From the NCBI GenBank assembly GCA_963666425.2, contig OY762825.2, positions 1,504,001 through 1,568,000 on the forward strand: a DNA stretch of 64,000 nt, in the 5' to 3' direction. The notes under the pieces were generated by a model. It was not told the DNA's origin. It made no database searches and saw nothing but the letters and a program-made list of their open reading frames with translations. Source of the stretch: Bacillota bacterium. GTDB taxonomy: Bacteria > Bacillota > JAAYKD01. Below, piece after piece: positions 1-64,000 of this stretch (positions within the stretch are counted from its first letter, which is position 1; each line of letters opens with the position of its first letter). The translations under genes were made by a program, and so were the position numbers.

Positions 1-1228
1 GGCGCAGAGAATCGATGGTCACCTCTTTTAGATCATGACCGTCGATGCGCACCGTGCCTTTTTGTGGGTCATAAAAGCGGGGAACCAAATTGATGACTGA
101 ACTTTTGCCGGAACCGGTCGAACCTAAGATTGCAATCGTCTGCCCTGGTAAGGCTTCCAAACAGATATCTTCCAGCACAAAGGTGCGGTTGTCATAACTG
201 AAGAAAACGTGATCCATCACCACATGGCCTGCTAAAGGCGGCAGCGTGATTGCGCCAGGCGCATCCGCCACATCGCTTTGTGTATCCAGCACCTCAAAAA
301 TCCGTTGACCGGAAGCAACCGCACGCTGCACCATGGAAATCAACATGCCAAACTGGCGTATCGGCTGAATCAGCTGCGCTAAAAGCGTGTTGAAAACCGT
401 CCATTCGCCTAAAGTAATGCTGCCGCCGATTACTTGCCTGCCGCCATACCAAATCAGAAAGACGGTTCCCATATTGGAAATGAAGCTCATCAGAGGAGAA
501 TAAAAGGCTTCCAGACGCACGGAGATCAAGTTTTTATCATAGTAGTTTTGATTCTCTTTGAGAAATTTCTCAATTTCATAATCTTCCTGCGCAAAGGCTT
601 TGACAACCCGCACGCCGGTAATACTCTCCTGCATGGCGGCGGAGAAGATGCCCATCTGGTCCCGCACCATGCGGAAGGTCGGCCGTACTTTCACAGCAAA
701 CTGTGTCACAGACCAAATCAAGAAGGGCATAAAGATTAAGGACATCATCGTCAAGCGCCAATTCATATTGAACAAGAGCACCAAAGTATAAACAATGGTC
801 AACGAAGCAGAGAAGAGGTTGATAAAGCCCATACCCATTGCTCTCTGCAGGGTAGCAACGTCGGAGGTCATGCGCGACATTAATTCACCGGTTCTGTTTT
901 GATCGAAAAAGCTAAAAGATAGTGTCTGTAAATGTTGATATAAACGATTGCGTACGTCATAAATCACTTTCTGCGCTGTAAATTCGATATTGTAGCGTTG
1001 AGCAAAAGTGATTGCTGTCTTGACGATGGCAACTGCTAATACCAGCCCGGCATAAATTGCAATTGATGAAAGATCCCCCGCTGGGATAAAGACATCGATG
1101 ATCTTTTCTGTCAACAGTGGCGAAATCAGACTCATCAAAGCAATGATATTGACGAGAAGAAAGGCGACCAGATAACGCGCCCAGTATTTCGCCATGAAAT
1201 CTTTTAATAATCGCGTATATACATTCAT
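1..1228 (-). CDS. ABC transporter permease/ATP-binding protein (exporter type), truncated by the window edge
   Basis: Translated by hand: ATG at 1228 after a GGAAAGGGGG RBS, giving MNVYTRLLKDFMAKYW... Contains hydrophobic TM helices, a TGELMSRMTSD motif and Walker A LGSTGSGKS near 100-130. The frame runs off the left edge, so it is missing from the ORF track. Confidence 0.9.
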   Translation of the reverse strand, partial: MNVYTRLLKDFMAKYWARYLVAFLLVNIIALMSLISPLLTEKIIDVFIPAGDLSSIAIYAGLVLAVAIVKTAITFAQRYNIEFTAQKVIYDVRNRLYQHLQTLSFSFFDQNRTGELMSRMTSDVATLQRAMGMGFINLFSASLTIVYTLVLLFNMNWRLTMMSLIFMPFLIWSVTQFAVKVRPTFRMVRDQMGIFSAAMQESITGVRVVKAFAQEDYEIEKFLKENQNYYDKNLISVRLEAFYSPLMSFISNMGTVFLIWYGGRQVIGGSITLGEWTVFNTLLAQLIQPIRQFGMLISMVQRAVASGQRIFEVLDTQSDVADAPGAITLPPLAGHVVMDHVFFSYDNRTFVLEDICLEALPGQTIAILGSTGSGKSSVINLVPRFYDPQKGTVRIDGHDLKEVTIDSLR

Positions 1229-1516
1229 TCTGAAGCTTCCCCCTTTCCATTTGCACTTAGAAAAAGCGCATTTTACCAAATGAACTGCCGATTCGATCTC
1301 AACGATTCGAAACCGCCCGGCATCGCTGTAAAATACGATGGGCAGATGAAGCTGAGACTGATAAAGCTCAAAACAACTTTTTCCTCGATTTTTCATTCAC
1401 ATTCGCAGAAATTATACTTGACAACAAGCTTTTTGTCAATATGCTTAACGTATAAAACCTTCTGTTAATAGAAATAATTTTCCTCTACACACTGAAAGTG
1501 TTTAGAAAGACGAATT

Positions 1517-1555
1517 AAAAGGACTACCATATGTCTTTAAGACATACGACAGTCC
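1517..1555 (-). terminator. Probable intrinsic terminator after the PmbA-like gene
   Basis: Imperfect hairpin ggact..tatgtc-tttaa-gacata..agtcc followed by a T-run on the minus strand. Confidence 0.5.
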
Positions 1556-1692
1556 CATTTAATTCGGTTGATCATGTGTATTTTTCTAATTACATATTCC
1601 TCAAGCACAAATTTGATGTCGAATTGATTCTACTCTTATCATTTGATTTGTCACTCGACAATGAGCAGTCAGATCTGGCAGGATTTTTGTAA

Positions 1693-2925
1693 TTACAGCT
1701 TGGCGATATTCAACTCTATGATCATGGATTTTTCTTCATTCAAAGATAAATATTTGTCCTTGGATACTCCGATGAAGGCATCACCAAACATGTCGTAGAT
1801 AGAGGAGCTAATCTGGAACTCTGGAAGTCTTCCTATCAGTCGGTTTCCATCAAAAAACATGCCTACCTGCACCGGTGCTGCATAATTACCCTCCGGTGTG
1901 AAATCTCCCCCGAATGATGATGCGATCAATATTGCAGGTTGTCCTCCCAACAATTCTTTTAATGTTTTTTCTGAGGCTTCTACCTCAAAGCCTGCTAAAC
2001 CTAATGTGGGCACACCATCATATTCGGCGATTGCACTGCCTGTATGTTTTAATCCAAACTGGGTTGCTGTCTTCTTATCAGTGTAAGGCGCGGTGATAAC
2101 ACCTTTTTCAATCAGAGGATATCTATAATTCTTGTTAACCACTCCTTCGGCATCAAAAAAAGGGATCATAAGTTGATAGGGATCAGCGGATTGTAAGAAG
2201 GTGAATTTCTCATTGAAGACCTTCTTACCCATTTTATCAGTAAACAAAGAACTTTTTGTTCCTATTCGTAAGCCATTCAATTCGGTAATGAGCTTATCTA
2301 CCGGCATTTGTGCTGCTGTTGTGAAAATACAGGGATAGGTTTTACTGGTAGGTAAATCAACCATATTATGATATACACTTAGCATTCCATCTGTATACTT
2401 CAGAAATTCCTTTCGATCGTACCGCCTGCCCGAATAGCCAAGAAATGCATCATATATATTCGATTTTTTCTTGTCCTTCAGTTTCAAGTCCACCACAACA
2501 TAGTTATTCTTATAGTACAAATCCAAATTATTGTCGTTTTGCAGTGAAACCTCTTGAGAGCCTAAATTTATCTTGTCAAAAAAAGTAAAACCAGGATAAT
2601 CTTTCCCCAATATGGTTAGAACTTCTTCCATTTCGTTGACGAAGATGTCTTCTTTGATGATTTCTTTGTCCAAAGCAATACTCTCTTGATAATTTCCGGA
2701 AGCTTGAAAGGCATAGGGTATTTTAAGCTTTAAGGCTTCTGCTGCCTTTTGATACATTTCCTCCGAATGGTGATCACCCAAGGTGCTTGACACCCCTATA
2801 AAACCTTCATTATATACTCTGTAACCGGTCCTTGTAATATCTTTTTTGCGTAACGATTCTACTTTCGTTTGTGCAACACAGATGCCGGTCTCTCTTACTC
2901 TGATTTGATACTTTTCTTTTATCAT
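1693..2925 (-). CDS. pmbA: PmbA/TldE family metalloprotease subunit
   Basis: 410 aa. FDAEG motif and C-terminal GDFT..G..A.PV..G...G pattern. Lies directly downstream of the TldD homologue. Confidence 0.8.
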   Translation of the reverse strand: MIKEKYQIRVRETGICVAQTKVESLRKKDITRTGYRVYNEGFIGVSSTLGDHHSEEMYQKAAEALKLKIPYAFQASGNYQESIALDKEIIKEDIFVNEMEEVLTILGKDYPGFTFFDKINLGSQEVSLQNDNNLDLYYKNNYVVVDLKLKDKKKSNIYDAFLGYSGRRYDRKEFLKYTDGMLSVYHNMVDLPTSKTYPCIFTTAAQMPVDKLITELNGLRIGTKSSLFTDKMGKKVFNEKFTFLQSADPYQLMIPFFDAEGVVNKNYRYPLIEKGVITAPYTDKKTATQFGLKHTGSAIAEYDGVPTLGLAGFEVEASEKTLKELLGGQPAILIASSFGGDFTPEGNYAAPVQVGMFFDGNRLIGRLPEFQISSSIYDMFGDAFIGVSKDKYLSLNEEKSMIIELNIAKL

Positions 2926-2938
2926 CGTTCCATTCCTC

Positions 2939-4276
2939 CTAAAGAACGTTCATATTTAGTACTCTGACATAGGGGCCACCAAAGGCTACCGGCAGAGAAT
3001 TTTGTTCATACTTGCCGCAGCCTCCTGTTGTAAAAGATACTATTTCCAAAGTATCAGAAAGACCATCAATTTGATTCATGGTTTCAAACACATTTCCTGT
3101 CAGTACAGATATATTCACCGGCTCAGCTATTTTTCCATCTCTGATCATATAAGAGGTCGATGGTGCTATGGTAAAGGTAGACATCCCCGTGCCATACTTC
3201 ACAGATTTTACTAATATTCCCTCCTTTATATCACGAAGCAGTTCTTCAAAGGTCAAATTACCTTCTTTAATGTACGTGGTAGTCATCCTCACGATTGGTT
3301 CGAATTCAAAGTCAATTGCTCTCGAATTGCCGGTAACACCTTCATCCAGATAGGCAGCCGTAGCAGCACTATGTAATCTCCCCTGAAGCAGGCCATCCTT
3401 GATTAAATAGGTTTCTTGGCACTTTGTTCCTTCATCGTCAAAAGGAATATAACCGGAGCCCATGTAACCGCCATTATCGACAATGGATAATAGATCTCTC
3501 CCTACTTTGCTGCCGATGGCCCATTCCTTTTTCATATTTTCATCACCGATCATAAAATCAGCTTCACTCTTGTGTCCGAAGCTTTCATGAGCAAATACAC
3601 CAGCTGCTACGGGCGCCAATACTACTGTATATTTACCCGGTTTTATGGGCTGAGCATATTTCAAGAATTCCTCCGATGCTTGTATCCCCTGCTTCAGTTT
3701 GTCATAATCATTACCGAGTTCATCAAAATAATTGGCGGTTTTTTGATAGCTGCCATTAAATGTTTTATCCCCGTCTGCCATACTAAACCGAAAAGAGATA
3801 CCTGTAGTCTGAAAATCAAACTTCAAATCGGCTCCTTTACTGGAGTAAAATTCCTTTACAATGTTTTTGTCGAGATAAGAGCCCTTCCACATTCTGATAT
3901 ATGGATTTTCATTCAGTAAAGGAAAATAGCCTTTCAAAAATTCCATTTTTTTCTGCTGACTTACCTGCTGCACATTTCTAACCTCAAATTGCAAATAGCT
4001 GCCTGTATGTGCCTCTAATCTGATTACTGCGGGGTGCTCATTTACTTTCTCATTTCTTTTTGCATAAATCGCAAGACAGTCTATCTCCTGCTGAAGATTT
4101 TCTACGTTGCTCGTTGCGCTGTAATACCATCTTTCTCCATCAAATATTCTTATAAATGCCCCTCTATAAGACGTAGATTTCAATTCATCGACAGAATCCA
4201 TGGTATAAATGATTTTTGTAGAGAATACATTCTCTATGCGAACATCGGTATATAAGTTCTTCGGAAATACAAACAT
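2939..4276 (-). CDS. tldD: TldD family metalloprotease
   Basis: 445 aa. HESFGHKSEAD zinc motif (HExxGHxxEAD), FDDEG, RMTTT and C-terminal GCGK...PV..GGP. Confidence 0.92.
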   Translation of the reverse strand: MFVFPKNLYTDVRIENVFSTKIIYTMDSVDELKSTSYRGAFIRIFDGERWYYSATSNVENLQQEIDCLAIYAKRNEKVNEHPAVIRLEAHTGSYLQFEVRNVQQVSQQKKMEFLKGYFPLLNENPYIRMWKGSYLDKNIVKEFYSSKGADLKFDFQTTGISFRFSMADGDKTFNGSYQKTANYFDELGNDYDKLKQGIQASEEFLKYAQPIKPGKYTVVLAPVAAGVFAHESFGHKSEADFMIGDENMKKEWAIGSKVGRDLLSIVDNGGYMGSGYIPFDDEGTKCQETYLIKDGLLQGRLHSAATAAYLDEGVTGNSRAIDFEFEPIVRMTTTYIKEGNLTFEELLRDIKEGILVKSVKYGTGMSTFTIAPSTSYMIRDGKIAEPVNISVLTGNVFETMNQIDGLSDTLEIVSFTTGGCGKYEQNSLPVAFGGPYVRVLNMNVL

Positions 4277-4786
4277 TTGTCCACCTCCTAAATATATGGT
4301 TGCTAAAACAACCTAATTTGTTTAAAATTTACTAACCCTTTCTGCTAGAGTCACGTTAAAAAGAAGCAAATTGCTACGATTGCATGGCTAAAAAAGAGTA
4401 TAGAAAAGACACCCCCAACAAGGAGCTCAATGTGAACTAACACAAGAGCCCGAGGGGTGTCCTTCCAAAAGCATTCTATTTGTATTGGACTTTTCCCAAG
4501 AGCGCAAGAGTGAAAAAGAAACAATTTTTTATGTAATTCCACCAATGTTTCACGACTGTTTAACATGCTCTGCAGCACTTGTTTGCTGTATGGTTCAATT
4601 TGCACATCAAATTATTGAAGTCTATATGGTTCGTCTGATGACGAAAGGTGAAATGAATTAAGACTGTTTGTTTTTCGAAGCAGGTTGGCTGAACCAGCCT
4701 GCTCACACCCTAAAGCGCTCATGATTGCTGCCAATGCAGGGCCAAAAGTTCCCGATAGTATAAGAGAAGGCTACCCGAACGCAGCA

Positions 4787-5125
4787 TTAAGTGATAATCT
4801 TCTGCACGATATTACTGATCAGCGATAAGACAATCGCGCCAAGGATTGCCGTTCCCCAACTGTTGACCCGGAAACCATCGACAAAATTAGCCGTGATCTT
4901 CAATACTGCGCCATTGATCACAAAAGCGAATAAACCGAAGGTGAGGATGGTGATCGGTAAGGAGAGTAAAAGCATCACCGGTTTAATAAAGGCATTCACC
5001 AGACCCAGAACCAATGCCGCAGCCAGGGCGGAACCTAGGTTTGCTACTTGAAAACCGGAGAACAGATACGGCATGATGAAAATAGCCACTGCATTACTGA
5101 TTAAGGTCACAAGAAAACCATTCAT
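4787..5125 (-). CDS. Phage holin family membrane protein (YvlD/DUF360-like)
   Basis: 112 aa, 4 TM. Typical NAFIKP..LLSLPITILTFGLF.FVIN motif. Confidence 0.85.
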   Translation of the reverse strand: MNGFLVTLISNAVAIFIMPYLFSGFQVANLGSALAAALVLGLVNAFIKPVMLLLSLPITILTFGLFAFVINGAVLKITANFVDGFRVNSWGTAILGAIVLSLISNIVQKIIT

Positions 5126-5190
5126 TTGACGACACCTCTTATTATTGTATTATCTCTTTTAATCTATTCGCTTTCACGCCGCAAATTCCT

Positions 5191-6465
5191 CTAAATTTCT
5201 TCATCGGGTGAGATGTTGATATTACCATTAGAAGTACGTGCAGCCAAGCGCAGCCGTTTTTGATAGCTGGCAAAATCCGGTGTCGTATCGATATGACGGT
5301 ATTTTGCTTGTGCCGCATAGCCTCCCACGGCGCCCGGCAGATCGACCTTTACCTTACCCAAAGAGGTGGAAAGATCAAAATCGTGCGCCAGATCCTGGCA
5401 GTCCGGCACTCTGACCCGAACGGTGCCATTGGTCGTGGAAAGTTCGAATGTATTGACCGTCTCTTCGGTCGCAGCCACGTTGACGCTGCCATTCGAGGTA
5501 TAAGCAGTGAGCAGAGGAACGCCTCCGTCACAATGAATGCTGCCATTGGAACTGCGCAGATGCGCCACTTTGGCAGCCGTACCGAGCAGAGCAATTCGGC
5601 CATTGGAAGTTCTGCCTTCAATTCCTTCCGCAGTTAAATCTTCCAGAACGATGCGGCCATTGCCGGTGTCCAGTGTAAAATCATAGATTCTGTTCTGCGG
5701 CAGCCACAACTCCACACTCATACCGGAGTTGATGCCATTTAACGATTTACCGTCAATAATCAAACCTTCATCGGTATGAGAAACGGTAACCCGGCTTTCC
5801 GCTTTGCTTCTGGCTTCCTCTTCACTGCCGGCCCGGATTTTTTTAGAAAGAATCAAGCGGAACTCGTTGCGGTTCCAACCCAGACACTCGATCCGTCCAT
5901 TGGCAGTTTGGATATGAATGAAAACCGCTCGTTTCGCATCGGCATCCAGGAAGTTTCCTTCCATTTGTTCTTCAAAGGTATAGGTGCTGTCAAAGACATT
6001 AAAACCAAACGCACTCTCCACATTGGATAGTACGGAATTGACCAGTCCGCTTACCCCATCCATGGTGTCGCGCAGAGCCGAATCAACACCTACCACACTA
6101 TCACGCGATTTACGGTATTGTCTGTCTTCTTCGCGGGCACGCCGGGTCGCTTCGCTGTTTTGCTGACTGGCTTGTTCCCGAGCAAGACGCTCCATTTCTC
6201 TGGCCTGCCGTTTGGCCTCCAAGGCGGTTTCTTTGGCGATCCGCTTGGCTTCCCGGGCAGCCTCTTTGATTTCGTATTTCATTTGATGCATGGCATCCTT
6301 AAAATCATAATCTGGTTTGCTGCTTTCTGACGTATCCGCAGTTTCCGCTTGCGGCTCAGGCGCGTTCTCAGCCAGCGCTTCTAAGAGCAAAACCGCTTCA
6401 TTGGCCTTGATTTTGCCTTCTTCAACCATTTGTAAGATCATTTTCCGTTCTTCTATCATGGACAT
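5191..6465 (-). CDS. YvlB/LiaX-like protein: SHOCT-like N-terminus plus DUF4097 adhesin-like beta repeats
   Basis: N-terminal EERKMILQMVEEGKI.A.EA..LLEAL, a coiled coil, then repeated T(S/G)NG(R/S)I beta motifs. Confidence 0.8.
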   Translation of the reverse strand: MSMIEERKMILQMVEEGKIKANEAVLLLEALAENAPEPQAETADTSESSKPDYDFKDAMHQMKYEIKEAAREAKRIAKETALEAKRQAREMERLAREQASQQNSEATRRAREEDRQYRKSRDSVVGVDSALRDTMDGVSGLVNSVLSNVESAFGFNVFDSTYTFEEQMEGNFLDADAKRAVFIHIQTANGRIECLGWNRNEFRLILSKKIRAGSEEEARSKAESRVTVSHTDEGLIIDGKSLNGINSGMSVELWLPQNRIYDFTLDTGNGRIVLEDLTAEGIEGRTSNGRIALLGTAAKVAHLRSSNGSIHCDGGVPLLTAYTSNGSVNVAATEETVNTFELSTTNGTVRVRVPDCQDLAHDFDLSTSLGKVKVDLPGAVGGYAAQAKYRHIDTTPDFASYQKRLRLAARTSNGNINISPDEEI

Positions 6466-6495
6466 GGTGCTTCCTCCTTTATTCGTCGTTGCGGC

Positions 6496-7413
6496 TTACA
6501 TTAAGTCGACATCGTTGTCTTGGGCTTCCGTGCGGCTGCTAACAACCACTTGTAATTCTGCTAATCCTGTTTCCAATTCGGTCAAGGCTGCATCGGCTTT
6601 TTCATTTCCGGTTTTCGCCCAGGCGGTCAGCTCATCGGCATATTTGACTTCTTTTTCATTGCTGGCTTTTTGCTGCAGCGCAACACACTGTTCCGCTACC
6701 TCTGCCATCAGAGAAGACAACTCCGCCATGTCATTGTGCATTTCGCTGATAAAGGATTCGATTTCCTCTGTTTCGCGCTCTTCATCCTCTTCGTTCCATT
6801 CTGCCCAGGCATCCTGCAAGTCATTCAAATGATCTGCTACTTCAGCCATAGCATCCCGTAACGCATCCAATTCGGCTTCGAATTCTTCCGCCTGCTCTTC
6901 CATGGCGTCCTGCATTGCTTCGCTTACGTCTGCTGCTTTTTCTTTCAGCTCATCGGCGATGTCAACTACTTTGTTTTTCAGATTCGAGGCTGTCTCGGAT
7001 CCATTTTTTTTGCTTTCTGCAATTTCTTTCCGCATCCCTATCATGGCCTGACTGACTTCGTCACGAATAATTGAACCTAAATCTTTCATCGTAGAGCCAA
7101 TTTTTCTGCCGGCTGCTTGGAAATCTTCATCTTTGACAGCCTTTTGAATTTCTTCGCTTAAGCGCATCCCCATCTGCTGGCCGGCTTTGCCCACCGTTTT
7201 GGCACCATGGCTGACTGTATCGAAAATCTGCTGTTCTTCAAAAGATTTTCCACTATGACGGCTGGGGCGATAGGAACCGGAGGGGGTGCTTGGCTTGACC
7301 GGACGGATTGGCTCCTGTGCTTTTTGCAGGGCACTGAGCAATTTAGCAGCTTCTTCTGCCGTGATTTTTTGCTCGCTGAGCATTTGTAAAACTTTCATTC
7401 TTTCCTCATTCAT
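6496..7413 (-). CDS. SHOCT-like domain acidic coiled-coil protein
   Basis: Start moved to ATG 7413 behind GGAGGAG. N-terminus MNEERMKVLQMLSEQKITAEEAAKLL is paralogous to the next gene. Very acidic helical C-terminus. Confidence 0.7.
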   Translation of the reverse strand: MNEERMKVLQMLSEQKITAEEAAKLLSALQKAQEPIRPVKPSTPSGSYRPSRHSGKSFEEQQIFDTVSHGAKTVGKAGQQMGMRLSEEIQKAVKDEDFQAAGRKIGSTMKDLGSIIRDEVSQAMIGMRKEIAESKKNGSETASNLKNKVVDIADELKEKAADVSEAMQDAMEEQAEEFEAELDALRDAMAEVADHLNDLQDAWAEWNEEDEERETEEIESFISEMHNDMAELSSLMAEVAEQCVALQQKASNEKEVKYADELTAWAKTGNEKADAALTELETGLAELQVVVSSRTEAQDNDVDLM

Positions 7414-7602
7414 GATTCTCGCTCCTCCAATTATTTCTTCATACGTAACCACACTTGGTTTACGAGATCATTATAAGCATATAGCTTTCATTTGTCAAGG
7501 GTTATGTTAAATATTTTTAGTATTTATCTGTTAACATTTGATATCGCTTATTAAGGGATTCTTCCCTCTCCAACACTCCCAACGAAAATCGTCAACTGAC
7601 AC

Positions 7603-7631
7603 TTGCATGATAGATTGAATAAGGGTATAAT
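7603..7631 (+). promoter_or_regulatory. SigA-type promoter of uvrA
   Basis: TTGCAT-N17-TATAAT, about 60 bp upstream of the uvrA start. Confidence 0.7.
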
Positions 7632-7691
7632 TGGTAGGATGTTTTTCAAAGACCGAATAGTAACCATTTTAAGCAAGATACGGGAGATCAT

Positions 7692-10598
7692 ATGAACGAT
7701 AAAATAATCATCCAGGGAGCGCGTCAACACAATCTGAAAGATATCAATGTTGAATTGCCCCGCAACAAATTCATTGTTTTCACCGGTTTATCCGGTTCGG
7801 GTAAATCGTCGCTTGCCTTCGATACCATCTATGCGGAAGGACAAAGACGTTATGTCGAGTCCTTATCCTCCTATGCCAGACAGTTTCTCGGTCAAATGGA
7901 GAAACCGGATGTTGATATGATTTCCGGACTTTCTCCAGCCATCTCCATTGATCAAAAGACCACTTCCAAAAATCCACGTTCCACCGTGGCGACGGTAACG
8001 GAAATCTACGATTATATGCGTTTACTTTACGCCAGAGTCGGTCAGCCCTACTGCCCCAACTGCGGTAAGAAGATCAGTCAGCAAACCGTGGAACAGATCG
8101 TCGATCAGGTGCTGACCTTGCCGACGTCCACCCGGCTGCAAATTCTAGCGCCGCTGGTGCGTGGCCGCAAAGGGGAATATACCAAACTATTTGAAGATAT
8201 GCGTAAGGAAGGTTATGTCCGTATGCGTGTCGATGGTACGGTCATTGACCTGGGCGATGAGATCAAATTGGCTAAAACCAAAAAACACACTCTGGAAGTC
8301 GTGGTAGACCGCTTGGTTTTACGAGAAGACATCCAGCAACGGCTGGCAGATTCGGTGGAAGCGGCCTCCAATTTGGCCGGTGGTTTGGTCATTGTGCAGG
8401 TGATTGACGGAGAAGAGTGGCTGTTCTCACGCAATTTTGCCTGCCCCGACTGCGGTTTTAGTTTTGAAGAAATCCAGCCGCGCATCTTTTCCTTCAACAA
8501 TCCTTATGGTGCTTGTCCCACCTGCGGGGGCTTAGGTGTAAAGCGCGAATTCGATCCCGATCTGATCATGCCGGATAAATCCCGCTCCATCGAAGAAGGC
8601 GCCATTGAAATCTGGTCGAGTCCTCATGCCAATTATTATCCGCAGATGTTGGCAGCCCTGGCGGAGCATTACCATTTCTCCACCACGGTGCCGGTTTCCG
8701 AGCTGTCTGAAGAAACGATCAAGTTATTGATGTATGGCAGCGGCAAAGAGAAAATCAAAGTGCATTATGTTACGGTCGAAGGCCGTAAAACCACCTTTGA
8801 TACGATCTTTGAAGGCGCTGTCAGCTGGTTGGAACGCCGGCTGCGGGAAACCGAATCGGATGCGCAGCGGGAAGAAATCGAACAATATATGAGCAGCAGT
8901 CCCTGCCCCGATTGCGGCGGCAAACGTTTAAAGAAAGAAGTGCTTTCCATTCTGTTCGGGGGTTTGAATATAGCCGAGGTTTCCGCTTTTTCTGTCTCGG
9001 AAGCGCTCACCTTTTTTCAAAATGTCAAACCGACGCTGACCACCCGCGAAATGATGATCGCGGCTCAGATTCTCAAAGAAATCGAAGCCCGGCTTGGCTT
9101 TCTGCTCAATGTCGGCCTGGATTATCTGACGTTAAACCGCGCTTCCGGCACACTTTCCGGCGGAGAAGCGCAGCGCATTCGCCTGGCGACCCAAATCGGC
9201 TCCGGTTTGGTTGGCGTGCTTTATATTTTGGACGAACCCAGCATCGGACTGCATCAGCGCGATAACGCAAAACTGCTGCAAACCCTGAAACATTTACGCG
9301 ATTTGGGCAACACCCTGATCGTAGTGGAACACGATGAAGAAACGATGTGGGCGGCGGATCATATTCTCGATATCGGCCCCGGTCCCGGCACGCACGGCGG
9401 TCAAATCGTGGCGCAGGGCACCGCGGCAGAAATCTGCCAGGTAGCCGAAAGCATCACCGGTCAATATCTGAGCCGCAAGAAATTCATTGCCGTCCCGGCT
9501 CAGCGTCATCCCCTTTCCAACCGCTGGCTGACTGTCAAAGGCGCCCGCGCCAATAATCTGAAAAATATCGATGTCGCCATTCCGCTCGGCGTCTTCACCT
9601 GTGTGACCGGCGTTTCCGGATCGGGCAAATCCTCTCTGGTCAATGAAATTATTCGCAAAAAGCTGTTGGCTAGCCTAAATCGGGCAAAAACGAAGCCGGG
9701 TGACCATGATGAAATCTTAGGAATGGAAGAGCTGGATAAGGTGATTGATATCGACCAATCTCCAATCGGCAGAACGCCGCGTTCCAACCCGGCCACTTAT
9801 ACCGGTGTCTTCGGTGACGTCCGTGAATTATTTGCTTCCACCAATGATGCGAAGGTGCGCGGCTATAAATCCGGCCGCTTTAGCTTCAACGTCCGCGGCG
9901 GGCGCTGCGAAGCCTGCAAGGGCGACGGCATCATTAAAATCGAGATGCACTTCCTGCCGGATATTTTCGTCCCCTGCGAAGTCTGTAAAGGCAAACGTTA
10001 CAGCCGGGAGACCTTGGAGGTGCATTACAAAGGCAAAAGCATTGCCGATGTCCTCGACATGACCGTAGAAGAAGCCTTGGGTTATTTTCAGAATTTGCCC
10101 AAGATCGCCCGCAAAATCCAGACGCTTTATGATGTGGGCTTGGGTTATATTAAGCTTGGTCAGCCGGCCACCACCCTCTCCGGCGGCGAAGCGCAGCGGG
10201 TAAAATTAGCCACGGAATTGTCCCGCCGCGCCACCGGACGCACCCTCTATTTGTTGGACGAACCTACCACCGGACTGCACATTGCCGATATCGATCGTTT
10301 GCTGGAGGTCCTGCACCGTCTGGTAGAGAATGGCGATACCGTTGTGGTAATCGAACACAATCTTGATGTGATCAAGACTGCCGATTATATCATCGATATG
10401 GGGCCGGAAGGCGGCTTCCGCGGCGGTGAAGTGATCGCCACAGGCACACCGGAAGAGATTGCTGCCTGTGAGCACTCCTATACCGGACAGTATCTGAAAA
10501 AGGTTTTAGCCAGAGCTGCCGAAGCAACTATCGCGGCTGCAGCCGATTTGACACCCTTACTAGTCGACCCGGCAGTCAGTGCCGCTCCGGAAATCTAA
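7692..10598 (+). CDS. uvrA: Excinuclease ABC subunit A
   Basis: 968 aa. Two Walker A motifs ([16 protein letters not shown]), two LSGGEAQR signatures and zinc fingers. Confidence 0.99.
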
Positions 10599-10606
10599 AT
10601 CCTTTG

Positions 10607-10647
10607 AGAAAACCTTGCGCCGCTCAACTCGCAGGGTTTTCTTTTTT
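10607..10647 (+). terminator. Intrinsic terminator after uvrA
   Basis: gaaaaccttgcg...cgcagggttttc stem followed by a T-run. Confidence 0.7.
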
Positions 10648-10741
10648 CATGCAGCTATTTATGACCGAAAAATGAAACCAAAGCCCGTCGAGATTCGAAA
10701 AAAAGGAGATTGAAACAGATAACCAGAAATAGACTGAGATT

Positions 10742-11941
10742 ATGAATCGAAGGACGTGGCAAAGAATGGCTTTAAAAGATCATATCGAGTTTCTGACCAA
10801 TAAAGTAGGCGTCCGACCGCCTGCATCGCAGGCAGAGCGCAACGCTTCCGTATATATTGAAAATCAATTTAAAGAGCATGGCTTGGAAACCGGAGCGCTC
10901 GTCTATCCGGCACTGCGCAATTATTCCTGGTATTATGCCCTTGCCTACCTGATCTATCCTCTGGCTGTGATGATCTATCCTTCCCGCCCTTGGTTAGCGG
11001 CTGCACTCACTTTTTTAGCCACCTTATTATGGCGCCTGGATCTCTATCTCTGGCCGGGAATTGTCCGTACTTTTGCCGGTGCAAAAAAAAGCCAGGCCAT
11101 TTTAGGACGCAAGCCCGCTTATGAAGAGAGTCGGCAGATTATTTTTATCACTGCCGGTTACGACAGCCGGAAATCCTATGCCTTGGGCCCGCGGATCAGC
11201 CAATACTATTACCGTTTGATCCTGACCGGAGATATTCTGCGCTCCGTACAATTGTTTGCTTTGACCGGCGGCGCCATCTTTACCATTTTTGCCATGACCC
11301 ACTGGTCCAGAATTCTTTGGTGTATCACCTGGCCCGGCTCTCTGCTCCTGACGATGATGATGGCCTTGGAATTGCATCGTTGGCTGAGCGGTCTTTGGCT
11401 GAGTACGGTCAATGATAACGACAGCAGCGTTGCGGTTCTGATCGGCTTAGCGGAGGAATTGCAGCAGCATCCATGTCAGCACTGCGATGTCATTTTGGCA
11501 GCGCTGGGAAGTGACCGTGATGCCAATTTGGGGATGCATAAACTCTTATCTCTGATTGAAAAAGAACTGCGCAGCACCACCGATGTGATCAATTTGGAGG
11601 CGGTTGGCGGCGGCAAGCTGCGGATTTTAGGTCGGGAAGGAATTTCCCGGCCGATCCCGGCGACCGATGACCTGATCGATTTGGGCTATATGATTGCCAA
11701 AGGTCTCAACATGGAGTTTCAGGAGACCGAACAGAGTGTTTTGCGGACCAGCGGAGCCATTGCCCGCAGTCTGGGATTTCGTTCTGTCAGTTTAATGGGA
11801 ATCGACAGTGACGGTTTGCCCTGCAATTTCCGGGAAACAACGAAGCGCAGTGAGAAACTGACTGCCGTAAAAGAAGATAAACTGATCGGCGTGGTGGATG
11901 TGATCACCCAGATGATCCATTTGATCGATCAGCAGGTTTAG
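10742..11941 (+). CDS. Membrane-bound M28 family peptidase-like protein, catalytic motifs degenerate
   Basis: 399 aa with TM inserts. M28-like layout (R..AS.AE, AGYDS, NDNDSSVA, INLEAVGGG), but the usual His and Glu-Glu ligands are replaced. Confidence 0.6.
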   Translation: MNRRTWQRMALKDHIEFLTNKVGVRPPASQAERNASVYIENQFKEHGLETGALVYPALRNYSWYYALAYLIYPLAVMIYPSRPWLAAALTFLATLLWRLDLYLWPGIVRTFAGAKKSQAILGRKPAYEESRQIIFITAGYDSRKSYALGPRISQYYYRLILTGDILRSVQLFALTGGAIFTIFAMTHWSRILWCITWPGSLLLTMMMALELHRWLSGLWLSTVNDNDSSVAVLIGLAEELQQHPCQHCDVILAALGSDRDANLGMHKLLSLIEKELRSTTDVINLEAVGGGKLRILGREGISRPIPATDDLIDLGYMIAKGLNMEFQETEQSVLRTSGAIARSLGFRSVSLMGIDSDGLPCNFRETTKRSEKLTAVKEDKLIGVVDVITQMIHLIDQQV

Positions 11942-11973
11942 CAGCGATCCTGTCGGGAGGAGAGGGAACGGCG

Positions 11974-13974
11974 ATGAAAGGGAAAGAGGATTTGCAGGAA
12001 AACCTGGCCTTATTATCCGATAAGCCAGGTGTGTATTTAATGTACAATGCAGCCGGCAGTGTAATTTATGTCGGCAAGGCCATCAGTTTAAAAAATCGCG
12101 TTCGCTCTTATTTCCGCGAAAGCAATCCGCATAGCCGTAAAATCCAACGGATGGTGCACGAAGTGGATCATTTCGAAACGATTGTCACCGCCAGCGAACT
12201 GGAAGCGTTGATTCTGGAATGTAATTTCATCAAACAATACCATCCGCATTATAATTCTCTGCTGAAAGACGATAAAGGTTATCCTTATCTACGGATCGAT
12301 GTGCGGGAACCCTTTCCCCGGGTTACCTTTGAACATCAGTTAAAGCAAGACGGCGCCCGTTATTTCGGACCTTATCTGGGCGGTATCGCCAGTCACACCT
12401 TACAGGTGATCCGCAAAGTTTTTCCGCTGCGGACCTGTAAAAAAGAAATCAGCGGCAACGATGCTGCCCCCTGCTTGAATTATCATATCAAGCATTGTTC
12501 CGGACCTTGTATCGGCGCCATCAGTCAGGCTGACTATGCTCTGATCGTGCGGGATGTGCTTTTATTCCTGGAAGGCAAGCACGAAGAGCTGCTGCAGACG
12601 CTGCAGACTAAAATGGAAGCCGCCGCTGAAAATCTGCAGTTTGAAAAGGCGGCGCAACTGCGCGATCAATGGCAGGCTGTCCAGCGTTTACAGGAAAAGC
12701 AGCGGGTTTCCGGCGCCAATTTGGGCGACCGCGATGTGATTGCCATGGCGCAGGCTTATAATACAACCCAAATCCAGATTTTCTACATGCGCAGCGGCCG
12801 CATCATCGGACGCGATACCTATAGCCTGGGCGACACGGAAGAACAGAGCCGCTCAGAAATCCTCTCGGATTTTATTCGGCAGTACTACAGTCAGGTTGAA
12901 ATCGTGCCGCGGGAAATCTTGGTGCAGGAACAACTGGAAGACGCTGCCTTACTGCAGGAGTGGCTGAGCCACTACAGCGGCCGCAAAGTTGAAATTAAAA
13001 CACCTCAGCGCGGTGAGAAGAGAGATTTGGTAGAATTGGTGGCCAGCAACGCCTTGCATACCTTGGGACGCAATCACAACCGACGTCTGAATAATAAAGA
13101 AGAAGCGCAAACTGCCCTACAGGAATTAAAAAAAGCCTTGTCCCTGCCGGAAATGCCGCTGCGCATCGAAGCGTTTGATATTTCCAACACGCAAGGCACG
13201 CTCAGCGTCGCCTCCATGGTGGTCTTCAGCATGGGTATCCCCGACAACAAGGCATATCGCCGTTTTCGCATCAAAACCGTCGAGGGTCCCAACGATTTTG
13301 CAAGCATGGCAGAAGTCATCCGCCGCCGTTTCAGCCGTGCGGCGGAAGAACAAAAACAAATCGCAGCAGGCAGCCTGAGCGAAGAGAAAGCGAAATTCGC
13401 TGTCTTGCCCGATCTGATTCTGATTGACGGCGGCAAAGGCCAATTGGGTGCCGCCCGGGCGATCCTGCATGAACTGGGTTTTGCTGGCATTGCCACCATT
13501 GGCTTGGCCAAACAGTTTGAACTGGTCTATCTGGAAGGCCGAGATTTGCCGATAGAATTGCCGCCCAACAGCCGCTCGCTCTTTTTGCTGCAGCGTATTC
13601 GGGATGAAGCGCATCGCTTTGCCATCACCTACCACCGCAATCTGCGGGGAACGGACGCACTGCGTTCTCAGTTGGAGCAAATCCCGGGCATTGGTGTCAC
13701 CCGCACGCGCGCGCTCTTAAAAAAATTCGATTCTCTGGAGAAATTAGCTTTGGCCAGCCTGCAGGAATTGGCAGATACACCGGGAATGAATGTGAAGGCT
13801 GCCGAAGAAGTCTCCGTTTATCTGCGTCAAAATCTGGCTTCCGGCCGGGATGTGCTGCAGGCTGCGGAGGCAACGCTGCCTTACGAGAAAAATAACAAGC
13901 AAAGAGGTGAGGCACTTGAAACAGGAATGGCTGGAAAAAAACATGTACCTGCGCGGCATGACACAGGTGCCTAA
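11974..13974 (+). CDS. uvrC: Excinuclease ABC subunit C
   Basis: N-terminal GIY-YIG (PGVYLM...IYVGKA), UVR domain, RNase H-like RIEAFDISN...LIDGGKGQ, RDEAHRFA and HhH. Confidence 0.98.
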   Translation: MKGKEDLQENLALLSDKPGVYLMYNAAGSVIYVGKAISLKNRVRSYFRESNPHSRKIQRMVHEVDHFETIVTASELEALILECNFIKQYHPHYNSLLKDDKGYPYLRIDVREPFPRVTFEHQLKQDGARYFGPYLGGIASHTLQVIRKVFPLRTCKKEISGNDAAPCLNYHIKHCSGPCIGAISQADYALIVRDVLLFLEGKHEELLQTLQTKMEAAAENLQFEKAAQLRDQWQAVQRLQEKQRVSGANLGDRDVIAMAQAYNTTQIQIFYMRSGRIIGRDTYSLGDTEEQSRSEILSDFIRQYYSQVEIVPREILVQEQLEDAALLQEWLSHYSGRKVEIKTPQRGEKRDLVELVASNALHTLGRNHNRRLNNKEEAQTALQELKKALSLPEMPLRIEAFDISNTQGTLSVASMVVFSMGIPDNKAYRRFRIKTVEGPNDFASMAEVIRRRFSRAAEEQKQIAAGSLSEEKAKFAVLPDLILIDGGKGQLGAARAILHELGFAGIATIGLAKQFELVYLEGRDLPIELPPNSRSLFLLQRIRDEAHRFAITYHRNLRGTDALRSQLEQIPGIGVTRTRALLKKFDSLEKLALASLQELADTPGMNVKAAEEVSVYLRQNLASGRDVLQAAEATLPYEKNNKQRGEALETGMAGKKHVPARHDTGA

Positions 13975-14719
13975 TCTGCTGTTGGATTATTATAAAGAGC
14001 TGATGATGAGCGAGCAGGAGTTGATTGCCGTATTCAATCTCCTGCGTTATCAGCAAAAAGGCAGCGAAAGCAAGTCGGCTGCTCTCAGCGATTATCTGAT
14101 GGAGTGCTTGAAATTGTCCCGCTCCGAGGTGCAGTCTCTGATTTTTAATATGGTAAGCAAGGGATTCTTGGCAACCGATCATGCAGACAGTGGCAGGGTC
14201 GCCCCGGATGCTGTTTCGTTGCTGCCCCTCTACGAAAAACTGACCCATTTGTTCAGCCGCGATCTCTTATCTCCGGAACAAAAAGAAGCACCGGATAAAA
14301 AAATTAATCAAACAGCCGAACTGGTTTCCGCCTTTGAACGGGTTTTTAACAAGCTCTCTCCTTTTGATTATGAAAAACTGCGCGACTGGTTGAATAACGA
14401 TGGCTGGTCGCCGGAAATTATCCTGGAAGCCTTACGTCAAGCGTCCTTACAGCGTAAACTGAACTTTGCCTATATCGACCGTATCTTGCTCAACTGGCAA
14501 ATGAATCAATTGGACACGCTGGAAAAAATCAAAGCCAGCGAGGATGCCTTTCAGCGACGGCAAGTATTGCGCCAACAGGTAAGCCAATCTGCTGTGTCGA
14601 ATAACAACGCATCTCCGGCAGCTGCCGGAACGCCAAAATCAAACAACAGACCGGCCCTGATCAAACCCGACAGCAGCAAGGGAGGAAAAAAGAAGCGCTA
14701 TGACGACATTGTCGAATGA
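13916..14719 (+). CDS. dnaD: DnaD domain replication initiation protein
   Basis: TTG start behind GAGGTGA. N-terminal VPNLLLDYY winged helix and C-terminal LSPFDYE.L.DW...YIDRILLNW DnaD motif. Confidence 0.85.
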   Translation: MKQEWLEKNMYLRGMTQVPNLLLDYYKELMMSEQELIAVFNLLRYQQKGSESKSAALSDYLMECLKLSRSEVQSLIFNMVSKGFLATDHADSGRVAPDAVSLLPLYEKLTHLFSRDLLSPEQKEAPDKKINQTAELVSAFERVFNKLSPFDYEKLRDWLNNDGWSPEIILEALRQASLQRKLNFAYIDRILLNWQMNQLDTLEKIKASEDAFQRRQVLRQQVSQSAVSNNNASPAAAGTPKSNNRPALIKPDSSKGGKKKRYDDIVE

Positions 14720-15710
14720 TTATATCGAACGGGACCTGCAGCATCGCCGAAAAATTGATAAACTCTGGCAGAAATACCCCGATTTACATCGGGTAGAAGA
14801 TGCTTTGTATGAGATTCTGACTCGTTTGACTCGCAGCGTGATCGCAAATCCCGGTGGCCGGCTGCAGCCGGCTGAGCTGACAGCCGAGCTGGAGCAATTA
14901 CGCCAGGAACGTCGCGCCCTGCTGCAGCGTTACAAAATCCCGGATGATTACAATGTGCCGTCTTATCACTGCCCCATCTGCAAAGACCTGGAAGTGATCG
15001 AAACCGCAGCGGGTTGGCAGCTCTGCAGCTGTGTGCAAAAAAAGCAATTGGAATATCAGTTTATCAGCGCTAAAATTCCTGCTAAAATGCGGGAACAACG
15101 CTTGGACAATTTCCTTTTGAACTATTACAGTGAACTCGAGATGGTGGATGAACGGGACAGCCAACGCCGCAAAGCGGAAAAAGCATTGCAGGGCGCCGAA
15201 GATTTTGTCAAAGCGGTATTGGAACAACAGCCGGTCAAAGGTTTGTATTTCTTTGGCGGCGCCGGTGTTGGCAAAACGCATCTGGTCTCCGGCATTGCCA
15301 ATCGGCTGATGGAAAACAAAATCATGCCACTTTATCTGATGGTTGCGGATTTGCTGGATGAATTGCGGCAGGGATACGAAAGCAGTCATGCGGAAACCAG
15401 CACCAACAGCCTGATGGAACAAGCAAAACAAGCTCCCGTACTGATTTTGGATGACATCGGCGCGGAACGCAGTACCGACTGGTCCATCGAAAAATTGTTT
15501 CAAATTATCAATCATCGTTACCTCAACCAATTGCCCACCGTGCTGACCTCCAATTATGATTTGGATGAGCTGGCCGATCACATGGGCTATGGCAGTACGG
15601 GCGTGCGGATCTGCTCCAGAATTGTGGAAATGTGCCGTCTCTACCGCCTGGACTGCGAAGACATCCGCCGCCAAAAACGCCGGGAAAGCAGCCCTCCCCT
15701 CGGCAGCTAG
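14700..15710 (+). CDS. DnaC/DnaI-like helicase loader ATPase (IstB-like AAA+)
   Basis: CPICKD..C.C zinc site, Walker A GGAGVGKT, Walker B LILDDIG and R..SRI. Overlaps dnaD. Confidence 0.88.
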   Translation: MTTLSNDYIERDLQHRRKIDKLWQKYPDLHRVEDALYEILTRLTRSVIANPGGRLQPAELTAELEQLRQERRALLQRYKIPDDYNVPSYHCPICKDLEVIETAAGWQLCSCVQKKQLEYQFISAKIPAKMREQRLDNFLLNYYSELEMVDERDSQRRKAEKALQGAEDFVKAVLEQQPVKGLYFFGGAGVGKTHLVSGIANRLMENKIMPLYLMVADLLDELRQGYESSHAETSTNSLMEQAKQAPVLILDDIGAERSTDWSIEKLFQIINHRYLNQLPTVLTSNYDLDELADHMGYGSTGVRICSRIVEMCRLYRLDCEDIRRQKRRESSPPLGS

Positions 15711-15889
15711 CCAAAGCGGCTGATTGCATCGCCTTTACTTTTACGCATCGCTTGGTATTATTGATCAGATTTAAAATTGTTTCGATGGCTGAAAGAATCA
15801 ACAAGGACTTTCCTTACAGAAAAGAGAAAAGGTGTTGCAGTGAGTGATTGCTGTAGCCAGCAATCTAAAATTTAAGGAGGCGAATTTAT

Positions 15890-16897
15890 ATGAATCTGGC
15901 AAAATTTCCCCGTCGTCGCTATACAGTAGGCTATACTCCTCTGGAATATTTGGCCAATTTGACGAAACTGATGGATGGACCCGAGATTTATATTAAGCGG
16001 GATGATTTGCTCGGGTTAGCCGCCGGTGGCAACAAAACGCGGAAACTAGAATTCCTGGTAGCCGATGCGCTCACTCAACACGCCGATGTCCTGATTACCT
16101 GCGGCGCTGTGCAAAGCAATCACTGTCGCCTGACGTTGGCTGCTGCCAAAAAAGAAGGGCTTGACTGCTACCTCGTCTTGGAAGAACGTGTTCCCGGCAG
16201 TTATACCAAAGAAGCCAGCGGCAATAACTTCTTATTTCGCTTAATGGGCCTTGCCGATGACCATATCACCGTAGTAGCCGCCGGTTCACCAATGGTGGCT
16301 GCCATGGAAAAAGTAGCTGCTGAATTGAAAGCCAAAGGCCATACGCCTTATATTATTGTCGGCGGCGGCTCCGATCCCATTGGCGCCACCGGTTATGTTG
16401 CCTGCGCCGAAGAGATTTTAGCACAATGCTTTGAACAGGGAATCAATCTGGATTATGTTGTTACCACCAGCGGCAGCGCCGGCACCCATGCCGGTTTGGC
16501 CGTCGGCTTCTTTGGCACCAATAGCCAAATCCCGGTGGTCGGCATCAATATCAGCCGTCCGAATTCCTTGCAAGTTCCTATCGTGACGAAATTAGCCATT
16601 GAAACCGCCAAACATGTCGGGATCCGGGAAGCTTTCCCGGCTGACGGCATCACCTGCTTCGATGGTTATGTCGGACCGGGTTACTCCCGTCCTACCGAAG
16701 AAATGATCCAAGCTGTTGAATTGTTGGCCAGAACTGAAGCCATTTTGCTGGATCCTGTCTACACCGGTAAGGCATTTGCCGGTATGTTGGATTTGATCCG
16801 TAAGGGTTACTTCAAAAAAGGCGAAAAGATCTGCTTCCTGCATACCGGCGGATCTCCGGCTCTTTATCATTACAAAGACGAATTCCATTTGGTTTAA
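15890..16897 (+). CDS. dcyD: D-cysteine desulfhydrase (PLP-dependent)
   Basis: GGNKTRKL PLP lysine and QSNH. LDPVYTGK and HTGG are D-Cys desulfhydrase-type residues, not the ACC deaminase YEGK/HLGG type. Confidence 0.9.
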   Translation: MNLAKFPRRRYTVGYTPLEYLANLTKLMDGPEIYIKRDDLLGLAAGGNKTRKLEFLVADALTQHADVLITCGAVQSNHCRLTLAAAKKEGLDCYLVLEERVPGSYTKEASGNNFLFRLMGLADDHITVVAAGSPMVAAMEKVAAELKAKGHTPYIIVGGGSDPIGATGYVACAEEILAQCFEQGINLDYVVTTSGSAGTHAGLAVGFFGTNSQIPVVGINISRPNSLQVPIVTKLAIETAKHVGIREAFPADGITCFDGYVGPGYSRPTEEMIQAVELLARTEAILLDPVYTGKAFAGMLDLIRKGYFKKGEKICFLHTGGSPALYHYKDEFHLV

Positions 16898-16954
16898 ACA
16901 GCATCATCAAATCAGACTGTACCTGCGATCTTCGAGCAGGCAAATCCTGACGGC

Positions 16955-16988
16955 AAACAACCTCACGCTTTGTGGGGTTGTTTTTTTT
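16955..16988 (+). terminator. Intrinsic terminator after dcyD
   Basis: aaacaacctcac-gcttt-gtggggttgttt followed by a long T-run. Confidence 0.8.
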
Positions 16989-17018
16989 ATCTGTTTTTTT
17001 AATTTTTCACCGGCAGAT

Positions 17019-17047
17019 TGTAACCTTTTGCCCGAATCGGTGACTAA
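17019..17047 (+). promoter_or_regulatory. Putative ECF-sigma promoter of the fab operon
   Basis: TGTAAC-N16-TGACTAA, resembling the SigX/SigW-class consensus (TGTAAC-N16-CGAC), about 35 bp before fabH. Confidence 0.5.
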
Positions 17048-17080
17048 TGCTTTGTAACGTTTTTGAAAGGAGTGAATTGA

Positions 17081-18031
17081 GTGAGCTTTTTTGTTTTGGG
17101 CACCGGCAGCTATGTCCCTGCCAAGATCGTGACAAACAATGATCTGGCTCAGTTGGTAGATACTTCAGACGAATGGATCACACAGCGGGTGGGTGTCAAA
17201 GAGCGGCATATTTGTGTGAATGAAACCGCCGCGGATCTCGCTTATCAGGCCGCTCTGCAGGCACTGCAAAACAGCGGTTGTTCGGCAGCAGAAGTCGATT
17301 TGATCCTGGCGGCAACCGTCAGCGGAGAACTGATTTCGCCGTCTGTTTCCTGTCAGGTTCAGGAAAAGCTGGGTATCTCCTGTTTGGCTTTTGATCTCAA
17401 TGCGGCTTGTTCAGCCTTTCTTTTTCTGCTGGAAACCGCTTCCGCTTACTTTGCCCTGGGTTACCAGAAAATTTTGGTGATTGGCGCCGAGCGCATGAGC
17501 CGCATCGTCGATTGGCACGACCGCAACACCTGCGTCATTTTCGGTGACGGCGCCGGAGCACTGCTCTTGGGAGCAGGCAGTAATTACTTAGCCTCTGTCT
17601 TTACCGTCAAAGGCGGCAGCGATGTGATCAAAATCCCCAACTTCGCCGGTAATTCGCCTTACTATTTACAAAATCCCGAAGCGCCTTACGTTCAGATGAA
17701 TGGTCAGGAGACATTCAAATACGCCGTCAATGCGATCTGTCAGGATGTGCAGACGCTGCTGCGACAAGAAAATCTGTCGCTGGAGCAAATCGATTACATT
17801 GTGCCGCATCAGGCCAACAAACGCATCATTGATTTGGCCGCCAGTAAGCTGCATGTGGCAGCGGAGAAATTTTATCTGAATATTGAACACTACGGCAATA
17901 CGTCGTCCGCCAGCATTCCACTCGCTTTGGACGAAATGAATCGCAAGGGCTTGCTGCAAGCCGGTTCCTTGCTCTTGCTGACCGCCTTTGGCGGCGGTTT
18001 AGCCAATGCTTCCTGTCTATTGCGTTGGTAA
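17081..18031 (+). CDS. fabH: Beta-ketoacyl-ACP synthase III
   Basis: AACSAF catalytic Cys, PHQAN and YGNTSSAS. Confidence 0.95.
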   Translation: MSFFVLGTGSYVPAKIVTNNDLAQLVDTSDEWITQRVGVKERHICVNETAADLAYQAALQALQNSGCSAAEVDLILAATVSGELISPSVSCQVQEKLGISCLAFDLNAACSAFLFLLETASAYFALGYQKILVIGAERMSRIVDWHDRNTCVIFGDGAGALLLGAGSNYLASVFTVKGGSDVIKIPNFAGNSPYYLQNPEAPYVQMNGQETFKYAVNAICQDVQTLLRQENLSLEQIDYIVPHQANKRIIDLAASKLHVAAEKFYLNIEHYGNTSSASIPLALDEMNRKGLLQAGSLLLLTAFGGGLANASCLLRW

Positions 18032-18088
18032 CAGGCGCGCATAGAGCATGCCTGCCAAATAAATGATTATTAAAAGGAGATTGAAATC

Positions 18089-18313
18089 ATGGTTTTAGAA
18101 AGAGTAATTAGCGTTATCGCTCAGAAAATTGAATGCGATCCGGCAACTATCAGCGGGGAAACGAAATTTGAAGAACTGGGCATTGATTCCCTGGAAGTCA
18201 TCGAGCTGTTGATGGCCATGGAAGAGGAATTTGCCACAGAGATCGAACTGGGCAGCAATAAGCTGGTCATGGTAGCGGACCTGGTCAGCTTGATTGAAGC
18301 AAAAATTCAATAA
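18089..18313 (+). CDS. acpP: Acyl carrier protein
   Basis: 74 aa, acidic, with LGIDSL phosphopantetheine site. Confidence 0.93.
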   Translation: MVLERVISVIAQKIECDPATISGETKFEELGIDSLEVIELLMAMEEEFATEIELGSNKLVMVADLVSLIEAKIQ

Positions 18314-19276
18314 ATGAACAGCGCACAAATCCGCTCACCGCTTTGCTCTTTGCTGAACATCCGCTATCCGATTTTCCAAGGGGGAATGGCTTGGATCGCC
18401 GATGCCAAATTAGCCGCCGCCGTTTCCAATGCCGGTGGTTTGGGCATCATTTCCGCGATGAATGCCAATGCCGATTACCTGAAAGCCCAGATCGACGCTG
18501 CCCGTCGCTTGACCGAACACCCGTTTGGAGTCAATCTGATGCTGATGAGTCCGTTCGCTGACGATGCCGCCGAATTGGTTCGCAGTGAAAAAGTTGACGT
18601 GGTCACAACCGGAGCAGGCATTCCTACGGCTTATCTCGGCGCCTGGAAAGCAGCCGGCATCAAGGTAATTCCGGTCATTGCTTCCGTTGATTCTGCCCGC
18701 TTGATGGAAAAAATCGGAGCCGATGCAGTGATCGCGGAAGGCAGTGAATCCGGCGGTCATATCGGCGAATCCACCACTATGACTTTACTGCCGCAGGTCT
18801 GCGATGCGGTTCACATCCCCGTTTTAGCTGCCGGCGGCATTGCAGACGGCAGAGGTTTGGCTGCCTGTTTGCTTTTGGGAGCCGCAGGCATCCAAATGGG
18901 GACGCGCTTTTTATTAGCCACCGAATGCGGAGTTCATCCTGTTTACAAAGAAATGATTAAAAAAGCCAATGATATCGCCACAATCGCAACCGGTCGCCGT
19001 TTTCAGGGCACCACCTGCCGTTGTCTGAAAAACCCCTTCAGCCGCTCTTATCTGAAATTGGAATTCAGCCCGGATACCACAGCGGATTTGTTGTCTCTGC
19101 TGAGTACTGGCGCCTTACGCAAAGCTGCGGTAGAGGGAGATGCGTCCGGCGGCTGCTTCATGGCCGGTCAAATTGCCGGTCTGGTTGCTCAAGAATCTTC
19201 AGCCGCAGACATCCTGCAGGAAATCGTCGCACAGGCTGCGGCTTTGCTGAAAGGAGCCAATCAATGGGTAAATTAG
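18314..19276 (+). CDS. fabK: Enoyl-ACP reductase FabK
   Basis: FQGGMAW, EG.ESGGH, AAGGIADGRG and QMGTRF motifs, inside the fab operon. Confidence 0.92.
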   Translation: MNSAQIRSPLCSLLNIRYPIFQGGMAWIADAKLAAAVSNAGGLGIISAMNANADYLKAQIDAARRLTEHPFGVNLMLMSPFADDAAELVRSEKVDVVTTGAGIPTAYLGAWKAAGIKVIPVIASVDSARLMEKIGADAVIAEGSESGGHIGESTTMTLLPQVCDAVHIPVLAAGGIADGRGLAACLLLGAAGIQMGTRFLLATECGVHPVYKEMIKKANDIATIATGRRFQGTTCRCLKNPFSRSYLKLEFSPDTTADLLSLLSTGALRKAAVEGDASGGCFMAGQIAGLVAQESSAADILQEIVAQAAALLKGANQWVN

Positions 19277-20190
19277 CCTTTGTTTTTTCCGGTCAGGGCG
19301 CGCAGAAAGTCGGCATGGCTTCTTCTTTTTATGAAAGCGATACACAGATCCATGCTCTTTTTCAGGCAGCGGAAGAGATTCGGCCGCATACTCTGCACCA
19401 GTGTTTTTTTGGCACGGAAGAAGAATTGAAGCGAACGGAAAATACGCAGCCCTGCCTCTACCTGACGGATTTCGCCGCTGCCCTGGCTTTACAGAAAGCC
19501 GGTCTGCAGCCGGATGGTGTAGCCGGATTTTCCCTAGGTGAATTGTCCGCTTTGGCGTTTGCCGGCTGCTTCACTGTCCTCGATGGTTTTAAAATCACCA
19601 TCGAGCGCAGTCTGGCCATGAGCCACGCCGCTCAAACCCAACCTGCTGGCATGGCAGCGATCATTAAACTAAGCAAAGCCAAAGCAGAAGAGCTCTGTGC
19701 AGCGCTGCCGGAAGTGTTTCCCGCCAATTATAACAGCCCGGATCAATTGGTTGTGGCGGGCAATCCCGAGAGTTTAAAAGAACTGGCAGCCAAAGTCAAA
19801 GAAGCCGGCGGCCTCTGTCTGCCCCTGGCGGTCAGCGGCGGTTTTCATTCCCCTTTTATGTCGACAGCGGCCGAGCAATTTGCCGCCGTTCTGCCAAGTT
19901 TCTCAATGCAGCCGCCCATCCGTCCGGTCTATGCCAACTGCAATGCAGAAATCTACCGCGACACACCGCGTGATTGGCTGATCCGTCAAATAGACCATCC
20001 GGTTCTCTGGCAAGAGACGATCGAACATATGTCATCGGATGGCTTCGATACGTTTGTTGAAGTGGGCATCGGCAATACGCTGCAGAAATTGATTCGCAAA
20101 ATCCTACCCAAGAGCCGTGTCTTCGGGGTGGAAACGTCAGCGGATCTGGCCAGAGTTGTAAAAGAGGTGACAGAACATGCTGCAGGGTAA
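19264..20190 (+). CDS. fabD: Malonyl-CoA:ACP transacylase
   Basis: Start MGKLAFVFSGQGAQ at 19264. GFSLGE nucleophile motif and VSGGFHS. Confidence 0.95.
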   Translation: MGKLAFVFSGQGAQKVGMASSFYESDTQIHALFQAAEEIRPHTLHQCFFGTEEELKRTENTQPCLYLTDFAAALALQKAGLQPDGVAGFSLGELSALAFAGCFTVLDGFKITIERSLAMSHAAQTQPAGMAAIIKLSKAKAEELCAALPEVFPANYNSPDQLVVAGNPESLKELAAKVKEAGGLCLPLAVSGGFHSPFMSTAAEQFAAVLPSFSMQPPIRPVYANCNAEIYRDTPRDWLIRQIDHPVLWQETIEHMSSDGFDTFVEVGIGNTLQKLIRKILPKSRVFGVETSADLARVVKEVTEHAAG

Positions 20191-20911
20191 AACAGCGGTG
20201 ATCACCGGCGGTTCCCGCGGCATTGGCGCCGCGATATGCAGTTTGTTTGCCAAAAACGGAGCCAATATTGCGATGATCTATCTTCAGAACCAGGAAAAAG
20301 CAGCCCAACTGCAGGCGCAGCTGGCAGCTTTGCCGGTTAAAGTCAGCATCTATGCTTGTAATGTAGCCGATACCGCAGACGTAGCTCTGACCTTTCAGAA
20401 AATCACGGCGGATTTCGGTCCGATCGACATTCTCGTCAACAATGCCGGTATTACCAAGGATAAATTGTTATTGGCGATGAAGGAAGCCGATTTTGATGAA
20501 GTGCTGGCAATCAATCTGAAAGGTGCCTTCAATACGATCAAACAGGTTTATCCGATTTTTATGAAACAAAAGTCCGGTAAAATCATCAATATCAGTTCGG
20601 TTGCCGGCCTAAGCGGCAATGCGGGACAGGCGAATTATGCCGCCGCCAAAGCCGGGTTGATCGGACTAACCAAAACAGTTGCCAAAGAACTCGCATCCCG
20701 GGGTGTATGCTGCAATGCCATCGCTCCCGGCTTTATTACCACCGAAATGACGAAAGACTTCAGCGCTGACCATCGCCTGGCCGAACAAATCCCGATGAAA
20801 CGCTTCGGCAAAGCAGAAGAAGTCGCTGAACTGGCTTTGTTTCTCGCATCCGCTCAAGCCGATTATATCACCGGCGAAGTGATCCGAGTGGATGGCGGTT
20901 TAGCAATGTAG
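20177..20911 (+). CDS. fabG: 3-oxoacyl-ACP reductase
   Basis: TGGSRGIG, NNAGIT.D and GQANYAAAK. Confidence 0.96.
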   Translation: MLQGKTAVITGGSRGIGAAICSLFAKNGANIAMIYLQNQEKAAQLQAQLAALPVKVSIYACNVADTADVALTFQKITADFGPIDILVNNAGITKDKLLLAMKEADFDEVLAINLKGAFNTIKQVYPIFMKQKSGKIINISSVAGLSGNAGQANYAAAKAGLIGLTKTVAKELASRGVCCNAIAPGFITTEMTKDFSADHRLAEQIPMKRFGKAEEVAELALFLASAQADYITGEVIRVDGGLAM

Positions 20912-20920
20912 GAGGAGAAC

Positions 20921-22156
20921 ATGAAACGTGTTGTTATCACGGGCTTAGGCGCCCTGACACCCATTGGTCAAACCGCAGCGGAATTTTGGCGAAACCTGAT
21001 TGCCGGCGTCAACGGCATCGATTTCATCACTCATTTTGATACCGGTGCATCAAAATTCAAACTGGCCGGCGAACTAAAAGCCTTCGATCCGCTGATTCAT
21101 TTAGAAAAAGCGGAAGTCCGCAAAACCGATCTCTTCGTGCAGTATGCGCTCTATGCGGCTGCCGAAGCCATGGCGGACAGCAAACTGGCCGGGCAGATCG
21201 ATCCGGCCGAATTGGCTGTTTATTTTGGCAGCGGCATCGGCGGTTTCAATACGCTATGTCAGGAACACCAGCAGCTGCTGGAAGCCGGCCCTAAAAAAGT
21301 ATCCTCGATGCTGATCCCCAAGATGATTGCCAATATTGCCGCCGGACAGCTGGCGATTCGCTACCGGGCTACCGGACCCTGCGTCGCCGTCTGTACTGCC
21401 TGCGCTACCGGTACGACCGCAATTGGGGAAGCCTATCGCGCCATCCTGCATGGCTATGCCACGGCAGCTCTCTGCGGCGGCAGCGAGGCGGCAATTACGC
21501 CGCTGGCCGTAGCCGGTTTCGGCAATTGCCAAGCCCTGAACCCCAGTGAAAACCGGGAGGAAGCCTCCCTGCCTTTCGATCGGCGCAGAGGCGGCTTTGT
21601 GATCGCTGAAGGCGCCGGTGTCTTGATTTTGGAAGAGTATGAACACGCTTTGGCGCGCAAGGCAAAAATCTACGCTGAAATGGTCGGTTATGGCTCAACC
21701 TGTGACGCACATCATATTACGGCGCCGGATCCGGAAGCCAGCGCCAGCGCCAGAGCAATCAGCCAGGCAAGGCTTGGTTTGCAGGATCTACCGGCCAGTA
21801 CCCTCTATTTTAACGCGCACGGTACCGGCACTGTTTTGAATGATGCCACAGAAACTACTGCCCTGAAGAAAGCCTTTGGCGAAGAAGCAAAGGACTTGCA
21901 CATCTCTTCCAGCAAATCGATGACCGGCCATATGCTGGGAGCCGCCGGAGCGGTGGAAGCCATCGCCGCCATCCTGGCTCTGCAGACGGGCATCGTGCCG
22001 CCAACCATCCATCTCGAACAAGCTGACCCTGCTTGCGACCTCGACTATACGCCAAATCATGCCGTCAAGGTCAACTTAGCCGGCGCTTTATCCAATTCTC
22101 TGGGGTTCGGCGGTCATAACGCTTGTGTGGCTTTCCGCAAATGGAGCGAGGCATGA
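20921..22156 (+). CDS. fabF: Beta-ketoacyl-ACP synthase II
   Basis: TACATG, NAHGTGT, KSMTGH and NSLGFGGHN. Confidence 0.96.
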   Translation: MKRVVITGLGALTPIGQTAAEFWRNLIAGVNGIDFITHFDTGASKFKLAGELKAFDPLIHLEKAEVRKTDLFVQYALYAAAEAMADSKLAGQIDPAELAVYFGSGIGGFNTLCQEHQQLLEAGPKKVSSMLIPKMIANIAAGQLAIRYRATGPCVAVCTACATGTTAIGEAYRAILHGYATAALCGGSEAAITPLAVAGFGNCQALNPSENREEASLPFDRRRGGFVIAEGAGVLILEEYEHALARKAKIYAEMVGYGSTCDAHHITAPDPEASASARAISQARLGLQDLPASTLYFNAHGTGTVLNDATETTALKKAFGEEAKDLHISSSKSMTGHMLGAAGAVEAIAAILALQTGIVPPTIHLEQADPACDLDYTPNHAVKVNLAGALSNSLGFGGHNACVAFRKWSEA

Positions 22157-22569
22157 TCCAAATCGATTTAGCGCAAGCCTTACCGCATCGTGCTCCCATG
22201 CTGCTGCTGGATGCAGCCAGTGTGGAAGCGGATGTTGCTTATGGTAAAAAAAGGATTCGGCCGGAAGAGTTTTTTCTGCAAGGGCATTTTCCGGGTGATC
22301 CGCTGGTTCCCGGCGTGATTCTCTGCGAAATTTTGGCTCAATCCGCCTGCGCCTTATTAAGCAGCCGGATGAATCCGGGTCTGTTGCCTTTCTTAGCCGG
22401 TTTGGATGGCGTCCGCTTTCGCCAGCCGGTCAGACCGGGTGATCTGCTGGAAACAGAGGTGCGGATTATCAAGAACAAAGGCTCGTTCTATTGGGCGACG
22501 GGAAAAGGTTTCGTCGCGGGTAAGCTTTGCCTGCAGGCGGATTTCTCTTTCGTCTTAACCTCGAAATAG
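22153..22569 (+). CDS. fabZ: 3-hydroxyacyl-ACP dehydratase
   Basis: LPHRAPMLLLD and FLQGHFPGDPLVPGVILCE. ATG at 22153 overlaps the fabF stop. Confidence 0.92.
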   Translation: MIQIDLAQALPHRAPMLLLDAASVEADVAYGKKRIRPEEFFLQGHFPGDPLVPGVILCEILAQSACALLSSRMNPGLLPFLAGLDGVRFRQPVRPGDLLETEVRIIKNKGSFYWATGKGFVAGKLCLQADFSFVLTSK

Positions 22570-22608
22570 CAAAAGTGACATTCCTCTCAACAAGGAATGT
22601 CACTTTTG
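22570..22608. terminator. Bidirectional terminator between the fab operon and the anti-sigma gene
   Basis: caaaagtgacattcct / aggaatgtcacttttg inverted repeat. Confidence 0.8.
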
Positions 22609-22615
22609 TTTTGAT

Positions 22616-22942
22616 TTACGCTTCTTCTTGCTGCTTCAATATAGAATAGACCAGCAGCGCCAGCGTCAGCAGAATGTAAAAGCCCATACCGGAAGTAATC
22701 AGATACTGGCGTTTTCGCAAGCGCTTGGCCAGGTAACTGAAACGATCATTCAATTCCTGCAGGTTCGGATCCATCTCTGTTGCGGCGGGATGAATCTCTG
22801 CCAGTTTATATTCGCGATAGGCTTTGCGGCAATTCGGGCAGCCTTTGAGATGCGCTTTGATCGCCTTGACACTGCTTTCGCTGGCCAGACCATCATGGTA
22901 GAGCGTAATCAGATCCATTGCCATATCACATGAGATTTCCAT
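22616..22942 (-). CDS. zf-HC2 (ZAS) anti-sigma factor
   Basis: C-x-x-A.DL..LY.DG...HLKGCPNC motif plus a C-terminal TM helix. Overlaps the ECF sigma gene. Confidence 0.88.
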   Translation of the reverse strand: MEISCDMAMDLITLYHDGLASESSVKAIKAHLKGCPNCRKAYREYKLAEIHPAATEMDPNLQELNDRFSYLAKRLRKRQYLITSGMGFYILLTLALLVYSILKQQEEA

Positions 22943-23525
22943 GATTCAATTCCTCCATCAGCATTTTTTTAGCCCGATAATAAATTACTTTCGCGGAATT
23001 TTCACTGATGTTCAGCAGAGATGCTACCTGCGCAAAGGGCAGTTCGGCATAAATACGCAGCATGATGACGTCGCGATATTTCTCGGGAATTCGATTGATC
23101 AGCGTGCGCAGCGCTGCTTCCAATTCTTTTTGTTCCAGTGTTTCCTGAGGAGTCCGGTTGTTGCTGCTGTACGTTTCGATCACCAGAGAGAGATCAATCA
23201 CGTCCAGTGATTGCTTTTTTTTGCGCAGATAGCGAAAATAAACATGTTTTGCGATCGCTACCAACCAGGTGTAGGGCTCGCTTTTGCCTTTGAATTGATG
23301 AAAAGAAGCGAAAGCCTGAAAAAAAGATTCCTGTGTCAATTCTTCGGCTAAATCCTGATCACGACAAAGGCGAAAAAGGAAAGCATAGATCCGACTGTAA
23401 TGAATCTGATACAGTTCTTCGAACGGTTTCAGCGTTTCATCCCTTCTTTCTTGCGGTCTCGCTTGGTTTTGAGTTAGCCAGTCAATTCTCTGCCCTGCTC
23501 TCGGCGGAGGGATGCAGCAAAACAA
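22926..23525 (-). CDS. ECF RNA polymerase sigma factor
   Basis: AEELTQESF..A, F.G.S...TWL..IA and region 4 HTH ENSAKVIYYRAK. The true start is probably near 23432 (possibly CTG behind GAAGGGA). Confidence 0.92.
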   Translation of the reverse strand: MFCCIPPPRAGQRIDWLTQNQARPQERRDETLKPFEELYQIHYSRIYAFLFRLCRDQDLAEELTQESFFQAFASFHQFKGKSEPYTWLVAIAKHVYFRYLRKKKQSLDVIDLSLVIETYSSNNRTPQETLEQKELEAALRTLINRIPEKYRDVIMLRIYAELPFAQVASLLNISENSAKVIYYRAKKMLMEELNHGNLM

Positions 23526-23558
23526 AACCTCCTACGATGAAACGGTCTATTCTGCGCA

Positions 23559-24440
23559 TTAACCGGTAATACCATAGGTGCGGTCATATTCCACTTCCGC
23601 AATCTCGGCTTGCTGCGCCCCGATGCCGCAGCGCGGATTACTCAATAAGCAGCGATTATGACAACCGGTGCAGACGATTTTACCTAAAAAATCAGCCAGC
23701 GTAGGCGTTACGGTTGCTTCATTGCCCTGAGCAGCGGAGGAGTTGGCCGCAGCAGCTTCTTCTTCTTTTTTCTTTGCTTCTGCCGCTGTTTCAGCTGTCT
23801 CGGCGACCACCGTGCCGGCAGTCTGTGCAGCGGATGGTTTAACTGCATCGACTGAACTGCTTTGAACGGCAGCGGTTGGCAGCAGCACAGCCGCCAGCAC
23901 GTCATTTTGATAGGCCTGCAAGGCATTGACATAGACGAAACCGATGATCAAAGCTGCGATGGCGAAACCACTTACTGCTTTGCGGACACCGACCATGCTG
24001 CTGTGACGACCCATTTGGCGCAGCACAGCCAAGAGATATTTTGTATGCAGCGCCAGATGCAGCAGCAAAATCGCCAGACACAGATAGGCTGCCGCATTGT
24101 GAATTTGATAAATCAACAGTTGGTTCTCAAGTTGAAAAGAAAACAGAGCTCTGGAAATCAAGACACCGGTAACAATCACAATCAGCATGCCGCCGGGAAG
24201 CAGGCAATCCAGCGTCAGCAGAAATTTATTTTTCAGTGAACCGATTCCTTTTCGAACGGATCTCCATAAGCCGAAACCGGTGCTCCAATTCAAGATCAGA
24301 TGAAAAAGAAATAAAACACCGATCGCGATCCCGGCAACCTCGTGAAAGAAAGCGCCGGTCCCCAGATCAAACATCAGTAAGCCATAAATCACGGTCATAC
24401 TTGCATCCAATAAACACTTGACAACGGTCTTTGTTTTCAT
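23559..24440 (-). CDS. DUF4405-like cytochrome b-type membrane protein with C-terminal Cys cluster
   Basis: TM helices with paired His (HEVAG..FHL, IHN..LHLALH). C-terminal CTGCHNRCLLSNPRC. Confidence 0.65.
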   Translation of the reverse strand: MKTKTVVKCLLDASMTVIYGLLMFDLGTGAFFHEVAGIAIGVLFLFHLILNWSTGFGLWRSVRKGIGSLKNKFLLTLDCLLPGGMLIVIVTGVLISRALFSFQLENQLLIYQIHNAAAYLCLAILLLHLALHTKYLLAVLRQMGRHSSMVGVRKAVSGFAIAALIIGFVYVNALQAYQNDVLAAVLLPTAAVQSSSVDAVKPSAAQTAGTVVAETAETAAEAKKKEEEAAAANSSAAQGNEATVTPTLADFLGKIVCTGCHNRCLLSNPRCGIGAQQAEIAEVEYDRTYGITG

Positions 24441-24585
24441 ACGATTCGCTCCTTTACGCAGCCGCTGCTTTCACGGAGAGAGATTTGCTTCCTTCTCTCC
24501 GTTCGTTCGGCTGATGTGGCTATCATAAAGGAGTAAGCTTGAAAAAATCTTAAGTCAACAATACCGGCTGCAGCATGAGAGATAA

Positions 24586-25881
24586 TTATTCTACGGCGTC
24601 TTCTTCTGCCAGGGGTTCTATGCGAGAAATAGCCATTCGTTCCGTCTGTATCGCTTGTGCAAAGCGCTGCAGCAGATCGCTGACACTGATTTCCATTAAG
24701 ACATCGGGAATATCCGTAAAACGATAGCCATACAAATTTGCCGTCAGCAGGTTGACCGCCAGGGCCTCTCCGCTTTCAAAACAGCCCAGCAATTCGCCCA
24801 AGGTTTTCTTTTTCATTCGCTGCAAATTCTCTGACGTCAGCACAGCCAAGGCTTCGCCGCTGCTGAAATACTGCAGCAAGCGCTCCTGTAATGCTGTGGC
24901 CGCGGTCGTGTCGGCAGCGCAAGTCAGCGCACCAAACCAAGGCGTTGCCGTATAATCAGCGGAAAAGAAACTGCTGAATAATTGCTTGGCGGTAAATTCC
25001 CAATAGATGGCCGAGGATTTTCCGCAGATCAGGTCCAGAATCAGATCCATTTCCAGCTGACGGCGCAGCAGATCTTTGCCGGTCAGCACAACCTGACGAT
25101 CATCGGCAAAACCAAGCGCCAACAAGGGGCGAGCCGCCCGCATCGTCAAGCTCAAATCGCTCTGCCCGGCTGGCTGCGGTGCTGCGGCAGGTTGTACCGG
25201 TTGGTAGTTGCTTTGACGACCGCTGCCCCATTTGGCAGCCAGGCGAACCACTGCCGCCGGTTCCAGATCGCCGACGACCACCAAACGGGCCAGAGAAGGC
25301 TGATAATAGGCTTCATAACATTGATAGAGCAGCTCAGCCGTGACCAGTGCAATCGTTTCCGCTTCACCGCCGATATCCTGACCGGCACGGTGATCGCCAA
25401 AGAGGCCATGGCGCAGATTCAATTCCAAACGTTCCTCCGGTTGGTCACGGTACATCATTAATTCTTGGTTAATGATTTCCCGCTCATTGTCGACGCTTTC
25501 CCGGCTGAAACAGGGATGATCGGTAAAATCGAGCAGAAGCTGCAGCACTTCCAGTTGATGATCGCTGCAGTCCGCCATATAAACCGTATGATCGAAATTG
25601 GTAAACGCATTATCATAGGCGCCCAAGGCAGCAAAAGCATCACTGCTGCTGCTGCCGTCCGCTTGGCGAAACAATTGATGTTCCAAAAAGTGCGCCGTAC
25701 CGGCTGTAACCTGCAGGCGTTTTCCCTGCCGGTCCGTGATGGCGTCATGCAAAGAACCAAAAGGGAACGCCAGCTGCGCCGACATATGCTGATGACCCTG
25801 GCGCTGAACAATCGTCAGATGCAGTCCATTGGGCAGCACTTCCTCCAAAATAGGATACGGTACTAAGAATTGTTTCATCAT
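24586..25881 (-). CDS. ymfH: M16 (pitrilysin/insulinase) family peptidase, YmfH-like
   Basis: AHFLEH inverted zinc motif, NAFT and E..II.QE. Confidence 0.88.
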   Translation of the reverse strand: MMKQFLVPYPILEEVLPNGLHLTIVQRQGHQHMSAQLAFPFGSLHDAITDRQGKRLQVTAGTAHFLEHQLFRQADGSSSSDAFAALGAYDNAFTNFDHTVYMADCSDHQLEVLQLLLDFTDHPCFSRESVDNEREIINQELMMYRDQPEERLELNLRHGLFGDHRAGQDIGGEAETIALVTAELLYQCYEAYYQPSLARLVVVGDLEPAAVVRLAAKWGSGRQSNYQPVQPAAAPQPAGQSDLSLTMRAARPLLALGFADDRQVVLTGKDLLRRQLEMDLILDLICGKSSAIYWEFTAKQLFSSFFSADYTATPWFGALTCAADTTAATALQERLLQYFSSGEALAVLTSENLQRMKKKTLGELLGCFESGEALAVNLLTANLYGYRFTDIPDVLMEISVSDLLQRFAQAIQTERMAISRIEPLAEEDAVE

Positions 25882-27155
25882 TGAATTACCTCTCGATCCG
25901 CCAGCAAATAAACCGTATGCGGTTTCAATGTTTGAGCGGCGGCGATGATTTCCTGCCGGCTGATGTTTTGCATTTGCTCAATCATCTGTTCCACATCACC
26001 ATGTCCTTTTAAAAATCGACTGAATTGATAATCCAAACGGCCTTCTGCTTCCTGATTTGACATGCGCAGCTGGCCAGCCACGGTTTGTCTGGTCATCTCC
26101 AGCTCCGCCTCGCTGAAATCGCCTGCCTGCAGCCTTTGCATCTGCTCCGACATCAACGCTGCGGCCTGGACGGCAGCTTCCGCTTCCAAACCGGCGTAAG
26201 CCGTCAGCACACCGGTGGAACGGTCCAGACTGCTGCCGGTTGCGTAAGCTAAACCCGCTTCTTCCCGCACAAAACGGAAAAGGCGGGAATGGGCAAACCC
26301 TCCGTAAAGTCCGTTGACCAAAAAAAGTGCCAAACTGGCTGGCTGTTCATATCCTACTTGAGAACTAAACGCCATCAGCAGCTGACTCTGTTCGCCCGGG
26401 ATGACTTCGGTCACTTTTTCAACACTTGCCCGGTGCGGCAAAACCAGGGCAGCTTTGGCCGCTAACGGCTGCCGCTGCCAATTGAACATCTGCTCAATCT
26501 GAGCCGTCGTCACTTGTTCCACACCATCACCACAAAGGCCGACAATCAAACGGCTGTTTTGCAGCAATTGATGATAAGCATCCATCAATTTCTGATTGCT
26601 GAGCGCCAGCAAATCTGCTTCGGTGCCATAGCGTGGCACTCCGTAAGCCGTATCGCCATAAACCAATGCCTGCATCCGCTGCGCTGCCAGGGAGCTGCGG
26701 TTATTGCGGCTGCTCGCTAAAATCGTCTGCAGTCTTTGCTGTTCCTGATCAAATACTTCTGCCGGGAACAAACCGTCGATCAAATAGGGGGATGTGATCA
26801 TTTCCTGCAGCAGCTGTAAGCCGTCGGTCAGTAAACCGGCTCCGGCGGCGGGTAAAAATCGTCCGTCCGCTAAATTGAGATAAAAAGAAGTCAGATGAAA
26901 GCTGCCTACCCGATTCACCTGTGTATGCAGATCGGCTCCCCAGAGTTCTTCCAAAGCGGCCACCAAGCGGCGCTGATCCGGATAGCGGCGGCTGCCGCGG
27001 CGCAGAAGAGAGCTCAGCAATGCCGCAGAGCTGAAGATGCGGCGTTCCACCGGCTGCACCAGCCAAACTTTCACGTGATGTGTCACATATTGTTGGGCGG
27101 GCAGCCAGAAAATCTGTCCGCCGCCGGATAATTGATCTATTCGAGGATCCGTCAT
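25878..27155 (-). CDS. ymfF: M16 family inactive partner subunit, YmfF-like
   Basis: GG..HSRLF..VRE..GLAY motif, no HxxEH. Paired with the ymfH-like gene. Confidence 0.85.
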   Translation of the reverse strand: MTDPRIDQLSGGGQIFWLPAQQYVTHHVKVWLVQPVERRIFSSAALLSSLLRRGSRRYPDQRRLVAALEELWGADLHTQVNRVGSFHLTSFYLNLADGRFLPAAGAGLLTDGLQLLQEMITSPYLIDGLFPAEVFDQEQQRLQTILASSRNNRSSLAAQRMQALVYGDTAYGVPRYGTEADLLALSNQKLMDAYHQLLQNSRLIVGLCGDGVEQVTTAQIEQMFNWQRQPLAAKAALVLPHRASVEKVTEVIPGEQSQLLMAFSSQVGYEQPASLALFLVNGLYGGFAHSRLFRFVREEAGLAYATGSSLDRSTGVLTAYAGLEAEAAVQAAALMSEQMQRLQAGDFSEAELEMTRQTVAGQLRMSNQEAEGRLDYQFSRFLKGHGDVEQMIEQMQNISRQEIIAAAQTLKPHTVYLLADREVIQ

Positions 27156-27377
27156 ACTCTCATTCCTTTGCCTTCCTCAGCAGACTATTGACCCGTATCT
27201 TTTTTCTGCTGATTGCTTCATTCTACTGGTATTTGCCCTAAAAAGCAAGCAGAGACCGCCTTCTTGCAGGGAATGCGAACCTCTGCCCACCTTTGATAGT
27301 TGCTCAAATGACCATGGGAAAAGAAAAGCGCAGCAGGTCAACGGATTGCTCCGTTTTTAACCTGCGCGCCGATCCGA

Positions 27378-27713
27378 TTAATGTATGAAGCGGTCCAGAA
27401 TTTCTTTCAATTCCTCTTTGGGATGATAACCCACAATGGAACGGGCTTCTTTTTCTTTTGTTTCCTTGTTGGTTGTGATCAGCACCATGGTTGGAATACT
27501 TTGAATCTCAAAAGAGCCTGCCGTACGGGGATTGGCATCGACATCTAATTTGCATACTTTCAACTTACCGTCGTATTCTTCGGCTACCGCTTCCACGATG
27601 GGGGCTGCCATCCGACAGGGACCGCACCAAGTTGCCCAAAAATCCACCAAGACTGGCAGATCGGCCTGCAGTGCTTCTTTTTCAAAATTAGCATCGGTTA
27701 AATTATAAATCAT
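27378..27713 (-). CDS. trxA: Thioredoxin
   Basis: DFWATWCGPC active site. Confidence 0.96.
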   Translation of the reverse strand: MIYNLTDANFEKEALQADLPVLVDFWATWCGPCRMAAPIVEAVAEEYDGKLKVCKLDVDANPRTAGSFEIQSIPTMVLITTNKETKEKEARSIVGYHPKEELKEILDRFIH

Positions 27714-27965
27714 TTTGTTACCCCTTTCTTGCCGGAGCTATTTCAGCTGTAAGGTTGTCGCCATGGATCAATCGGGTAACGCCTCTCGTCTCGAAACAAC
27801 CATTCCTTCTGATCACTCATGTCCATTATCATAACCAAAATTGCCCAAGAATGCAAGTATTTTTCAACTGAATAGTAAGATTTCCTTGCAGTACTGAAAA
27901 ACAGTTGCTAAAGTGAAAATGTTTTGCCGTGCGACGGCTGTGCAGGCAGATAATCCAGCCGTAAA

Positions 27966-28493
27966 TCACTGGATTGCCTGCCAGATTTGCAGCGACAGCA
28001 CCCGATAAGCCGGCCGGTAAGCTTGCCGATAGATTTCGCTGTGGCTCACGGCAGGATAACCCCGCCTGCGATAATCCGTCAAATATTCAGCCAAGGCAGC
28101 CGGATCAAAGGCAGCTCTGTTTTGCAGACGGCATTCAGACAAAGCCGTAAGTTTCACTTCCAATTCGGCTGCCTCGCCCCGCACTGCATTGGCACTCAAA
28201 ACGAAGGCGCGATTCAGCTGCTGCGGTGCAATAGCACTTGCTTTCAGCGCAGGCAGATATGCTCTGACTAAACCGCTGCCCAGTTGCTCAAAAGCAATGG
28301 CCTGCGGATCCGCCGCGACAGCATCCCACTCCTGCAATAGAAAGCGAAGGGACTGCTCCGCATCCGTAATCAAATGACCTCCGCCGAATTCATTTTGATA
28401 AAGTAATTTCACCGCATCGCTGATTTGCATCAGAGGATAACGCTGCAGATGCAGCTCCAGCAAGACTAGCAGCTCTTCCTGTTTCATTCTCAT
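27966..28493 (-). CDS. Conserved hypothetical protein
   Basis: 175 aa with D.VKLLYQ.EFGGGH and C-terminal VSHSE.YR.AYRPAYRV motifs. Function unknown. Confidence 0.65.
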   Translation of the reverse strand: MRMKQEELLVLLELHLQRYPLMQISDAVKLLYQNEFGGGHLITDAEQSLRFLLQEWDAVAADPQAIAFEQLGSGLVRAYLPALKASAIAPQQLNRAFVLSANAVRGEAAELEVKLTALSECRLQNRAAFDPAALAEYLTDYRRRGYPAVSHSEIYRQAYRPAYRVLSLQIWQAIQ

Positions 28494-28502
28494 GTCGCTG
28501 CC

Positions 28503-29243
28503 CTAGACGCGAATTTTCTCAAAAATGATATTGTCGCAATAGCGCCGGGCATGCTGCAGCTGCTCTGTCGTACGCACCGTCCAACCTAAAATCAGCATAC
28601 CGCTTGCTCGGGCTTGCTCTAAAAACTCGAGCGGCAGATCCAGAATCGCATAAGCAATAAATTGAGGTTTTGTCATCTCATTATAGCTGCAGAAAGCCAG
28701 TTTCTGATTGAGCTCAGCGTCCGACTGCCCTGCGTCAAGACAGGCCAGCTGACCGCGCACGATTTCGGGAGCCTTTTGCTTTAACGCAAGCAGGAATTGT
28801 GGATCAAAACTCTCAACCGCATACGCTCCGCCATATTCTTCCTGATAACGCTGCAGCTGATCAACTAAAATCTCAGCGGCAGTTTCGTTTTCCTGGCACT
28901 GTTTCATCTCGATCAATAGGGGTACTCTGCCTTTGACCAACTGCAGCACCTGGGTAAAGGTAGGAATTGTCTCATTGCTGTTGATAAAGCGATAGAGCGG
29001 CAATTGCTCGGAGTTCAAGTCTGTGATTGTAGCATCTTTCCCGGTCATGCGCAGCGTATTCGCATCGTGCAGCACAGCGAATACCCCATCCCGCAATAAA
29101 TGCAAATCCAATTCGATGGCATAACCAGCATTCACTGCCGCCTGAAAAGCAGACAATGAATTCTCCGGTTTGGCTGCATCATGCAATCCTCTGTGTGCAA
29201 TCGCTGTTTGGCTCAACCATGTCTGATGTAATGTTGTTTGCAT
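28503..29243 (-). CDS. Glycerophosphodiester phosphodiesterase family protein
   Basis: IAHRGL, PENSL.AF, IELDL, HD and IEMK motifs. Start at ATG 29243 behind GGGAGG. Confidence 0.92.
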   Translation of the reverse strand: MQTTLHQTWLSQTAIAHRGLHDAAKPENSLSAFQAAVNAGYAIELDLHLLRDGVFAVLHDANTLRMTGKDATITDLNSEQLPLYRFINSNETIPTFTQVLQLVKGRVPLLIEMKQCQENETAAEILVDQLQRYQEEYGGAYAVESFDPQFLLALKQKAPEIVRGQLACLDAGQSDAELNQKLAFCSYNEMTKPQFIAYAILDLPLEFLEQARASGMLILGWTVRTTEQLQHARRYCDNIIFEKIRV

Positions 29244-29615
29244 TGTGTTTTCAACCTCCCACTTTCCTATTTCGTAATAACCCCTCGATAAAACGATCTT
29301 GTATCGCTTGAATTCGCTATGCTTTGGCTTCGCTCCTGCCATTGGCAACTGCAAACCTTGCCGGTTGCTGAAGCAAAACCGTAGCGTTGTCTTGATTTTC
29401 AGCAGAAAATGCAGCCCACTTGATCTGGCAGAAGAAGCGATTAAGTGAATCAAAAAGATTGAGAAGTATCCCACTATTCAAGTGTAAGATGTGTTATAAT
29501 GATTAGTACGTAACAAAATCCGATTCTACTATTGTTCTATGGCAAATCTCATTTAAATGAAAAAAATCAGCTTGCATAGTGAATAGTTCAACCTGAACCG
29601 AGGGAGGAAGCAACG

Positions 29616-30998
29616 ATGTCCGTGAAACCGATTTTTATCAGTATCAATCGTCCCCCATATTGCAAGACATATGAGGCTGATTTTGAGTATAACAAAGGTT
29701 TGGCAACGGCCCAAAAACAAAAGAACATCCTCGCGATCCATGATGTTTTCAGCAGTAAATATCCCGGAAAACAAATTCTGGAAATTTCCGCCAAAGCAAG
29801 CGAGCCGCTTGGCCTGGCACTGTGTGCCTTTCAACTGGAGAAACAAGTTCGCAGCCTGGAAAAAAGCATCGCCGTTGAAAACATCTACCAAGCCAGCCGC
29901 GTTTTTGAAAACGGCGGTCCTTTTTTAGAGATTTACGATTTAAAACCGAAAGCTGCCAAGAAATTCACGGAATTGAAAACAAACGGTAAACTGATTGGTT
30001 TCCGTTATGAAAATCAGGAATTTCCCCTGGAGCCGAAAACTGGTTTTTATACTTTCCTTTACGTCAATGCATTACTGGAAAACAAAAAATTGGCGGATCA
30101 GCTCTTACAATATGACGCTTTTACCGACATTGATTTTAATCCTGATAAAAATGTCAACAGCGCTGCCCGAGCTGCAGCTGTTTTTATCGCTTTATCCCGT
30201 TTAAATCTATTGGCGAAAGCGCAGGACTATGAAACGTTTGCCGCTCTGTTCCGCACTCCCCTGCCGCGCAAGAATGAGAACAAACAAATGTCCAGCAGCC
30301 TTAATCTGGTCAAGGGTGATATCACCATGATCAGCCGGATCGATGCGATCGTCAGCGCCGGTGATACCAAGCTTTCCGGCAGTGGAACAATCGATAAGCC
30401 AATCCATAAAGCAAGCGGTAAAGAACTGAAAGAAACGCTGAAGGATCTGACCATCCGGACCGGAGAAGCGGTCATAACCGCCAGTTATAATTTGGAAAGT
30501 GCCGACTATATCATTCATACCGCCGGTCCCAAATATAACAGAGGCAACAGCGGTGAGAAGGAATTACTGCAAAGAACCTACCAGGCTTGCCTGGACTGCG
30601 CCAAAGAAAATGGTCTTTACTCTATCGCATTCCCCTGTATCAGCATTGGCGCCTATCGTTATCCCAAGGTAGAAGCAGCCAAATTAGCGCTGCAGACCAT
30701 TAAGAAATGGTTTGAGAATAATACTTATGCCTTGGCAGTCACCCTGGTTTGTCTGACAGATGATGAAACAGAAGTTTATCAAAGAGTCTTATCCGCTTAT
30801 GCAAAAGATGAAGTGAAAAAACAAAACTCTGTTTTGCCAAAACAAAACTTTGAAGAGGGACAAACGATTTATCACAAAGTCTGGGGCGAAGGCATCTTAA
30901 CCCATGTTACCGATACACAAATTGATGTTCAATTCACCACGGTCGGTAAAAAAATCCTGATGCGGGACTGGGTCAATAAAAATTGTCAGATTCACTAA
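29616..30998 (+). CDS. Fusion protein: DarT1-associated NADAR-like (DUF6977-type) domain, macrodomain and Tudor/SH3-like C-terminus
   Basis: N-terminal LEISAK..LG..L.AF.L, VENIYQASRVFENGGPF, FPLEPKT.FY and FTDI.FNP.K. Middle LVKGDIT..DAIV..IIHTAGP..SIAFPCISIGAY.YP. C-terminal IYHKVWGEG...VQF..VGKK. Confidence 0.75.
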   Translation: MSVKPIFISINRPPYCKTYEADFEYNKGLATAQKQKNILAIHDVFSSKYPGKQILEISAKASEPLGLALCAFQLEKQVRSLEKSIAVENIYQASRVFENGGPFLEIYDLKPKAAKKFTELKTNGKLIGFRYENQEFPLEPKTGFYTFLYVNALLENKKLADQLLQYDAFTDIDFNPDKNVNSAARAAAVFIALSRLNLLAKAQDYETFAALFRTPLPRKNENKQMSSSLNLVKGDITMISRIDAIVSAGDTKLSGSGTIDKPIHKASGKELKETLKDLTIRTGEAVITASYNLESADYIIHTAGPKYNRGNSGEKELLQRTYQACLDCAKENGLYSIAFPCISIGAYRYPKVEAAKLALQTIKKWFENNTYALAVTLVCLTDDETEVYQRVLSAYAKDEVKKQNSVLPKQNFEEGQTIYHKVWGEGILTHVTDTQIDVQFTTVGKKILMRDWVNKNCQIH

Positions 30999-31003
30999 AG
31001 AGC

Positions 31004-31080
31004 AAAAGACAGGTCGCTATTGCAAAAGCAACTCCATCCAGAAGGAAGTTGCTTTTGCAAGCAGACCGGTCTTTTTTTTT
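31004..31080 (+). terminator. Intrinsic terminator after the NADAR-macro gene
   Basis: Long stem ttgcaaaagcaact / agttgcttttgcaa with an extended outer stem and a T9 tail. Confidence 0.75.
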
Positions 31081-31623
31081 AGCTGCAGCCAGCTGGCTTT
31101 TCTGCTGTCAACCGCATGGCTTGTACTTTTTGCTTTAACCTCGATCGCTCTGCTGAACAGTTATTGTTTTTAGCACGAAATCTCCTTTGCGGTTGGGTTT
31201 GAATAAGATATAAATTCGGATGCTTTTCTATTCTGATCGCTTGGTTATTTTTATTGCATAGTTTTGCCTGCTTCTAAGCATACGGCCGCCGAAAATTATA
31301 ATTAACTACTATATTTTAAGTTGAAAGTATCAATTGTTTTTGGGTAATTCAGTCTGATAAAAAAAATATTGTGGAAATAGATATCCTAATCAGCTTGCTT
31401 TCTGGCCGCTTATTTGTTATAATCGTTCTAATTTAAACGTATGAGACGCTGATACAGTTACATTTTCTTCATTTAAAATCTCTTTTCCATTCGTTTCGTT
31501 ACTTCTAAAATTGCAATCATGATGAATCTGGAAAACAAGATACAAAATGAAATCTGCTGTTTCGGTGATGCTGTCACCTGACAAACTAATTTTTTTCTAC
31601 AATTCGACAAGGAGGATTTTGGA

Positions 31624-32373
31624 ATGGCTGATTCAACTTTGACCCAAAGTGAAACGACTTTAGCAGATAAGAATCCCGAGACTTCCAATTCAGAAACCAA
31701 AGCTGTGACTCCTTTTTTGAGCAAAGACCGCATCATATCGTTGATAAAAGCGATCTTTATCAACGATAAGGAAGTTGAACCAATCGCCAAACCAGCCCGG
31801 AAAAGAACCGCTTTAGAGCGGACCAATACGGCTGGCAAGCTCTCTGACGCTCGAAAAAACCCGCTTCGCTTGGGAAATGATTCCGCATCGAATTTTCAAA
31901 CCACGATTATTGACAAGAATACTGTGATTGAAGGCAAGATCATCACTGAAGGTTCTGTCGAAGTAGCCGGGAAAATTGCAGGAGACATTATCGCCAAAGG
32001 TGATGTTCTAATTACCGGCACCATCACCGGCGATGTCATCGGTGAATCTGTCACGCTGCAACACTGCAGTGTGCAAGGCAGTATCAATGCCGAAGCTTTC
32101 ATACATATTGACAGCGAGTCAGTTGTGATGGGAAACATCACTTCTCAGGATTTAACGGTCGACGGTAAGGTAAAAGGGAACCTGGTGATTGATCAATCTG
32201 CTGTCCTGCAAAAAAACTCTCTGATCATCGGCAATCTCACTGCTTTCGCCTTATCCATCGAAATGGGATCTGTGCTGTACGGTGAAGTAAAGATTCAGCA
32301 GAACGCCGTACAAGCAATACCGGAAGAAGCAGAGGCTGTCTTTCAGAACGCCACCTCCCGCGTTGCCAGCTAA
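31624..32373 (+). CDS. Bactofilin / polymer-forming cytoskeletal protein
   Basis: TIIDKNTVIEG.I...G.V.V.G.I.GDI beta-helix repeats. Confidence 0.85.
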   Translation: MADSTLTQSETTLADKNPETSNSETKAVTPFLSKDRIISLIKAIFINDKEVEPIAKPARKRTALERTNTAGKLSDARKNPLRLGNDSASNFQTTIIDKNTVIEGKIITEGSVEVAGKIAGDIIAKGDVLITGTITGDVIGESVTLQHCSVQGSINAEAFIHIDSESVVMGNITSQDLTVDGKVKGNLVIDQSAVLQKNSLIIGNLTAFALSIEMGSVLYGEVKIQQNAVQAIPEEAEAVFQNATSRVAS

Positions 32374-32400
32374 AAAGTCAGGAATTTAACTTCGTTATAG

Positions 32401-32439
32401 AAAAACCAGCTCATTACATAGCAATGAGCTGGTTTTTTT
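32401..32439. terminator. Bidirectional terminator
   Basis: aaaaaccagctcatt / aatgagctggttttt between convergent genes. Confidence 0.85.
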
Positions 32440-32442
32440 CTT

Positions 32443-32964
32443 CTAGAGCATGATTACTGTTTCGCTTAAAGCCTTACGCTGATGATGCGTGCTGGATGGC
32501 ACAACACCGGCAGCAGGATACCCCAAGGGCAGCAAGCAGAACGGTTCGATCTCTTCCGGCAGACAGAACGCCGCCTTGACCGCTGCAGTATCAAACCAGC
32601 AGACCCAGGTAGAGTCCAGGCCTAGCTCTTTTGCTTGCAGCATCATTTGGGTATTGACGATACTGACATCCATTTCCGTGGAATTGCGCTGGTTGAATGG
32701 ATTGACCCAGCCTTCTTTCAAATCGCCGCAGACCAGCAGGACGAGCGGGGCGTTAAAAGCGCATCGGGCGATCGTGCGGATTTTCAGCAGTGCTTCTTGA
32801 CTTTGCAGCACATAAATCCGCTGTGGCTGTAGGTTCTTCGCGGTTGGAGCGACCCGGCCGGCTTCCAGGATTTTTTCTAATTTATCCTGTTCTACCGGCT
32901 GATCCGCAAATTTACGGACAGAATAACGTTCTTTGATTAATTGACTGAATTCCATTTTTTCCAT
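32443..32964 (-). CDS. Nitroreductase family protein
   Basis: RYSVRKF, APTAKNLQP, LGLDSTWV and LGYP. Confidence 0.93.
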   Translation of the reverse strand: MEKMEFSQLIKERYSVRKFADQPVEQDKLEKILEAGRVAPTAKNLQPQRIYVLQSQEALLKIRTIARCAFNAPLVLLVCGDLKEGWVNPFNQRNSTEMDVSIVNTQMMLQAKELGLDSTWVCWFDTAAVKAAFCLPEEIEPFCLLPLGYPAAGVVPSSTHHQRKALSETVIML

Positions 32965-33197
32965 CCTTTCTTGTCATCAAGAACAGCTTCATCGTCTCTT
33001 CGCAATACAGAAAAGCAATAAGCAAGGTAATTATTCCCAAACAAAGTGCGGCGTGTGAAAGAAAAGGATGATCAGGTTTTTTGCTTCAATCCTATCACAT
33101 TTCGCTTTTTGTCTGCAGAACAATCAATGTTTACCCTCTGATCAAAGGCTCGCCAAACCTTATGAATCGGTGAAATAGAAACATTATATACCAGCCA

Positions 33198-33837
33198 TTG
33201 TTTCGTTGTTCCGGTCGTTTCGTCGTTTCGCTGTTCCGTCGTTTCGCTGTTCCGTCGTTTCGTTGGTAAGTCGTTGTATCGTTTCGCTGTTTCATTGTTT
33301 CGTTGTTAAGTCGTCAAATCGTTTCGCTGTTTACCCATCATCGTGCAACGATCATGTTGCGTTACGGAACGGTCAAGACCGTTCCCTACCTTTGCCCCAT
33401 CGTTGCATCGTTTCGCTGCTTCATTGTTTCGTTGTTAGGTCGTTCAATCGTTTCGCTGTTTACCCATCATCGCGCAACAATCATGTTGCGTTACGGAACG
33501 GTCAAGACCGTTCCCTACCTTTGCCCCATCGTTGTATCGTTTCGCTGTTTCATTGTTTCGTTGGTAAATCGTCAAATCGTTTCGCTGTTTACCCATCGTT
33601 GTATCGTTTCGCTGTTTCATTGTTTCGTTGTTAGGCCGTCAAATCGTTTCGCTGTTTACCCATCATCGTGCAACGATCATGTTGCGTTACGGAACGGTCA
33701 AGACCGTTCCCTTTGCCCCATCGTTGTATCGTTTCGCTGTTTCGTTGTTCCGTTGTTAGGTCGTCAAATCGTTTCATTGCTTACCCATCATCGTGCAACG
33801 ATCATGTTGCGTTACGGAACGGTCAAGACCGTTCCCT
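33198..33837. repeat. Hierarchical REP-containing tandem array, block 1
   Basis: Octamers of consensus YYGTTTCR nested in a 129-bp unit. REP hairpins cggaacggtcaagaccgttccctac at 33365 and 33494, at 33690 (4-bp deletion) and at 33815 (IS-interrupted). Confidence 0.95.
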
Positions 33838-33940
33838 CGTATATACTAGTAGTGCCAAGGTAACTCATTTACAGGGTACAGGAAGCGAGCCAAAGCCACT
33901 CTTTAGGTATCCAAGGGGTTTGCCCTTTGTGGTATAATTT

Positions 33941-34070
33941 TGTCAGGCAGAGGTCAACGTACTGTTCCCTGGGAATCGTTCCTGTGATGTAGAGTGTTGC
34001 CTCTGATCTGACAGAAATCTGCGTATTGGCTGGATAGGGTAAAATCCTTGTATTTCACGCGAGGTTGCAG
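33941..34070 (+). ncRNA. IS110 bridge RNA core (target- and donor-binding loops), copy 1
   Basis: Stem tgtcag-cagagg-caac / gttg-cctctg-ctgaca encloses LTG actgttccct (target accgttccCT) and RTG gtag (reverse complement of CTac). A second loop carries LDG tggct and RDG cgag, matching donor tggCTcg. The 5' end of the transcript is unknown. Confidence 0.8.
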
Positions 34071-34127
34071 CTGTCAGCGTCAGAGAGATCATCCTTTGCC
34101 GCATTCCAGTTTGAGGAGTTGCTGTAA

Positions 34128-35300
34128 ATGATTACTTTTGGCGTAGACATCGGTAAATTCCGTCACCAGGCGATCGCGGTGGACGCCAGTGGTCAAGCGC
34201 TGGCTCCCTCGTTTGCATTTGAAAATTCCGAAGAGGGCTTTCAATTGTTTTTGCAGAAGGTCGCTCTTTACCAAAAGCAAGATGCAATTTGCGTCGGCAT
34301 GGAAGCCACCGGTCATTACTGGCTGAATTTTTATTGTGTTTTACTCGATTTAGGAATTGAATTGCATGTGGTCAATCCCCTGCTCACCGACGCCATACGG
34401 CGCATGTCTGTCCGTAAAACCAAGACGGATACGGTGGATTGCGGTTATATCGCGGATGTGATCCGCATGGGACGTTATTCCGACGTAGCGGTACAAACGG
34501 AGGATGTCCAGAATTTACGCGAGTTATGCCGTTTCCGCTGTTCTCTGGTTGATGAGATTGCAAAGCACAAAAACCATGTAATTGGCGTGCTGGATCATCT
34601 TTTTCCGGAATATCACAAGCTTTTTTCAGATATTTTCGGTAAAACTTCGCTGGAGTTGCTCAGCAAGTATCCGTCACCGGATGCCATTCTGAAGCTCGGC
34701 ACAAAGCGGTTGGCTGATTTTTTAGCGAAGCATTCCCGCGGCAGTTTCGGTGAGGAAAAAGCGCTGGAGATCCGCAGCGCCTGCAAACACACAGTTGGGG
34801 TGAATAGAGCAAATGCTGCTCTATGCTTTGAATTACACCAAACCGTGGATCTGATTCAATTCATTGAAGAACAGATTGACGCAATTGAAAAAAAGATTGA
34901 GCAGATCTATTCCCAATGTGAATGCTATCTGGATACCATTATTGGTGTTGGAGTCACCTCGGCTGCGGTGATCTACTCGGAAATCGGCAATATTGATAAT
35001 TTCGAAAATCCGAAGAAACTGGCGGCATTTGCCGGTATTGACCCTTCGATTAAACAATCCGGTAATTTCACTTCAACGCACAACACGATGTCGAAGCGAG
35101 GCTCACCTTATCTGCGCAGAGCGCTCTGGAATGCCGCAACGGTTGCCGCGCAAAAAGATCCGGTCATGTCTGCTTTTTACCAGAAGAAACGCGACGAAGG
35201 AAAAGATTATATGACGGCAATTGGAGCTGTTACACATAAATTATGCAACATTGTTTTCGCTGTTTTAAGGGATAAAAAGCCTTATGTTCCCAGAATATAA
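34128..35300 (+). CDS. IS110 family transposase/recombinase (DEDD RuvC-like plus Tnp domain)
   Basis: GVDIGK, MEATG and KTKTDTVD catalytic acidic residues. GIDP...QSG serine motif and SKRG...LR.AL. Confidence 0.97.
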   Translation: MITFGVDIGKFRHQAIAVDASGQALAPSFAFENSEEGFQLFLQKVALYQKQDAICVGMEATGHYWLNFYCVLLDLGIELHVVNPLLTDAIRRMSVRKTKTDTVDCGYIADVIRMGRYSDVAVQTEDVQNLRELCRFRCSLVDEIAKHKNHVIGVLDHLFPEYHKLFSDIFGKTSLELLSKYPSPDAILKLGTKRLADFLAKHSRGSFGEEKALEIRSACKHTVGVNRANAALCFELHQTVDLIQFIEEQIDAIEKKIEQIYSQCECYLDTIIGVGVTSAAVIYSEIGNIDNFENPKKLAAFAGIDPSIKQSGNFTSTHNTMSKRGSPYLRRALWNAATVAAQKDPVMSAFYQKKRDEGKDYMTAIGAVTHKLCNIVFAVLRDKKPYVPRI

Positions 35301-35333
35301 TTTTCGTTTTGCCACTTGACGTTTGATAGCTGG

Positions 35334-36108
35334 CTACCTTTGTCCCATCGTTGTATCGTTTCGCTGTTTCATTGTTTCGGTGTTTCGTTGGTAAGTCGTT
35401 GTATCGTTTCGCTGTTTCATTGTTCTGTTCTTATGTCGTCAAATCGTTTCGTTGTTTACCCATCATCGTGCAACGACCATGTTGCGTTACGGAACGGTCA
35501 AGACCGTTCCCTACCTTTGCCCCATCGTTGTATCGTTTCGCTGTTTCATTGTTTCGCTGTTAGGTCGTCAAATCGTTTCGCTGTTTACCCATCATCGCGC
35601 AACAATCATGTTGCGTTACGGAACGGTCAAGACCGTTCCCTACCTTTGTCCCATCGTTGTATCGTTTCGCTGTTTCATTGTTCCGTTGTTAGGTCGTCAA
35701 ATCGTTTCATTGCTTACCCATCATCGTGCAACGACCATGTTGCGTTACGGAACGGTCAAGACCGTTCCCTACCTTTGCCCCATCGTTGCATCGTTTCGCT
35801 GTTTCATTGTTTCGTTGGTAAGTCGTTGTATCGTTTCGCTGTTTACCCATCATCGTGCAACGATCATGTTGCGTTACGGAACGGTCAAGACCGTTCCCTA
35901 CCTTTGCCCCATCGTTGTATCGTTTCGCTGTTTCATTGTTTCGTTGTTCCGTCGTTGCATCGTTTCGCTGTTCCGGTGTTTCGTTGGTAAGTCGTTGTAT
36001 CGTTTCGCTGTTTCATTGTTCCGTTGTTAGGTCGTCAAATCGTTTCATTGCTTACCCATCATCGTGCAACGACCATGTTGCGTTACGGAACGGTCAAGAC
36101 CGTTCCCT
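35334..36108. repeat. Hierarchical REP-containing tandem array, block 2
   Basis: REPs at 35490, 35619, 35748 and 35877 (exact 129-bp spacing) and at 36086 (IS-interrupted; spacing 209 = 129 + 10x8). Confidence 0.95.
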
Positions 36109-36211
36109 CGTATATACTAGTAGTGCCAAGGTAACTCATTTACAGGGTACAGGAAGCGAGCCAAAGCCACTCTTTAGGTATCCAAGGGGTTTGCCCTTTG
36201 TGGTATAATTT

Positions 36212-36341
36212 TGTCAGGCAGAGGTCAACGTACTGTTCCCTGGGAATCGTTCCTGTGATGTAGAGTGTTGCCTCTGATCTGACAGAAATCTGCGTATTGG
36301 CTGGATAGGGTAAAATCCTTGTATTTCACGCGAGGTTGCAG
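36212..36341 (+). ncRNA. IS110 bridge RNA core, copy 2
   Basis: Same sequence as 33941-34070. Confidence 0.8.
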
Positions 36342-36398
36342 CTGTCAGCGTCAGAGAGATCATCCTTTGCCGCATTCCAGTTTGAGGAGTTGCTGTAA

Positions 36399-37571
36399 AT
36401 GATTACTTTTGGCGTAGACATCGGTAAATTCCGTCACCAGGCGATCGCGGTGGACGCCAGTGGTCAAGCGCTGGCTCCCTCGTTTGCATTTGAAAATTCC
36501 GAAGAGGGCTTTCAATTGTTTTTGCAGAAGGTCGCTCTTTACCAAAAGCAAGATGCAATTTGCGTCGGCATGGAAGCCACCGGTCATTACTGGCTGAATT
36601 TTTATTGTGTTTTACTCGATTTAGGAATTGAATTGCATGTGGTCAATCCCCTGCTCACCGACGCCATACGGCGCATGTCTGTCCGTAAAACCAAGACGGA
36701 TACGGTGGATTGCGGTTATATCGCGGATGTGATCCGCATGGGACGTTATTCCGACGTAGCGGTACAAACGGAGGATGTCCAGAATTTACGCGAGTTATGC
36801 CGTTTCCGCTGTTCTCTGGTTGATGAGATTGCAAAGCACAAAAACCATGTAATTGGCGTGCTGGATCATCTTTTTCCGGAATATCACAAGCTTTTTTCAG
36901 ATATTTTCGGTAAAACTTCGCTGGAGTTGCTCAGCAAGTATCCGTCACCGGATGCCATTCTGAAGCTCGGCACAAAGCGGTTGGCTGATTTTTTAGCGAA
37001 GCATTCCCGCGGCAGTTTCGGTGAGGAAAAAGCGCTGGAGATCCGCAGCGCCTGCAAACACACAGTTGGGGTGAATAGAGCAAATGCTGCTCTATGCTTT
37101 GAATTACACCAAACCGTGGATCTGATTCAATTCATTGAAGAACAGATTGACGCAATTGAAAAAAAGATTGAGCAGATCTATTCCCAATGTGAATGCTATC
37201 TGGATACCATTATTGGTGTTGGAGTCACCTCGGCTGCGGTGATCTACTCGGAAATCGGCAATATTGATAATTTCGAAAATCCGAAGAAACTGGCGGCATT
37301 TGCCGGTATTGACCCTTCGATTAAACAATCCGGTAATTTCACTTCAACGCACAACACGATGTCGAAGCGAGGCTCACCTTATCTGCGCAGAGCGCTCTGG
37401 AATGCCGCAACGGTTGCCGCGCAAAAAGATCCGGTCATGTCTGCTTTTTACCAGAAGAAACGCGACGAAGGAAAAGATTATATGACGGCAATTGGAGCTG
37501 TTACACATAAATTATGCAACATTGTTTTCGCTGTTTTAAGGGATAAAAAGCCTTATGTTCCCAGAATATAA
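36399..37571 (+). CDS. IS110 family transposase/recombinase, copy 2
   Basis: Protein identical to 34128-35300. Confidence 0.97.
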   Translation: MITFGVDIGKFRHQAIAVDASGQALAPSFAFENSEEGFQLFLQKVALYQKQDAICVGMEATGHYWLNFYCVLLDLGIELHVVNPLLTDAIRRMSVRKTKTDTVDCGYIADVIRMGRYSDVAVQTEDVQNLRELCRFRCSLVDEIAKHKNHVIGVLDHLFPEYHKLFSDIFGKTSLELLSKYPSPDAILKLGTKRLADFLAKHSRGSFGEEKALEIRSACKHTVGVNRANAALCFELHQTVDLIQFIEEQIDAIEKKIEQIYSQCECYLDTIIGVGVTSAAVIYSEIGNIDNFENPKKLAAFAGIDPSIKQSGNFTSTHNTMSKRGSPYLRRALWNAATVAAQKDPVMSAFYQKKRDEGKDYMTAIGAVTHKLCNIVFAVLRDKKPYVPRI

Positions 37572-37604
37572 TTTTCGTTTTGCCACTTGACGTTTGATAG
37601 CTGG

Positions 37605-37796
37605 CTACCTTTGCCCCATCGTTGCATCGTTTCGCTGTTTCATTGTTTCGTTGGTAAGTCGTTGTATCGTTTCGCTGTTTCATTGTTCCGTTGTTAAGTC
37701 GTTGTATCGTTTCGCTGTTTCATTGTTTCGCTGTTAAGTCGTTGTATCGTTTCGCTGTTTACCCATCATCGTGCAACGATCATGTTGCGTTACGGA
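37605..37796. repeat. Hierarchical tandem array, block 3 (40-bp = 5-octamer sub-repeats, ends in a truncated REP)
   Basis: About three copies of gtcgttg(t/c)atcgtttcgctgtttcattgttYcgYtg(t/g)taa, then the gcaac..gttgc hairpin and only cgga of the REP. Confidence 0.9.
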
Positions 37797-37860
37797 TTAG
37801 TAGATGCGGATCCAGCGTAATACCAGTCTTAGGCGTATTATCGCCAACGTACGGGCAGAT

Positions 37861-37885
37861 GTAGGGAACGGTCTTGACCGTTCCG
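37861..37885 (+). repeat. Inverted GTAG-type REP copy closing the array
   Basis: gtagggaacggtcttgaccgttccg is the exact reverse complement of the array REP. Confidence 0.92.
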
Positions 37886-37992
37886 CGTGACTCCATGATC
37901 CACACTCCCGTTTGACATTTACAAAAAAATAAGACAAGCGGAACAAATCCTGCTATAATAGGAAATGGAATAATTTGAAGGAGGATTCAACT

Positions 37993-38547
37993 ATGCAAAA
38001 ATACGCAATTCCTGCCGCTACCGTGTTAGCACCGGTGCCGGCTGTTTTGATTTCCAGCGGTGACTCACCGGAAAATTACAACATCGCTACCGCTTCCTGG
38101 ACCGGCACTGTCTGCAGTAAGCCACCGATGACCTACGTTTCCTTCCGACCGGCCACCCTCTCACAGGGTATCCTCTTACGTACAAGAGAATTCGTGATCA
38201 ATCTGATCACAGAGGACCAATGCGAAATGTTGGATTGGTGCGGCAGAGTCTCAGGCCGGGAACATAACAAATGGCAGGAGGCCGGTCTCACCCCGATCGC
38301 AGCCCAAAAAGTCAAGGCACCCTTAATTGCCGAATGCCCGGTCAATATTGAATGTAAAGTCACGCAAGTCTTAGAACTCGGTTCCCACTTTATGTATCTG
38401 GCGGAAATTGTCGCCGTCAATGCGGATGAAAAGTTTCAGCACGAGGGTAAATTGGATCTCAGCAACTTTAACACCATCGTCAACCGCGGCGGCTTTTATG
38501 TTCGTTTGGGTGAACCGATTGCCCGCATGGGTTTCTCTGTTTTGTAG
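37993..38547 (+). CDS. Flavin reductase family protein (flavoredoxin-like)
   Basis: P.PAVLIS, EFVINL, SGR...K, APLIAECPVNIEC and GSH. ATG at 37993 behind GGAGG. Confidence 0.9.
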   Translation: MQKYAIPAATVLAPVPAVLISSGDSPENYNIATASWTGTVCSKPPMTYVSFRPATLSQGILLRTREFVINLITEDQCEMLDWCGRVSGREHNKWQEAGLTPIAAQKVKAPLIAECPVNIECKVTQVLELGSHFMYLAEIVAVNADEKFQHEGKLDLSNFNTIVNRGGFYVRLGEPIARMGFSVL

Positions 38548-38582
38548 ACCTGCACGCGGAGAAATAAGCCTGATTTTTCAGC

Positions 38583-38617
38583 AAAAGCCATTGGTGTAAA
38601 AACCAATGGCTTTTTTT
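38583..38617. terminator. Bidirectional terminator
   Basis: aaaagccattggt / accaatggctttt between convergent genes. Confidence 0.8.
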
Positions 38618-38624
38618 ATATCTG

Positions 38625-40067
38625 CTATTTGACTGCGGATGGTTTGATTCCTGCCGGAATGGGGCACTGATAACCCTCCGGACCAACCCGTTCAATTAGT
38701 TCAGCTTTGGCTTCCACTAATAACTGCGGCTGCAAAATCAAATCCAGACCGACACCAGCCATCGCCTTGGCAGCCGTCAGCATGCCATCGTGAGCCCAAT
38801 CTTCTTTGCCTTGGGCAACCTGCTGCCAGGAATGTCCCGGTGTATTCAGCGCGTAGCAGCTGCTGCGGCATTGAACCGTAGGAGTCAGCCAGGAAACGTC
38901 CGAAACATCGGTAGAACCGGAGGAAACTTTCTCGCTGGTCTGATAAGGCAGCAGTTTCGCCGAAATGGGATGAACCAATAATTCTGACGCCACTTTCTTG
39001 CCGGTGCGCTCACCAAACATGCCAATCAGAGTCTTCAGAGTACTGCCTTTTTCCTCTGTACTGAGCGATGCTTGGATTCCCTCGGCGTAAGCGATTTCCT
39101 GGGCGGTCGGCTTACGTTCCGGAATCAATTGTAAATTTTCATTCATTACTTTTTCCAATACTTCATTGGGAATCAGATTGGAACACGCCTTGTCAATCTG
39201 AATTTCCAGCTTGGTTTGAGTCATCAAAGCGGCGCCGCGAGCGATATCGCAGACACGCTCAAAAATATCCTGCACCAAGTTGTTCTTAGGAGCTCGGATT
39301 AAGTAGAGGACTTCGGCTAACGGCTGCACGACATTAGGGCTCTTGCCGCCCGCGTCGATCAAAGCGTAATGCACTCTGGCTTCGGAAATGATATGCTCCC
39401 TCAAATAATTGACGCCTACATTCATCAATTCTACGGCATCCAACGCGCTGCGGCCTAAATGCGGTGAAGCGCCGGCATGAGAAGCCCGACCGGTGAATTT
39501 GTAATAGACTTGGATATTCGCCAAAGAAGAACCGACAGAAGTTTGCGTCATTGCGCTGCCATGCCAAGTGATAGCGGCATCGATCGCATTGAAAACTCCC
39601 TCCCGCGCCATAAAGGCTTTACCGGACCCACCCTCTTCTCCCGGGCAGCCGAAATATTGGATGGTACAAGCAAGATGATTTTCTTTGACATAGTCGCGTA
39701 AAGCAACAGCGGCGGCCAAAGCGCCGGTACCCAGCAAATGATGACAGCAGCCATGCCCGTTTCCTCCGGGTTCAATGGCTTCCCGCTGGGCGCTGCCGGC
39801 TTTTTGGCTCAAACTGGAAAGCGCGTCGAATTCACCCAGGAAGCCAATCACCGGTTTCCCCTCACCCCAAGTGCCAACAAAGGCACAGGGAATGCGTGCT
39901 CCGAGATCCGTCACCGTAAAGTCCTCAGCTTTCAGTGCCTCAATTAAAGCAGCGGAAGATTTGTGTTCCTGAAAACGGGTTTCAGGAGTTACCCAAATCC
40001 GATCGCTTAAAGCAGACCATTGGTTTTTCTTCTGTTCGATGAGCTCAAATAAGTGTTGTTTCGACAT
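38625..40067 (-). CDS. abgB: M20 amidohydrolase, p-aminobenzoyl-glutamate hydrolase subunit B-like
   Basis: GEFDAL, GHGCCHH, PGEEGGSGK, GRSALDAVELM, GSTDVSDVSW and HSWQ. Start at ATG 40067 behind GGAAAGGA. Confidence 0.85.
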   Translation of the reverse strand: MSKQHLFELIEQKKNQWSALSDRIWVTPETRFQEHKSSAALIEALKAEDFTVTDLGARIPCAFVGTWGEGKPVIGFLGEFDALSSLSQKAGSAQREAIEPGGNGHGCCHHLLGTGALAAAVALRDYVKENHLACTIQYFGCPGEEGGSGKAFMAREGVFNAIDAAITWHGSAMTQTSVGSSLANIQVYYKFTGRASHAGASPHLGRSALDAVELMNVGVNYLREHIISEARVHYALIDAGGKSPNVVQPLAEVLYLIRAPKNNLVQDIFERVCDIARGAALMTQTKLEIQIDKACSNLIPNEVLEKVMNENLQLIPERKPTAQEIAYAEGIQASLSTEEKGSTLKTLIGMFGERTGKKVASELLVHPISAKLLPYQTSEKVSSGSTDVSDVSWLTPTVQCRSSCYALNTPGHSWQQVAQGKEDWAHDGMLTAAKAMAGVGLDLILQPQLLVEAKAELIERVGPEGYQCPIPAGIKPSAVK

Positions 40068-40158
40068 AAATTTCATCCTTTCCGATTTATCATTTCCAAC
40101 CGCCTTCTTGGCAGTCAGGGTAGCACCCATTTTTATGGCAATTATTAGAAAAAATCAC

Positions 40159-40186
40159 TTGCATTTCCCGGTGAATTCGCTATAAT
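40159..40186 (+). promoter_or_regulatory. SigA-type promoter facing an intergenic structured region
   Basis: TTGCAT-N16-TATAAT, with no credible + strand CDS downstream. Confidence 0.6.
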
Positions 40187-40191
40187 AGAAG

Positions 40192-40415
40192 CAATCGCGG
40201 TAGCAGCGAATTCGCGGAGAGATCAAGGCAACTTGTCACTTACGAATGTCTGCCGACGTCTGCGAGCATAAACCGTCTCTACTGTTTTGGTAGCAGACCG
40301 TGGCCGAGGCCGGCTCATTTGTCAGACGATGCGAGGGCTTGCGGCGGTTGTTCATCAACCGCCGGAGCGATTTTATATTTGCCACCTCAGAGATGAACGC
40401 TCTGGGGTTTTTTTT
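40192..40415 (+). ncRNA. Candidate structured non-coding RNA, family not recognised
   Basis: Promoter upstream and a + strand terminator at the 3' end. Ends pair (aatcgc/gcgatt) around several hairpins. Confidence 0.55.
40385..40415 (+). terminator. Intrinsic terminator oriented for the + strand
   Basis: cctcagag / ctctgggg stem followed by T8. Confidence 0.75.
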
Positions 40416-40418
40416 ACC

Positions 40419-41726
40419 CTATTCGCAGAGCAATGCGGCAATATCCGCCTCGAACAGCGCTTTAAAGAGCATCGTCATGGCATATTGGTCGTCGGTTCCG
40501 CTCAATTCGCGAACCGAGTGCATGGAGAGCATCGGATTGCCGATATCGACCGTGGTTGCGCCATAAGCCGCAGCCATGATGGGGCCAATCGTACCGCCGC
40601 CGCGGGCATCACTGTGATTGACTAAAATTTGATAAGGAATCTGGTTCTTGGCGCAGAGCCATTTAAAGATCGCTGTGCCGCGGCTGGAAGTCGCATAGGA
40701 TTGGAAGTTTGCCAATTTTAAGACCGGACCTTTGTTCATATAGACCGGATGGTTCAAGTCGCTTTTGGCAGCATAGCCCGGATGCACCGCATGCGCCATA
40801 TCGGCAGAAAATAAAAGGCTGGCCGACATCGCCCGGTATTTATCTTCCACGCTGAGGTTTAATTTCTCACAGATGCGGTCGATTGTCATCATCAGGCTGT
40901 TGCTGCGGGCACCGCGGGTGGAATTGGAGCCGATTTCTTCGTGGTCATAAGCGGCCACGATGATATTCTGTTCACTGTCGGCAGCTACCGCTTCCAACAA
41001 ACCGCAAAAAGCAGCATACACCATGGCCACATCATCCAGATGAGGTGCGGAAATCCATTCCTCCTTCTGCCCCACAAAACAGGCAGGCTGGATATCGATC
41101 GGCTGCAGTTCAAAACTTAAAATGTCCTCTGCCTGTACACCGGCCGCTGCTGCCAACCAATTCATGAATTGTTTTTCTTTGCCCTCATTCAAACCAAAGA
41201 AAGGACAAAGCTCTGTTTGCGCGCTGACCTTCGCATTTTCGTTGACATCACGCACCAAATGAATGGCAGCACTGGGGATGATGAAAATCGGTTGATTGAT
41301 CTGGATGGAAACGCTCTCAATGCCCGTTGCTGTTTTGACACAGATTCGTCCGGCTAAACCAAGCGGACGGTCAAACCAACCGCGAATGATCGGTCCGCCA
41401 TAAATTTCGATCATCAAGCGTTCCACATTTTGCTCGATGATGGTGCCAACCGGTTTGATTTTCAAGGCCGGCGAATCATGATGCGCCGCGCCGATCCGGA
41501 AGCCATTGGCAGCCAGCTCTCTGCTGCCCAAACGGAAGGCGACCAATTGCGTACCGTCTTTGACAAAATAGTAGAGCTGTTTTTGCTGCAATTGCCAGGG
41601 CTGACGTTCCTGTAATTCCACTGCTCCCGCTGCCTGCAGCATTTTCTTTAAAGCGGTGACCGATTGAAACGGCGTGGGAGAGGCATCCAAGTGCGCCATT
41701 AAGCGCTGGGCATACTCTTTTTTCAT
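40419..41726 (-). CDS. M18 family (aspartyl) aminopeptidase
   Basis: AHHDSP, YGG.I...WFDRPL, HEEIGS, SADMAHAVHP, GGTIGP and LSMHSVRE. Confidence 0.93.
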   Translation of the reverse strand: MKKEYAQRLMAHLDASPTPFQSVTALKKMLQAAGAVELQERQPWQLQQKQLYYFVKDGTQLVAFRLGSRELAANGFRIGAAHHDSPALKIKPVGTIIEQNVERLMIEIYGGPIIRGWFDRPLGLAGRICVKTATGIESVSIQINQPIFIIPSAAIHLVRDVNENAKVSAQTELCPFFGLNEGKEKQFMNWLAAAAGVQAEDILSFELQPIDIQPACFVGQKEEWISAPHLDDVAMVYAAFCGLLEAVAADSEQNIIVAAYDHEEIGSNSTRGARSNSLMMTIDRICEKLNLSVEDKYRAMSASLLFSADMAHAVHPGYAAKSDLNHPVYMNKGPVLKLANFQSYATSSRGTAIFKWLCAKNQIPYQILVNHSDARGGGTIGPIMAAAYGATTVDIGNPMLSMHSVRELSGTDDQYAMTMLFKALFEADIAALLCE

Positions 41727-41804
41727 CTGTCAGATTCATCCTTTCTATATTAAGTTGATCGATCACGAAACCAAATCAAGCAGCGATTCGGTTATCGCAG
41801 AACG

Positions 41805-42734
41805 CTATTTCGTCAGCCAGAGTGGCTGCATCGCCAACGGAATCACAAAAGGCACCATTTTGGGCAGCACGGTCATTTCGACCGTTTCCGCGCTGAAGAA
41901 TTCCCCGTCTATACAAACATGCAGCGTCTGTTGACCAACGATACGGACACGGCGATGTTTGCCATAATAGAGAATCTCTTGCAAACCCGGATGTCCGACA
42001 TGCTCGCCGCGCTGATAAAAAGGAATATACTTCAGGATGGTCATTCTGCCGACATAGCGAAAAAAGCAGGCATCCAGCACACCGTCTGCCGGGGTCGCCA
42101 GCGGAGTTGCTTGGTAACCGCTGCCATAAGTCGTGCCGTTGCCGAAGGCAGCCAGGATGAATTTCTGATCCGGCTGCGCAATGCCATCCAATTCGATGGT
42201 CATTTCCACACCATAGCGGCGAAAGAAACAAAAAGCCAGTGCCAGGTTATAAGCCATCGGTCCGCTGACCCCCGGTAAGTGTTGAAATTTGGTTTTAAAA
42301 TAAGCGGATTCCGCATCCAGCCCTACATTCAACAGATTTAAAGCGTAATGCTCATTCGCCTTGATCACATCCACCATAATTGTCTGACCTTTGGCCAATG
42401 CTTCGAGATTGAGAAAATCCTCGACCTTGCCGAAACACTTGAGAAAATCATTGCCGGATCCCAGCGGGACTACCGTCATCTCCCAGTTTTCCTGACCCAT
42501 GGCGCCGTGCAGCACCTCGTTCATGGTGCCGTCACCGCCGCAGGCATAAAAACGGATTTGCTCGCTGCTAGGCAGCCGTTCTTTCACCAAATTCACGGCA
42601 TGACCGGCATATTGGGTAAAAAGAATCTCATAATCCATTTGCAGCTGCCGCATCAATGCTTCGGCTTCTCTGACAAAATCAGTGAAATTTCGTTTGTGTC
42701 CTGCCTTGGGATTCACGATAAAAACATGTTTCAT
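41805..42734 (-). CDS. YegS/DAG-kinase family lipid kinase
   Basis: IVNPKAG, GGDGTMNEV, PLGSGNDF and IDGE. Confidence 0.93.
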   Translation of the reverse strand: MKHVFIVNPKAGHKRNFTDFVREAEALMRQLQMDYEILFTQYAGHAVNLVKERLPSSEQIRFYACGGDGTMNEVLHGAMGQENWEMTVVPLGSGNDFLKCFGKVEDFLNLEALAKGQTIMVDVIKANEHYALNLLNVGLDAESAYFKTKFQHLPGVSGPMAYNLALAFCFFRRYGVEMTIELDGIAQPDQKFILAAFGNGTTYGSGYQATPLATPADGVLDACFFRYVGRMTILKYIPFYQRGEHVGHPGLQEILYYGKHRRVRIVGQQTLHVCIDGEFFSAETVEMTVLPKMVPFVIPLAMQPLWLTK

Positions 42735-43025
42735 GCTGTGTCCTCATTTCTCAATGTGTTATTTTACTGATCCTAAGACATTTCTGGCAAACAGTATTTT
42801 TTTCCACACGCAGCCGATGAATTCCTGCATACGAAATAATCTGACCAGCTGAAATCGCTGAAATATCCGGCGAATCAATACATTTTTTGCTCCCATTCCG
42901 GATAGAGAAGCAAGCTTGCGTTTTCTGACGCGTGATGTTATAATCTATCATAAGATTACTGCAAACATCTATTAATGGTTATATTCTTTTTTATTTACAG
43001 ATCTGTTTCCATGGAGGTAACGGCA

Positions 43026-44183
43026 ATGGATTTCGGAAAACGACTCGTCTCCTGGTATTATGGCGATTACAGCAAAGCCTTTTTTCAAAAAAACAAAGTG
43101 ACGATCCAGCAGGAGAATGCGGAATCTCTGAGCAAAATAAGCGCAGCCGCCGGCCTCCTTGCCCTATTCATGCTTTTTTCTACCCTCAGGGTCGCCTATC
43201 TCGTCAATCTGCGCAGCGGTTATCTGCTTTTCAATTTCGTTTTCTGGGCTTTTGCCTTGTTTGCTCAGGCAGTCATAAAAAAAAAGCCACAGTATTCGGG
43301 GTACGCTCTTTATGCTTTTATGATTATGATTTATCTTTTTTCCTATTATATCAGTGTAATTTATAACAACGATTCCGCAGCCAGTACCTTTTTCGTCTTT
43401 CAAATTGTGCTGCCTGTTCTGTTTTTAATTCCACCGGGTGAAGCGGCCATCTTTAGTCTCGTCGTTACATTGGTTTTTTGTAAGCTTAGTTTTCTCTGGA
43501 AACCGTTGGATCTTGCCGCTTCAGATACGATCAACGGCTTGGCCTGTTATTGTATCGGTTTGATTCTGACTTATTTTGTGATCCATCTGCGCTTGAAGAG
43601 CATGGACCGGCAAGAGCTTCTGGAGCAGCAAAGAGATACGGATGTGCAAACCAATCTGCCCAATCGCCGTAAATTTAACCATATCATCGAACGGACCTTT
43701 CGTGATTTTCACGCATCACCCAGAGATTTCTATGTGCTGATGATGGATGTCGATTACTTTAAAGCTTATAACGATACCTTCGGACATGTGCAGGGCGACA
43801 ATTGTTTGGAATCGCTTGGCATTTTCTTTCACCAATTCGCCACACAAAATTCTATTTTCTTAGCACGCTATGGCGGCGAAGAATTTGTGGCCATTGATAC
43901 CCTGCATACGAAAGAAGCAGTTGAGCGTTTGGGCGAGCAGCTGATCCTGCAAACTGCCGCTCTGAAGATCAGCCACCCAAAGTCGCCCTATGGCGTCATT
44001 ACTTTAAGTGCGGGCTGTGCCGGTCTCTTGGAAACGCAGGCCGCAAACTATATGACACTGGTCAATTACGCGGATGATGCCCTCTATCAAGCCAAGCATA
44101 CCGGCAGAAATTCTTTTGTCGCTTGGCAACAAGGAATGACCAGACAGCCCGATTTCACCGACGACGGAATGGACAAGACGTAA
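43026..44183 (+). CDS. Membrane-bound diguanylate cyclase (GGDEF domain)
   Basis: About 6 TM helices, D.QTNLPNRR, DVDYFKAYNDTFGH and RYGGEEF. ATG at 43026 behind GGAGGT. Confidence 0.92.
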   Translation: MDFGKRLVSWYYGDYSKAFFQKNKVTIQQENAESLSKISAAAGLLALFMLFSTLRVAYLVNLRSGYLLFNFVFWAFALFAQAVIKKKPQYSGYALYAFMIMIYLFSYYISVIYNNDSAASTFFVFQIVLPVLFLIPPGEAAIFSLVVTLVFCKLSFLWKPLDLAASDTINGLACYCIGLILTYFVIHLRLKSMDRQELLEQQRDTDVQTNLPNRRKFNHIIERTFRDFHASPRDFYVLMMDVDYFKAYNDTFGHVQGDNCLESLGIFFHQFATQNSIFLARYGGEEFVAIDTLHTKEAVERLGEQLILQTAALKISHPKSPYGVITLSAGCAGLLETQAANYMTLVNYADDALYQAKHTGRNSFVAWQQGMTRQPDFTDDGMDKT

Positions 44184-44191
44184 TCCAACGA

Positions 44192-44241
44192 AAAATAAGA
44201 GCACGCTGAATCGTAGAAACATTCAAGCGTACTCTTATTTT
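44192..44241. terminator. Bidirectional terminator
   Basis: aaaataagag.acgc / gcgt.ctcttatttt inverted repeat between convergent genes. Confidence 0.7.
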
Positions 44242-44313
44242 ATCGTTCGGTGCCATAACTTTAACAAACCGCGGCGGAGCCCAATCGACTGAAAAGACTG
44301 CTGTGGTTCGCTT

Positions 44314-45198
44314 TTACAGCCAATTCCACTCTGGTAGATATTCCTCACTGGCAGCGCTGCGCTTTTGAAAGAAGCCATACTCCAAACCCAGTTCCAGCAG
44401 CGCATTTGCCACTTTAGCGTATTCCCGCTTGGTGATCCGCCGCTGTAATTCCGTTGGCAGCATCAATCCGGTTGGCGGGCAATATTGCGCCATCAGACTG
44501 ATATAAACTCCTTTGGGCAGCGCGTCCGCCAGCCACTGCAAGGCGGCAAGTGAATTTTTAGTATGCCCGGGTAAAATCAAATGCCGGACCATCAAGCCCT
44601 TTTGCATCATCCCGTTCGGATCATGCTGCGGCAGCCCTACCTGACGGACCATTTCCAAAATCGCCGCCTGCGCTTGCTGCGGATAATCGGCGGCGCCTGA
44701 GTACTGCAGTGCCAAATCCGCTTGATGATATTTATAATCCGGCAGATAGATATCCACCAAACCTTCCAATAGGCGTAACGTTTCCACCCGCTCATAACCG
44801 CTGCTGTTATAAACCACCGGGATTCGGAGCGGCTGCAGACGCAGCGCCTCTACAATCAGCGGCACATACGGCGTCGGACTGACTAAATTAATATTATGCG
44901 CCCCTGCTGCCTGCAGTTCCTGAAATATCGTTGCCAGTTCGGCAGCATTCACTACCTTACCGCAGCTGTGGCGGCTGATCAGATGGTTTTGACAATAGCT
45001 GCAGCGCAGCACACAACCGCTGAAAAAGACGGCTCCCGAACCCCTACTACCGCTGAGATTGGGTTCTTCACCAAAATGCAGGGCGGCTCGGCAAATACCG
45101 GGCAGCCACGGCAGACCGCAATAACCTTTGGATTCCCCGTGCTCCTGTCTCGTCACACCGCACTGACGCGGACAGAGCGTACATCGCTGTTGTTCCAT
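44314..45198 (-). CDS. Radical SAM protein, PflX (pyruvate-formate lyase activating enzyme-like) family
   Basis: CTLCPRQC, HFGEEP, GCVLRCSYCQN (CxxxCxxC), DIYLPD and VRHLILPG. ATG overlaps the upstream stop (TAATG). Confidence 0.9.
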   Translation of the reverse strand: MEQQRCTLCPRQCGVTRQEHGESKGYCGLPWLPGICRAALHFGEEPNLSGSRGSGAVFFSGCVLRCSYCQNHLISRHSCGKVVNAAELATIFQELQAAGAHNINLVSPTPYVPLIVEALRLQPLRIPVVYNSSGYERVETLRLLEGLVDIYLPDYKYHQADLALQYSGAADYPQQAQAAILEMVRQVGLPQHDPNGMMQKGLMVRHLILPGHTKNSLAALQWLADALPKGVYISLMAQYCPPTGLMLPTELQRRITKREYAKVANALLELGLEYGFFQKRSAASEEYLPEWNWL

Positions 45199-45770
45199 TA
45201 CTTGCGCCAATCAACAAATGTCCGGTCCTTTTGGTCGGAGCCATAGAAAAGTCCCATCATTTGCAGCTGATCATCCGCGGCAAAATCAAATTTCCACCAC
45301 AGTTTATAATCTTCGGAATAACATAAATAGCTGCGTCCTCCATTGACGGGCAGACCCAGTTTGTCCAAGACCTGGCGATTACTCAAAGAAAAGCTCACTC
45401 CCTTGATGTTATACTTGGCTGGATCTGTTTGGTTTTCTGCCAGTAAGCTGAAGCCGCTGATCACGAGCACAGCATTTTTACTGACCAGATTCACTTTCAA
45501 ATCCGCATATTCCGCAATCGGCAGTCCGGTCATTTCTGAATTCACCGTCTGCTCCGGTTCACCATACAATGTTTTAAAATCTGCAAAGGGTTGGTTGATC
45601 CAATCGAATAATTCAATCGGCTGTGTTTCCTCCGCACCCGTTACGGGGATCTGCGGAATTGGATCCGGTGTTTTCTCTGCCTCTTTCACTCTGCCACAGG
45701 CAGATAAAGCAAGCAAGACGAATAGACAAAACAAGAAAACGATGGTTTTATGTTGACGGTTGTTTCTCAT
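45198..45770 (-). CDS. Hypothetical lipoprotein
   Basis: Signal peptide with lipobox LSAC. Start at 45770 behind AAAGGAGG. Confidence 0.7.
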   Translation of the reverse strand: MRNNRQHKTIVFLFCLFVLLALSACGRVKEAEKTPDPIPQIPVTGAEETQPIELFDWINQPFADFKTLYGEPEQTVNSEMTGLPIAEYADLKVNLVSKNAVLVISGFSLLAENQTDPAKYNIKGVSFSLSNRQVLDKLGLPVNGGRSYLCYSEDYKLWWKFDFAADDQLQMMGLFYGSDQKDRTFVDWRK

Positions 45771-45971
45771 CCGAAACCTTCCTTTCATAAGAACGCGTAT
45801 CGGTCTATTCGTTACTTTTCGTGCTGTTCGCTTTCAACTCCTGCTTTTTCTGGCTTTTCGGGTTTTAGCATCCCAGGAAAGCCAGCAAACAAGAAGGGTT
45901 TCAGCGTCAGTAAGGCGTAATAAGAGAATGATTCTTTGATCATTTTTTTTGCAATAGAGGAGGAACTTTCG

Positions 45972-46985
45972 ATGTCTTCTGTCAGATTAGTTGAGGATTA
46001 TCGCGGCGGTATTTTAGAAAACGTCCATCGCGGTTTTATTGCTGTGGTTAATGACCGGGGAGAGGTAATCGGTTCTGCCGGCGACCCAAATCAAGTCGTT
46101 TTTTACCGTTCCGCATCCAAACCGATCCAGGCGCTGCCGGTCTTAGCCCATGGCATTGACCGCATGTTCGGCCTGACACCGGAAGAAACCACGGTGATGG
46201 CTGGCTCTCATCTGGGCGAACCCTTCCATGTTGCTGCCATTGAGTCAATCTTGCGTAAAATCGGCTGCAAAGAAGAAGATCTTTGCATGAAACCGACCTA
46301 TCCCGGCTATCTGCCGCGCCGCAATGAATTGATCTGCGCCGGTTTGCCCAAACGAAAAATCTACCATAATTGCTCCGGTAAACACAGCGCTGCCCTGGCG
46401 ATTTCCCGCTATCTCGGCGTTCCGATTGAAGGTTACTGGAAACCGGAACATCCGGCGCAGCAAGAAATCCTGCGTTGCATCAGTTATTTTACCGAACTGG
46501 CACCGAATCAGATCGGTATTGGCGTGGACGGCTGCGGTGTCCCCGTTTTTGCAGTCCCGCTACGCAATATGGCCTTGGGTGCGATGAAAATGGCCTGTCC
46601 CGATCGGATCAGCGATCCGCTCTGGGCAGAAGCGGCCGAGCGGATGGGGCATAATATGAACCGCTATTACCGGATGGTAACGGGCAGCAACTATATCTGT
46701 TCTTTGAATAATATGGATGACAATCTGGTCGCCAAAGGCGGCGCCGAAGGTGTTTATGGCATCGGGATGAGAAAACAACGCCTGGGCATCGCTTTCAAGT
46801 GTGAGGACGGTACGGAGGTTTGCTGGCCGCTGATCATCAATGAAATTTTTCGTCAGTTGGGTTATGAAAACGAAGCCGGCCGGCAACGGATGCTCAGCTT
46901 AGCCAAGCCTTATGTCATCAACGACAACGACGAAATGGTCGGTGAAAAGAAGATGGCCTTTGATTTGTTTGCTTCCGTCCAATAA
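45972..46985 (+). CDS. Rhizobium-type (class 3) L-asparaginase family protein
   Basis: RSASKP, SH.GE..H, NCSGKH, DGCG.P and AKGGAEG. Confidence 0.9.
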   Translation: MSSVRLVEDYRGGILENVHRGFIAVVNDRGEVIGSAGDPNQVVFYRSASKPIQALPVLAHGIDRMFGLTPEETTVMAGSHLGEPFHVAAIESILRKIGCKEEDLCMKPTYPGYLPRRNELICAGLPKRKIYHNCSGKHSAALAISRYLGVPIEGYWKPEHPAQQEILRCISYFTELAPNQIGIGVDGCGVPVFAVPLRNMALGAMKMACPDRISDPLWAEAAERMGHNMNRYYRMVTGSNYICSLNNMDDNLVAKGGAEGVYGIGMRKQRLGIAFKCEDGTEVCWPLIINEIFRQLGYENEAGRQRMLSLAKPYVINDNDEMVGEKKMAFDLFASVQ

Positions 46986-47029
46986 ACACTCGGACTCGGT
47001 TGGGGACAGCTTAGAAAGGAGCCGATACC

Positions 47030-48433
47030 ATGACTTCAGAGGTCAAAATCATTTCCTGCGACCCGTTTTACCTGACTCCCGTCTTTACGGCTTTGCCGCA
47101 GTTGGAGACGGAGGATTATCTGCGCCGCCTGAATTTGCTGCAGGAGAAAATGCAGAGCGCCGGTTTGACCCATTTGCTCGTTTACGCCGATCGGGAACAC
47201 TTTGCCAACATGGACTATTTGATTGGTCATGATCCGCGCTTCGAAGAAGCTCTGTTGATTCTCGATGCCAGTGGCGCTCGCACGTTGTTGGTAGGAAATG
47301 AAGGCTGGGGGCACAGCAGTCAGTTGCCGGTGCCAACCCAACGGATTTTACATCAAACCTTCAGCCTGCAGGGGCAGCCGCGGCAGCAGACGAAACCTTT
47401 GGCGCATCACCTGCGCCGGGCGGGAATCGGCAAGAGCAGCCAATTGGGCGTGATCGGTTACAAGTATTTTTTGGCGAGTGAAATGAAAGACGCAGAACAT
47501 CAGACCGATCTGCCTGCCTTTCTGATGGAAGAGATTTACCGGCTGACCCCACGCGCTCAGGTGTGTAATTTCACCGCCAGCCTGACCGGCTTACCGGATG
47601 GCATCCGCATGCGTCTTCGCAGCGCCAAAGAAGTGGCGATCTATGAGCAAATTGCCGAACGCACCGCTCAGAGCGTGATCCGCATGCTGAAATTCTTAAA
47701 ACCCGGGATCAGTGAACTCGAGCTGAGCGCGCTGGCCGCCCTGGATGCCCTACCGATCTCTGCCTTCCCCATGATCAACTTTGGCGCGGAACATGTGGCA
47801 AACGGTTTGCGTTCACCCAATGAGCATACCCTGCAGCTGGGCGACCCTGTTTGTATCTGCCGCGCGCTGCGCGGCGCTCTGGTCTCACGCGCCGGCCTTG
47901 CCGCTTATGACGAGGCTACCCTGCCGAGCAACTTGAAAAAGGTGACCGAGCAATTCTACCAGCCTTTTTGGGCGGCTATGGCTGCCTGGTATGAGACAGT
48001 GGGGATTGGGGTGACCGGCGGAGAACTGTATGAAAGCATCTTCTCCCGCATCGGCAGTCAGCGCTTTGGCGTCAGCTTAAATCCCGGCCACCATATCGGG
48101 GCTGACGAATGGACTAATTCCGAAATGGCGGCAGGTTCGGTCCTTGCTTTAACGGATGGCGCTTATCTGCAAAGCGATGTCATCGCTTCCCACGCGAAAC
48201 CGGTCTATTCCGCCATCATGGAAGACGGCCTCGTTTTAGCGGGAGCGGATCTGCGCCAGGCGCTGGCTCTGGAATACCCCCTTACCTGGCAGCGCATCCA
48301 AGAGCGCCGTGCTTTTATGCAAAACAGACTGGGTCTCCGGATCAAGCCGGAAGTGCTGCCGCTGTCATCGCTTTGCGGCGTTTATTTCCCTTATCTTTTG
48401 AACTGCAATCGCATCTTTAGTAAAGCGGAATAG
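47030..48433 (+). CDS. M24 / creatinase-Xaa-Pro aminopeptidase-like protein
   Basis: YADREHFAN..YL...DPRFEEA N-domain, LNPGHHI..DEW and EDG. Confidence 0.7.
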   Translation: MTSEVKIISCDPFYLTPVFTALPQLETEDYLRRLNLLQEKMQSAGLTHLLVYADREHFANMDYLIGHDPRFEEALLILDASGARTLLVGNEGWGHSSQLPVPTQRILHQTFSLQGQPRQQTKPLAHHLRRAGIGKSSQLGVIGYKYFLASEMKDAEHQTDLPAFLMEEIYRLTPRAQVCNFTASLTGLPDGIRMRLRSAKEVAIYEQIAERTAQSVIRMLKFLKPGISELELSALAALDALPISAFPMINFGAEHVANGLRSPNEHTLQLGDPVCICRALRGALVSRAGLAAYDEATLPSNLKKVTEQFYQPFWAAMAAWYETVGIGVTGGELYESIFSRIGSQRFGVSLNPGHHIGADEWTNSEMAAGSVLALTDGAYLQSDVIASHAKPVYSAIMEDGLVLAGADLRQALALEYPLTWQRIQERRAFMQNRLGLRIKPEVLPLSSLCGVYFPYLLNCNRIFSKAE

Positions 48434-48444
48434 GAAGTGGCAAG

Positions 48445-49458
48445 ATGAAGAAATACCGTTTGGGCATTGATTTAGGTGGCACCAATCTGGTAGCAGCCTT
48501 GTTGGACATCGATCAAATCAAAGCCGGCCACAGCGGCATCCTCGGCAAGACCGCTTTGCCAACCCACTGGCAGCAAGGTTATCTCGGTGTAGCGGCCGAG
48601 ATGGCGCAGCTCTGCCGGCAGTTGATGCAACTGCATCAAATCAATCAAGAGCAGATTGCTTACGCCGGTATCGGTTCGCCCGGCGTGATTGACGTGGAAC
48701 ATGGCATCATTGTTTATACCAGCAATTTGCATTTTCATAATGCGCCCATCACGGACGCGCTGTCTTATCAGCTGGGGCTGCCGGTTTATTTAGCCAATGA
48801 TGCCAATGCAGCCGCCTTAGGCGAAGCAGTAGTCGGTTCCACCCGCGGCTGCCGTCACTCGGTCGTGATTACCTTAGGTACCGGGGTTGGCGGCGGTGTG
48901 ATCGCCGATGGTAAGCTCCTGGTTGGCTTTAACGGAGCGGGCGGCGAATTGGGACATCACGTCATTGCTGCCGGCGGCGCAGAATGCAGCTGCGGCCGCA
49001 GGGGCTGTTGGGAAGCATACTCCTCCGCAACCGGTCTGCTGCGGATGGCGAAAACGATGCTGCCGGACTACCCCGCCTCGCAGCTTTGGCAATCTGTGGA
49101 CGCTGCCGGCAGCCTCAGCGACTGCCGTACTGTCTTTACCGCCTATGACCAGGGTGACGCGGCAGCGCAGAGTATCCTGGCGGAATACCTGAAAATGCTG
49201 GCTGCCGGGATTGTCAATATCGTCAACCTCTTTCAACCGGAAATTCTGGCAATCGGCGGCGGCTTAAGTGCCCGCTGCGATCTCTTTATCCCTTATCTGC
49301 AGGCAGCGCTGCAGCGGGAAGTCTATGCTTACCGTTGGATTCAGCAGACAAAAATCGTCGCGGCAACACTCGGCAATGATGCCGGTCTGATTGGCGCCGC
49401 TATTTTAGCCGAAGAAGATTTATTGCAGCAGGAGGTAAGCCATGTCTCAACGTTATGA
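48445..49458 (+). CDS. ROK family sugar kinase (glucokinase-like)
   Basis: GIDLGGT, NDANAAA, TLGTGVGGG, GELGH and C.CGRRGCWE. Confidence 0.92.
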   Translation: MKKYRLGIDLGGTNLVAALLDIDQIKAGHSGILGKTALPTHWQQGYLGVAAEMAQLCRQLMQLHQINQEQIAYAGIGSPGVIDVEHGIIVYTSNLHFHNAPITDALSYQLGLPVYLANDANAAALGEAVVGSTRGCRHSVVITLGTGVGGGVIADGKLLVGFNGAGGELGHHVIAAGGAECSCGRRGCWEAYSSATGLLRMAKTMLPDYPASQLWQSVDAAGSLSDCRTVFTAYDQGDAAAQSILAEYLKMLAAGIVNIVNLFQPEILAIGGGLSARCDLFIPYLQAALQREVYAYRWIQQTKIVAATLGNDAGLIGAAILAEEDLLQQEVSHVSTL

Positions 49459-50263
49459 AAAAATCCAAACCACCGTCCGCTTTTTGCAGGAAAAATTACC
49501 TGCCCTGCCGGAAATCGCCCTGATCCTGGGTTCCGGGCTGGGACCGCTGGCCGATCGGATCGAAGACCCGCTTTTCCTGGAGTATCAAGCCATTCCCGGT
49601 TTCGCCGCCACCACAGCGCCTGGTCATCGCGGTCGTCTGGTCTACGGTAAACTGGGGGGCAAGCGCGTTCTGGCGATGCAGGGACGTTTTCATTATTATG
49701 AAGGGCACGAGATCAGCACCTGCATTTTCCCCGTGCAAGTCTTTGCTGCCTTAGGCATTCCCCGTTTGCTCGTCTCCAATGCGGCCGGCGGGATCAACCG
49801 CCGCTTCCACCCCGGCGATTTGATGCTGCTGAGCGATATCATCACGCTCTTCTGCCCCTCTCCCATGCGGGGAGAGAACATGCCGGAATTGGGTTCCCGT
49901 TTCTTTGATATGAGCTACACTTTTGACAAGGATTGGCGGGAGTTAGCGCATGCCGTTGCCCGCGAGCAGGATTTTGCTTTGCAGGAAGGGGTCTATGTGT
50001 TTGCCCAGGGGCCTCATTTTGAAACACCGGCAGAAATCCTTGCTTTACGCGGCATGGGAGCCGATGCGGTCGGCATGTCAACCGTACCGGAAGTCATTGC
50101 CGCGCGCCAGGCCGGCATGAAAATCCTCGGAATTTCCTGCATTACCAACATGGCTGCCGGTATGCTCAATCAGCCGCTGAGCGGTGAAGAAGTCAATCAG
50201 ACAGCGCAGCTGGCCGAAGAGCGTTTCTGTAATTTTGTCAGCCGTCTGATTGAACGGCTCTAA
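49442..50263 (+). CDS. punA: Purine nucleoside phosphorylase (trimeric type)
   Basis: ILGSGLG, GH.G.L, QGRFHYYEG, GP.FETPAE, VGMSTVPE and ITN.A. Confidence 0.95.
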   Translation: MSQRYEKIQTTVRFLQEKLPALPEIALILGSGLGPLADRIEDPLFLEYQAIPGFAATTAPGHRGRLVYGKLGGKRVLAMQGRFHYYEGHEISTCIFPVQVFAALGIPRLLVSNAAGGINRRFHPGDLMLLSDIITLFCPSPMRGENMPELGSRFFDMSYTFDKDWRELAHAVAREQDFALQEGVYVFAQGPHFETPAEILALRGMGADAVGMSTVPEVIAARQAGMKILGISCITNMAAGMLNQPLSGEEVNQTAQLAEERFCNFVSRLIERL

Positions 50264-50276
50264 GGAGGACCAAATT

Positions 50277-51596
50277 ATGAAACTACTGATCCGCGATACG
50301 ACGGTCCTCACTGCCTGCAGTGATTTTCCGATCCTAACACATCAGGATCTGGCGGTCGAGGGCAAACGCATTGCGTTCATCCAGCCGCATGACGAGCAAA
50401 AAGCCGCCGCTTTCGAGGCGGAGCGGACGCTCGACGGCAGCCGTCTCGTCCTCTTACCCGGCCTCGTCAACAGCCATAGCCATGCTTATATGGTTTATTT
50501 CCGCAATTACGGCAGCGGCCTCAACCTGCAGGATTGGCTTTTTACGAAAATCTTTCCGGCGGAAGCGCGCCTGACCGAAGCAGACTGCGCCTGGGGAACG
50601 GCGTTGGGCTTGTTGGAAATGCTGCGCAGCGGCATCACCGCAGTCGCTGATATGCCACTGATGTCTGTATCAGGCATGCAGATCATCGAGCAAAGCGGTA
50701 TGCGGGTAGCGACCGGTCATGCTGTTTTCCAGACTGAATTTAACCCACCCGCCTGTAAAACGCTCTTCCGCAATTTTGAAGCCAACTACCGTGCCTATCA
50801 TAACCGGGCGGACGGCCGCATGAAGGTCTATGCCACCGTACACAGCGGTTATCTCTATCCGCCGGAGCAATTGGCGGAAGGCGCTGCCTGGCTGAAAGCC
50901 AATGGTTATCGGGTACATACACATCTGCATGAAACAGCCAAAGAAGTAGAGGACGATCTGCGTCTCTACGGTCAGCGGCCGCTGCAGCGCTTCGCCGCCT
51001 TGGGCTTATTAGGACCGGGCAACGTGGCCGCGCATTGTCTGCATCTCAGCCCGGAAGACCGCCGGCTGCTGAGCGAAAGCCAAACCCTGGCCGTACCCTG
51101 CCCTACCAGCAACCTGCGTTTGGCTGCCGGCATACCGGATCTTCCCGCTCTGCTGCAAGCCGGCGTGCAGGTAGCCCTCGGTACCGACGGTTCCGGCAGC
51201 GGCAATGCCTTGAACCTCTGGAAAGAAATGCATCTTGCCTCCTTGCTCTCCGGCAGCCTCTACAAGCAACCGGGCATTTTGAGCGATTTGGCTGTTTTGC
51301 AGATGGTCACCGCCACGCCGGCACAGGCGATTTTCGGTGATGCTGAAAACAGCATCGGCAGACTGCAAGCCGGTGCTGCCGCCGATCTGATCGCAGTCAG
51401 TACCGATGCGCCTCACTTCCATCCGCTCAACGACCCGCTCGCTGCCATTGTCCAGCATACGCTGCCCACTGATGTTGCGCTGGTGATGGCCGACGGTGCC
51501 CTTCTCATGGAAAAGGGACAATTCACCACGCTTGACGCGGAACGCATCAGTTATGAAGTGGAAAAGCGAACACCCCGCTTGCTCACCGGTCTCTAG
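50277..51596 (+). CDS. mtaD: Amidohydrolase, MTA/SAH deaminase-like
   Basis: PGLVNSHSH, HTHLHET, AAHC, CPTSNL.L and GTDG. Follows the nucleoside phosphorylase. Confidence 0.75.
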   Translation: MKLLIRDTTVLTACSDFPILTHQDLAVEGKRIAFIQPHDEQKAAAFEAERTLDGSRLVLLPGLVNSHSHAYMVYFRNYGSGLNLQDWLFTKIFPAEARLTEADCAWGTALGLLEMLRSGITAVADMPLMSVSGMQIIEQSGMRVATGHAVFQTEFNPPACKTLFRNFEANYRAYHNRADGRMKVYATVHSGYLYPPEQLAEGAAWLKANGYRVHTHLHETAKEVEDDLRLYGQRPLQRFAALGLLGPGNVAAHCLHLSPEDRRLLSESQTLAVPCPTSNLRLAAGIPDLPALLQAGVQVALGTDGSGSGNALNLWKEMHLASLLSGSLYKQPGILSDLAVLQMVTATPAQAIFGDAENSIGRLQAGAAADLIAVSTDAPHFHPLNDPLAAIVQHTLPTDVALVMADGALLMEKGQFTTLDAERISYEVEKRTPRLLTGL

Positions 51597-51676
51597 AATG
51601 GGGATTTTTGCCGTTCAGACTCTCGAAGATAAAAAAGCAAGGTGGGAATCCGCAAGAATTGAGGAGGTTTTTAGTG

Positions 51677-52027
51677 ATGAGCGCACCCGTGAAACCAACA
51701 ATCACAATTGATATCCTGGAACAGGTGGACATCCGGGTCGGTACGATTCTGCAAGTGGAAGATGTGATTCGTTCCGATAAATTGCTCAAACTCACTGTCG
51801 ATTTCGGGGATTTCAGACGCACGATTCTTTCCGGAATGAAGGGCGAGCGCAGCAATCCTCAGGAAATCGTCGGTCAGCAGGCCTTGTTCGTGGTGAATCT
51901 GGCGCCGCGCAAAATGGCAGGCGAACGTTCGGAGGGAATGCTCTTTGATATCGGCTATGCCGATGGCATCACACCGGTCTTAGCCTGTCCCGAAAAGCCG
52001 GTCGCCAACGGCAGTCGTTTAGGTTAA
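51677..52027 (+). CDS. tRNA-binding OB-fold protein (CsaA/Trbp111-like)
   Basis: DIRVG.I, KLLKL.VDFG and VNLAPRKMAG..SEGM. Confidence 0.85.
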   Translation: MSAPVKPTITIDILEQVDIRVGTILQVEDVIRSDKLLKLTVDFGDFRRTILSGMKGERSNPQEIVGQQALFVVNLAPRKMAGERSEGMLFDIGYADGITPVLACPEKPVANGSRLG

Positions 52028-52167
52028 GTAAGAGGATTGCCGCTCCGTTCCTGCCATTGCGCTCGCATCCACAGGGGAAGGCAAACCGGCGGCAGTCAGC
52101 GCGTTCTGATTTTATATGCCTTATGCGGATATTTTGCCCAAATGATCAAGAAGAAGGAGGCGTCTCA

Positions 52168-53175
52168 ATGAGAATCATGGTCAGCGGCGGTGCCGGTTAT
52201 ATTGGTTCGCATACCTGTGTTGCTTTGCTGCAGGCGGGTCATCAGGTGATTATCGCCGATAATTTCAGCAACAGTCATCCCGATGTATTGAAAGCCATCC
52301 GGCAAATCAGCGGTAAAGATTTTATTTTTCAGCAAATTGATGTCACCGACTCAAAAGCAGTACAGGCACTCTTTCGGGAAACAAAACCGGAGGCAGTGAT
52401 TCACTTTGCCGGTTTCAAAGCGGTTGGAGAATCCGTGACAAAGCCGCTGGACTATTATCAGAATAATCTGCTGAGCACCATTGTCTTGGCTGAATGCTGT
52501 CTTGCCGAGGATGTCAGACAATTTGTTTTCAGTTCTTCCGCAACGGTTTATGGGGCGAATCCGCCGCCGCTGCGGGAAGACATGGCGCTTTTGCCGACCA
52601 CCAATCCCTATGGAGAAACGAAAGTGATCAGCGAGCGGATCCTGATGGACACGGCGGCAGCCAATCCCGGTTTTTGCGTCGCTTTGCTGCGCTATTTTAA
52701 TCCGGTTGGCGCACACAGCAGCGGTTTGATTGGAGAGGACCCGAACGGACTCCCCAACAACCTAATGCCGAATATTACCCGTTCGGTAGCCGGCCGCCTG
52801 CCGACTCTGCGTATTTTTGGCAGCGATTACGAGACGCCGGACGGAACCTGCATTCGTGATTATATTCATGTGATGGACTTGGCGGAAGGGCATCTCGCAG
52901 CGCTTGACCATCTGCACGCGGGCACGCAGATTTATAATTTAGGCAGAGGAGAAGGCGCTTCGGTTTTTCAATTAATCCACGCTTTTGAAGAAGCAACGGG
53001 GAAAAAAGTAGCGTATCAGCTGGAAGCACGCCGTCCGGGCGATTTGGCTGTTTCTTATGCCGATGTCAGCAAGGCAGAAAGGGAATTGCATTGGCAAGCA
53101 AAGCGCGATCTGGTCAGCATCTGCCGCGATGCCTGGCGTTATGAAGAAAATTGCTTAAAAAAAACCAATCGCTAA
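52168..53175 (+). CDS. galE: UDP-glucose 4-epimerase
   Basis: GGAGYIGSH, KAVGES, SSSATVYG, YG.TK, LRYFNP.GAH and RDYIHV. Confidence 0.96.
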   Translation: MRIMVSGGAGYIGSHTCVALLQAGHQVIIADNFSNSHPDVLKAIRQISGKDFIFQQIDVTDSKAVQALFRETKPEAVIHFAGFKAVGESVTKPLDYYQNNLLSTIVLAECCLAEDVRQFVFSSSATVYGANPPPLREDMALLPTTNPYGETKVISERILMDTAAANPGFCVALLRYFNPVGAHSSGLIGEDPNGLPNNLMPNITRSVAGRLPTLRIFGSDYETPDGTCIRDYIHVMDLAEGHLAALDHLHAGTQIYNLGRGEGASVFQLIHAFEEATGKKVAYQLEARRPGDLAVSYADVSKAERELHWQAKRDLVSICRDAWRYEENCLKKTNR

Positions 53176-53202
53176 GGTCATTTCACTCTTTTAAGCAAAC
53201 GG

Positions 53203-53275
53203 AAACCGAAAGCATGCCGTTTTACAGCTCCACCCGTCAATCAGAGTTGTAAGATAGCATGCTTTCGGTTTTTTT
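53203..53275 (+). terminator. Terminator-like inverted repeat after galE
   Basis: aaaccgaaagcatgc ... gcatgctttcggttt followed by a T-run (large loop). Confidence 0.6.
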
Positions 53276-53545
53276 ATCGTATTTTCACCTGACTGTCAGG
53301 CAAAGTGCTCAGCTGCAGGATTTTCCGACGGTGTCATTGCACAAAGCTTGCCTTCTTGATGGTGCCATGTAGGAAAACCTTCGCCTTATCTCAAGCTTGC
53401 AGGAGCCGTCCAGAGCAGGATATTTTAACCCTCACAGAGAATTATTGCTTATGCGGATTATCTTTCTGTGCTTGTTTTCACAACGATTTTTCACACTTTT
53501 TCACGATGGATACGTCAAATTTTCCATAAATAGGAGGTAAAATTC

Positions 53546-55051
53546 ATGAAAAGAAAATACGCTTTGCTTCTACTGCTTGTCTTAAGCCTGCTTTTGTCCG
53601 CTTGCAACGGCGGCAGCCCGAAACCGACTACCCCGGCTTTAGAAAAAGCGGTCGTCGGGATTCCCCAAGATTTCGACTCACTCGATCCGCATCGCTCCGC
53701 TGCCACCGGGACGCAGGAAGTCATGCTGAATGTATTTACCGGTTTGATTTCCACCACGACGCAGGGTGAAATTATCCCCGATTTGGCCGTCAGTATCACA
53801 GCCAGCGACGATTTACTCACTTACACTGCGGTCCTGCGCACAGATGTCGTCTTCCATAACGGACAGACCATGACCTCAGCCGATGTGAAATACAGCTTCG
53901 ACCGGCTGCGCGGCAAAACAGAGGATCAAAAGGAAGCGTTGTCTTCCACCTTTAACGGCATCACCTCCATCGAGACACCGGATGCCAAAACAGTCGTTTT
54001 CCACTTAAGCAGCACCGATGCCAGCTTCCTGTCGAAATTAATGGTGGCAGTGATACCAAAAGACAGCGGAGCCCAGCAGGCAACGAAACCCATCGGCGCC
54101 GGACCTTTCAAATTCGTCTCTTATACACCGGGCGTTGGTCTGAGCTTAGCCAAAAACACGAGCTATTACGGTAAACTGCCGGCGCTCGATCTGGTCGATT
54201 TCCGCATTTATACCGACTCCAATACCGGTTTTTTGGCTTTGCAAACAGGTGAAGTGGATATTCTGAATATCACCCTGGATCAATGCGCCAGTGTTAATCC
54301 AGCTAAAATCAAGATTTTGGAAACACCGCAAAATATGGTGCAGCTGATGGCTTTAAACTTTAAGGTCCCCGCTTTTGCCAAATTGCAGGTGCGGCAAGCC
54401 CTCAATTATGCCGTCAACAAGACGGAGATCATCGAAATGCTGGGCCCCGGTTCACTGAAGCTGGATACCAACTTCAGCCCGCTGATGGCTTCCTATTATA
54501 ATCAGGAGACCGAAGGTTATTACAGCTTCGATCCGGCCAAAGCAATCAGTCTGCTGGCAGAAGCGGGCGAAAGTGATCTGCATTTTTCCGTCAAAGTACC
54601 CTCCGAATATAAATTCCATATGGATACCGCGCTCTTGATCCAAGCGCAGCTGGCTGCCGTGGGGGTGACAATGGACATCGTCCCGATTGAATGGAATACC
54701 TGGTTAGATGAAGTCTATAGTCAAGCCAACTTCGAAGCAACCATCATCGGCTTTACCGGAAAATTGGATCCGGATGCCATTTTAGGACGTTATGCCTCTG
54801 ATTTCCGGCGCAATTTCTCCCACTACAACAGCCCGGCTTATGATGCAATCATCACCGCCGCCCGCAGCAGCACCGATCTCAGTATACGTAAACAGCTCTA
54901 TGCCCAAGCCCAGATGATGCTGACACAGGATGCCGCCGCACTCTATATCATGGATCCCAGCCTCTATCGCGCCGTCAACCAGCGCCTCAGCGGTCTGGAA
55001 ACTTACCCGATCGGGTTCATTGATATGAAAACAGTCACCGTCAACAAATAA
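53546..55051 (+). CDS. Oligopeptide/dipeptide ABC transporter substrate-binding lipoprotein (SBP family 5)
   Basis: Lipobox LSAC, SLDP, PDLA, FHNG...T.ADV.YSF and IGAGPF. Confidence 0.92.
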   Translation: MKRKYALLLLLVLSLLLSACNGGSPKPTTPALEKAVVGIPQDFDSLDPHRSAATGTQEVMLNVFTGLISTTTQGEIIPDLAVSITASDDLLTYTAVLRTDVVFHNGQTMTSADVKYSFDRLRGKTEDQKEALSSTFNGITSIETPDAKTVVFHLSSTDASFLSKLMVAVIPKDSGAQQATKPIGAGPFKFVSYTPGVGLSLAKNTSYYGKLPALDLVDFRIYTDSNTGFLALQTGEVDILNITLDQCASVNPAKIKILETPQNMVQLMALNFKVPAFAKLQVRQALNYAVNKTEIIEMLGPGSLKLDTNFSPLMASYYNQETEGYYSFDPAKAISLLAEAGESDLHFSVKVPSEYKFHMDTALLIQAQLAAVGVTMDIVPIEWNTWLDEVYSQANFEATIIGFTGKLDPDAILGRYASDFRRNFSHYNSPAYDAIITAARSSTDLSIRKQLYAQAQMMLTQDAAALYIMDPSLYRAVNQRLSGLETYPIGFIDMKTVTVNK

Positions 55052-55111
55052 GCGAGCTTTAGCCGGAGCCCAAAGGAGCTGATCCCTATTTCACGCTCAC
55101 TTCTCAGCCGT

Positions 55112-56047
55112 TTGCTTTCCAGTCTGCTCACGCTCTTCCTGGTCAGTCTGCTCATTTTCTTCTTCTTTCAGTTCATACCCGGCGACCCTGTCTTATCTCG
55201 TTTGGGTGAGGAAGCCGATCCCGCCCTGGAAGCACTGCTGCGCAAAGAATTGGGCTTGGATCTGCCTTTGGCGCAGCGTTATCTGAATTGGATGCTGCAT
55301 CTATCGCATGGCGATCTGGGACAGTCGATTCGCTTTAATCTGCCCGTCAATCAATTGATCGGTCAGCGGCTGCCAAGCACCTTGGCTCTGGCGGCCTGGT
55401 CATTTTTTCTTACCATTGTGATTGCCATTCCTTTGGGTTTATGGTTAGCTCGTCACAGCCAAGATTCCGCCGGCTTTGCCGTCAACGCCTTCAGTCAATT
55501 GGGTATTGCCATTCCTTCCTTCTGGCTGGCGATTCTCCTGATGCTGGTTTTTGGTGTCAAGCTGAACTGGCTGCCTATCAACGGCTATGTGCCCTGGAGT
55601 GTCAGCCCCTGGGGGTTTATGCGCTCCATACTGCTGCCGGGCTTGGCAATCAGCTGCTCTTCCGTGGCGATTGTGGTGCGCTACCTGCGCGCTTCTTTAC
55701 TGGACCAGATGCTGCAGGATTACGTCCGCACCGCCCGCAATAAGGGTTTGAGTGAGAATGTCATCCTATATCGTCATGTTCTGCGCAATGCGCTGATTCC
55801 GGTCCTGACGATTTTAGGCGTTCTGCTGGTCAACATCCTCAGCGGTTCGATTGTGATCGAATCCACCTTTTCCATTCCCGGTTTGGGGCAATTACTGCAG
55901 ACCGCCATTCGCAGCCGGGACCTGCCCCTGGTGCAAGGGATCACCCTCTATATTTCAATCGTCGTCACCCTAGGATTTCTCTTGGTGGATCTGCTCTGTG
56001 TCTGGGCCGACCCGCGCATCCGCGACAGGGGGGCTGACAATGCCTAA
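55112..56047 (+). CDS. Opp/Dpp ABC permease (OppB-like)
   Basis: PGDP, GDLG.S, DYVRTARNKGL..LRNAL and FSIPGLG. The start may be a few codons upstream. Confidence 0.92.
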   Translation: MLSSLLTLFLVSLLIFFFFQFIPGDPVLSRLGEEADPALEALLRKELGLDLPLAQRYLNWMLHLSHGDLGQSIRFNLPVNQLIGQRLPSTLALAAWSFFLTIVIAIPLGLWLARHSQDSAGFAVNAFSQLGIAIPSFWLAILLMLVFGVKLNWLPINGYVPWSVSPWGFMRSILLPGLAISCSSVAIVVRYLRASLLDQMLQDYVRTARNKGLSENVILYRHVLRNALIPVLTILGVLLVNILSGSIVIESTFSIPGLGQLLQTAIRSRDLPLVQGITLYISIVVTLGFLLVDLLCVWADPRIRDRGADNA

Positions 56048-56870
56048 GCAAACCATCGCCCGGCGGATAAACAGCAATTTAATCATTGGCGGCAGTATCG
56101 TCTGCCTGCTGCTGCTGATCATGCTGATCAGTTTTTTCTGGACTCCCTATTCCGCCACCGCACCGAGCGCGGCGGCGAAATTACAGGCGCCCTCCTTTGC
56201 TCATTGGTTTGGTACCGATCACCTGGGACGGGATGTACTGAGCCGGCTGATGTTGGGCTCGCAAACTGCCTTTCTGGTCGGTATCTCCTCGGTTGGCGCC
56301 GGCTGTCTCGTCGGTGTTTCGCTGGGTTTAGCCTGTGGTTATGCCGGCGGCTGGTTTGACCTGATCACCGTTCGGCTGCTGGACGCTTTTAAAGCCATCC
56401 CCAGCATCTTATTGGCTTTGATGATGATTGCCGTCTTTGGCTCCGGCATGAAAGTGACCGTGCTGGCGATTGCGCTGCTGTCCATTCCCCTTTATGCCCG
56501 CATGGCGCGCAGCAGTGCCATTCAACTGAAGAATCTCGAATACATGCAGTGGACCAAGCTGATCGGTATCAGCCGATGGCGTATTTTATTCGTCCATCTG
56601 CTGCCAAATATGCGTTCTCCCCTGCTGATTACCGCTTCCTTAGGCTTTGCCAATAGCGTTCTGACCGAAGCCGGTCTCTCTTACCTGGGCCTCGGGGTGC
56701 AGCCGCCGGATCCCAGTTGGGGTAAAATGCTGGCGGAAGCACAGGATTATTTGTTCAATGCCCCCTGGCTCGCCATCAGCGCAGGTCTTGCGATCACTTT
56801 ATTGGTCTTGGGTTTTAACCTCTTGGGTGACGGTCTGCGCGATCTCAGCGATACGCGGCGAAAGGACTGA
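56040..56870 (+). CDS. Opp/Dpp ABC permease (OppC-like)
   Basis: HWFGTD.LGRD, EAGLSYLGLG.QPP.PSWG and FNLLGDGLRD. Confidence 0.92.
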   Translation: MPKQTIARRINSNLIIGGSIVCLLLLIMLISFFWTPYSATAPSAAAKLQAPSFAHWFGTDHLGRDVLSRLMLGSQTAFLVGISSVGAGCLVGVSLGLACGYAGGWFDLITVRLLDAFKAIPSILLALMMIAVFGSGMKVTVLAIALLSIPLYARMARSSAIQLKNLEYMQWTKLIGISRWRILFVHLLPNMRSPLLITASLGFANSVLTEAGLSYLGLGVQPPDPSWGKMLAEAQDYLFNAPWLAISAGLAITLLVLGFNLLGDGLRDLSDTRRKD

Positions 56871-56874
56871 CGGC

Positions 56875-57843
56875 ATGGACAAGACGACTTTCTTGCAGGT
56901 AGAAGATCTCAGTCTGAGCGTACCCTACCACGGCAATGTTTATCCGGCGGTGGAGCATGTTTCCTTTTGCATGGCCGCAGGCGACAGCCTTGGCCTGATC
57001 GGTGAATCCGGCTGCGGCAAAAGCCTGACCGCTCTGGCGATTGCCGGTTTACTGCCGCAGCAAGTCCTGCGCAGCAGCGGCCGGATTCTCTTGGACGGCG
57101 TTGACTTAACGCAATTGACAGCAGAGCAAATGCAGGCGTATCACGGAAAGACGATCTCCATGGTCTTTCAGGATTCCGCCACCTCGCTCAATCCCCTGCT
57201 CACCGTCGGTTATCAAATACGGGAAGTGATTCAGCTTTACTGCCCGGCGGCCGACACCACAGCCAAACAAAAACAATTGGCGGAGGACAGCCTCGGCGAA
57301 GTCGGTTTGCTGAATCCGGCCGAAATTCTCAGGCAATATCCGCATCAGCTTTCCGGCGGACAGCGGCAGCGCATCATGCTGGCCATGGCCATGCTGCCGA
57401 AACCCCGGCTGCTCTTGGCAGACGAACCGACGACGGCTTTGGATCTCACCACCCAGCAGCAAATCCTGGCGCTGATTCGCAGCCTGCAGCAAAAACATCA
57501 GCTGACACTCTTGATGATTTCGCATAACATGCGGGTGGTGCAGTCGCTCTGCCGGCGCACGCTCGTCATGTATGCCGGAAAAATCGTGGAAGAGGGACCG
57601 ACGGTCCGCATCCTGCAGCAGCCGCTGCATCCCTACAGCAAAGCCCTGCTCGGTGCCATGCCGACCTTTGAAGGGCGCGGCAAAGCGCTTGCCACAGTGG
57701 AGGGTATGGTGCCGCCTTTGTATGCCCGCCAGCTTGCCTGCAGCTTCTCGCCGCGCTGTCCCCGCAAAACAGCGGCGTGTGATCTGGCGGTTGCCGAAAA
57801 AAGGCTGGCAGACCGCTTGGTCTTTTGCAACCATCCGGCCTAG
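56875..57843 (+). CDS. Opp/Dpp ABC ATPase (OppD-like)
   Basis: GESGCGKS, YPHQLSGGQRQR, ADEPTTALD, HPYS..L and a C-terminal Cys cluster. Confidence 0.92.
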   Translation: MDKTTFLQVEDLSLSVPYHGNVYPAVEHVSFCMAAGDSLGLIGESGCGKSLTALAIAGLLPQQVLRSSGRILLDGVDLTQLTAEQMQAYHGKTISMVFQDSATSLNPLLTVGYQIREVIQLYCPAADTTAKQKQLAEDSLGEVGLLNPAEILRQYPHQLSGGQRQRIMLAMAMLPKPRLLLADEPTTALDLTTQQQILALIRSLQQKHQLTLLMISHNMRVVQSLCRRTLVMYAGKIVEEGPTVRILQQPLHPYSKALLGAMPTFEGRGKALATVEGMVPPLYARQLACSFSPRCPRKTAACDLAVAEKRLADRLVFCNHPA

Positions 57844-57909
57844 CCGGCAGCGGAATCGAATGAATCGGGCGAGCAATGGAGCAGAATCAGCAGAAAAGGC
57901 GGTGATTAT

Positions 57910-58875
57910 GTGATGTGGGAGGAAACCTGTCTCTTGCAGGTGAATCATTTATACAAAACCTATCCGCGCAGCGGCGGCAGTTTGTTTTCTGCCAAAGAGA
58001 GATTTACCGCCGTGCACGATCTCAGCTTCTCTCTGCAGAAAGGTCAGATTCTTGGTTTGATCGGCGAATCCGGCTGCGGTAAAACGACCACCGCCCGCAT
58101 TCTGGCTCGCTTGCTGCGAGCGGATCAAGGCGAAGCCAGCCTGAACGGTGTTGATTACCTGGCACTGACGGACCGCCAGTTCCACCCTCTGCGCCGGCAA
58201 ATCCAAATGATTTTCCAGGACCCGCAGCAAGTTTTAAATCCTTCCCTGACCGTAGGCCGCATCCTGCAGGAACCTTTGATCGGTTTTGGCATCGGCGGCA
58301 CGGCGAAAGAACGCTATGAATTATTGCTTCCACAATTGGCAGAAGTCGGTTTGGACGAAAGCCACCTCTCTTTCTACCCGCATCAGCTATCCGGCGGTCA
58401 GCGGCAAAGAGTTGCGATCTTGAGTGCACTGCTGGTGCAGCCGGAGCTTTTGATTGCTGATGAAGTCGTTTCGGCACTGGACTTATCGATTCAGGCACAA
58501 ATTCTCAATCTGTTGCAGGAATTGCGCCGGAAGCATGCCTTATCCATGCTGTTCATCTCCCATGATTTGCATGTTGTTTCCTGGTTAGCCGATCGCATTT
58601 TGGTGATGTATCGCGGTTATCTTGTGGAAGAAGCGAGTACCGAAGCATTGCTGATCAATCCTCTGCATCCTTATACAGAAGCACTTTTCGCAGCTGCAGC
58701 CGCTGCTGTCAGCGAAGAAACGCCGGCGAAGCTGACGATTCCCGCTCTGCCGGACGGTCAAGCCTGTCCTTATGCTGCGCTCTGCCCCCGCTGCCGCCCC
58801 TTTTGTCGGACAAGTATTCCGGCAATCCGTCTCGTCTCGGAAAACCACAAAGTCGCCTGTCATTATCCGGAATAA
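57910..58875 (+). CDS. Opp/Dpp ABC ATPase (OppF-like)
   Basis: GESGCGKT, QMIFQDP, LSGGQRQR, HPYT and VACH. Confidence 0.92.
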   Translation: MMWEETCLLQVNHLYKTYPRSGGSLFSAKERFTAVHDLSFSLQKGQILGLIGESGCGKTTTARILARLLRADQGEASLNGVDYLALTDRQFHPLRRQIQMIFQDPQQVLNPSLTVGRILQEPLIGFGIGGTAKERYELLLPQLAEVGLDESHLSFYPHQLSGGQRQRVAILSALLVQPELLIADEVVSALDLSIQAQILNLLQELRRKHALSMLFISHDLHVVSWLADRILVMYRGYLVEEASTEALLINPLHPYTEALFAAAAAAVSEETPAKLTIPALPDGQACPYAALCPRCRPFCRTSIPAIRLVSENHKVACHYPE

Positions 58876-58918
58876 AGGATTTGCCTGAGCGCAATTTTAA
58901 GGAGGCTCCCGTTTTAGT

Positions 58919-59860
58919 ATGGAGAATACGTTTAACATCATCATCACTGTTTTTGCTGTGATCGGGTTTGGCTTTTTTCTCAGCCGCAAAGGGATCATCG
59001 ACGAGAAAATTGCGCAATTCATCGCCAAATTGGTTGTCACTTATGTCGTGCCCTGCACATTAATCAATAACATGATGACCTATTTTTCCCTGGAAAGCCT
59101 GCAGGATGCCGGTTTGGCTCTGCTGGCTCCTTTTCTTTCCATCCTGGCCACCTTTGGCATTGCCCATTTGCTGATTCTGATTTTGAAAATCCCCAAAGGC
59201 CAGCGCGGTGTCTTTGCCGCGCTCTTTGGTTTTTCCAATACAATTTTCGTCGGACTGCCGGTCTGCACAGCCATCTTCGGCGACGCAGCAGCGCCTTTGG
59301 CTCTGCTTTTCTTTGCTGCCAACAGTGTTTTATTCTGGGCCCTGGCGGCGCCCGGAATTCGGCGGGATGCGCCCGGCAATCAGAGCGCCGGCTGGCAGGA
59401 AACCCTGCAGAAGATCTTCACGCCCGCGCTGATCACCCTGATCGTCTGTTTTGCCTTGCTGTTTCTGCGGGTCAGTTTACCAAAGTTTGTCATGGATACA
59501 ACCAAAATCATCGGCGGCATGAGTACACCGCTGGCGCTGACTTATATCGGTTACGTGCTCGCCAGTACTGGCTTAAGCAACTTAAAAATCAGCCGCAATG
59601 TGATCATCGTCTGCCTCGGACGCTTCCTGATTTCTCCCCTTATCACCTTTGGTTTGATGAAGCTCTTCCATATTCAGGGCTTGATCGCCGATGTCAGCAT
59701 CATTCAATCCGCCATGCCGGCAATGGCTCAGGTGCCAATTGTCGCCGCTCTTTATGGTTCCGATCATAAATTCGCTGCGACCTGCACCTCCTTCTCTACC
59801 TTGCTGGGTTTGCTCTTTTTACCGGTCTACATGTATCTCTTCACCCTGCTGGGGATCTAG
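58919..59860 (+). CDS. AEC (auxin efflux carrier / membrane transport) family protein
   Basis: About 10 TM helices with FSNT.FVGLP, TPLAL..IG and SAMPA motifs. Confidence 0.88.
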   Translation: MENTFNIIITVFAVIGFGFFLSRKGIIDEKIAQFIAKLVVTYVVPCTLINNMMTYFSLESLQDAGLALLAPFLSILATFGIAHLLILILKIPKGQRGVFAALFGFSNTIFVGLPVCTAIFGDAAAPLALLFFAANSVLFWALAAPGIRRDAPGNQSAGWQETLQKIFTPALITLIVCFALLFLRVSLPKFVMDTTKIIGGMSTPLALTYIGYVLASTGLSNLKISRNVIIVCLGRFLISPLITFGLMKLFHIQGLIADVSIIQSAMPAMAQVPIVAALYGSDHKFAATCTSFSTLLGLLFLPVYMYLFTLLGI

Positions 59861-59933
59861 ACCGCAATACAAAAAAAACCCAACTTCTTTTCTTGTTTGT
59901 TTTTTGGCAATTTTGTATTTTTTTAAGAATCAC

Positions 59934-59962
59934 TGGACAAATCGACGGGGTCATGCTATAGT
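59934..59962 (+). promoter_or_regulatory. SigA-type promoter upstream of the riboswitch
   Basis: TGGACA-N17-TATAGT with an extended TG. Confidence 0.65.
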
Positions 59963-59992
59963 AGGTTTACGTTCTTTGTAACGTATTAATGT

Positions 59993-60106
59993 GAGAGGGC
60001 TTCTAGGGTTCCGACAGAGCCATGGTTCTGTGCAGGTCCGAGCGAAGCCGCGTTTTGTTCTACAAAACGTACACCGTGAGAATAAAAGACTCTGCGGAAG
60101 GTCTCC
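59993..60106 (+). promoter_or_regulatory. ykkC-yxkD family riboswitch, most similar to subtype 2a (ppGpp)
   Basis: CTAGGGTTCCG...GGTCCGAGCG...ACACCGTGAGAATAAAAGACTCTGCGG, plus a 5' GAGA/TCTC P0 helix overlapping a terminator. Confidence 0.85.
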
Positions 60107-60134
60107 TGTCTAAGGGAGACCTTCCGCTTTTTTT
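60094..60134 (+). terminator. Riboswitch expression-platform terminator
   Basis: gcggaaggtctcc / ggagaccttccgc perfect 13-bp stem followed by T7. Confidence 0.88.
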
Positions 60135-60196
60135 CATGGTTTCTCATATTTCCTCCTCTCTTTTATTTCTACTGTATTGCTGTTTTCTTGCCGGTG

Positions 60197-60234
60197 GCCG
60201 CTGCGAATCTGATTTCGCGGCGGCATTTTTTTTT
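60197..60234 (+). terminator. Second intrinsic terminator in the same leader
   Basis: gccgctgcgaa / ttcgcggcggc stem followed by T9. Confidence 0.7.
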
Positions 60235-60401
60235 AAAAGAGCGAGTCATGGCAGTTCAGCCGGCAAAAAAAGAACCGTTTTGCTGAAATTGCCTGCGTTG
60301 AAGCGGTAGTTTTTCCCTCTGCCGGCAAAGGAATTCATTGCGATGTAACGAATTAAGCACCTATTCTATAAAATTCCACCGTAAAGGAGTGCGATCTCTC
60401 C

Positions 60402-62363
60402 ATGGCAGCTGCAATGACAGTAAAAGATATCTTTTTGCTCAAGGAATTGTCCGATATCCAAATTTCTGCGGATGGCCGCCGCATTGCCTGGCTGCAAACC
60501 GAGACCAATCGGCCAAAGAACCGCAAAGAAAGTGCGATCTGGCTGGCTGACAGCGAGGATGGCAGTCAACCGGCTGCCTTAACCGGGGATCGCAGCGATT
60601 CGAAGCCGCGTTTCTCGCCGGATGGCCAAAAAATTGCTTTTTGTTCGGAGCGCGATCACGAAAATCCCGGCGGGCTTTACCTGATTGCTCTGCAGGGCGG
60701 TGAGGCACGCTTACTGCAGGGAGAGCACAGCCTGGCTTCGGCGCCGCTCTGGTCACCCGACGGATCAAAAATCGCCTTCCTTGCCTTTGTCAAGCAGGAA
60801 GCCGCAGCCCGTTATCGCGGGGAGACAAAGGAGCTCTATCAGCCGCCGGAAGAAGAAATGCTGCGAGCGCCGCAGGTGATCAACTCGATCTCCTACCATA
60901 AGGATGGCCGGGGTTTTACACTCGGCGGTCATAATCAGCTTTTTGTCTTTGATCTCAAGGAGAACACTTGTGTTCAGCTGACCAAAGAACTGCGTAACAT
61001 CGGTCCTTTCATTTGGAATCAAAACGCAACTGCACTCTATTATGCGGTTACTTACATCAATGAGACCAGCTTCCGTTTTCAAAGCCAAGTCCTGCAAGTC
61101 ACCGCCGCCAATCAAGCCTTGCAGCATCTGCTCGATTTTGAGGGCAGCCTCGAAAGCCTCAGCCTGTTCGACCCACAAACCTTGCTGCTCGGCGGCGCCG
61201 ATCAGACTTATCCCAATGGCATCGGTCTCAGCTTGCTTTGGCAGGCAGACTTGAGCGCAAGCATGCCACTGGCACATCAGGAACTGAAATGCCTGAATCC
61301 GCACAGCCTGACCGGTTGTGAGAAGCCGATTTTCACGGCGGCAACGCAAAGCCTGACCTATCTGCGTCTATGGCAAGGCAGCAAGTCGCTTTTTTACTCG
61401 GATGCCGCCGGTGGTTTCGGCACGGAGCTGCCGGCTGCCGAAACTTTAGCGACCGTCACGGATTTCAGCTGTGATCAGGCAGGCAAGCTCGCTCTGATCG
61501 CCAGTGATTTTACACATCCGCCGGAAGTTTATTATAGCGACGGTAAAACGACGCGGCGCATTTCAGCCGCCAATGATGATTTGCTGAAAAAATTCCCCGC
61601 CCTGCCGGCTGAGAAGTTTACCGTAGAAAATGAAGGATTAACCATCGAAGCCTGGCTTGTCAAACCGCCGGAGCGGCAGGCAGGCGTTGCCTTGCCAACC
61701 ATCCTGAACATACACGGCGGACCCACCGGCGTTTATCTGGATGCTTATCAAATCACCTTTCAGCTGCAAGCCTATCAGGGTTATGCCGTCCTCTTTGCCA
61801 ATCCGCGCGGCAGCAGCAGTTATGGCCCCGCCTTCTCGGCAGCCGGCTGCAGCGATTGGGGCGGTGCCGATTACCGCGATTTAATGGCTGCAGTCGATTT
61901 CAGCATTGCACTTGGCATTGCCGATCCGAAGCGTTTGGCTGTGACCGGCTGGAGTTACGGCGGTTACATGACCGGTTGGATCGTGACTCAAAATCAGCGT
62001 TTCAAAGCGGCGGTCGCCGGAGCGATGATTTCCAATTGGCTGACGCTTTACTGTGTCTGCGATATTAATGTCTATGATGAAGGGCTCTGGGATCAGCCGC
62101 TCTTTTTGGATTACAGCAAGGCGATGCAGCGCAGTCCGGTCACTCAGGTCGCTGCGGTAACGACACCGATCCTGCTGCTGCATGGCGGCGCCGATATTCG
62201 CTGCCCGATCGATCAAAGCGAACAATTTTTCTTTGCCTTAAAGCGCATGGGGAAAGAAACGGTTTATGTCTATTATCCCGGTCAGTCCCATGCCTTTAGC
62301 TTACCCGCTTATATTGAAGACAGATGGCAGCGCACCCTGAATTGGATGCGGGAAAGACTATAA
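60402..62363 (+). CDS. S9 family peptidase (acylaminoacyl/dipeptidyl peptidase-like)
   Basis: PD40/beta-propeller FSPDG repeats, IHGGP, NPRGS, GWSYGG, D.RCP..Q and catalytic His in GQSH. Confidence 0.95.
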   Translation: MAAAMTVKDIFLLKELSDIQISADGRRIAWLQTETNRPKNRKESAIWLADSEDGSQPAALTGDRSDSKPRFSPDGQKIAFCSERDHENPGGLYLIALQGGEARLLQGEHSLASAPLWSPDGSKIAFLAFVKQEAAARYRGETKELYQPPEEEMLRAPQVINSISYHKDGRGFTLGGHNQLFVFDLKENTCVQLTKELRNIGPFIWNQNATALYYAVTYINETSFRFQSQVLQVTAANQALQHLLDFEGSLESLSLFDPQTLLLGGADQTYPNGIGLSLLWQADLSASMPLAHQELKCLNPHSLTGCEKPIFTAATQSLTYLRLWQGSKSLFYSDAAGGFGTELPAAETLATVTDFSCDQAGKLALIASDFTHPPEVYYSDGKTTRRISAANDDLLKKFPALPAEKFTVENEGLTIEAWLVKPPERQAGVALPTILNIHGGPTGVYLDAYQITFQLQAYQGYAVLFANPRGSSSYGPAFSAAGCSDWGGADYRDLMAAVDFSIALGIADPKRLAVTGWSYGGYMTGWIVTQNQRFKAAVAGAMISNWLTLYCVCDINVYDEGLWDQPLFLDYSKAMQRSPVTQVAAVTTPILLLHGGADIRCPIDQSEQFFFALKRMGKETVYVYYPGQSHAFSLPAYIEDRWQRTLNWMRERL

Positions 62364-62377
62364 AAAGGAGTGTCGTT

Positions 62378-64000
62378 ATGAAAAACATCTTAACTGCTGC
62401 AAACTTTTTCGATCTCAAAACAATCAGTGATCTGCAGATTGCACCGGACGGCAAAACGGCTGTGTATGTTCTGAACGAAACCAATCTGGAGAAAAACGAA
62501 AAAGTGACCAATCTTTGGCAGGTTGCCACGGATGCCGGCTCACCGCCGCGCCGCTTAACCAGCAGCGGCAAAGACAGCGCGCCGCGCTTCTCTCCGGATG
62601 GCAGCCAGGTGCTCTTTCTCTCTAACCGCGCAGAGCAAGCCAAAGCACAATTTTATACCATCTCCCTGCAAGGCGGCGAGGCGGAGCGGCTCAGCACGGA
62701 AGTCATTCCGGTTTCCGCCGGACTGTGGAGCCCGGATGGCAAGAAAATCGCTTTTCAGGCCGCCGTACCACTGACAGAAGGGCCGCGTTATGCCGATGAA
62801 CCGAAAGAACTCTATACGCTGGGGAAAACTGACAAAGAAAAAAAAGAGGCGCCCCTGGTCATCACAGATACGGATTACCGGGTTGACGGCAAGGGCTATG
62901 TCTTTCAGAATTATCTGCAGCTCTTTGTCCTGGATCTTAGTGAAAAAACAGCCGTCTGCCGGCAAATCACAGCGCAAAAACAACGGCAGGAAGCGTTTTT
63001 CTGGAACCAGGAAAGCACTGCGCTTTATTATGTGATCAATCGCTATGATCAGGCAAGCGTCAGCTACCGCAGCCGAATCTCGAAAATTCAATTAGCCAAT
63101 GCTTTCAGCAGCGACATCGTGGAGTTTGACGGCACGATTAAAAATCCGCTTTTAACAGACGATGGCAGCCGCTTCGTTTGGCTTGGCGCCGACAATTCTC
63201 AGGCCGCCGGCACTAATGTGGAAAGAATTTGGTCGATCGCGCTTTCTGGATCGCAACCCTTGGATCAACAAAATCTCGTCTGTCTGACGCCGGATTGTCA
63301 GGCCACGCGCAGCAATTTACGCTATGCGGCGGAGGAAAAGACGCTCTACTATCTCAAGCAGCATCATGCCAGCGCTTATTTCTGCCGTTTACCCTACTCT
63401 GACGGGCAAATCGGCGCAGAAGCCGACGCCGTCAGCGGTGCCCTGGCTACCGTCAGTGGCTTTGCGGTCAATGCTTTGGGTGAACGCGTCTTTCTCGGCG
63501 AAGACAGCAGCCATCCGGCCGAGCTCTTTGCGGTGAAGGAAGCAAAACCTTTGGGTCTCTCGGCTGTCAATGCTGAATTCTTAGCCAAGTTTCCCCCTTT
63601 GCCAACTGAAAAATTCACTTATGCCGGCGCGGATGGCTGGAATATAGAGGGTTTCCTCGTGCGGCCGCTCGATTATACCGCAGGCACCCGCGCAGCCACG
63701 ATCCTCAGCATTCATGGCGGCCCCACCGGTGTTTATATGGATAGCTTCCAATTCCCTTTCCAATTTTTAGCTTATCACGGTTATGCGGTTGTTTATGTCA
63801 ATCCGCGCGGCAGCATTACCTATGGTCCGGAATTTGCCGCGGCCTGCGTCAACGATCTGGGCGGCAAGGACTTTCAGGATATTATGCTGGGCGTCGATCA
63901 TGTCATCGCCATGGGCGTCGCCGACCCCAATCGTCTGGGCGTGACCGGCTGGAGCTATGGCGGCTACATGACTTCCTGGGCAGTCAGCCAAACGAAGCGC
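62378..64000 (+). CDS. S9 family peptidase, tandem paralogue, truncated by the window edge
   Basis: ATG at 62378 behind AAGGAG. In-frame FSPDG, WSPDG, IHGGP, NPRGS and GWSYGG (63947). Confidence 0.93.
   Translation, partial: MKNILTAANFFDLKTISDLQIAPDGKTAVYVLNETNLEKNEKVTNLWQVATDAGSPPRRLTSSGKDSAPRFSPDGSQVLFLSNRAEQAKAQFYTISLQGGEAERLSTEVIPVSAGLWSPDGKKIAFQAAVPLTEGPRYADEPKELYTLGKTDKEKKEAPLVITDTDYRVDGKGYVFQNYLQLFVLDLSEKTAVCRQITAQKQRQEAFFWNQESTALYYVINRYDQASVSYRSRISKIQLANAFSSDIVEFDGTIKNPLLTDDGSRFVWLGADNSQAAGTNVERIWSIALSGSQPLDQQNLVCLTPDCQATRSNLRYAAEEKTLYYLKQHHASAYFCRLPYSDGQIGAEADAVSGALATVSGFAVNALGERVFLGEDSSHPAELFAVKEAKPLGLSAVNAEFLAKFPPLPTEKFTYAGADGWNIEGFLVRPLDYTAGTRAATILSIHGGPTGVYMDSFQFPFQFLAYHGYAVVYVNPRGSITYGPEFAAACVNDLGGKDFQDIMLGVDHVIAMGVADPNRLGVTGWSYGGYMTSWAVSQTKR

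Follow-up and report, generated by a model that had tools for sequence, protein, structure and literature searches.

A lineage-specific array of REP-like hairpins, very probably struck twice and separately by one IS110-family element

REP-like hairpins have been known since 2003-2006 as a target class of IS110-family insertion sequences (IS). As far as it is described in the available text of two reports (PMC11208160, PMC11208158), the E. coli element IS621 combines two protein domains and a CT core with a long 5' non-coding end that holds two guide loops (191 nt is given for its left end) and with a right-end -35 box facing a left-end -10 box, and it inserts in REP at the CT of ...CCTAC, its natural target being ATCAGGCCTAC. 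The same text gives the rule that the 5' arm of the guide carries the top strand of the left target half, while the 3' arm complements the right half (PMC11208160). For ISPpu10 and ISPpu9 of Pseudomonas putida, the accessible parts of a paper and a preprint (PMC12288879; 10.64898/2026.03.19.712850) describe several copies in identical REPs, locally dense targets arranged mostly as convergent pairs of hairpins, and a left target half formed by the 3' arm of a target-encoded stem-loop. Expanded IS110 loci, as described in preprint 10.64898/2026.08.14.744561, show repeated insertion into occupied regions without target immunity; they contain IS110 modules in tandem, and beside the recombinase gene lie non-coding repeat units that are bounded by donor half-sites; that IS110 loci carry neighbouring DNA is an idea already present in papers of 2025-2026, including this preprint. 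GTAG-tagged REP families, in the available text of a survey (PMC3733652), are built on a 20-nt palindrome that carries a GTAG tag on one side and shows compensatory stem variants, and they form clusters in which units are reiterated in tandem with flanking DNA; Firmicutes and Clostridia have no occurrence in that text.

The locus described here resembles each of these systems in part. It shares with IS621 the two protein domains, a detectable homology to the solved recombinase, the CT core, the long 5' non-coding end with its two predicted guide loops, insertion in a REP at the CT of ...CCTAC (here CCGTTCC-CT-AC) and, as putative elements, the facing promoter boxes. It differs in a left end of 290 nt, in a low protein similarity (a partial alignment at 79 bits), and in a different host lineage with its own REP family. 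As for ISPpu10 and ISPpu9, several copies lie in identical REPs, a target-encoded stem-loop supplies the left target half with its 3' arm, and the targets are locally dense, but the hairpins form long head-to-tail arrays with up to 28 sites per cluster and, unlike the P. putida elements, this one is known from sequence alone. Repeated insertion into occupied regions, tandem modules and non-coding repeat units beside the recombinase gene recall the expanded IS110 loci; in contrast to these, the repeat-unit boundaries here are full target sites and most arrays are IS-free, and the arrays therefore look like host REP clusters, not IS products. The palindrome, tag, compensatory variants and tandem reiteration of the GTAG-tagged families are likewise found here.

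Within the window, the 64,000-nucleotide stretch of a Bacillota genome that was analysed, a block of 4.7 kb, flanked by genes for a nitroreductase and a flavin reductase, consists of a REP-like tandem array and two IS110-family copies, with the following features:

33198-33837, + strand: left part of the array, units of 129, 125 and 196 bp, each with a REP-like hairpin at its end; hairpins 33366 and 33495 intact, 33691 degenerate
33816-33837, + strand: left target half of IS copy 1, hairpin GGAACGGTC-AA-GACCGTTCC plus CT core
33838-35335, + strand: IS110-family element, copy 1, 1498 bp including the right-hand CT
33838-34127, + strand: left non-coding end, 290 nt, predicted bridge RNA
33942-34012, + strand: predicted target-binding stem-loop, basal stem 33942-33961 / 33995-34012, distal stem 33971-33982
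33962-33970 and 33987-33992, + strand: predicted left target guide CTGTTCCCT and right target guide ATGTAG, within the target-binding stem-loop
34019-34070, + strand: donor-binding stem-loop, predicted fold
34029-34035, + strand: predicted left donor guide GCTGGAT (the element end is GCTGG-CT)
34060-34063, + strand: predicted right donor guide CGAG (the element start is CT-CG)
34128-35300, + strand: recombinase gene, 390 aa, DEDD_Tnp_IS110 and Transposase_20 domains
35316-35321, + strand: TTGACG, putative -35 half in the right end, by inferred function
35336-36108, + strand: array segment between the copies, 773 bp, five units; unoccupied intact hairpins 35491, 35620, 35749 and 35878, and hairpin 36087 used by copy 2
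36109-37606, + strand: IS110-family element, copy 2, equal to copy 1, internal features shifted by +2271
37607-37786, + strand: right array tail with 40-bp sub-repeats, the last unit ending inside its hairpin
37861-37884, - strand: inverted, unoccupied REP-like hairpin with CTAC, target reading CCGTTCC-CT-ACATC

The two IS copies (33838-35335 and 36109-37606) are 1498 bp each, 100% identical and in the same orientation at an offset of 2271 bp. Both are inserted at the CT just 3' of a 20-nt hairpin repeat within the 129-bp tandem array (Tandem Repeats Finder: period 129, 92% matches), with the junctions ...GACCGTTCC-CT-CGTATATAC on the left and GATAGCTGG-CT-ACCTTTG on the right. Sequence and junctions thus agree with the original prediction of two identical IS110 copies at the same nucleotide of different repeat units, and its six intact direct targets were found again, with hairpin starts at 33366, 33495, 35491, 35620, 35749 and 35878. 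Missed there were a seventh direct hairpin at 33691, which has kept its CT and lost the next bases (CT-TTGC), and an intact inverted hairpin on the minus strand (37865-37884), whose right flank, ACATC, is a closer fit to the guide than those of the direct copies.

The recombinase has an N-terminal DEDD RuvC-like domain (Pfam DEDD_Tnp_IS110, PF01548, E 1.8e-40, residues 5-160) and a C-terminal Transposase_20 domain (PF02371, E 8.2e-26), and its score with the NCBIfam model NF033542, 'IS110 family RNA-guided transposase', is 263.4 bits (cut-off 140). The structure of the IS621 recombinase (8wt6) matches the protein at E 3.9e-21 and 79 bits, in a partial alignment only, and MSKAGH of that chain aligns with MSKRGS here; we take a motif of this type in the Transposase_20 domain to be the site of the catalytic serine. 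Membership of the element in the IS110 group of the IS110 family, the bridge recombinase elements, is supported.

The hairpin is present at 196 sites of the assembly when up to three mismatches are allowed, in about 25 clusters. With up to two mismatches, the 24-nt motif was found at 184 sites against 0 for a reversed control, a pattern that is not due to chance. On C1, a contig of 2.9 Mb, a CT directly follows the hairpin at 138 of 144 sites, almost always as CTAC, and most of the 63 sites with two mismatches are compensatory stem variants, GGAATGG..CCATTCC or GGAACAG..CTGTTCC. The repeat is REP-like, bears the GTAG tag and is specific to the genus. Its link to a RAYT gene is tentative; the genome has three Y1_Tnp genes, one of which (C1:533030-533401) lies inside the densest hairpin cluster, and REP_Tyr_transpos was the best model for the two Y1_Tnp proteins scanned, at 68.8 and 78.1 bits, below the cut-off of 80.

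Since 13 of the 18 clusters in C1 are IS-free, and a sister species combines 69 motif sites with a single IS, the array is older than the IS and independent of it. The unit family of the window (flanks atgttgcgttac / acctttgcccc) occurs, among the 196 sites, at this locus only, and the window block is lineage-specific, because the orthologous locus of the sister species measures about 245 bp and is free of hairpins. The orthologous locus in relatives was also considered as an empty-site control for both insertions and gave none, the sister species being without a hairpin there. Another candidate, that the array units are gene-less mini-copies of the IS, was ruled out: the unit ends ACCTTTG... 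and ...GACCGTTCC are target halves, and the element's own ends are CGTATATAC and GATAGCTGG.

Judged by loop arms that match both the target and the element ends, the 5' non-coding end appears to be of the bridge-RNA type, a prediction that is supported. It begins with CGTATATAC, the -10 half of a putative circle-junction promoter, and has, compared with IS621, about 100 extra nt ahead of the first stem, with a conserved -10-like box at 33931-33938. The arms of the target loop together spell CTGTTCC-CT-ACATC, near the REP target: the 5' arm of the first internal loop is CTGTTCCCT, to be set against left targets CCGTTCC-CT or CTGTTCC-CT, and the 3' arm, ATGTAG, is the complement of CT-ACAT. Across about 50 relatives, these loop positions covary with the flanks of each element. 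Of 7 left-flank positions, 5.30 on average matched the guide of the element itself and 4.03 the guides of other elements (50 loci); for the right flank the figures were 3.41 and 2.36 of 5 (41 loci), and 0 of 5000 permutations reached the own-guide mean on either side. The stems flanking the loops covary, with compensatory changes in 18 of 24 predicted pairs (36 sequences). Neither the 5' RNA nor the array units had a match in Rfam. Joined in a circle, the ends would place TTGACG ahead of TATATA (16-nt spacer) or TATACT (18-nt spacer), as read from the bases alone, and the joined ends of relatives read TTGACA-17-TATAAT.

By analogy, we infer the circle, the transcription of the RNA and the chemistry of strand exchange. 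As in IS621, the element would leave its site as a circle, a promoter would arise where the two ends join, and the bridge RNA would be transcribed from the 5' non-coding end. One loop of this RNA would pair with the element's own joined ends and the other with the 3' arm of the hairpin, the CT and ACAT, and the recombinase would exchange strands at the CT, the first half of the CTAC (GTAG) tag. Insertion would destroy the target of the struck unit only; as the target is present in each array unit, several copies could accumulate in one array.

The original prediction had suggested that all IS copies be mapped with their flanks. All ten copies in the assembly lie at hairpin-CT on the left and CT-AC(A/C)T on the right, with the CT core at both junctions and at one and the same hairpin position, and the single IS copy of the sister species G001 occupies the same hairpin-CT position. 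On C1, 9 of the 95 sites with at least 6/7 left-half matches are occupied, against none of the 49 sites of the CCATTCC variant (P = 0.021). The window targets have one mismatch to the majority guide in the left half and two in the right; twelve C1 sites are empty in spite of a full left-half match, one of them with just 2/5 right-half matches. One IS copy has a single guide change, which makes it fit the most frequent hairpin perfectly.

The element looks recently active from its sequences, given three identical copies, intact reading frames in 10 of 10 IS copies, and an occupancy that differs between C1 and a close strain. Identity also links distant copies (C1:560959 is the same as C1:707993, and the copy on contig C17 the same as the window pair), and two other arrays hold IS pairs that differ at 14 and 15 sites. 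A comparison of array occupancy among strains, also proposed earlier, revealed this difference in contigs of a co-assembled close strain: C16 (~98% identical to C1) has unoccupied hairpins at the counterparts of both copies that C1 carries at 92.8-96.3 kb, and C2 has no copy at the counterpart of C1:560959. The C17 copy was left uncounted as an insertion polymorphism, its homology to C1:477-484 kb being patchy (89-98%). Four same-cluster IS pairs were found in C1, and random placement on 92 eligible sites yields four or more with P = 0.23; local hopping is unnecessary, as random placement among clustered targets suffices. The array had been described as a landing pad for a currently active RNA-guided element. 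The family, the predicted guide and the signs of recent activity uphold this in part; the landing pad itself is simply a REP-like hairpin cluster, with two copies per array as random placement predicts.

A lineage-specific, GTAG-tagged REP-like array struck twice, in separate events, by one active IS110-family element is very probably what the window holds. The sequences lend good support to the view that separate insertions explain both copies better than duplication, because the IS are identical while their flanks have diverged (0 of 1498 nt differ, against 22 of 208 aligned flank positions; Fisher P = 3e-21) and the 117 nt upstream of the second copy (IS2) equal those of an unoccupied unit ending at 35770, with 2 differences from the flank of the first (IS1). 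Other arrays with pairs of different variants, and the empty sites kept in close-strain contigs, argue the same way, and the earlier view that the flank differences favour independent insertions is thus borne out. One insertion followed by duplication, in which unequal crossing-over or gene conversion copied the IS-bearing segment and later conversion changed the flanks, would suit identical copies in the same orientation within a recombination-prone tandem array, both placed after the same unit variant with 2 differences in the upstream 117 nt, and tandem duplication of whole IS110 modules is reported to be common (n = 437) in preprint 10.64898/2026.08.14.744561. However, identity at the offset of 2271 spans 33803 to 35342 (1540 nt) and reaches only 35 nt beyond the element on the upstream side and 7 nt on the downstream side, with the first mismatches at 33802 (T/C) and 35343 (T/C). 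Downstream, the flanks agree at only 88 of 108 positions and differ by an 8-bp indel and many substitutions, neither being the other's best match, and identical copies are present at unlinked loci too; we consider a duplication quite unlikely. Gene conversion within the array after a duplication could have blurred the flanks. Both window copies follow one rare unit variant, of which 2 of 3 units are occupied against 0 of 6 other direct units; chance would give this about 1 time in 12, which leaves a little room for some shared site history.

A single IS in the array, with the repeat expanded by the assembler, is very unlikely. The region is highly repetitive, the assembly has 17 small second-strain-like contigs and 6.85% contamination, and the contigs built from short reads of four public runs are interrupted at each repeat, none crossing the locus; but in unit order and variants the 773-bp segment between the copies is unlike either outer part of the array and must therefore be flanked by the right end of one IS and the left end of another, and C1 contains three further close IS pairs with distinct sequences. 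Copy 2 might also have come with at least one array unit as a larger block, in a circle bounded by an upstream hairpin CT and the IS right end, and the IS would then spread target-bearing units. At C1:705864-707682, three units of one family, together with an IS, are placed precisely at the CT of another family's hairpin, with hybrid flanks on both sides such as block insertion would leave, and partial or extended circles and single half-site boundaries have been reported for IS110 loci. That arrangement can also be explained by hairpin-to-hairpin recombination and then ordinary insertion, however, and recent copying of the 560-kb array does not account for the units at 705 kb. The units of the window all belong to one family, found at this locus only, so that no block boundary is visible, and the unit ahead of IS2 is that of an unoccupied neighbour, not IS1's. 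Arrival as a block is accordingly extremely unlikely, and separate insertion of both copies remains our preferred reading.

It is conceivable, and on the whole unlikely, that the IS110 recombinase excises and reinserts array units together with itself, seeding and expanding arrays of its own target. An intact hairpin target and the element's own junction (half-site recombination), or two targets, would then recombine; such an event would have left the block at C1:705864-707682 as its fossil, and the lineage-specific 4.7-kb block of the window would be an array grown in that way. The original prediction had raised composite excision and movement of the IS-array-IS structure, of which there is no sign here: the unit family of the window, sought among the 196 sites, is confined to this locus, and the assembly holds no second locus with the same block.

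The targeting habit seen here is already known for the IS110 family, of which the locus is a clean but ordinary example, and the known mechanism is unchanged by it. It provides a natural case of an RNA-guided IS on a tandemly repeated target, where copies build up next to each other with no sign of target immunity. The fit between guide and target is visible within one genome, in which one hairpin variant is used and another avoided, and the genome would be a convenient system to measure mismatch tolerance and guide drift in nature.

In Logan contigs, X1 and X3 had a word depth of ~60x in the IS against 7-9x in the flanks, a ratio that is not a copy number. Joints seen in Logan contigs (33389>37861 and others) were discarded, their sides being 21-26 nt long and inside hairpins. 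Two loose ends in X4, each a single contig and a hint only, join IS-adjacent sequence to the flanks of other hairpin families, namely those of the 2072-kb and 2543-kb arrays, which are unoccupied in this assembly.

The nitroreductase and flavin-reductase genes of the window, which corresponds to C1:1504001-1568000 of the source assembly (G000), are separated by 5.0 kb. The intervening DNA is a tandem array, mainly of 129-bp period (92% matches) and with sub-repeats of 40 bp, in which two 1498-bp elements, IS1 and IS2, are inserted. The 3' end of the array unit is a 20-nt palindrome (hairpin), GGAACGGTC-AA-GACCGTTCC, followed by CTAC. The features of the locus were:

32443-32964, minus strand, nitroreductase gene
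33691, degenerate seventh direct hairpin, with CT-TTGC after the stem
33838-35335, IS1, identical to IS2
36109-37606, IS2
37865-37884, intact inverted hairpin
37993, plus strand, ATG of the flavin-reductase gene

Both elements lie immediately after the CT of a hairpin and are closed by a second CT, and the stretch 33803-35342 recurs unchanged 2271 nt further on. The identity over the elements and the shared CT junctions bear out the original prediction that two identical copies occupy the same point of the repeat units; the degenerate and the inverted hairpins were absent from it.

The open reading frame at 34128-35300 encodes a 390-aa protein with DEDD_Tnp_IS110 and Transposase_20 domains, which scored 263 bits against the NCBIfam model 'IS110 family RNA-guided transposase' (cut-off 140) and matched the solved IS621 recombinase 8wt6 with an E value of 3.9e-21. 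The non-coding ends measure 290 nt on the left and 35 nt on the right, counting the closing CT. Eighty relatives with 44-64% protein identity were retrieved, and the 300 nt 5' of the gene were aligned for the window element and the 68 loci having enough sequence. Conserved in this alignment were the element start, CT-CGTATAAT, and two stem-loops with internal loops. The right ends of the relatives carry TTGAC(A/T) approximately 17 nt from the end, giving TTGACA-17-TATAAT when the ends are joined; the joined ends of the window element would give TTGACG, then TATATA after 16 nt or TATACT after 18 nt. Within the element, the following were located:

33928-33938 and 36199-36209, extended -10-like box TGTGGTATAAT, just 5' of the first predicted guide-RNA stem
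33962-33970, first loop, 5' arm, CTGTTCCCT
33987-33992, first loop, 3' arm, ATGTAG

The extended -10-like box could be an internal promoter giving guide RNA from integrated copies. Its counterpart in relatives is conserved as GATATAAT, GAGATAAT or GGTACAAT.

The IS621 guide rule of PMC11208160 has two parts, with the core counted in both: the 5' arm has the top-strand sequence of the left target half, and the 3' arm is complementary to the right half. The first-loop arms of the window element together spell CTGTTCC-CT-ACAT(C) as target, and the second-loop arms GCTGGAT and CGAG compare with element ends GCTGG-CT and CT-CG. The aligned element start follows CT in 54 of the 69 sequences, and 50 were left once identical pairs were removed; the right end was found by pattern in 41 of these. 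Among these loci, in which relatives are not independent and most target CCTCCT, so that the baseline is high, the left flank agreed with its own 5' arm at 5.30 of 7 non-core positions on average and with others' arms at 4.03 (0/5000 permutations, 50 loci), and the right flank scored 3.41 of 5 against its own 3' arm and 2.36 against those of others (0/5000, 41 loci). Even so, the signal that these loop positions would act as guides in the clade is clear. When 36 sequences, all different (the window element and 35 loci hand-picked from the alignment), were folded to a consensus, 24 pairs resulted, which bracket both loop arms and show compensatory changes in 18. Rfam held no family matching the 5' RNA or the array units.

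One of the ten copies in the assembly, at C1:706310 on the main contig (L005:1626), has a T>C change at IS position 126, which is base 2 of the left target guide; CTGTTCCCT thereby becomes CCGTTCCCT and fits the commonest hairpin variant perfectly. The remaining nine copies, and that of the sister species G001, match the rare CTGTTCC variant perfectly. Most relatives (loci L029-L107) target CCTCCT-CT, the complement of a ribosome-binding site, and not hairpins. GTTCC-type left flanks among the tabulated loci belong only to the window element, L043 and L049; the flank of L065 is alike, but its guide is not. L044, a duplicate of L043, was taken out before the guide-flank table.

The assembly contains 196 hairpin sites (≤3 mismatches) in approximately 25 clusters, with compensatory stem variants GGAATGG..CCATTCC and GGAACAG..CTGTTCC. 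CT directly follows the stem in 138/144 sites of the main contig, nearly always as CTAC (GTAG on the other strand). This anatomy is that of a GTAG-tagged REP, a class for which excerpts of PMC3733652 describe clusters of units reiterated in tandem along with flanking DNA. The motif was present in two of 21 genomes searched (184 sites in the source assembly, 69 in G001), and the reversed-motif control gave 0 sites. Three Y1_Tnp genes were found, one inside the densest hairpin cluster; the RAYT model was the top family for both proteins scanned, each scoring under its cut-off, which makes the link to a RAYT gene a tentative one. The gene for the 179-aa Y1 transposase (L014:1450-1989, G000:C1:533030-533401 region; REP-associated tyrosine transposase, 68.8 bits, cut-off 80) lies inside the 520-537 kb cluster (28 sites) and adjoins an AbiEii toxin-like gene.

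The two genes that flank the array lie approximately 245 bp apart in G001 (L022:3601-3846, G001:C22), with neither hairpin nor array between them, and the 4.7-kb block of the window is therefore lineage-specific, by gain here or loss in G001. Since 13 of the 18 clusters in the main contig are IS-free and the array units end in target halves, not element ends, the arrays are regarded as REP clusters of the host rather than IS products.

Genome-wide mapping of the copies and their flanks, as the original prediction had proposed, placed 10/10 full copies at the same hairpin position, which the single G001 copy (97% identical) also occupies. A search of 41 genomes (the source and 40 relatives) gave the full-length element in these two alone; another genome, G028, gave only three short matches of 29-39 nt. 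All nine copies of the main contig fall within the 95 sites at which six or more of the seven left-half positions match, and 0/49 CCATTCC-type sites are occupied (P = 0.021). Four arrays hold two copies each. When nine insertions were placed at random on the 92 eligible sites, which fall in 18 clusters, four or more same-cluster pairs arose in 23% of trials, so the paired copies need no special explanation. In one public sequencing run (X4), single contigs link IS-adjacent sequence (window 36086 and 37614) to array-type flanks of C1:2072 kb and C1:2543 kb, arrays that are IS-free in the assembly, which hints at more insertion sites in other strains.

Independent insertion of IS1 and IS2 was favoured over duplication, as had been predicted, by diverged flanks, unlinked identical copies and distinct pairs elsewhere. 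The two elements show 0/1498 differences, against 2/100 in the upstream and 20/108 aligned positions in the downstream 100-nt sides (Fisher P = 3e-21). The downstream flanks are neither closest to the other, and the 117 nt 5' of IS2 equal an unoccupied unit ending at 35770, with two differences from the IS1 flank. Identical copies occur at unlinked sites (560959 and 707993; the window pair and the copy on contig C17), and the copies of a pair differ at 14 sites at 92.8/94.8 kb and at 15 sites at 706.2/708.0 kb. The small contigs C2, C8, C16 and C17 are approximately 98% identical to parts of the main contig and differ from it in the number of array units and in IS occupancy: the hairpins of C16 are intact where the main contig carries both copies at 92.8-96.3 kb, and C2 has a longer, IS-free array at the position of copy 560959. 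Assembly contamination was 6.85%, and we infer that these contigs belong to a co-assembled close strain. Together with reading frames intact in 10/10 copies, the flank divergence, unlinked copies and occupancy differences support insertion that was recent, repeated and site-specific. Three points speak against this reading: the same rare unit variant precedes both window elements (a coincidence of about 1 in 12 by our own arithmetic, so that some shared history of the two sites is possible), conversion within the array can blur flanks, and no read spans the locus.

Movement of the IS-array-IS block as a composite, also proposed originally, left no trace, the unit family of the window being confined to this locus among the hairpin sites of the assembly. 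At C1:705864-707682 (L005:1180-2998), an IS together with three '560-kb'-family units occupies the exact CT position of a hairpin from another unit family. The left junction joins a host-family left flank to a guest-family right flank, the IS has the reverse combination, and without the block a normal host unit is restored. This block is possibly a fossil of an IS moving with target-bearing units: a circle running from the upstream hairpin CT to the IS right end, reinserted by half-sites, would produce the structure. Circles of this partial or extended type, and boundaries at half-sites, are reported for ISPpu9 and in two preprints of 2026. The case is weakened by two points: hairpin-to-hairpin recombination and then an ordinary insertion would yield an identical structure, and the guest units were not recently copied from the present 560-kb array.

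By predicted mechanism and by membership, the element is an IS110-group bridge-RNA element directed at REP, like IS621, ISPpu9 and ISPpu10. The E. coli REP target of IS621, ATCAGGC-CT-AC, has the same position relative to the tag, and the left target half of ISPpu10 is likewise the 3' arm of a stem-loop. Loci with several IS110 copies, and an absence of target immunity, have been described before (10.64898/2026.08.14.744561); new here are the element itself, the REP family of its host, whose head-to-tail arrays are unusually long, and the single guide change in one copy.

An 83-bp remnant (L011, G000:C1:1593457-1593539), 87% identical to the first 85 nt of the element, adjoins a CCATTCC-variant hairpin. 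It is joined via GC, not CT, in the orientation opposite to two nearby full copies, and looks like an isolated left end left by a variant related to the element.

Follow-up and report, generated by a model that had tools for sequence, protein, structure and literature searches.

The element at positions 33838–35335 of the window (the whole 64,000-nt stretch of DNA analyzed here, to which all positions refer) is interpreted, with a probability of about 0.9, as an active-looking member of the IS110 group with an IS621-type bridge RNA encoded in its left end. This interpretation was reached because its recombinase is homologous to those of IS621 and ISCro4, 10 of 10 copies of the element are located at the predicted site, and four guides covary with the sequences they match. 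The anatomy of the element, its insertion sites, and the covariation of its guides and stems are established here, and the recombinase, the left-end RNA, the two guide-bearing loops, and the shared core that define IS110-group bridge systems were all found in the sequence.

The element lies on the + strand, as do all features described below, and has a size of 1,498 bp including the right-hand CT. A CT core dinucleotide is shared by both junctions (left copy at 33836–33837; right-hand copy, which closes the element, at 35334–35335) and occurs once in empty sites. The recombinase open reading frame (ORF; 34128–35300, 390 amino acids) is preceded by a GAGGAG motif (34113–34118) that was found by sequence inspection and is a putative ribosome-binding site, and only 35 nt separate its stop codon from the right end of the element. 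The protein matched the Pfam families DEDD_Tnp_IS110 (1.8e-40) and Transposase_20 (8.2e-26), and in a sequence search the recombinases of IS621 (3.9e-21) and ISCro4 (5.4e-21), both of which have solved structures. Its putative catalytic residues D7, E59, D101, D104, and S311, the latter being the serine of an SG motif, align with the motif positions of IS621, so that an N-terminal RuvC-like DEDD domain is combined with a C-terminal transposase domain carrying the catalytic serine. Ten full-length copies with 99–100% identity (0–16 single-nucleotide differences) were found in the genome (3.2 Mb in 18 contigs), three of them identical to each other and all with an intact 390-amino acid ORF, besides one degraded left-end remnant of 83 nt. 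The only family of IS110-type genes found in the genome is that of this element. A second, identical copy is located within the window at 36109–37606, 773 bp downstream of the first and in the same tandem repeat array.

All 10 copies are inserted directly 3′ of a hairpin repeat. In front of the element described here, this hairpin has a length of 20 nt (GGAACGGT-caag-ACCGTTCC, 33816–33835), and its 3′ arm constitutes the left target (LT). The left flank reads ...GGAAC(G/A)GTcaagAC(C/T)GTTCC-CT in each of the copies, and the right flank AC-AT in seven and AC-CT in three, the latter including this element with its right target ACCT at 35336–35339. An intact repeat unit has the sequence ...gaccgttccCTacc. 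With 117 occurrences of GGAACGGT-N4-ACCGTTCC in the 3.2 Mb genome, the hairpin has the properties of a REP-like sequence, which is a short palindrome with many copies per genome. In the window it terminates each unit of the 129-bp tandem array in which the two copies of the element reside. The 121 empty sites comprise 110 of an ACCG type (ACCGTTCCCTAC) and 11 of an ACTG type (ACTGTTCCCTAC), and the occupied sites are of the same two types (eight ACCG and two ACTG). The initial annotation had proposed that a bispecific bridge RNA is directed to the REP hairpin present at this site and had named copies at unrelated sites as evidence that would speak against it; together with the homology of the recombinase and the covariation of the guides, the location of every copy at this hairpin argues for the proposed function.

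The target-binding loop (TBL) module spans positions 33941–34013 and consists of the stems P1 (33941–33953/34000–34013) and P2 (33955–33959/33995–33999) and an inner hairpin (33971–33983), all three of which show covariation among relatives. The left target guide (LTG) CUGUUCCCU (33962–33970, possibly extended by A33961) has the same sense as LT plus core and is thus predicted to pair with the bottom strand; the longer string ACTGTTCCCT, which was assigned this role initially, is present at 33961–33970. U33963 of the LTG would form a U:G wobble at the eight ACCG-type insertion sites and matches perfectly at the two ACTG-type sites. The U:G mismatch anticipated initially would apply to most of the occupied sites, and one copy (C1:706185) carries the substitution T33963C, which makes its LTG perfect for ACCG sites. 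The right target guide (RTG) had been described as GTAG, and this string does occur at 33989–33992 and is complementary to CT-AC. The guide is longer, however, as GAUGUAG (33986–33992; 6–7 nt) is the reverse complement of CTACAT(T), which comprises the core and the right target and flanks 7 of the 10 copies on the right; with the top strand of this flank it could form six Watson-Crick pairs and one G:T pair. As to chance occurrence, when the 290 nt of the left end were shuffled by mononucleotides, 102 of 20,000 shuffles contained a match of at least 9/10 to the left-target 10-mer, and in eight of them GTAG was also present 8–40 nt downstream of that match. The TBL thus contains a sense LTG and an antisense RTG, both of which include the core and covary with the insertion sites.

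The donor-binding loop (DBL) module (34019–34070) is closed by a stem (34019–34022/34067–34070) and contains an inner hairpin (34036–34039/34046–34049). Its left donor guide (LDG) GGCUGG (34028–34033, possibly extended by U34027) is followed by an AU linker (34034–34035) and is predicted to pair with AGCTGG of the right end, where the left donor and the core CT occupy positions 35328–35335; in the window this pairing encompasses at most 7 bp including one G:T wobble. The right donor guide (RDG) GCGAG (34059–34063) is, with one G:T pair, the reverse complement of the core and the first bases of the left end, CTCG(T). LDG and RDG hence match the right and left ends, respectively, around the same core. 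The strings TGGCT and CGAG, by which the two donor guides were originally identified, are located at 34027–34031 and 34060–34063. TGGCT paired with ..TGGCT was rejected as the register of the family, as it fits only 1 of 59 loci, which is the window itself. In the element of the window the run GCTGGCTGG permits both registers, and the TGGCT register is physically possible there. The initial assignment of the LDG thus holds as a match to the right end in the window, but the register that covaries is GGCUGG, which is shifted 1 nt in the 3′ direction (about 3 nt in terms of the donor bases paired). All strings named initially, as well as the two stem-enclosed loops, were recovered at the positions given for them, and the stems covary in relatives.

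Taken together, these features suggest the following mechanism. The 390-amino acid DEDD/Ser recombinase, loaded with the RNA, would use the CT core to recombine the circularized element, which would be inserted at the CT directly 3′ of the 20-nt hairpin repeat. In the target, the LTG would pair with the bottom strand of LT and core and the RTG GAUGUAG with the top strand CT-ACAT(T); in the donor, the right-end hexamer AGCTGG would be bound by the LDG GGCUGG, and CT-CG(T), where the left end begins, by the RDG GCGAG. That the RNA is produced, is bound by the recombinase, and directs recombination is inferred from homology to characterized systems.

One genome per species was scanned, and 80 loci encoding relatives of the recombinase with 44–64% protein identity were found. 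Nearly all of them are labeled as Bacillota (Clostridia, Tissierellales, Negativicutes, and others), and a few are located on short contigs of metagenome-assembled genomes with other labels. The same RNA precedes the recombinase gene in about 70 of them, and these upstream regions can be aligned along the full RNA. The element ends of the relatives were set from conserved end motifs (CT-NN-TATAAT-like on the left, TTGAC-N-ATAGNNGG(T)CT on the right) and not from their own guides; for the concordance counts, four left-end boundaries were corrected by hand and loci truncated at the end of a contig were left out. The LTG was taken to end at alignment column 33 in the relatives and at column 34 in the window. 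Two relatives that also target hairpins of the GGAAC...GTTCC type (L027 and L033) fit the LTG register of the window better.

All four guides track the flanks or ends of their own elements, as the initial annotation had expected of homologous copies. When compared to the 7 nt 5′ of the core, the LTG had on average 5.00 matches in cognate and 3.47 in non-cognate combinations (61 loci), and the RTG had 3.33 and 1.72 matches, respectively, to the 5 nt 3′ of the core (55 loci); in both cases, none of 10,000 permutations gave a value as high. The RDG, as initially proposed, corresponds to the start of the left end: it matches the first three bases exactly at 66 of 70 loci, in five covarying classes (CGT, n = 40; TGT, n = 12; ACT, n = 5; GTT, n = 5; CCT, n = 4), and three of the four non-exact loci, among them the window, differ by G:T wobbles. 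The LDG matches the right-end hexamer exactly at 56 of 59 loci, in four covarying classes (AGCTGG, n = 40; AGTTGG, n = 10; AGCCGG, n = 5; AGTTAG, n = 1), whereas the LDG of the window and of one relative (L018) is GGCUGG with a G:T wobble. The targets of most relatives show a recurrent pattern of their own, the element being inserted directly upstream of a Shine-Dalgarno sequence and start codon on the opposite strand (28 of 53 loci, open frame of 100 or more codons).

The covariation of the guides demonstrates a constraint on sequence matching, and is by itself no proof that an RNA is the partner in this matching. In principle, the left-end matches could be features of the DNA, such as sub-terminal binding sites of the recombinase or a remembered copy of the target, with the stems being incidental. 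This explanation would accommodate the guide-flank covariation, and the evidence for expression consists of low-depth metatranscriptome contigs (see below). It is nevertheless highly improbable, as the helices flanking the guides show compensatory changes including G:U pairs, which are typical of RNA pairing, the sense LTG and antisense RTG are arranged as the published RNA pairing rule requires, and the protein is homologous to recombinases whose structures were solved with bridge RNA.

The structure of the putative bridge RNA (33941–34070, upstream of the recombinase gene at the left end) was judged on comparative evidence, since the folding of the single sequence was not significant (z = −1.54 and −1.64). 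RNAalifold recovered P1, P2, the TBL hairpin, and the DBL stem, with compensatory changes in 14 of 16 pairs. For the complete structure of 27 pairs, 87.1% of the cells in a structure-blind alignment were paired, as compared to 37–53% with slid partners, and changes on both sides were observed in 24 of the 27 pairs. The covariation score was 0.557 versus 0.251 in shuffles, and none of 500 shuffles reached the observed value, although shuffle-based statistics are inflated by the relatedness among the sequences. An alignment fitted to the covariance model, which favors the structure by construction, was paired at 88.7%. The DBL stem was 98% paired and had compensatory changes in all four pairs. 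The covariance model matched 10 sites in the genome of the window, one per copy of the element, and 79 of the 80 loci of relatives upstream of the ORF, 71 of the 80 having been used to build it; the single locus missed has only 36 nt of upstream sequence. A search of the left end against Rfam gave no bridge-RNA family and IRES_IGF2 (E = 9.3) as the sole hit. A 5′ stem-loop was sought in the relatives with RNAalifold in the 50 nt upstream of the TBL, and no consensus pairs were obtained there.

In bridge systems, the two handshake nucleotides that follow the RTG or RDG on the 3′ side pair with the non-cognate DNA once the strands have been exchanged. In the TBL the handshake position is occupied by A33993–G33994, and A33993 mismatches the donor base G35333, which is located 5′ of the core. 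The first handshake nucleotide is a purine in all 69 rows of the alignment of relatives and faces a donor T in 57 of the 59 loci with a mapped right end (L012 being an exception); the right end of the element in the window is 1 nt shorter than in those 57 loci, the donor of the relatives having an extra T. The handshake position of the DBL is G34064–U34065, and G34064 would be able to pair with C33835 of the target. A loss of the TBL handshake through shortening of the right end is what might be expected of a decaying relic, in which the guides are still readable and transposition has been lost in this host, and the degraded left-end fragment and a G34070A substitution in the DBL stem of one genomic copy point in the same direction. 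Decay to this extent is unlikely, however, given that the 390-amino acid ORF is intact in all copies, three copies are identical, all copies are located precisely at cognate sites, and the polymorphism of the guide tracks the variants of the target. An element that still appears active hence remains the preferred reading.

Promoter-like signals are present at both ends of the element and within the left end. A −10-like sequence (TATATA/TATACT, 33840–33847) at the left end and TTGACG (35316–35321) at the right end are the candidate halves of a promoter that would form only on the circle junction, where circularization would place the −35 and −10 elements side by side. The distance across the junction between a TTGAC-type hexamer of the right end and a TATAAT-like sequence at +3 to +8 of the left end is 17 nt in 55 of 58 relatives and 16 nt in the window. 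Just upstream of the TBL lies an extended −10-like box (TGgTATAAT, 33930–33938), and the motif TGnnATAAT is nearly invariant in the alignment of the relatives and could serve as an extended −10 promoter for a short RNA. A scan of the + strand of the left end for consensus promoters and terminators found no promoter, and no terminator after the DBL; the TGgTATAAT box was missed by this strict scan because it has no −35 element. A strict search for TANNNT upstream of the TBL succeeded in no more than 36 of 71 regions; GATAAT takes its place in many relatives, and the internal promoter is therefore regarded as a candidate. In some subgroups of the relatives, a hairpin overlapping the TGnnATAAT box was recognized by eye. 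Two contigs of one wastewater metatranscriptome (33838–34024 and 34056–34322, depth 2–12) are a weak hint of transcription of the left end, as they are strandless and may stem from DNA carry-over; that run has no coverage of the remainder of the element, which is uninformative. Among other sequencing runs, X2, which is probably DNA, covers positions 34344–34481, and the complete element is present in X3 and X5.

The 3′ strand of the TBL has a conserved alternative partner. A segment downstream of the DBL (a′, 34071–34087) is a near-repeat of the 5′ strand of the TBL (a) and can pair, as an alternative to P1, with positions 34000–34014 (b), and a second segment (b′, CCUUUGCC, 34093–34100) can pair with positions 33946–33953 of the 5′ strand according to an energy comparison. 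The mean energy of the duplex b:a′ was −16.4 kcal/mol in cognate versus −11.0 kcal/mol in non-cognate combinations, and that of a:b′ was −13.2 versus −8.3 kcal/mol. In minimum-energy folds of the whole leader, b:a′ with at least 6 bp was present in 59 of 71 sequences, both alternative helices in 51, and a:b in 13. Within the structure-blind alignment, b:a′ was paired at 82.0% (37–55% with slid partners) and had compensatory changes in 11 of 12 pairs; it thus performed at least as well as the canonical a:b pairing of P1 (81.0% paired, 8 of 11 pairs compensatory).

These observations raise the possibility that the functional RNA is not composed of two independent loops and is instead a longer molecule (approximately 33945–34100), either bistable or with a three-way junction. 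Within it, b would pair with a′ and extend the DBL stem, the 5′ strand of the TBL would pair with b′, and the fold adopted could determine the proportion of TBL-only to full-length RNA or control translation of the transposase. The duplex energies, the folds of the leader, and the compensatory changes in b:a′ favor the alternative helices, and one minimum-energy fold of the window sequence has this topology. Precedents are available for both consequences: CazIS110-1 gives rise to a bridge RNA of about 170 nt and an abundant TBL-only RNA of about 77 nt, according to the part of the report that was available (10.1101/2025.10.25.684509), and 5′-UTR structure that regulates an IS110-family transposase is described for ISPpu9 in the available portion of the respective article (PMC8450116). 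On the other hand, the fold of the window leader up to the ribosome-binding site retains a:b with 13 bp, so that the two folds appear near-isoenergetic in the window. Moreover, the covariation of a′ with b could reflect a duplication of a that was kept for another reason, the case for b′ consists of energies, and shuffle-based statistics are inflated by relatedness. The longer molecule is therefore a serious alternative that is nonetheless not favored over the two-loop bridge RNA.

A still more tentative, rather doubtful generalization is that this Bacillota-type clade carries the bridge RNA within a conserved bistable leader that switches between TBL-only RNA, full bridge RNA, and translatable transposase mRNA, and that Shine-Dalgarno sequences were the ancestral target of the clade, with a hairpin repeat having become the target in this lineage. 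Pairing of b with the 5′ strand would then yield the classic two-loop bridge RNA, and pairing of b with a′ would yield a longer donor-loop stem, with b′ capturing the 5′ strand thus freed. In a literature search that covered main articles, no description of the a′/b′ alternative pairing or of Shine-Dalgarno targeting by IS110 elements was found.

Within a single genome the element represents a natural specificity experiment, which includes two target variants, two LTG variants, and 121 empty sites, and in which U:G-tolerated and perfectly matched sites are both in use. With about 27–29 guide nucleotides, it is a cleanly readable natural bridge-RNA system, and it may open a way into the alternative pairing of the TBL stem in this clade and into the targeting of ribosome-binding sites by most of the relatives. 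Regarding the host, the label "Firmicute" given in the initial annotation is plausible. Genes above the cut-off for the YfmF and YfmH equivalogs are present in the window, and in the host genome Spo0A was not found above the cut-off and LpxC was not found, which, like the Bacillota label of nearly all relatives of the element, is consistent with a non-sporulating member of the Bacillota.

The seekRNA elements of the IS1111 group, as reported by Siddiquee et al. in 2024, are said to encode RNA-guided DEDD transposases of the same superfamily. The guide RNA of the IS1111 group lies downstream of the transposase gene. In the element analyzed here the guide-bearing RNA lies upstream of the gene, whose stop codon is followed by only 35 nt of the right end, and the element thus belongs to the IS110 and not to the IS1111 group. 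Caloranaerobacter azorensis, with whose CazIS110-1 the element can be compared, is presumably a member of the Clostridia, a class of the Firmicutes. CazIS110-1 is an experimentally characterized bridge system and resembles the present element, as far as the available part of its description goes, in having 10 genomic copies, a TBL, and a DBL, and in its TBL-only RNA of about 77 nt, which is close in size to the 73-nt TBL module found here; it differs in that its activity was shown experimentally (10.1101/2025.10.25.684509).

The closest parallels are with IS621. The published rule that the bottom strand is paired by LTG and LDG, which hence read as the top strand does, and the top strand by RTG and RDG, with the core included in each (PMC11208160, PMC11208158; seen in part), agrees with the orientation of all four guide strings. 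According to the available text on IS621, its TBL is ordered as GU, LTG, hairpin, GU, an optional 3-nt RTG extension, the 4-nt RTG, and two handshake nucleotides, and its DBL as LDG, AU, hairpin, GU, RDG, and GU (PMC11208158), and the order of the parts observed here parallels this description. Further similarities are the recombinase with DEDD and Ser, the RNA encoded in the left end with the TBL preceding the DBL, and the CT core, as well as, judging from the same portions of text, the AU linker after the LDG, the GU linkers, the GU in the handshake position of the DBL, the G:T pair at the third base of the right donor, and a target that is a repeated palindromic element. In contrast to these similarities, the proteins are only distantly related (E about 4e-21, with the C-terminal domain accounting for most of the similarity), the target repeat is a different one, the natural RTG has 6–7 nt, the pairing of the LDG ends before the core's initial base or is mismatched there, and no clear 5′ stem-loop was recognized. 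The conserved alternative partner of the TBL 3′ strand is a further difference, and no switch-type control layer of the kind considered above has been described for IS621. ISCro4 (PDB 9t56) is likened to the element by its protein only, its recombinase being a distant homolog (5.4e-21). ISPpu10 of Pseudomonas putida, every insertion of which adjoins a conserved stem-loop that immediately precedes, on the 5′ side, the target bases paired with the RNA according to the part of the preprint at hand (10.64898/2026.03.19.712850), is similar in that LT is the 3′ arm of the 20-nt hairpin here, and it differs in the phylum of its host and in the repeat.

Bridge RNAs of thousands of IS110 elements were described in 2024 (PMC11208160), and a 2026 preprint modeled 32,190 of them with 86 covariance models (10.64898/2026.10.21.760802), both sources being available in part. 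Since a bridge system of the Clostridia and about 32,000 bridge RNAs have already been described, the element adds to a known kind, and the initial suggestion of a candidate new programmable bridge system overstated its novelty. As a candidate tool it is one among tens of thousands cataloged, and its value is that of a well-documented example. Its less ordinary points compared with these systems are the guide and target variants within one genome, the second pairing option of the TBL stem, and the preference of most of its relatives for Shine-Dalgarno sequences as insertion sites.

Both copies of the element in the window lie within a tandem array (33198-37760) of 129-bp units with approximately 92% matches, each unit of which terminates in the target hairpin followed by CTACC. 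The long open reading frames listed over this array (for example at 35316-35990) were rejected as artefacts of the repeats. On the host-genome contig C1, eight of the ten element copies form four pairs whose members share the same strand and are 200-773 bp apart (92799/94819, 706185/707993, 1537838/1540109, and 1590169/1591867). The members of a pair differ by between 0 and about 19 SNPs, which suggests that at least some of the pairs arose by separate, independent hits into adjacent repeat units and not by duplication. In one copy (C1:92799-94296), the substitution G34070A disrupts the 4-bp stem of the donor-binding loop at its outermost pair, and the covariance-model score of this copy falls from 96.4 to 91.8 bits. 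Furthermore, a degraded left-end fragment (87% identity) that breaks off ahead of the bridge RNA was found at C1:1593457-1593539 (locus L011:1501-1583); it adjoins a hairpin variant, GGAATGGT..ACCATTCC, and a full copy is located about 90 bp away in head-to-head orientation.

Circularization would join two halves of a putative promoter, namely a -35 hexamer TTGACG close to the right end (35316-35321) and, where the left end begins (33840-33847), a -10 hexamer TATATA/TATACT. The spacing of the two hexamers across the circle junction is exactly 17 nt in 55 of 58 relatives, 44 of which have TATAAT as the left-end hexamer, and 16 nt in the window's element. The spacer is shorter here because a T is absent from the right end, which reads ..GCTGG-CT both in this element (35333-35335) and in its nearest relative (locus L012), whereas the other 57 of the 59 mapped right ends (this element and loci among L012-L091) read ..G(T)-CT with one additional T. 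Without this T, the purine at the handshake position of the target-binding loop would also lack its pairing partner in the donor.

Downstream of the donor-binding loop, window positions 34071-34100 contain a near-repeat of the 5' strand of the target-binding loop stem and, behind it, a short segment complementary to this 5' strand. These segments would allow a conserved alternative fold with the strands of the basal stem (33941-33953 and 34000-34014), competing with that stem. Among 71 relatives, the helix between the 3' stem strand (34000-34014) and the near-repeat (34071-34087) shows covariation on a par with the canonical stem.

Concerning the host, YfmH and YfmF equivalogs, both associated with the 5-aminopentanol modification of EF-P, exceed the NCBIfam cut-offs (24586-27155), and a search across the host genome revealed no Spo0A above cut-off and no LpxC. 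This combination hints at a non-sporulating, monoderm host of the Bacillota type.

Most relatives (left flanks of loci L013-L091) have the left target ...(A)CCTCCT, the reverse complement of a Shine-Dalgarno sequence, and on the opposite strand this is followed, at 28 of 53 loci, by a start codon and an open reading frame of 100 or more codons. The clade thus inserts mostly directly upstream of ribosome-binding sites; GGAAC...GTTCC hairpins are used instead by the lineage of the window's element and by the relatives at L027/L028 and L033.
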